Shown: positions 1 to 20,000, counted from the first letter of the stretch. The stretch: 20,000 nucleotides of DNA from an uncultured virus (IMG/VR IMGVR_UViG_3300037010_002878) (IMGVR_UViG_3300037010_002878:56398-76397); one strand, 5' to 3'. A program made the numbers and translations. The notes: generated from the letters alone by a model not told the origin.

Positions 1-621
1 TCCATCAATAGTTAATTCCCCATTTAAAATTACATTCATAGGGAATGATTCAAACACATCATCCAACGCTCCAGATAAATATGTTATTTCTCCAGAACGG
101 GATTCATGAACAATTGATTCTGTGATTATTGTATTGGCATATCTTCCATCCATTTTGACTTGAGACATAACACCTTTGGGATCTGTAAATAGTTTTTGAA
201 CTTTACTTTTATCATAAGCTATAGCACCTTGATATGGAGTAGTTTCAATTAATTTTTTCCAAACTTTATTTACAGTGGATTCATTTAAACCAATTTTTAG
301 ATCTTTTTTTATGATTCGTTCAATAACTGTAGCATCATTCACTGATAGGTTTTCTAAAATACCTTTTAGATGTTCAATAGCATCATTACCTGTTTTCTCT
401 CTAGAACTTAACACTGATAATGATTCTAAAGCTTCCTCTAATGTCATATTTTCTTTGGAGGTGTATTCAGGAATTTTTCTAAGATAAAATTTAACACGAG
501 GGCTCAATGCCAAATAAACTACTTTTTTAAGCAATTCAAAATCTTCATATTTTCTTAAGATTTGCTCTTTAACTTTTGTAGAATTTGTTTCATTTAACTC
601 ATTAAAAATTTTTATTACCAT
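1..621 (-). CDS. ATP-dependent DNA ligase, T4 gp30-like (N-terminal part; runs off the left edge)
   Basis: Hand translation from ATG at 621 (AGGA RBS at 627-630): MVIKIFNELNETNSTKVKEQILRKY...KKDLKIGLNESTVNKVW...SQVKMDGRYAN...SRSGE...ILNGEL. Contains the KxDG adenylation motif and motif III, and the N-terminus resembles T4 ligase. Missing from the ORF track because it is truncated. Confidence 0.92.
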   Translation of the reverse strand, partial: MVIKIFNELNETNSTKVKEQILRKYEDFELLKKVVYLALSPRVKFYLRKIPEYTSKENMTLEEALESLSVLSSREKTGNDAIEHLKGILENLSVNDATVIERIIKKDLKIGLNESTVNKVWKKLIETTPYQGAIAYDKSKVQKLFTDPKGVMSQVKMDGRYANTIITESIVHESRSGEITYLSGALDDVFESFPMNVILNGELTIDG

Positions 622-645
622 TGTATTCCTTTATTTTATGATATA

Positions 646-666
646 ATTATAACAAAAAATACTTAA
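646..666 (-). promoter_or_regulatory. sigma70-type early promoter (TTAAG-N7-TGTTATAAT) upstream of ligase
   Basis: Minus strand TTAAG TATTTTT TGTTATAAT; the same architecture recurs at 7 other intergenic sites. Confidence 0.75.
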
Positions 667-677
667 TGTAAAATTAA

Positions 678-1226
678 TTATAAGTAAAATTCTGGATGTT
701 TGAAGTAAAATTTGTCTTTATCTATATTCTCAATAATTTCTTCTTGATTGGACACAAACCCTTGATGGATAACCTCAGGTCTAATTTTCACTTTATTCAT
801 ATTTAAGTTTTGATTATTTCTCAATAAAAAGAAAATTACATTGTCTTTAAATGAAGCATCTTGAATAACAGATAAACAATAATCAAACATTTCATCTCTC
901 ATAGATGTACATGTGCTTTGAAATGTATCTTGAATTATAGATTCTTTTGTTTTATAATTCAATTCCTGGATAGTATCCAGGAATTTAGAAAAGTAAATTT
1001 GATTTTTCGTTTGAGTCAATGATGCTTTTGCTATCATTGTGAGGAATTTTTTGTCTTCAAAAATCAATTGTTTTAATATTTTTTCATAAATGTCTATACA
1101 TTTATTATTCTGTATCAATTGATTAGCTGCGAAGACTTGCTCTCTTGGAGATAAAGGCAATGGGGTTAGCTTATCTCTTAAAGAATCTTCTGATTCTGAA
1201 ATAAAATCTATTTCTCTAACACCCAT
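678..1226 (-). CDS. hypothetical protein ending in HPEFYL
   Basis: 182-aa ORF with AGGA RBS, tightly packed behind phoH; no recognisable domain. Confidence 0.75.
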   Translation of the reverse strand: MGVREIDFISESEDSLRDKLTPLPLSPREQVFAANQLIQNNKCIDIYEKILKQLIFEDKKFLTMIAKASLTQTKNQIYFSKFLDTIQELNYKTKESIIQDTFQSTCTSMRDEMFDYCLSVIQDASFKDNVIFFLLRNNQNLNMNKVKIRPEVIHQGFVSNQEEIIENIDKDKFYFKHPEFYL

Positions 1227-1235
1227 TTCTTTCCT

Positions 1236-2591
1236 TTATTTAAAATCGTCTGCCCATTCTGCAATTCTAGAACGTACAGTTTTTGTTAATTTAATTGCTC
1301 CAATATTAACATCTTTGTTTTCTAACATTATTCGGTTAATCAAATATGTTAGAGCCGATGTGTGTTTATTGATATATTTGTTATCTATTTGTTTATTAGA
1401 ACCAATAGCAATTATTTTACAACCTTCTGTTACCCGAGTCAATGATGTTCTAATGCTAGCTACCGATTCATTTTGAATTTCATCTATAATTACAACAGCA
1501 TCTCTTATATTAGTTCCACGCAAAAAACCTTCAAACAAAGATGTTATTTGATATTCTTTAATCAAATCAATCATCTTATTCTCTAATTCTTCTTTAGTGA
1601 ATTTTCTATTTTGTTTAAATTTAGCATTGATTATTGCTTCTAAGTTAGAATACAATGGAGCCAAATAAGGAGATAATTTATCTTCTTGTGTTCCTGGAAG
1701 AAAGCCCATTTCTTCATCATCTGCATTTACTGTTTTTCTCATGTAAACGATTTTATTGAATCTTGTAGGATTCTTTTTTACTAATTTCATAGCTGCACTC
1801 AAAGCAATCAATGTTTTTCCAGAACCTGCTGGTGCATCTACTACAACTACATCATAAAATGGATCGTTTATCATACTAGAATATATTTTTTGTTCTATGT
1901 TTTGAGGTTTGATATCTTGGCGTTTAAGTTCATCTTCATTAATCTCATGAAATATGTTTCCAGATCTGTAATAGTAACTTCGATTTCCATCTTCTTTATA
2001 CAAACATAATCCAAAAATATTATCAGGAATTGATAAATCTTTAGCTTCAACTGCTTTAGGTAATGTATCTTCTTTATATTCAATTTCTTGATATAATTCC
2101 AAGTCTTCTTTGTAATCTCGACCCATACCTTCAGTTTTTAAACCTAAAGATATTGCTCTTAGTCTACACATAACATCATTAGAAATGAACACTATTGGAA
2201 TATCATAAAGTCTTTCACATTCTTCAGCTACCTCTAAAATTTTTCGGTCATTTAAAATGTGTCGGTCTACATTTCCTTCTACACTTTTGTATTTGTTTAA
2301 TGAAATAACATCTATAGTAATGTTTTTATCCGAATTGATAAACATTCTTGATATTGTGTAATCTGTATTTTTATCAGCGTACAATATATCAGCTTTCTCT
2401 AGCAAGCGTCCGAAAGATCTGGCTTGGAAATTTATTTCTTCAAACCCAGTCTTTTTAACATCAATTTCGTCCATTACCGTTTCTGGTAAAACTATCAAGT
2501 TAGATGATTGTTGAGATAAGATCTCAATATTAACTACATCATTCAAAATAACGTTCGTGTCTAAAACATAAATTTTTTCAAAATTATTCAA
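1236..2591 (-). CDS. phoH: PIN-domain PhoH-family ATPase
   Basis: N-terminal PIN motifs (YVLDTNV, ETVMDEID, NDRKIL, SNDVMCR) and PhoH motifs (APAGSGKT, MGFLPG, FLRGTNI, IIDEIQN, GSNKQID, VRSRIAEWA). TTG start. Confidence 0.92.
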   Translation of the reverse strand: MNNFEKIYVLDTNVILNDVVNIEILSQQSSNLIVLPETVMDEIDVKKTGFEEINFQARSFGRLLEKADILYADKNTDYTISRMFINSDKNITIDVISLNKYKSVEGNVDRHILNDRKILEVAEECERLYDIPIVFISNDVMCRLRAISLGLKTEGMGRDYKEDLELYQEIEYKEDTLPKAVEAKDLSIPDNIFGLCLYKEDGNRSYYYRSGNIFHEINEDELKRQDIKPQNIEQKIYSSMINDPFYDVVVVDAPAGSGKTLIALSAAMKLVKKNPTRFNKIVYMRKTVNADDEEMGFLPGTQEDKLSPYLAPLYSNLEAIINAKFKQNRKFTKEELENKMIDLIKEYQITSLFEGFLRGTNIRDAVVIIDEIQNESVASIRTSLTRVTEGCKIIAIGSNKQIDNKYINKHTSALTYLINRIMLENKDVNIGAIKLTKTVRSRIAEWADDFK

Positions 2592-2611
2592 TATACTGCC
2601 TCTAAAGGTGA

Positions 2612-2659
2612 TTAATCAAATCTTTCCTTCAAAGTCATATCAACATTCAATACCCACAT
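2612..2659 (-). CDS. putative 15-aa leader/micro-peptide MWVLNVDMTLKERFD
   Basis: AAGGAG RBS directly upstream of ATG at 2659 and TAA at 2612-2614; fills the gap upstream of phoH. Confidence 0.3.
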   Translation of the reverse strand: MWVLNVDMTLKERFD

Positions 2660-2686
2660 GTACTCCTTTATTTTAATTAAAAATAT

Positions 2687-3640
2687 TTATGATTCACGTC
2701 CTTTTAATATTAAAGAAGTGATGGATTTAGTTATTTTACGATCTGTATCCAAATTCAAGAAAATTTTAAATACATCTAGATGATTTTCTTTTAAATTGCT
2801 CAAAATAGAACCACGAGTTTCCAATTCTACACACCATAACATACTGAGTGCGGTAAGGGCTGAACTGACTGTGGCGTTTTTTACTATTTGTGTCTTAATG
2901 AAAAACTCAGTCAATTCAGATTTGTTCAATACATCCATAGATTTTAATAATGATTTTCTCAAATCATTTCCAATGATTTCTGGATCTTCAGATTCATGAT
3001 TTTCTACATATGCTTGAATATCATCTGATGTTATTTGTTCATCAAATTTACAAAAATAAGTATAAAAACGAGTCCCAATACTCTCTCCAATTTTTCCTTT
3101 TATTAAATCTAAAGTCAAAGGATTTTTCTTGGCATTTGGGATGTTTTTAAGAACGTCCGATAATTTAGTCCATGCTCGTGGAGTAGGATATTTTGAATCT
3201 TGAACTTCTACTGAACTCCAATGTAATTTGTCTGGATTATCACGAATGAAAGATCTAATAACTTTTAAGACATCATGATTTTCCGCCCATTTTAGCCAAG
3301 CGTTTGCATCAACAGTAACATTTAATGTTAAAAATCTGTCTAGCAATGCTGGGTCCATAGCTTCAACTTGATATCCATCTTCTGGATTAATACAAGCTGT
3401 AACCATAGCCGGAATACCTTTAAAATAAGGTAATGTATGTTGATGTATTTGTTTGCTTAGGATTAATTGAAGTGCAGCTTGTCTTATATCCAATGGTGCA
3501 CGATTTAACTCATCTAGTAATAATGAGGTGTGTTTACCTTTTGAATAATGAACGTGAGTGTTGTGTTTGCTCAACAGACTGTGGTCTGTTTCATAATACT
3601 GATTGTATAAGTTTTGAAGGATTTCTCGAGTTATTATCAT
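2687..3640 (-). CDS. MoxR/AAA_5-type ATPase, C-terminal half (Walker B, sensor I, Arg finger, sensor II; no Walker A)
   Basis: Motifs LLLDELNRA, ACINP, MDPALLDRF, YPTPRAW; no GxxGxGK. The start is probably ATG at 3640 (AGGA spacing) rather than 3646. Confidence 0.85.
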   Translation of the reverse strand: MIITREILQNLYNQYYETDHSLLSKHNTHVHYSKGKHTSLLLDELNRAPLDIRQAALQLILSKQIHQHTLPYFKGIPAMVTACINPEDGYQVEAMDPALLDRFLTLNVTVDANAWLKWAENHDVLKVIRSFIRDNPDKLHWSSVEVQDSKYPTPRAWTKLSDVLKNIPNAKKNPLTLDLIKGKIGESIGTRFYTYFCKFDEQITSDDIQAYVENHESEDPEIIGNDLRKSLLKSMDVLNKSELTEFFIKTQIVKNATVSSALTALSMLWCVELETRGSILSNLKENHLDVFKIFLNLDTDRKITKSITSLILKGRES

Positions 3641-3667
3641 AATCATTCCTGAAGGTTTATTTGTATT

Positions 3668-3689
3668 ATTATATCAGGTTGTTGCTTAA
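3668..3689 (-). promoter_or_regulatory. sigma70-type promoter (TTAAG-N8-TGATATAAT) for the ATPase C-terminal half
   Basis: Minus strand TTAAG CAACAACC TGATATAAT, matching the repeated promoter consensus. Confidence 0.7.
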
Positions 3690-3701
3690 AACAACCTGAT
3701 A
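3672..3701. repeat. perfect 12-bp inverted repeat (terminator or operator)
   Basis: TATCAGGTTGTT-gcttaa-AACAACCTGATA immediately after the bactofilin stop codon, overlapping the promoter. Confidence 0.7.
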
Positions 3702-3703
3702 AT

Positions 3704-4054
3704 TTAAACGGAATTTAAAGATTTTTTTATGGTTCCATTATATGTGCAGTTTGGATTTATATTCAACATAGATGTATAAGTAATATCTGATTCTACGTCA
3801 CCGGTAGGTTCAATAGTGATATTACTACAATTAATGTTTCCTTTATAAACTCCAGCGATAAAAACTTCGGAACATTCTATATCGGCAGTTAAAGAACCTC
3901 CAACTTCAATAAAAACACTTTTAGCTATGATTTTATTAGCTTCTACAGTGCCTTTTATGTAAACTTGATGAGAACTGGTTATCTCGCCTTTAAATGTAGA
4001 ATCTTTCCCGATTATTGTAAAATCGGGATTTTCTTTTTTGAAAAAATTAAGCAT
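3704..4054 (-). CDS. bactofilin (polymer-forming cytoskeletal protein, CcmA family)
   Basis: Typical beta-helix pattern TIIGKDSTFKGEI...VYIKGTVEA..I.AKSVFIEVGGSLTADIECSEVFIAGVYKGNINCSNITIEPTGDVESDI...LNINPNCTYNGTI; 116 aa. Confidence 0.88.
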   Translation of the reverse strand: MLNFFKKENPDFTIIGKDSTFKGEITSSHQVYIKGTVEANKIIAKSVFIEVGGSLTADIECSEVFIAGVYKGNINCSNITIEPTGDVESDITYTSMLNINPNCTYNGTIKKSLNSV

Positions 4055-4760
4055 ATCTTTCTTCCATTCTTTTGATTTTATCAGCTCTAGCTAAAACATC
4101 TAGAGCTTGTTTTCTACCTAAAGGACAGTCTGATTTATAATCAACTAGTGCCTCAAACGTGGACTGATGTTTAGAATATTTGTTCAAAATATATGCCCCG
4201 GCGGCTATAGCGTATTTTGGAATTTCCAAATCACTTGGTTTTCGGATAACATGATTGGCAATCAATTCTTTAGACCATATACCTGAAGCAACTCCTGTAA
4301 ATCCTTTTACACCAATGTGTATAGATGATCCAGCATTGTGTTTGACATTCTTCTTAAAAGAAGATTCAGAATCTATTAAACCGGTTAAAACCGTATGTTT
4401 AACATTTTCATACTTGTTTGAGGATTTGATGATTTCAGTAGCATAATAAGCAGCTTCTTTATCATCAACTTTAGGATTTTTCTCCTTAATATACATTGAA
4501 ATTACTTGTTTCTGAACATTAAATTTCTTCAACTCAGCTTCATTTCTTTCCAAATCTTTCTTAAGGCGCTCGATTTCTTGAGCTTTTTTATCATTGAGTT
4601 CTTTTACATTCTTATTCTCAATACGAATGTCGTTATAATACGAATCAATGTACAATTTAGCGCTATACACTGTCACTGCAACAAGTGCTACTAAACCGAC
4701 TATTAAATTTCGTTGAATTCTAATAGATTTCCGTAAATTATCAATTGGATTTATTACCAT
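4047..4760 (-). CDS. membrane-anchored SLT-like lytic transglycosylase with coiled-coil stalk
   Basis: N-terminal TM segment (LIVGLVALVAVTVYSA), coiled coil (~aa 45-85), SLT motif I (GLIDSESSF, catalytic Glu) and divergent motifs II/III (GFTGV, IAAGAYILNKY, ALVDYK). AGGAG RBS; 8-nt overlap with bactofilin. Confidence 0.75.
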   Translation of the reverse strand: MVINPIDNLRKSIRIQRNLIVGLVALVAVTVYSAKLYIDSYYNDIRIENKNVKELNDKKAQEIERLKKDLERNEAELKKFNVQKQVISMYIKEKNPKVDDKEAAYYATEIIKSSNKYENVKHTVLTGLIDSESSFKKNVKHNAGSSIHIGVKGFTGVASGIWSKELIANHVIRKPSDLEIPKYAIAAGAYILNKYSKHQSTFEALVDYKSDCPLGRKQALDVLARADKIKRMEERYA

Positions 4761-4789
4761 TATTGATCTCCTTTTTTCAATTTCGTTGG

Positions 4790-4887
4790 AAGATGAAACC
4801 TATCATCTTTTACCTACTTTCTTAAGAAAGTGCTTCAATCATTGTAACTATCTTTTTGTTTCATTTGCCAGAAAAACAAAAGTTACA
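4790..4887 (-). promoter_or_regulatory. cluster of three stem-loops upstream of the transglycosylase gene
   Basis: AAGATGA/TCATCTT (4790-4809), 16-bp palindrome ACTTTCTTAAGAAAGT (4816-4831), and a bulged stem TGTAACT..TTTGTTT / AAACAAA.AGTTACA (4843-4887). Confidence 0.5.
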
Positions 4888-4905
4888 TAACCTTACATTT
4901 TTAGG

Positions 4906-5430
4906 TTATTTGATTATATCAAAAACATCCTGAACAATACTTGAAGTAATTAGTTTAGATGAATATTGAACCTTATTTTGTGTCAACAACTCTACAAGAT
5001 CTCGATCTATCTGTATCGCCTCAGATTCTGATTGAGTTCGACCATATCCCTGATATGGGTGATGGTCTAAATTCCTGATGAGATAAATATTTATATTGTC
5101 ATAAGCATCATATGTGCTTTTAACAAAAGCTTTGAAATTATCTTCATTATAAATGGGGTTTTCTTGAAAGTAATGTAACGATAACAATAACGGGCTATCC
5201 GTTATAACATAATCTACTTTTCCTCTAAGTTTCCACAGCTTATGATGTTGTTTAGTAAAAATATACAATTGATCTTTAAGTTTAAAAAATGATTCTTGAT
5301 AAACTACGTCTTTGGCGTATTCTGTTACCAATTCTACTTTATAACCCATTGTTTTCATTAAATGAAACAATCCTGCAGCTGTAGTGCTTTTTCCGGTACC
5401 TGGACCGCCGAAAAAATTTATTACTTTCAT
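4906..5430 (-). CDS. P-loop kinase, NadR/AAA_28-like
   Basis: VINFFGGPGTGKST, ELVTEYAKD, YVITDSPLLLS, YQGYGRTQSESEA; common in large phages. Confidence 0.8.
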   Translation of the reverse strand: MKVINFFGGPGTGKSTTAAGLFHLMKTMGYKVELVTEYAKDVVYQESFFKLKDQLYIFTKQHHKLWKLRGKVDYVITDSPLLLSLHYFQENPIYNEDNFKAFVKSTYDAYDNINIYLIRNLDHHPYQGYGRTQSESEAIQIDRDLVELLTQNKVQYSSKLITSSIVQDVFDIIK

Positions 5431-5954
5431 GAGTCTCCTTTAATTCGGTTTAACTCTCTTTTTGCAAAGAAAATAATTTTATTCAAATCTCTTTCATATG
5501 TCGAATGATGCTCTACGCCAGATCTATACATAGCTTTGAATATATTACCTTGAGAAAAGTTCATATTTTTAAATTCAATGAGATCTTGCAAATCTTTAGC
5601 TCCCGCAGGAAGTTTATAATAATCTGTGCTTCCGCCATTATTTTTTGCTTCTTCTGGAACAGAATCATCATATAGAAGATAATCTTTAAAAGACCCTTTT
5701 TCTTCATTTTTATTTTTAGCTACATTCGCCAACTCATCAGGATTGATTCCAAATGTTTCCATTATGGTATCTAAAACTTCCATAATATCCGCTAGTTCTT
5801 CTAGAGATGTCAATCCAGTATCTATAAACTCTTGAGTTTCCTCTTTTAGTTTTAAAGAAAGATATTTTATTAAACTTTTTTTATCTGTTTGTTCAATATA
5901 AAATAACTTATCTTCTGGGATTATATCTTTATATTTGTCCCTTACTAACTTCAT
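5427..5954 (-). CDS. fusion of MazG-like (PRA-PH type) nucleotide pyrophosphohydrolase and DUF3310-like domain
   Basis: N-terminal MKLVRDK...KLKEETQEF...LEELADIMEVL...KNEEKGSF; C-terminal GGSTDYY...DLIEFKNMNFSQGNIFKAMYR...DLNKIIFFAKREL. Confidence 0.75.
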   Translation of the reverse strand: MKLVRDKYKDIIPEDKLFYIEQTDKKSLIKYLSLKLKEETQEFIDTGLTSLEELADIMEVLDTIMETFGINPDELANVAKNKNEEKGSFKDYLLYDDSVPEEAKNNGGSTDYYKLPAGAKDLQDLIEFKNMNFSQGNIFKAMYRSGVEHHSTYERDLNKIIFFAKRELNRIKGDS

Positions 5955-6303
5955 TCAATTCCTTTAGTTTTGAGTAAACGAAAGCCTTGAAGTCCTCATC
6001 CGAAAATTCTAAATCATCTACATCGAATTTAGCGGGCATAACCGCTTCTTCCATTTTTTGTAACCAAATAGGTTTCGTCCATGTATGAATAACCTCACCA
6101 TTACGTTCTATTGAACGTGGCATACCAATCAAATCACCCACTTCTTGGTTGGACAAGAATAATGTTTCATTATGCATATTATTTTCTGTAGCAAAATTAG
6201 CTACAACCTCTGATTTTCCAATCCCATGAGGGCCTTCAATCATTAAAGTTTCATTAGATTTGAAACAAATCTCTAATACACTTCGTATATTGCTAATTAA
6301 CAT
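5929..6303 (-). CDS. MoxR/AAA_5-type ATPase, N-terminal half (Walker A only)
   Basis: LMIEGPHGIGKSEVV, LFLSNQEVGDLIGMP, WTKPIWL; ends at aa 124, before Walker B. Confidence 0.85.
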   Translation of the reverse strand: MLISNIRSVLEICFKSNETLMIEGPHGIGKSEVVANFATENNMHNETLFLSNQEVGDLIGMPRSIERNGEVIHTWTKPIWLQKMEEAVMPAKFDVDDLEFSDEDFKAFVYSKLKELNEVSKGQI

Positions 6304-6397
6304 TTATTCTACCCTTCAATTCTGAAAATACATTACAAGATGAAAATACGCCATACATCATTATAGCAATGAATGTAATTGTTAAAAAATACGCCAT
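6293..6397 (-). CDS. small membrane peptide, 34 aa (MAYFLTITFIAIMMYGVFSSCNVFSELKGRINVN)
   Basis: AAGGAG RBS, ATG at 6397, hydrophobic N-terminus; the stop overlaps the start of the next gene; first ORF after the promoter at 6422. Confidence 0.55.
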   Translation of the reverse strand: MAYFLTITFIAIMMYGVFSSCNVFSELKGRINVN

Positions 6398-6421
6398 AGG
6401 ACTCCTTCTTTCTTACATTTA

Positions 6422-6442
6422 ATTATAACAGAAATTACCTTT
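6422..6442 (-). promoter_or_regulatory. sigma70-type promoter (extended -10 TGTTATAAT)
   Basis: Minus strand AAAGG TAATTTC TGTTATAAT; the upstream box is degenerate. Confidence 0.6.
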
Positions 6443-6450
6443 GAAACTTA

Positions 6451-7302
6451 TTAAAGTTTATTACAAAGCACCATTTCAACATTCTCGTCTGAGTAATTCA
6501 ATCTCTTAATGATTTGGATGAATCTTGTTCTGAAACATGGTTCTAACTCTGGGTTTTCTGGCTGTTTCAAATACGTTTCTTTTTTCCAAAGAATTCCATA
6601 TTTGTATTTATCTGGAATATCGCTCCAAAAATGACCAAGCTCTTCACATATCTCAACTAGTTCATTGCTTGTTTTGTTTTGACATTCTTTATGGGATAGA
6701 ATACTTTGAGCAAAAACGTTTTTAGAGTTTCGTTCACAATCTCTGGTTCTCCATAAAAGTGAATTAAATGCCTCAGTTTTATCTGGAACTTGAAAAACTC
6801 GAGCATCAAAAAATGCTCTTCCAATTTTTGTCTCCAAAAAAGAAACCTTATTGTTAATTTTATCATATTCTTTAGATAATTCAACAGAAGCAGATCTAAC
6901 ACGCATCAAACCTTCTTTCTCAGTGTATAATTTACTAAGAGTTTCTCTGATTAATTCATTGAACTTCATTGAAGCAAATGATGCCGCTAATGAAGTTAGT
7001 TTTTGAATTCTTCCAGAATAAATCAAGTTATCATCTGGAGCAAAAATCAAGGTGATTTCGTCAGATTGAGAATAAGCGCAAACTGCTTTAAATTCATCCA
7101 TCAATGCTCTAGCTGTTTCTGCTAATGCATTTGCTAAAAATTCATCGAAAGGTTTTGAGAAACCTTTCGTCCATTTAGAAAAGCCGTGCCCATCAATTCG
7201 CATGATGGAGTATTTGGATTTATCCAAATAAATCTCTGCACTTGCTTCATATTCTTTAATTCTATGACCGAATGGGTCTTTTTCTTGAATTTTTGAGGTC
7301 AT
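6451..7302 (-). CDS. tRNA(His) guanylyltransferase Thg1-like 3'-5' polymerase
   Basis: RIKEYE, IMRIDGHGFSKWT, KPFD, AYSQSDEITL, GRIQKLTS, FFDARVF, WRTRDCERNS, KYKYG. Confidence 0.92.
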   Translation of the reverse strand: MTSKIQEKDPFGHRIKEYEASAEIYLDKSKYSIMRIDGHGFSKWTKGFSKPFDEFLANALAETARALMDEFKAVCAYSQSDEITLIFAPDDNLIYSGRIQKLTSLAASFASMKFNELIRETLSKLYTEKEGLMRVRSASVELSKEYDKINNKVSFLETKIGRAFFDARVFQVPDKTEAFNSLLWRTRDCERNSKNVFAQSILSHKECQNKTSNELVEICEELGHFWSDIPDKYKYGILWKKETYLKQPENPELEPCFRTRFIQIIKRLNYSDENVEMVLCNKL

Positions 7303-7327
7303 ATTCTTTCCTTTTATTTTGTATATT

Positions 7328-7348
7328 ATTATAACAGTTTATTCTTAA
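7328..7348 (-). promoter_or_regulatory. sigma70-type promoter (TTAAG-N7-TGTTATAAT) for thg1-like gene
   Basis: Minus strand TTAAG AATAAAC TGTTATAAT, embedded in the last codons of the upstream gene. Confidence 0.75.
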
Positions 7349-8060
7349 ATTTAGTTAAAACAGCGAAAATATCTGTCAATTTTTTAGGTGTGAAGTTTAT
7401 TACTTCAACACTACAGTTAAATGATTTTTCTGAGTTAATAGCATTTGAATGACTATGTCCATGGATATTATAATCACATTTATAATCATTGTATAATTTG
7501 GTCAAATATCTAAATGGTTCTCTATATTTTCCCTCAAAGTTTTCATTATATTGGTGGATTCCAAAATGGGAAAACATTACCCTTTTGCCGTTTATATCAA
7601 TTATAATACAATGAGCTAGTCCTGGAGCATTGTCTATGATTTTAGGATTATCTAATAAAATTACTGGACAATCAATTACGAAATTCCATCCGTTTTGATA
7701 ATAAAGAGAATTATCAGATTTATCATGATTGCCTTTAATTAAGATTAATGATTCCCCTTCCAACTTTAAAGATATTGCTAGGTTTTCTTCAGTTTTTGTC
7801 GGGTTCATTTTATCAATACATACATCACCTAAATGAATTAAAGTATCAGAATCAAAAACAGTTTCATTCCAGTTTTCTACCATAAGATCTTCAAAATCTT
7901 TTAATGTTTGCTTACCTTTAGATAATGTATAAGTTTTTCTAATTGGTTCAAATTTCTCAAAGACTTTTACATGCCCGAAATGAGTATCAGAAATACATAA
8001 CACGTTCTGTAGCAATTTTTGTTTAAGTTCATGTAAATTGTCTCGCAATTTAATGTTCAT
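7329..8060 (-). CDS. calcineurin-like metallophosphoesterase
   Basis: All five motifs present: SDTHFGH, HLGDV, KGNHD, FSH, HGHSH. Confidence 0.92.
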   Translation of the reverse strand: MNIKLRDNLHELKQKLLQNVLCISDTHFGHVKVFEKFEPIRKTYTLSKGKQTLKDFEDLMVENWNETVFDSDTLIHLGDVCIDKMNPTKTEENLAISLKLEGESLILIKGNHDKSDNSLYYQNGWNFVIDCPVILLDNPKIIDNAPGLAHCIIIDINGKRVMFSHFGIHQYNENFEGKYREPFRYLTKLYNDYKCDYNIHGHSHSNAINSEKSFNCSVEVINFTPKKLTDIFAVLTKFKNKLL

Positions 8061-8071
8061 TTTTTTCTTCT

Positions 8072-9325
8072 TTATATACGGTAATTTTTAAAATTTTTAA
8101 ATTTAGAAAATCCATCCCAATCTTTACCTGAAGTGTTTAAGAAAAAACAAGGTACTTTTGGAGGAATTTTCCACTCTGTTGATGATTCTATCCACATATC
8201 ACTAATTATTACTATAGCGTTGTGGTCTATTTTATTATCTCTAATATATTCAATTGCTGGGTAAATTCTAGTTCCGCCATGAGCTGATCTATTAAATTTA
8301 GTGGTTGTTTTTGTTACCTCAGTTACTTCATGAATATCTGTATCGACTTGAATAACTTTTAGATTTGAATTAGTCAATTTACAAATTTCTTTAATTTCAT
8401 TCAAACCATCAGCCAACATTTTGTCTTGCATAGAGCCAGAAACATCCATGACTACAATTAAGTCAAATATACGATCTTTAGTTATTCCTTTAATTTCTTC
8501 TCTATTAGGGAATCTTCGATCTGGACGCATGATTGTTCTACGTTTATTTGCTTTTTTGTTTCCAACGATCCGTCTCAATTCTTTGCGCCAATCAACCACA
8601 GCTTTTTTTGTATATAAAGAAATCATGTCAGCGTAATCGCTTGGTTCATTTCCTCTAGATTTTTCAGAGGCTTTTTCTAACATATTTTTGGTAACTTCTT
8701 TTCTATATTCTTCATCCCCTTCTGATTCTTTATCATGAGCATCAATCGGTATATCAAAAGGTATATCAATTTCAGAACCATCTCCAAAACATTCATCAGA
8801 ATCTACATCTAAAGATCCTTTCTTAATTGCTTCTTCAAACAATTCTTCCATCTGTTTTTTTAGCTTTTCATCTTGCTCTTTTTTCTGATTATATTTCTCA
8901 TTATCAAGTAATGCAATATAATATTGCTCTGCCGAAAATCCTGCAGGTAAATCAAATTGACTATAATGAAGAGCTGTTTTTGGAAGATCTTTGATTAGCT
9001 GATTTATAGCTATATCTGTAGCATAATTCCATCTTTCATGGTCATCTTTTTTTCTAACTGTTACATGATTGTATGCTATATGAAACGCTTCATGAATTAA
9101 AATAGCTACTTTTTCTTTTTTTGTAAATTTATTGAACAGAATTGGATTTATAACCAAACCATATGTATAAGTATCAAAATAAACACCTGCAGGGGCTCTA
9201 AAAGATTTATCCATCGAAATTTTACATTGAGCCAATAAATGTGCATAAAATTGTAGATTATTTGTAGGATCTATCATATTTGCTACAATTTCTTCAAAAT
9301 AAAATCTATTTCCTGCAGTTTTCAC
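8072..9325 (-). CDS. HEXXH metallopeptidase-like plus vWA-domain protein (DUF2201-type), typical MoxR ATPase partner
   Basis: AILIHEAFHIAYNH, WNYATDIAINQ, SAEQYY, acidic linker, VDWRKELRR, RPDRRF, MIDAS DVSGSM, HGGT, ISDM. Confidence 0.88.
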   Translation of the reverse strand: MKTAGNRFYFEEIVANMIDPTNNLQFYAHLLAQCKISMDKSFRAPAGVYFDTYTYGLVINPILFNKFTKKEKVAILIHEAFHIAYNHVTVRKKDDHERWNYATDIAINQLIKDLPKTALHYSQFDLPAGFSAEQYYIALLDNEKYNQKKEQDEKLKKQMEELFEEAIKKGSLDVDSDECFGDGSEIDIPFDIPIDAHDKESEGDEEYRKEVTKNMLEKASEKSRGNEPSDYADMISLYTKKAVVDWRKELRRIVGNKKANKRRTIMRPDRRFPNREEIKGITKDRIFDLIVVMDVSGSMQDKMLADGLNEIKEICKLTNSNLKVIQVDTDIHEVTEVTKTTTKFNRSAHGGTRIYPAIEYIRDNKIDHNAIVIISDMWIESSTEWKIPPKVPCFFLNTSGKDWDGFSKFKNFKNYRI

Positions 9326-9334
9326 ATCAATCCT

Positions 9335-9691
9335 TTATAAATATAATTCTGGAAATTCTTTACCATATTTTTTTACAAATTGGTTATACTTAGCTTCTCT
9401 CTGTCTAATCATTAGTAAAGTATCAAAACCTAACGGCTTTAAAAAATCTGCCTTTAAGTCTAAAACATTTACAAAAATATCTTTAGCATTTGATTTTAGC
9501 ATTCCATCAATTTCAAAAAAAGATCTAATTATAGAATCACCATCTTCTAATTTCAAAATAACGTCATAACATGTGACTATTTCTTTATCTTGCAATGCGG
9601 AAGATATTTTGTAACTCATTGGAACAGCTTTGATTACTGAGTTGTTCTTTTTACAAAAAACCATTTCTAAATTGAATTTGTCAATAATCAT
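9335..9691 (-). CDS. hypothetical protein ending in FPELYL
   Basis: 118-aa ORF with AAGGA RBS, directly after a promoter. Confidence 0.75.
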   Translation of the reverse strand: MIIDKFNLEMVFCKKNNSVIKAVPMSYKISSALQDKEIVTCYDVILKLEDGDSIIRSFFEIDGMLKSNAKDIFVNVLDLKADFLKPLGFDTLLMIRQREAKYNQFVKKYGKEFPELYL

Positions 9692-9707
9692 AATTTTCCT
9701 TTTTATA

Positions 9708-9728
9708 ATTATAACATAATAAACTTAG
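9708..9728 (-). promoter_or_regulatory. sigma70-type promoter
   Basis: Minus strand CTAAG TTTATTA TGTTATAAT. Confidence 0.7.
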
Positions 9729-9740
9729 CCTAAAATAAAG

Positions 9741-9908
9741 TTATTTCTTAATGTAAAGAATTGTAACTCCAGCTATGACAAAAACCCACAAAATATTCCA
9801 AGACAATTTAATTAACAATGCTAGAATCATAAACAAGAAACTTATAATATAAGGAAATGAAAATAATATCAACATTCCTATAATAACATAAACAAATATT
9901 TTATTCAT
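9741..9908 (-). CDS. small two-TM membrane protein (55 aa)
   Basis: MNKIFVYVIIGMLILFSFPYIISFLFMILALLIKLSWNILWVFVIAGVTILYIKK. The likely start is ATG at 9908, overlapping the upstream stop (ORF track extends to 9989). Confidence 0.6.
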   Translation of the reverse strand: MNKIFVYVIIGMLILFSFPYIISFLFMILALLIKLSWNILWVFVIAGVTILYIKK

Positions 9909-10200
9909 TAAATTTCTTTTTGACCATTTCAACATAATAAGAAGTATTGAAATCTTTGAATTTTTTACCTTTGACCACGGTATATTCACATTCGATAGGA
10001 TTTTTTTCTAAATTAAATACTTGTGTATCTCCTACAAAATAATAAGTACCTACACATTGACCTTCTTGAGTCAAATATTCTTTATTGTTGTCGGTATATT
10101 TAATGTAACGCTTATCGATAAAATCAGGCTCAATAATAGCTATGACTACGATAATAACAAAAAATAATAATACAGCTAAAAATTCAATTACAAATCTCAT
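9901..10200 (-). CDS. N-terminally membrane-anchored hypothetical protein
   Basis: GAGGA RBS before ATG at 10200; TM segment FLAVLLFFVIIVVIAII followed by a soluble domain with two Cys. Confidence 0.7.
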   Translation of the reverse strand: MRFVIEFLAVLLFFVIIVVIAIIEPDFIDKRYIKYTDNNKEYLTQEGQCVGTYYFVGDTQVFNLEKNPIECEYTVVKGKKFKDFNTSYYVEMVKKKFNE

Positions 10201-10279
10201 TAGGTTTTTCCTCAAATAAATTTAAATTCTCACAATGTAAACATGTTTTATCAAAGTAATGTTTACATAAATCTTTCTT

Positions 10280-10531
10280 CTAACATGTCACATTTGGAAC
10301 TTTTTGTTTCAAAATCAAATCATTCAATAAATTTCTAACATCTAAAGCTACTTGAGCATCCATATACAATCTTTCCGGTGCTTGACATCGGTCATTAACT
10401 GTAGCAAAATTATATAATCCAATGTTATGATCTAAATAAACAAAGAAATTATCTGCATTTTTTGCTGAATTGAATGGTCTAGAACCTCCACAATGATTTA
10501 CTATCTGTTTGAATTGTTCATAATCTATCAT
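10280..10531 (-). CDS. hypothetical protein; the frame continues past TAG to 10184
   Basis: 83-aa ORF with AAGGA RBS, coupled by ATGA overlap; see the readthrough finding. Confidence 0.65.
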   Translation of the reverse strand: MIDYEQFKQIVNHCGGSRPFNSAKNADNFFVYLDHNIGLYNFATVNDRCQAPERLYMDAQVALDVRNLLNDLILKQKVPNVTC

Positions 10532-10632
10532 TTTTCTTCCTTTTTAGCTTTATATTTAATTTTGGCAATCTTAATCATAGCATCTGACATAATCCATAAG
10601 CTTATGACAATGACAACTGTAATATTAATCAT
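10528..10632 (-). CDS. small membrane peptide, 34 aa (MINITVVIVISLWIMSDAMIKIAKIKYKAKKEEK)
   Basis: AGGAG RBS; ATGA overlaps with both flanking genes; hydrophobic N-terminus and basic tail. Confidence 0.65.
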   Translation of the reverse strand: MINITVVIVISLWIMSDAMIKIAKIKYKAKKEEK

Positions 10633-11402
10633 CTTCGCTCCTGCTGCAATTTCATACGCTTAGCAAAAAATTCTTTTGGGTCCAAAAATGCAATTTGAAA
10701 AGATTCCGGACATTTTTTAAGATAAACCTTGTCACCTTTTTCTAAACCGGTAATAGGAACCCCATCTACATATAAAGTAGGATTTGATCTTAATGATTCA
10801 ATTTTTATTTTGACTTTCTGTGGTTTCATCAATTCATTTATTCGATGATTAGAAACCACAGATGTAATGCTCCAAAGATTAGAGTCAATAGGCAATAATT
10901 TACCACCATTGTTCATATTAAACGCCGAGGAACCCAAAGGAGTGCTTACACAAATACCAGTTCCATTAAATTTAAATTCTTCAAAAGATCCATTCTTAGA
11001 AGAGATTTCAAAAGAATTCCAATCAGAAATGTCTGAGCCTATAATAACATCATTAATTGCTTCATATTCTCCAATCATACCAGATTGAAATTTTGTAATT
11101 ATTTTAATTTTAGGAGTTTTTATAATGGTTGGTTTTAATGTATCATTAAGCAATCCTTCAATAACACGAAAATCATTGCCAAAATTGTTCATGATGAAAT
11201 TAAGAGTGCCTAATCCTTTTCCAAAAAACGGGATAGCTTCATTATAATTCTTGTGGGCATGAAGCATGCTGCCATCACCGCCCACTACAAAGTACATTTC
11301 TGGATTTTCTTCATTCATCATCTCGGGAAATGATTTGGAAAGAAATCTGATATATGAATCTTGACGTGGATCATTTACATTTACAATAGCTTTAATTTTC
11401 AT
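10629..11402 (-). CDS. nadK: NAD(+) kinase
   Basis: VVGGDGSML, GTLNF, AINDV, GTGICVSTPLGSSAFNMNNGG, LYVDG. Confidence 0.9.
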   Translation of the reverse strand: MKIKAIVNVNDPRQDSYIRFLSKSFPEMMNEENPEMYFVVGGDGSMLHAHKNYNEAIPFFGKGLGTLNFIMNNFGNDFRVIEGLLNDTLKPTIIKTPKIKIITKFQSGMIGEYEAINDVIIGSDISDWNSFEISSKNGSFEEFKFNGTGICVSTPLGSSAFNMNNGGKLLPIDSNLWSITSVVSNHRINELMKPQKVKIKIESLRSNPTLYVDGVPITGLEKGDKVYLKKCPESFQIAFLDPKEFFAKRMKLQQERR

Positions 11403-11547
11403 TTAGTTATCCTTCATTCTCAAATTGAAAATCTCTAATCCCATTTACTAAACTATAATCTTAAACAATTCACATCAAAAACCAATGTATGTTTAACTCA
11501 TAGAGAAAAGCATAAATTGTATTTTTAATTCTTCTTTCTATACAATA

Positions 11548-11568
11548 ATTATATCATGATAATCTTAA
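11548..11568 (-). promoter_or_regulatory. sigma70-type promoter upstream of NAD kinase (about 140-nt leader)
   Basis: Minus strand TTAAG ATTATCA TGATATAAT. Confidence 0.7.
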
Positions 11569-11649
11569 AGGAAAATTAATTTTATTTACCAATTTTCTGA
11601 GATTATAATCAATATTTTTCTCAGAAAGATTAGCTGATTGTTTGTTCAT
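11554..11649 (-). CDS. putative 31-aa peptide MNKQSANLSEKNIDYNLRKLVNKINFPLRLS
   Basis: AAGGAG RBS just upstream of ATG at 11649; contains a 9-bp inverted repeat TTTCTGAGA/TCTCAGAAA (11594-11627). Confidence 0.35.
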   Translation of the reverse strand: MNKQSANLSEKNIDYNLRKLVNKINFPLRLS

Positions 11650-11689
11650 AACTCCTTTGTTGTTATGAAAAAATAGTAAAATTGTTAAG

Positions 11690-11911
11690 TTATTGTGGAT
11701 CCTGATATGCTAATAACTTTTCTTTGTCGATATGAAAAGACATAGGTATTCCTCTGGAATACAATTCATCAATATCAAATTCACTAAAAAGTTCGTTAGT
11801 TGCAGGAATTTCATAAGGTCCTTTAAACCAAGTAAATAATCCAACGGTTTCAACTTTTATTTTTCGTACTCCATCATAAACGTGGGGTGTTAGAATTATG
11901 CCTAAAATCAT
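11690..11911 (-). CDS. hypothetical protein
   Basis: 73-aa ORF with AGGAG RBS. Confidence 0.6.
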   Translation of the reverse strand: MILGIILTPHVYDGVRKIKVETVGLFTWFKGPYEIPATNELFSEFDIDELYSRGIPMSFHIDKEKLLAYQDPQ

Positions 11912-11944
11912 ATCATTCTCCTGTATAAAAAAATACAGTAGTAT

Positions 11945-12433
11945 TTATTGAGCTTTAATTATTCGATCAAACACTGTAAGATTTGGGTCATATCTAGGCA
12001 TGTTTTTTATATCACTTTTTGATAGATAATAATTATATACATCACCATCATGATTAACTAAACATTCAACTGCACAACCTACTCCTGCAGATCTGCTAAC
12101 TCCAGCTCTGCAATGTATGAGAAATTTTTTGTCTTTATTTTTTACAATAAAATCTCTGATAATTTTTCCTTGTTCCCAAGTCAATGGTTCATATTTTCCT
12201 ATCTTATATTCTACATCCCAAAATTTTATTTCTAAAACATCATGGAATCCTATTGTAGATGTTGGGTCATCTACGCTCATATATGGAGCGCTAGCTTCGG
12301 GCTCGGTTATAGATATAAGAACTAATTTTTTTCTATCTTCAGTAGATAACAATTTATGATATTCTTTGAATTCATGTTGTCCCATGATTCCTTCAAATAA
12401 ATCATTTTGGACAATCTCTCTATCAAACACCAT
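11945..12433 (-). CDS. Cys-based protein tyrosine/dual-specificity phosphatase-like protein
   Basis: Signature LIHCRAGVSRSAG (CX5R), LISITEP, IKFWDV, PNLTV. Confidence 0.88.
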   Translation of the reverse strand: MVFDREIVQNDLFEGIMGQHEFKEYHKLLSTEDRKKLVLISITEPEASAPYMSVDDPTSTIGFHDVLEIKFWDVEYKIGKYEPLTWEQGKIIRDFIVKNKDKKFLIHCRAGVSRSAGVGCAVECLVNHDGDVYNYYLSKSDIKNMPRYDPNLTVFDRIIKAQ

Positions 12434-12650
12434 GTAATTCCTTTGCTAATAAAATTGTATCAATAAAATCTTGATAAGTATACGTATTCATCTCAAAATA
12501 TTCTCGATGAATAAAATTCAAAGCATGTCGAGAAGTGAAATCTAATTCATTCAAGTTTCTTAATAAAATAAAGTATTTCAATTGTAGGCTCATCTCTTGT
12601 ACTGAATGACATTGGAGATAAGTTTTTACTATGTCTTCTGTACTATTCAT
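12423..12650 (-). CDS. hypothetical protein
   Basis: 75-aa ORF with AGGAG RBS, directly after a promoter. Confidence 0.7.
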   Translation of the reverse strand: MNSTEDIVKTYLQCHSVQEMSLQLKYFILLRNLNELDFTSRHALNFIHREYFEMNTYTYQDFIDTILLAKELHGV

Positions 12651-12669
12651 TGAATCTCCTTATTTTTAT

Positions 12670-12691
12670 ATTATAACATAAATATGTTTAA
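12670..12691 (-). promoter_or_regulatory. sigma70-type promoter
   Basis: Minus strand TTAAAC ATATTTA TGTTATAAT. Confidence 0.65.
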
Positions 12692-13202
12692 ATCAACATT
12701 AAGAAAAAATATGATATATTTAAAAACTAACGAAATACGACAAATTAAAGAGATGTTATTAGAGCAACAAGGTGGAATCTGTCCTATATCAAAAATTCCC
12801 ATTTTTGGTGAGATAGCAGTTCTAGATCATAAACATAAACTATTTAAAGATCAACCTTTAGGTGAAGATGGAGCAGGATTTTGTAGAGGAGTTTTGCATA
12901 GATCTGTTAACTCTTTTGAAGGAAAGGTTTTCAATGCATGGAGACGATTAGGTTTACATAAAATAGATATAACTTTGCCAGATCTTTTGAGAAATTTAGC
13001 AGACTATTTAGAAAGAGAACCAACCGAATATATACACCCAACTGAGGTTCCTAAAGAACCTAAATTAGGTAAAAATGAATTCAAAAAATTAGCTAAAATT
13101 TATTCGGAAAAATATCCTAAACGAAAACCATTAAAATATCCCAGCTCTGGAAAATGGACTAAGCAATTATTAGAACTTAAAAATGAACTCAATGTTGATT
13201 AA
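12684..13202 (+). CDS. endonuclease VII (T4 gp49)-like HNH-fold nuclease
   Basis: QQGGICPIS...AVLDHKH...CRGVLHRSVNSFEGK...LLRNLADYLE...YIHP. The true start may be ATG at 12711. Confidence 0.8.
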   Translation: MFKSTLRKNMIYLKTNEIRQIKEMLLEQQGGICPISKIPIFGEIAVLDHKHKLFKDQPLGEDGAGFCRGVLHRSVNSFEGKVFNAWRRLGLHKIDITLPDLLRNLADYLEREPTEYIHPTEVPKEPKLGKNEFKKLAKIYSEKYPKRKPLKYPSSGKWTKQLLELKNELNVD

Positions 13203-15858
13203 AATATTTGTAATATTTTATGTGTTCTTCGCTTAAGACCATTCTTCCATTTTTGGGTTTGTAACCTATTTTCTTTAAGAAACTTTTAAATTTTCTACCT
13301 TGATTTATATCTGAATCTATTTGTAAGATTTCATTTTCAGAATACCATGTTTTTATGGTTGAAAGTTTTAATTGAATCAAATATGAATAAAAGGATATTT
13401 TATCTTTATTTTGAATAGAATTTACAGAAGATGCGATAATCAAAGATAGCTTCTTTTGAATTACTTCTACATCCAAAGATGATTCTTTTAATAACTGCAA
13501 TTCTTTTATGAATTTTCCAGATTCTCTAGCATTTATTTCTGCAATTTTTAATACATCATTTCTTTTAAGCTTAGGAAATTTTTCTTTAATGTCACCCAAT
13601 ATCAGTGCAGTACGCTCTTCATCTGTTAAATCAATTGTTTTGGATCTTAATTCCATTAGATATTCATCTGAGTAATTACATTCTTTGTTATTTTTAAGCA
13701 TAGTAATTATGCTGTCTTTTAGGGCATCTTTATGCTCTTTAATCATATTATAAAAGCTTAATGAATTATCATTAACAGAAATTTCTTCAGTTGTGTAGCT
13801 GAATTGTTCCCCCATTAATATTTTAAAAGCATTAGAATGATTGTTTTCTAAAATATTGTAATAAGCTTCTATTTGATTAGCAAATTTTCCTAGCCAAGAT
13901 AATTTGAAATCTCCCTCTTCATCAATTTCTATCAATAAAGTGCTTTGTCTCCCATTAAAGTAATTGACAATATCATAATTAGATAATGTATCAAGATCTT
14001 CAGAATTTGTAGGATTATATCGTTGAGACTCTTTTAAAAATGTATGAAGAACTGTAGCTTTTCTAGATCTTTTCACCATTTGTAATGAACTAATAACATC
14101 TGCGGATAATCCAGTATCAAAATGAAAATGATGTGTTACATTATTTAGATTAGACACGCCTACAGTTAATGTAGGAGAAAATAATAAAACATCCCATTTA
14201 GCTTCTTCTTCTTGAAATATCTCATATATTTTTCTCTTTCTCAATTCTGGAGTTTCTGCAGTTAGCGTCTGAACATTAAACCCTAATTTGGAAAGCTCCA
14301 TTTCCATAGCATGCAAAGCGTTTTTGGACATAACTGATACAGTAACGGATTCATTTTTTTGTTTGTTTTTAAGAACATGTAGCAAAGAACTAAAAAACAT
14401 TTCCCGGTGTTTATAATTGTAATGTTTTATTACATCCTTATAATCATTTCTTATATAATACATAAATTTTTTAGTTAATAATGAATTTTCAAAACCATTT
14501 AAAAATGCATCTGCTATTACTATTTTTTTGGAACCATTTAATATACTATAAAATTTACTTAAATTATAATTTTTGTCATTAGATAATTCAGATCTAGATT
14601 GAAACAATAAAGACATAAATTCATCTAAGATTACAATATCAAAATATTTAATTTGATACTTATATAAAGAATCAAATTGAACAATCAAATGCTCTCCTGG
14701 AGTCCATGAATCATCACCTTTATCTAAATAGGTTTTGATGTTATATTTGTTACTATAATCCATGGCTACGGATATTCTATTTGAAATTATGAGTACCCGT
14801 TCATCTGTATTTTTTATTATGTAATCAATAATTGAGCTCTTTCCAGTCCCCATAGCTGATTTTATTTTCAATACAGAATTATTTGTTTCCATGAATTCAT
14901 CGATGAATTCAGAACATTTCTCAATATCTATGTATCTATCATTAAGCAACAATAAATTACTATAAGAGTTTAAATCAGAAATATTGTCTTCTTGTTGTTT
15001 TTTAAATAACTTCTTTAAATATTCTTTACCCTCTTCGGATTGTTTAAATGCATTCCATATGCTTACTGTTCTAGATTCATTGTTATGATGCATTATAAAT
15101 GGTTTTTCAATAAACATAAAAAACCCGCCCTTAGATTTCTGCTCAGAGTTATGTTCAAAATTAATACTACCATTTTCTTTTATAGAACCATCTACCATAT
15201 GATAACCCATAGATTGGTAAATATTGATGCATTTATAAATGCAGTTATGTGCCATGGATAATGAGGGTTTTTGGATTTTTACTTCTCGGTGTTTGACCTT
15301 TTCTATATCAATAAAATTAGATCCAAATTCATTTACATATAATATCTCAGTTTGATATGTTGGTGCATGAAAAGACACATCATTTTTTACTGTCAAATCT
15401 ACTTTACATAAATCTTGAAGATGTGCTTGAAGGAATTGGACATGTTTTCTTAGCGTTGTATTAGTGTTCTCAGTGTTTATTACTAAGAATCCTTTTATGT
15501 TGAAATTGTCTAATCCATTAAAAGATTTAGACTTTGCTAAGACACAGGTATAATCAGAATCTTTGAAAAAATCTCGTATTTTATAATAATCATCTGAACA
15601 TGTAATCTCATCCAAATCTAATACCATGATATTGTTAGATTTGTCACGATATTGAGCTAATTCAGATTTGTTTTTTTCAGCTATGATGCTTTCAACAGTT
15701 AAAGCATTAGATAAAATCCAATTTTCTGAAAGCACAGAAACACATTCTTCTAAGGTCAAGCACTTGACTGTAGTGAATTTGTACGCTTTATTTCCATATG
15801 GTGATTTAGGAACTTTCTCTGTAGATTTCTTAGCGTTGAATTTTGTTAGAGAATACAT
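13189..15858 (-). CDS. origin-binding-protein (UL9/T5 D2-like) SF2 helicase with a possible N-terminal primase-like domain
   Basis: KSAMGTGKS, LIISNRISVA, IVQFDSLYKY, IVILDEFMS, IADAFL, FSPTLTVGVS, SLQMVKRSR; N-terminal MVLDLDE...AKSKS. The start is probably ATG at 15858 (AGGA RBS). Confidence 0.78.
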   Translation of the reverse strand: MYSLTKFNAKKSTEKVPKSPYGNKAYKFTTVKCLTLEECVSVLSENWILSNALTVESIIAEKNKSELAQYRDKSNNIMVLDLDEITCSDDYYKIRDFFKDSDYTCVLAKSKSFNGLDNFNIKGFLVINTENTNTTLRKHVQFLQAHLQDLCKVDLTVKNDVSFHAPTYQTEILYVNEFGSNFIDIEKVKHREVKIQKPSLSMAHNCIYKCINIYQSMGYHMVDGSIKENGSINFEHNSEQKSKGGFFMFIEKPFIMHHNNESRTVSIWNAFKQSEEGKEYLKKLFKKQQEDNISDLNSYSNLLLLNDRYIDIEKCSEFIDEFMETNNSVLKIKSAMGTGKSSIIDYIIKNTDERVLIISNRISVAMDYSNKYNIKTYLDKGDDSWTPGEHLIVQFDSLYKYQIKYFDIVILDEFMSLLFQSRSELSNDKNYNLSKFYSILNGSKKIVIADAFLNGFENSLLTKKFMYYIRNDYKDVIKHYNYKHREMFFSSLLHVLKNKQKNESVTVSVMSKNALHAMEMELSKLGFNVQTLTAETPELRKRKIYEIFQEEEAKWDVLLFSPTLTVGVSNLNNVTHHFHFDTGLSADVISSLQMVKRSRKATVLHTFLKESQRYNPTNSEDLDTLSNYDIVNYFNGRQSTLLIEIDEEGDFKLSWLGKFANQIEAYYNILENNHSNAFKILMGEQFSYTTEEISVNDNSLSFYNMIKEHKDALKDSIITMLKNNKECNYSDEYLMELRSKTIDLTDEERTALILGDIKEKFPKLKRNDVLKIAEINARESGKFIKELQLLKESSLDVEVIQKKLSLIIASSVNSIQNKDKISFYSYLIQLKLSTIKTWYSENEILQIDSDINQGRKFKSFLKKIGYKPKNGRMVLSEEHIKYYKYFNQH

Positions 15859-15868
15859 ACTTTCCTTT

Positions 15869-16414
15869 CTATTTTTTTCGAGGTTTCCTGTCAATCATTC
15901 GTTTTTTGGCTTTACCTTTAGCCCATTGATACAATTGAGTGGATGACATTCCATTATTGAAATTTTCTGCTGGCAAATGAACAGCTTTTAAGAAATATTC
16001 ATGAGGTATAATCAAACAGCGTTTTGATATTCTGTTCTTTATATACAAACGGATTACATACTTAAGTCTCAGCCTAATAATTGCGGGCATTAACATTTTA
16101 TATGATATTACTAAAGGTTTATTTTTCTTTATATTTTCTTTATTTAATTTTAACACATAATTTATCAATATCTTTCTAGATGGAGGCGGGCACCAGTGAA
16201 AATTTAGGCCTAAAACGTATGATTTTGAAGATCTTAATACAAATATCAACGGAGATTTATCAAATATTGCTTCTTGGTTTTTAGCATTATATGAATACGC
16301 CACCATGTTTCCTACGGTAAATGTATTTCTATCTCTAGGTTTGGTGTTAGTTTTTAGTAATTCTTTGAACATTTTTAAAGAATCCAAAGCTAATTGTCTG
16401 TCATTACTAGCCAA
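15869..16414 (-). CDS. T4 gp2-like DNA end protector protein
   Basis: VGNMVAYSYNAK...FDKSPLIF...LGLNFHWCPP..R...IRLYIKNRI...AVHLPAENF; TTG start with GGAG RBS; late promoter upstream. Confidence 0.82.
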   Translation of the reverse strand: MASNDRQLALDSLKMFKELLKTNTKPRDRNTFTVGNMVAYSYNAKNQEAIFDKSPLIFVLRSSKSYVLGLNFHWCPPPSRKILINYVLKLNKENIKKNKPLVISYKMLMPAIIRLRLKYVIRLYIKNRISKRCLIIPHEYFLKAVHLPAENFNNGMSSTQLYQWAKGKAKKRMIDRKPRKK

Positions 16415-16433
16415 CGTATCTCTCCTTTTTTAT

Positions 16434-16441
16434 TATTTATA
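16434..16441 (-). promoter_or_regulatory. T4-type late promoter TATAAATA for gp2-like gene
   Basis: Exact TATAAATA on the minus strand about 20 nt before the start. Confidence 0.65.
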
Positions 16442-16934
16442 AGAAAACTTCAGGTCTGAATGGGTGAATTTTATCAGCTAAAATTTTCTTTAATGCATTG
16501 CGATCTACTTCGGTTTCAGAAACAAAAACTTTTCTATTTTTGTTTATTTCTTCATTCAATCGTTCATATATAAAAATTAAATTATCAATAAAAGATCCTA
16601 ATATATAATTTCCTTCTATTAGCCTAAAACCCATATGATGAACTTGATTTTGATCTACAAATGTCAATGCTAAAGGGTCTTTTTTAATATCTTCATAGAA
16701 ACTTATAGCATAAAAACCACGATTGTTTTCATCTAAATTTAATTCTTTTATAGTGTGAATACCTCTAGCTATGTTAAAATAGATTACTTTGTCTCCATTT
16801 CTTCCGCCAAGATGGATATCTGAATAATAAATCCCCGCAGCCAATCCAGATTCTTCACACATCTTAGACATAAATTCTAGACGTTCTTCAAGACTAAACT
16901 CTTCTGGTATATTTAAATCAACAAATTTATCCAT
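16437..16934 (-). CDS. hypothetical protein ending in RPEVFL
   Basis: 165-aa ORF with AAGGG RBS, directly after a promoter. Confidence 0.75.
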   Translation of the reverse strand: MDKFVDLNIPEEFSLEERLEFMSKMCEESGLAAGIYYSDIHLGGRNGDKVIYFNIARGIHTIKELNLDENNRGFYAISFYEDIKKDPLALTFVDQNQVHHMGFRLIEGNYILGSFIDNLIFIYERLNEEINKNRKVFVSETEVDRNALKKILADKIHPFRPEVFL

Positions 16935-16948
16935 AGTTTCCCTTGTTT

Positions 16949-16956
16949 TATAAATA
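16949..16956 (+). promoter_or_regulatory. T4-type late promoter TATAAATA
   Basis: Exact match about 40 nt upstream of the plus-strand ORF at 16998. Confidence 0.6.
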
Positions 16957-16978
16957 ATTATAACATAAAAAAACTTAA
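16957..16978 (-). promoter_or_regulatory. sigma70-type promoter
   Basis: Minus strand TTAAG TTTTTTTA TGTTATAAT. Confidence 0.7.
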
Positions 16979-16997
16979 AAACTATTGAAGGATTTAA

Positions 16998-17648
16998 ATG
17001 GCTTACATAACGGTAGACCCTTATTATAAAGTTTCTGACTATAATAGAATGTTATCCGCATTACAAAATAATGGGATTGAATATTCTCAATGGGTAGATA
17101 CTCGCCCTCCATATTATTGGTATATAAAAGTGTCAGACTCTGATATGCCTAAATTTGTGGATTTTGATGTTAAACCAAAAGCTGAAGAGAGATATTTAGT
17201 TAGCGCAATAGTACCGCAACGATCTCAAGATGCTTATTTACTTCTAAGAAGAGATACAGATCCAGCTACTAATATTTCTAAATTTGTAATGAATGATTAT
17301 TGGACAGAAGCATTATCATCTGATTATATGGTGATATTCAAATATAAAAGTAATGAAGATCTTAGAAAATTGTCACAAGATTTGGGTATAAAAATATATG
17401 AAATGGGAACACATCGTTGGAAATTATCTATGGCGTTTAACAAATATGTCAAAGGACATTTAACATCAGATCAGGTACTTTTTGAAAAAACCAAACAAGA
17501 TATGAAAGAGTTTAATAAGCCAGGTGAATTAGAAGCAGAGTTTAATTATAAGATTTTGAGAACTGAAAAGATAGAAGGAAAAACCCTAATTACAACTTAC
17601 TATAACAAAGGTGTTAAAGTTCCTGCAATTAAGGTTTCTGATGCTTAA
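16998..17648 (+). CDS. hypothetical protein (probably late-expressed)
   Basis: 216-aa ORF with AAGGA RBS and upstream TATAAATA. Confidence 0.75.
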   Translation: MAYITVDPYYKVSDYNRMLSALQNNGIEYSQWVDTRPPYYWYIKVSDSDMPKFVDFDVKPKAEERYLVSAIVPQRSQDAYLLLRRDTDPATNISKFVMNDYWTEALSSDYMVIFKYKSNEDLRKLSQDLGIKIYEMGTHRWKLSMAFNKYVKGHLTSDQVLFEKTKQDMKEFNKPGELEAEFNYKILRTEKIEGKTLITTYYNKGVKVPAIKVSDA

Positions 17649-17962
17649 GCATGAACGAATATTTTGTTGTCTTTTATTTCTACTTCTGTTGGTAGATTGT
17701 CGAGATTTTCTAAATATTTCATAGCATCTTTTATATCGCTTGAAAATGCTAATTCAATGTAAGCATTTCCTTTAGCATCATACGAAGTGTTTTTTATTTT
17801 ATATCCAGATATTCTTAATAATCGTTGAATCTCAAAAACTGGATCTGTTTTTGGTTTTTCATTCAAAGATGTAATTATCTTTATTCTTTCTCTAACAGCT
17901 TTAATTGAAGGTACTGCACCTTCAATGATAAAATCCTTTAATGCAAATTCAGAAAAATTCAT
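17645..17962 (-). CDS. hypothetical protein, possible internal head protein
   Basis: 105 aa directly behind the capsid-family gene; N-terminus MNFSEF...IIE|G resembles T4 capsid-targeting sequences. Confidence 0.65.
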   Translation of the reverse strand: MNFSEFALKDFIIEGAVPSIKAVRERIKIITSLNEKPKTDPVFEIQRLLRISGYKIKNTSYDAKGNAYIELAFSSDIKDAMKYLENLDNLPTEVEIKDNKIFVHA

Positions 17963-17972
17963 TTATTATTCC

Positions 17973-18911
17973 TTAGAACGCTGAAAGATCAACTGTAAAT
18001 TTATAAAAGAAATCGCTATTTGTGCCAGTTTCATCACGATCTGCTGGATTTTTTGTTAATGCGTATCTGTTATTAACAAATATTTTCATTGTACCATCAT
18101 GACCTGATGTGGATTCATACACCTGTGTTACATAAGGTGAGAAAATATATCCTGCATCACCTGGGTCTTTCCCTTGATGTCCTACGATTACATAATCATC
18201 TGTTGCATTGTTATCGATATAAATCTGAAAATTTGCAACAGTCCCAAGGTAGTTTTTATGTTCTGTTTTCTCAACTGAATCTGAACCCAATGTTAACATC
18301 ATACCAATTGATGGTGTACAGATTACAAATGGGTTAAAGAAACGGTTTGTTTTTGATAGAATTTCCCCGTAAAGTTTTTGTGCTTTATAGATGATTGAGT
18401 GTGTACCACCATCAAAATCAGAATCTGTTTTAGGAATGAGATGCCCTGCATCTCCTGCACATGCACGAATATCAGCAATTAATGCACTATTCATATCTTC
18501 AATTAATGTGTTTTTCAACCAAGCTGCTAGGAAACTATAACCATCTTCTCCATACAAATTAATCATATCTTGTATAAATTCAATAGTGAAATCTGTTTCT
18601 AAAATGTGATCTTTTGCTGTTACTAAAGTTCTACGTGTTTCTATACCTGAACCAGGTCCTTCAATAACATTATCATTTGCATCACGTTTACGGCCAATTG
18701 CAATAATATGACCTTCTGGACCTGTTAATGGTTGTATACTACAAATTTGTCCTGCAAGTGAAGATGGGTAAACTTCTTTAATAAGTTCTCCAATAATTCT
18801 ATCCGTAGGTACAATATCTGCACTTGTAGTAGCTTCATCCATTTTCACTAGTTCTTGAATTTTTGTTTTTATTGAATTTTCAATAATTAAATCTAACTGT
18901 GATTTCTTCAT
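17973..18911 (-). CDS. gp23/gp24-family capsid protein paralogue (short, vertex-like)
   Basis: LIKEVYPSSLAGQICSIQPLTGPEGHIIAI, FTIEFIQDM, YLGTV, IYIDN, YVIVGHQG, DAGYIFSPYV, RYALTKNP; only 312 aa. Confidence 0.85.
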   Translation of the reverse strand: MKKSQLDLIIENSIKTKIQELVKMDEATTSADIVPTDRIIGELIKEVYPSSLAGQICSIQPLTGPEGHIIAIGRKRDANDNVIEGPGSGIETRRTLVTAKDHILETDFTIEFIQDMINLYGEDGYSFLAAWLKNTLIEDMNSALIADIRACAGDAGHLIPKTDSDFDGGTHSIIYKAQKLYGEILSKTNRFFNPFVICTPSIGMMLTLGSDSVEKTEHKNYLGTVANFQIYIDNNATDDYVIVGHQGKDPGDAGYIFSPYVTQVYESTSGHDGTMKIFVNNRYALTKNPADRDETGTNSDFFYKFTVDLSAF

Positions 18912-18937
18912 AAAATGTCCTTAGTTATTAATTGATG

Positions 18938-18949
18938 TATTTATAAATA
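18938..18949. promoter_or_regulatory. bidirectional T4-type late promoter (palindrome TATTTATAAATA)
   Basis: TATAAATA on + (18942-18949) and on - (18938-18945), between divergent head genes. Confidence 0.72.
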
Positions 18950-19067
18950 TTCAAAAAAGGTATTTTTCATATCAATCGGACTTTTTTTAAGCTGGAAAAT
19001 TTTATCACATTGGAAGTTATAAGAATAATTCAGTTATACAAATTACTTACATTGTAAAAGGAATAAC

Positions 19068-19532
19068 ATGGCACCGAAACAAGGATGGTATAACCTAAAA
19101 AAACCAGAAAAATATATTAACTCCAAACAATCATTAACTTCTGGAAAAGGAATAAGATATATGTCTAGCTGGGAGGAACGGTTTTTCTTATTTTGTGACA
19201 TGAACCCAGCTGTAAAAAAGTGGAGCTCAGAACCATTTCCTATACCTTATTTTAATGAGGCAGATCAAAAAATGCATAGATATTTTGTAGACTTATATAT
19301 GGAATATGAAGATAGTGGGGGAAATATTAGAAGATGTTTAGTGGAAATAAAACCATTAAAAGAAACTATGCCTCCAAAACCACCCAAAAAGAAAACATCT
19401 AAAAGCGTTTTAGGTTTTGAGAAAGCTATGAAAACATATATCACTAACCAATGTAAATGGAAAGCGGCTAGAGAATTTTGTGATTTAAATAAACTGGAAT
19501 TTCGTATTATTACAGAGGAAGATCTGTTTTAA
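19068..19532 (+). CDS. T4 gp4-like head completion nuclease (TnsA-like fold)
   Basis: PEKY, YMSSWEERFFLFCDMNPAVKKWSSE, IPY, HRYFVD, LVEIKP, NQCKWKAA, FRIITEEDL. Confidence 0.9.
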   Translation: MAPKQGWYNLKKPEKYINSKQSLTSGKGIRYMSSWEERFFLFCDMNPAVKKWSSEPFPIPYFNEADQKMHRYFVDLYMEYEDSGGNIRRCLVEIKPLKETMPPKPPKKKTSKSVLGFEKAMKTYITNQCKWKAAREFCDLNKLEFRIITEEDLF

Positions 19533-19873
19533 TCTTTGTAAAAGATTTCTACAGAATCATCTTTATATGTTGGTGAATCAGATTCCCATGAAGCATAAAA
19601 TTCAGAAGGATTTTTAACTTTAATCCAATCTTTTACAGCTTGTAATGTTGCTTTACCTTTTGCATCAACATACTCTTTTTTAGCATCTTCTTTCCAAGCT
19701 TTTACCTTTTTTAATGGATCGATTTGTTGACCGAAATTATACTCAGCAAATCCTTGGTCTGAACCCAAGGCATTTATTTTAACTACCCACGTTTTTTTAC
19801 CAACTTTTTTGATGAAGGGTTTAACACCAGCTTCATTCATTGAGTCTAGAACAAATTCTTTAAACTTATTCAT
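19529..19873 (-). CDS. hypothetical protein, possible internal head protein
   Basis: 114 aa; N-terminus MNKFKEF...MNE|A is similar to T4 IP capsid-targeting sequences. Confidence 0.7.
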   Translation of the reverse strand: MNKFKEFVLDSMNEAGVKPFIKKVGKKTWVVKINALGSDQGFAEYNFGQQIDPLKKVKAWKEDAKKEYVDAKGKATLQAVKDWIKVKNPSEFYASWESDSPTYKDDSVEIFYKD

Positions 19874-20000
19874 GAGTTTAATTTACCTTTACTCAATTTT
19901 TCAATTAGATCTTTAATTCCGTTTAAAATCGGGTTAACACTATTAGAAACTTTAGAAGAATCATAAAGATCTTTATCTAGTTGATTAGCTAATTCACCTA
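19870..20000 (-). CDS. 3' end of a gene entering from the right edge
   Basis: Open frame ...GELANQLDKDLYDSSKVSNSVNPILNGIKDLIEKLSKGKLNS*, whose TGA overlaps the next ATG (ATGA). Confidence 0.6.
   Translation of the reverse strand, partial: GELANQLDKDLYDSSKVSNSVNPILNGIKDLIEKLSKGKLNS

Follow-up and report, generated by a model that had tools for sequence, protein, structure and literature searches.

Enzyme genes in pieces are known from T4-like phages, among them nrdA-a/mobE/nrdA-b of Aeh1, gene 39/mobA/60 of T4, and gene 43A/43B of Aeromonas phages 25 and 44RR (Edgell et al. 2010, PMC2988022). In the cases outlined there, two collinear open reading frames take the place of one enzyme gene of related phages, their products must reassemble, and between the halves lies either a single homing-endonuclease gene or a short spacer that is not translated. 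Among the fractured genes that contain split inteins, an ATPase-type gene has been described whose two pieces are separated by other genes (Dassa et al. 2009, PMC2677866). Group 2.2 jumbo phages encode a MoxR protein paired with a metallopeptidase-vWA protein (Iyer et al. 2021, PMC7824862), and the MoxR ATPase of phage Bas54 is needed against the defence system DS-28 (PMC13716836). The MoxR genes of these phages are intact, and the roles proposed for them are virion assembly and anti-defence. NorQ and CbbQ, which act in the NorQ/NorD and CbbQ/CbbO systems (PDB: 9qh4-9qhg, 6l1q), are single chains of about 250–270 residues.

In the 20,000-nucleotide stretch of viral DNA analysed here (the window), a MoxR-type AAA+ ATPase is divided into an N-half and a C-half. 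Members of the MoxR family normally have a single polypeptide per protomer, whereas here the protomer is distributed over two genes located about 2.3 kb apart. The two-gene ATPase is, on our reading, a working gene in pieces of the kind known in T4-like phages, with which it shares the collinear halves and the phage type, as the window contains a T4-type capsid-family gene. It differs from those cases in that four genes (five or six in the relative L010) lie between the halves, with no endonuclease signature, and in that the cut passes through the nucleotide-binding core of the AAA+ fold. The arrangement resembles that of the fractured ATPase-type genes, but Pfam gives no intein in either ATPase half of the window, and the chains would therefore stay unjoined. 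The jumbo phages have the same gene pair, an ATPase and a DUF2201-type peptidase-vWA protein. NorQ and CbbQ are the nearest folds to an intact homologue of the phage ATPase, and a vWA partner gene is located nearby in both settings; however, the phage ATPase is distinguished by an insert of about 65 residues, a helical tail of about 150 residues, a metallopeptidase-bearing partner, and its two chains.

Table 1. Features of the two-gene ATPase locus, numbered from the first nucleotide of the window.
Feature	Position	Strand	Basis
N-half, MoxR-type AAA+ ATPase, 124 aa	5929..6303	minus	phrog_1297 and Va1 match
C-half of ATPase, 317 aa	2687..3640	minus	phrog_1297; stand-alone C-halves
First intervening gene, 175 aa	5427..5954	minus	PRA-PH E 0.012, 16.4 bits against a cut-off of 21.3 bits
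Second intervening gene, AAA_28 P-loop kinase-like, 174 aa	4906..5430	minus	PF13521 E 1.8e-11; phrog_2107 E 1.1e-20
Third intervening gene, SLT-type lytic transglycosylase, 237 aa	4047..4760	minus	PF01464 E 4.8e-6
Fourth intervening gene, bactofilin, 116 aa	3704..4054	minus	PF04519 E 7.5e-20
Presumed partner, metallopeptidase (HEAFH) fused to vWA-like domain, 417 aa	8072..9325	minus	DUF2201_N, DUF2201/VWA
Two TGNTATAAT motifs upstream of N-half start	6360-6368, 6422-6430	minus	sequence
Extended -10-like motif TGATATAAT	3668..3676	minus	28 bases upstream of ATG 3640
AGGA ribosome-binding site of C-half	3647..3650	minus	sequence
Perfect 11-bp hairpin ATCAGGTTGTT / AACAACCTGAT, loop TTAAGC	3673..3700	minus	sequence

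Both open reading frames of the ATPase are located on the minus strand where the preliminary description had placed them (Table 1), and the motifs can be read directly: GPHGIGKS and GDLIGMP in the N-half, and LLLDELNRA, INP, DPALLDRF, and TPRAW in the C-half. The N-half comprises beta1, Walker A (GPHGIGKS), alpha1, beta2, the helix-2 insert hairpin, alpha2, and the first part of the insert (the DLEFSDEDFKAFV helix). The C-half contains the second part of the insert (the ITREILQNLYNQYY helix), Walker B (LLLDELNRA), the INP motif, DPALLDRF, and a lid with TPRAW, which is followed by a helical C-terminal domain. Both Walker motifs are present but on separate chains. Residues G24, H26, G27, I28, G29, and K30 are invariant in an alignment of 13 N-halves, and D43, E44, N85/P86, R102 (in DPALLDRF), and P154/R155/W157 are invariant in the C-half alignment A4. 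From general knowledge of the family, we take N85/P86, R102, and P154/R155/W157 to be sensor 1, the Arg finger, and sensor 2, respectively. Each half has its own translation signals. The first ATG of the C-half frame, at 3646, is an alternative start that would give a protein of 319 residues; the ATG at 3640, used in the preliminary description, has the better-placed AGGA, six bases upstream, and is also the start of the database protein P0017. The last 26 bases of the N-half gene are shared with the beginning of the gene that follows.

The halves had been described as collinear and non-redundant, which is borne out by their alignment to intact homologues. Positions 11–96 of the 356-position profile phrog_1297 are matched by the N-half (E 2.5e-12) and the abutting positions 97–310 by the C-half (E 8.1e-38). 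In Vibrio phage Va1, residues 1–92 of the N-half match nucleotides 28480–28755, and residues 35–319 of the C-half match 28744–29583, both within the single coding sequence 28480–29589; the N-half is 54% identical to residues 1–92 of the intact Va1 ATPase. The intact gene of Alteromonas phage AD45-P1 is likewise matched by both halves. All 124 intact homologues compared are matched by both, with a median gap between the two matches in the subject of -1 residue. The halves do not overlap in these alignments, and their closest intact homologues are common to both.

In rV5-like phages, homologues carry the annotation MoxR ATPase. In Pfam, the C-half scores 18 bits with AAA_3 against a gathering cut-off of 27, and the N-half has weak generic P-loop matches only; precomputed assignments of the intact homologues are PF07728, PF07726, and PF20030. 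The sole match in a profile search of the PDB is 2r44 (E 0.0057). The nearest solved fold to the model of the intact homologue P0026 is NorQ (PDB: 9qh4, E 1.6e-8, TM by target 0.61), followed by NorQ-NorD complexes and CbbQ (PDB: 6l1q), and after those McrB. The model of P0026, a homologue rather than the split protein, contains a helix-2 insert hairpin formed by strands 62–67 and 70–75 between helices 55–59 and 79–88, and a pre-sensor-1 hairpin formed by strands 184–199 ahead of beta4. The helix-2 insert and the pre-sensor-1 hairpin mark the AAA+ clade that includes MoxR, McrB, dynein, and MCM.

The break is positioned in a surface loop of an insert of approximately 65 residues that separates helix alpha2 from the Walker B strand, in agreement with the earlier proposal that the gene was broken within an insertion between the Walker motifs. 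The insert exists unbroken in intact long forms of the ATPase (429–439 aa in L017, L019, and L023; also P0026, P0029, P0062, and AD45-P1), in which the N-half tail and the C-half head constitute one continuous segment. The insert of P0026 (model pLDDT 92.2) is composed of strands 92–94 and 98–100, helix 103–112, loop 113–120, strand 121–123, helices 124–134 and 143–147, and strand 151–153, and the break site corresponds to loop 113–120. Twelve other stand-alone N-halves of 110–125 aa have the same end point as that of the window, and the stand-alone N-halves P0009, P0010, and P0012–P0014 end at this column. The stand-alone C-halves P0018–P0022 (313–316 aa, 52–75% identity) begin at the same alignment column. 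Outside the clade of the window, the stand-alone C-halves P0030, P0045, and P0048, located at three other places in the tree beside intact forms, start with Met at this column. It is conceivable, although we consider it rather unlikely, that the insert is a built-in docking module with the loop as a recurrent fission point, and that the expression of the module in the gap is interleaved with that of the halves. In that event, cutting of the ATPase, or relocation of the cut by recombination, would have taken place on at least four occasions. The gap would be a stable home of a module for envelope and nucleotide functions (kinase, lytic transglycosylase, bactofilin) in the clade of the window, and the motor would be assembled only once the whole interleaved block had been expressed.

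The split and the breakpoint are kept in three diverged IMG/VR relatives (L010, L011, and L012), all of which have two ATPase genes, with 53–58% amino acid identity for each half. The gene order in the relatives is vWA, Thg1, N-half, small domain, kinase, SLT, bactofilin, C-half, and PhoH. Closer relatives, with 75–79% identity, have separate proteins of 124 and 316 aa, encoded on contigs of matching lengths (11,659 and 14,697 bases) for the two halves, which are therefore probably on the same contigs. Among L010–L012, the dN/dS ratio (NG86) is 0.10–0.11 for the N-half and 0.05–0.10 for the C-half, compared with 0.14–0.17 for the neighbouring kinase and 0.12 for the SLT gene, at dS values of 0.8–1.9, which are near saturation; several pairs of the window with a relative yielded no dS. 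In a variant with about 96% identity to the window, the indels are confined to intergenic DNA, and of the 28 differences listed for the C-half, 18 are synonymous. Both halves are thus under purifying selection. Judged from these sequences, both pieces of the ATPase are preserved by selection, and the two chains therefore most likely reconstitute the enzyme.

We consider it probable that the two genes represent a working gene in pieces, from which a MoxR-type AAA+ ATPase is translated as two chains. A functional two-chain ATPase assembled in trans, as put forward in the preliminary description, is supported by a complex model of the two chains that passes its controls; binding and ATPase activity are predictions. 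All of the checks suggested in that description that were applied favour its reading. The model, which includes ATP, rebuilds one AAA+ core with ipSAE values of 0.80, 0.80, and 0.79, compared with 0.00 for the best of three controls. For reference, 116 of 157 solved complexes attain the ipSAE mark, as do 2 of 215 mismatched pairs; the use of our own alignments and of a riding ATP places the model outside the calibration of the tool. At least 96% of the contacts agree between the runs, and the pLDDT of the partner is at least 86. Residues 44–48 of the N-half pair with residues 36–42 of the C-half (beta2 with beta3), residues 20–21 pair with residues 104–105, and the N-half tail (105–117) packs on the C-half head (1–16). 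The result may stem from single-chain AAA+ folds memorised by the program. In the proposed mechanism, the N-half would supply beta1, beta2, the P-loop (Walker A), and the helix-2 insert, and the C-half would supply beta3 to beta5 (with Walker B, sensor 1, and the Arg finger), together with the helical tail and the lid that carries sensor 2. Neither chain alone could form the five-stranded core, so the two would have to co-fold into one ATPase module. The helices flanking the break are predicted to pack together and aid docking. The reassembled protomer would form the usual hexamer, which, by analogy with NorQ/NorD and CbbQ/CbbO, would act with the metallopeptidase-vWA protein encoded nearby.

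Both halves could instead have been kept without cooperating any longer, for example with the C-half as an ATP-independent vWA adaptor and the N-half as a small nucleotide-binding protein in another role. The halves are 2.3–3.8 kb apart with unrelated genes between them, their binding is predicted, and the split clade has a long stem branch (1.0 changes per column in the tree), which could reflect a changed function rather than just long separation. We nevertheless regard a loss of cooperation as improbable, because Walker A, Walker B, INP, DPALLDRF, and PR-W are invariant or nearly so in the split forms. Furthermore, conservation extends to the insert residues that face the other half in the model, namely F100, D102, F105, and V109 in the N-half and ITR..L..LY..FY in the C-half head. 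AAA+ topology and the P0026 model also indicate that beta1 and beta2 alone give no stable P-loop fold.

The cooperation of two unjoined chains is likewise favoured over their post-transcriptional or post-translational joining, whether by a split intein, by trans-splicing, through an intron, or by ribosomal bypass. Joining has a precedent in the split-intein ATPase genes with whole genes between the pieces reported from other phages (Dassa et al. 2009, PMC2677866), but is very unlikely here. Neither half has a Pfam intein or HINT match at E ≤ 0.01, no Rfam family reaches its gathering score in the window, and no intein, intron, or homing endonuclease was found by Pfam and Rfam in the window or among the intervening open reading frames of the window and L010–L012. 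The junction, of about 35 + 35 residues, consists of ordinary parts of the mature insert of intact long homologues and has no conserved Cys, Ser, or Thr; the position that follows the HN of the head is not conserved, being occupied by T, N, S, T, T, and D. In addition, the gap holds four conserved, separately translatable genes. We attach equally little probability to the open reading frames being what is left, in a state of decay, after an insertion or rearrangement destroyed the gene: the interruption and the Pfam scores of both halves, which stay below the cut-off, would fit this, but decay is contradicted by dN/dS values of 0.05–0.11 in both halves, by open frames and intact motifs in relatives down to 53% identity, and by the conservation of the start signals. 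An assembly artefact can practically be dismissed, even though the sequence belongs to a viral contig that was assembled from a metagenome and has an estimated completeness of 51%, because independent assemblies have the same arrangement and the gene order is common to the three diverged relatives.

Another IMG/VR contig, 96.4 kb long, matches 14,303 bases of the window without a difference. Sequencing run X2, which may be the source of the record itself, contains the whole stretch in one contig; in run X4, it is covered by four contigs with 0–2 differences; and in run X5, from another habitat, one 22.6-kb contig spans it at about 96% identity. One 134-base contig from X4 joins position 6058 to 3508 with only 21 + 24 matching bases and 54 others between them, which fits an intact short-form gene from another phage. 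Since the contig is judged 51% complete, the genome may contain an intact second copy of the ATPase elsewhere.

The assignments of the kinase, transglycosylase, and bactofilin between the halves stand, whereas the gene described as a MazG fusion scores below the PRA-PH cut-off (Table 1). Its N-terminal domain is weakly PRA-PH/MazG-like, and its C-terminal approximately 70 residues form a small domain found by PHROGs at the ends of phage nucleotide kinases (phrog_4521, 7.6e-12; phrog_4897, 5.8e-7). The counterpart in L010–L012 is a gene of 90–93 aa with the small domain only. The kinase-like protein is 61–64% identical in L010–L012, the transglycosylase, which has an N-terminal hydrophobic segment, is kept in them, and bactofilin domains are located at the corresponding place. 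No nuclease family was detected by Pfam or PHROGs among the intervening open reading frames of the window and L010–L012; an extra 329-aa open reading frame in L010 has phrog_2475, of unknown function, as its sole match. The HEXXH-vWA gene proposed as the partner is confirmed by matches to DUF2201_N (2.3e-20) and DUF2201 (6.7e-12). Its homologue is located about 0.1–6 kb from the ATPase in most related loci and adjoins the ATPase gene in AD45-P1.

The C-half had been credited with its own consensus promoter and ribosome-binding site. The ribosome-binding site is present, and AAGGA is equally spaced before the C-half ATG in L010–L012, but the promoter is reduced to an extended -10 motif without a consensus -35. 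A generic two-hexamer promoter scan of the window gave no site at this motif, and 21 sites overall compared with 22 expected. TGATATAAT is found at the same place upstream of the C-half in L010 and L011, and L012 has CGTTATAAT. The window contains 12 copies of TGNTATAAT, compared with 2.8 expected, and none of 200 shuffles reached 12. The 13-mer AAAATACGCCATA (6343-6355, 6386-6398) has one copy near each TGNTATAAT motif of the N-half. The same TGNTATAAT-type promoter-like motif precedes both halves, and the separate control suggested for them is therefore unsupported. The hairpin upstream of the C-half is positioned directly past the bactofilin stop codon, and the TG of the -10 motif falls within its 3' arm. 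Lacking a T-run, it does not qualify as a canonical intrinsic terminator, and it is absent from the sites listed by the scan. Hairpins likewise follow the bactofilin-like gene in L010 and L011.

The Walker A motif and the remainder of one MoxR-type AAA+ ATPase, from Walker B onward, are encoded by two separate genes, referred to here as the N-half and the C-half. They lie in the final 20 kb of a 76,397-base IMG/VR virus record, where the GC content is 26–32% and the minus strand carries nearly all genes. Of the two possible start codons of the C-half, the ATG at 3640 has a better-placed AGGA than that at 3646. In Pfam, the C-half matches AAA_3 with 18 bits, below the cut-off of 27, and the N-half gives weak P-loop matches and nothing else; an NCBIfam search returned nothing informative. 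The N-half matches positions 11–96 of phrog_1297 ('ATPase') with an E-value of 2.5e-12, and the C-half matches positions 97–310 of 356 with an E-value of 8.1e-38. The two ORFs are therefore abutting, non-overlapping parts of one family, and no other match to it was found in the whole record, the completeness of which is estimated at 51%. In the phage collection, both halves have their best match in one gene from the Vibrio phage Va1 group (CDS 28480–29589), in which residues 1–92 of the N-half align to 28480–28755 with 54% identity and residues 35–319 of the C-half to 28744–29583 with 34% identity. Megablast of window positions 2500–6500 against the same collection gave no match. The intact 435-aa ATPase of Alteromonas phage AD45-P1, encoded directly behind a COG3864/DUF2201 gene, aligns with N-half residues 5–124, tail included. 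Both halves match all of the 124 intact homologues collected, with a median distance between the matches of −1 residue in the subject. The halves are thus collinear and non-redundant, as the preliminary description had claimed, and they share their closest phage homologue.

Coordinates of the split ATPase genes, the associated signals, and other features
Feature	Sequence	Coordinates	Strand	Remarks
N-half	window	5929–6303	−	124 aa; GPHGIGKS, GDLIGMP
C-half	window	2687–3646	−	LLLDELNRA, INP, DPALLDRF, TPRAW; second ATG at 3640
Hairpin, perfect 11-bp	window	3673–3700	−	after bactofilin stop codon
-10-like motif TGATATAAT	window	3668–3676	−	downstream of hairpin, before C-half
AGGA	window	3647–3650	−	between TGATATAAT and C-half ATG at 3640
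Other TGNTATAAT sites (examples)	window	646–654, 7328–7336, 9708–9716, 12670–12678, 16957–16965		shortly before start codons
Stand-alone small domain	L010	11680–11961		
Stand-alone small domain	L011	4063–4335		
Stand-alone small domain	L012	3897–4178		
gp23-family protein	window	17973–18911		312 aa; Pfam Gp23 profile 131–375 only
TnsA-like endonuclease ORF	window	19068–19532	+	E 5e-22; upstream of gp23-family gene
114-aa ORF	window	19529–19873		upstream of gp23-family gene

The ATPase family occurs in three forms: short intact (365–373 aa), long intact (429–439 aa), and split. The long form contains an insert of about 65 residues between the WxKPxWL helix and Walker B. The insert has two conserved sides, DLxFxDxxFKxFV as the N-half tail and ITRxxLxxLYxxFY as the C-half head, and the cut is located in the variable linker between them. 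In the long intact database protein P0026, the N-half spans residues 1–103 and the C-half residues 122–416. The AlphaFold model of P0026, calculated from a 31-row alignment, has a pLDDT of 92.2. In the model, the insert is positioned after alpha2 (H79–88) and before the Walker B strand (E159–164), and is composed of E92–94, E98–100, H103–112, loop 113–120, E121–123, H124–134, H143–147, and E151–153. The cut of the split form corresponds to loop 113–120, which places the break inside an insertion between the Walker motifs, as had been proposed, and the insert is unbroken in the long intact forms. The nearest solved folds are those of NorQ, NorQ–NorD complexes, and CbbQ, followed by McrB; the term 'MoxR-type' is therefore correct at the level of the fold.

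The split is retained in related phages. A profile scan of IMG/VR returned at least 600 stretches, with 162 confirmed relatives, and 80 loci were kept. Locus L009, on a 96.4-kb contig, belongs to the same virus and is identical across 14,303 bases. The loci L010, L011, and L012 keep both the split and its breakpoint at 53–58% identity in each half, and share the gene order vWA, Thg1, N-half, small kinase-associated domain, AAA_28 kinase, SLT, bactofilin, C-half, PhoH, orf182, ligase. The gap between the halves measures 3.8, 2.3, and 2.4 kb, respectively, and L010 has an additional 329-aa ORF with no function assigned. The 14 next-best loci (L013–L026) are all intact, 11 of the short and three of the long form. 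In L027–L088, for which match spacing alone was considered, the two matches are at most about 190 bases apart wherever both were found, and four loci gave a single match. Closer relatives, with 75–79% identity, have separate proteins of 124 and 316 aa, and the records suggest that these share one contig each (11,659 and 14,697 bases).

In a length-restricted search with the N-half, 16 of 25 candidates had E ≤ 0.001. Apart from the query, twelve of these are stand-alone proteins of 110–125 aa with 41–79% identity, the ends of which all fall at one alignment column, give or take a few residues. P0011, P0015, and P0016 look like fragments of intact genes. Among the best 120 of 151 matches to the C-half, P0018–P0022 (313–316 aa, 52–75% identity) and P0030, P0045, and P0048 (312–321 aa, 33–36% identity) are stand-alone C-halves with a Met start at one shared alignment column, and the proteins bearing Walker A have 326–438 aa. 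A scan of genome contigs with the N-half alignment yielded at least 600 stretches and 80 loci; of the four top-ranking loci considered by tblastn, the first two (L097 and L098), for which ORFs were checked, are intact short forms. Searches with P0012, P0030, P0045, and P0048 for the DNA of other split lineages returned intact relatives only, or nothing. As judged from protein sequences alone, this loop is also the site of the cut in the stand-alone N-halves P0009, P0010, and P0012–P0014 and the C-halves P0030, P0045, and P0048, all from other lineages. The proteins closest to P0030 are insert-free intact short forms; its identity to L094 is 73% over residues 31–312.

The tree of the region from Walker B to the end was built by a quick method without bootstraps and contains several long branches. 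Its 67 rows include 53 of the 120 listed proteins and 14 locus proteins; L019 is absent because its DEYSR did not fit the motif pattern. A single group (SH-aLRT 100) with a stem length of 1.0 comprises the six C-halves of the window's clade. P0045 is placed with the long intact P0026 and P0029 (99), P0048 with P0061 (100), and P0030 with the short intact P0035 (96). Given the strongly supported branches, the label 'split' has to change four times, with P0030, P0045, and P0048 entering as proteins alone.

The joining of the halves by an intein or an intron was rejected, as neither half has an intein or HINT match in Pfam, no Rfam family reaches its gathering score in the window, and in intact homologues the approximately 35 + 35 residues at the junction belong to the ordinary folded structure. 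The four-gene block between the halves is not flanked by long repeats, direct or inverted; the largest repeat families are imperfect two-copy matches of up to 37 bases, and therefore nothing suggests an excisable element. Neither Pfam nor PHROGs identified a nuclease- or recombinase-like gene in the gap of the window or of L010–L012. A 134-base contig from sequencing run X4 touches the window at 3488–3508 and 6058–6081, where 21 and 24 bases match, separated by 54 other bases. It was rejected as an excised form joining 3508 to 6058, since the pattern is that of the two most conserved motifs of an intact short-form gene; the contig is most likely the intact short-form ATPase gene of another phage from the same sample.

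Misassembly was checked against independent assemblies, and the same arrangement is present in runs X2, X4, and X5 and in L009. The stretch is contained in a single contig with zero differences in X2, the possible source run, and is covered by four contigs with 0–2 differences in X4. A variant about 96% identical to the window is present in X5 and X7; in wastewater run X5, one 22.6-kb contig of it extends across 2400–6600, with indels at 2679 and 4893 only, both intergenic. Among the differences listed, out of 189 in all with 149 unlisted, 28 fall within the C-half, 17 of them at third codon positions and 18 synonymous. The sequencing runs include no listed RNA source, and the wastewater runs labelled 'RNA-Seq' are probably DNA. 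Nei–Gojobori dN/dS among L010–L012 is low in both halves, with 0.101–0.109 for the N-half and 0.054 and 0.095 for two pairs of the C-half (the third pair gave no dS), but dS in the halves is 0.8–1.9 and thus near saturation, and several pairs of the window with a relative are saturated. The neighbouring kinase and SLT genes have ratios of 0.135–0.170 and 0.117–0.120, respectively.

The two chains, supplied as alignments A4 and A3 and folded with ATP, were modelled as one AAA+ core, in line with the proposed assembly in trans. The ipSAE values are 0.80, 0.80, and 0.79, compared to 0.00 for the best of three controls, although the use of our own alignments and a ligand is outside the calibration of the tool, in which 116 of 157 solved complexes and two of 215 mismatched pairs attain the ipSAE mark. 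The contacts of the runs agree to at least 96%, and the partner pLDDT is at least 86. The closest modelled contacts are those of the normal AAA+ sheet: N-half residues 44–48 pair with C-half residues 36–42 (beta2 beside the Walker B strand), and residues 20–21 with 104–105. In addition, residues 98–99 of the N-half contact 31–32 of the C-half, and within the insert, the helix face 105–117 packs against residues 1–16. The model's familiarity with single-chain AAA+ structures may account for this result, which shows that both sequences remain compatible with one fold; their binding is predicted.

A single continuous alpha/beta core is regarded as a requirement of AAA+ motors. A natural two-chain AAA+ protein under long selection shows that this core tolerates fission at the alpha2–beta3 junction, with reassembly predicted; the P-loop strands come from one chain and the Walker B and sensor strands from the other, and the small insert may be a docking device. 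To protein engineers, the cut offers a split site from nature for building conditional AAA+ motors. For phage biologists, it represents a gene in pieces without the usual selfish endonuclease and with halves that are not adjacent. Such split genes will be overlooked by automatic annotation; here, both halves are below the Pfam cut-off. The closest known kind is the genes in pieces of T4-like phages, such as Aeh1 nrdA, T4 genes 39/60, and 43A/43B of phages 25 and 44RR, between the halves of which lies either a short spacer or a single homing-endonuclease gene (PMC2988022). In contrast, here an AAA+ protein is cut within its nucleotide-binding core, and the halves are parted by four to six unrelated genes and no endonuclease. 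No published split AAA+ or MoxR ATPase was found in open PubMed Central papers and bioRxiv.

Group 2.2 jumbo phages are known to pair a metallopeptidase-vWA protein with a MoxR ATPase, and a role in virion assembly has been proposed for the pair (PMC7824862); phage Bas54 requires a MoxR ATPase to counter a predicted defence system (PMC13716836). Both are candidate roles for the window's clade. The nearest genome-binned homologues among the loci listed, both intact, are located on contigs of Campylobacterales and Arcobacteraceae MAGs, which may be a weak hint to the host.

L010 and L011 contain, at the same place before the C-half, a hairpin, TTTAAG(C/T), TGATATAAT, AAGGA, and ATG, and L012 reads CGTTATAAT at the position of TGATATAAT. 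The motif TGNTATAAT occurs 12 times in the window compared to 2.8 expected, a number reached in none of 200 shuffles. Ten copies are on the coding strand, most of them 20–60 bases upstream of a start codon, and two precede the N-half, at 6360 and 6422. TGNTATAAT is probably a common promoter element of the phage without a conserved −35. Because motifs of this class precede both halves, each half likely has its own promoter, both of the same class. Of the consensus promoter previously placed at 3668–3689 before the C-half, the conserved TGATATAAT remains, but there is no consensus −35, and a sigma-70 scan gave no excess (21 sites versus 22 in shuffled sequence). Separate control of the halves, suggested at the same time, found no support: nothing suggests different timing. 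An exact 13-base direct repeat, AAAATACGCCATA (6343–6355 and 6386–6398, 43 bases apart), is located upstream of the N-half near two −10-like motifs and may be an operator.

The gp23-like ORF was rejected as a second split gene, since its 312 aa match CP220 and Va1-group phage proteins of about 300 aa over 96% of the length; it probably encodes a complete gp24-like vertex protein. No phage match was obtained for the 114-aa ORF. An endonuclease VII-like ORF at 12684–13202 (+; PF02945, E 9e-5, just under the cut-off) is located inside the minus-strand gene run and is possibly a free-standing homing endonuclease. The C-terminal 70 or so residues of the first gap gene (5427–5954) form a small domain that is a stand-alone gene of 90–93 aa in relatives. 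In PHROGs, this domain is C-terminal in nucleotide kinases of phages (phrog_4897, 236, and 7063), and it always precedes the AAA_28 kinase gene in the window and L010–L012. The segments 3704–4760, 6451–7302, and 10629–11402 encode a bactofilin, a membrane-anchored SLT transglycosylase, a Thg1-type tRNA-His guanylyltransferase, and an NAD kinase-like protein, and the bactofilin–SLT pair is kept in L010–L012.
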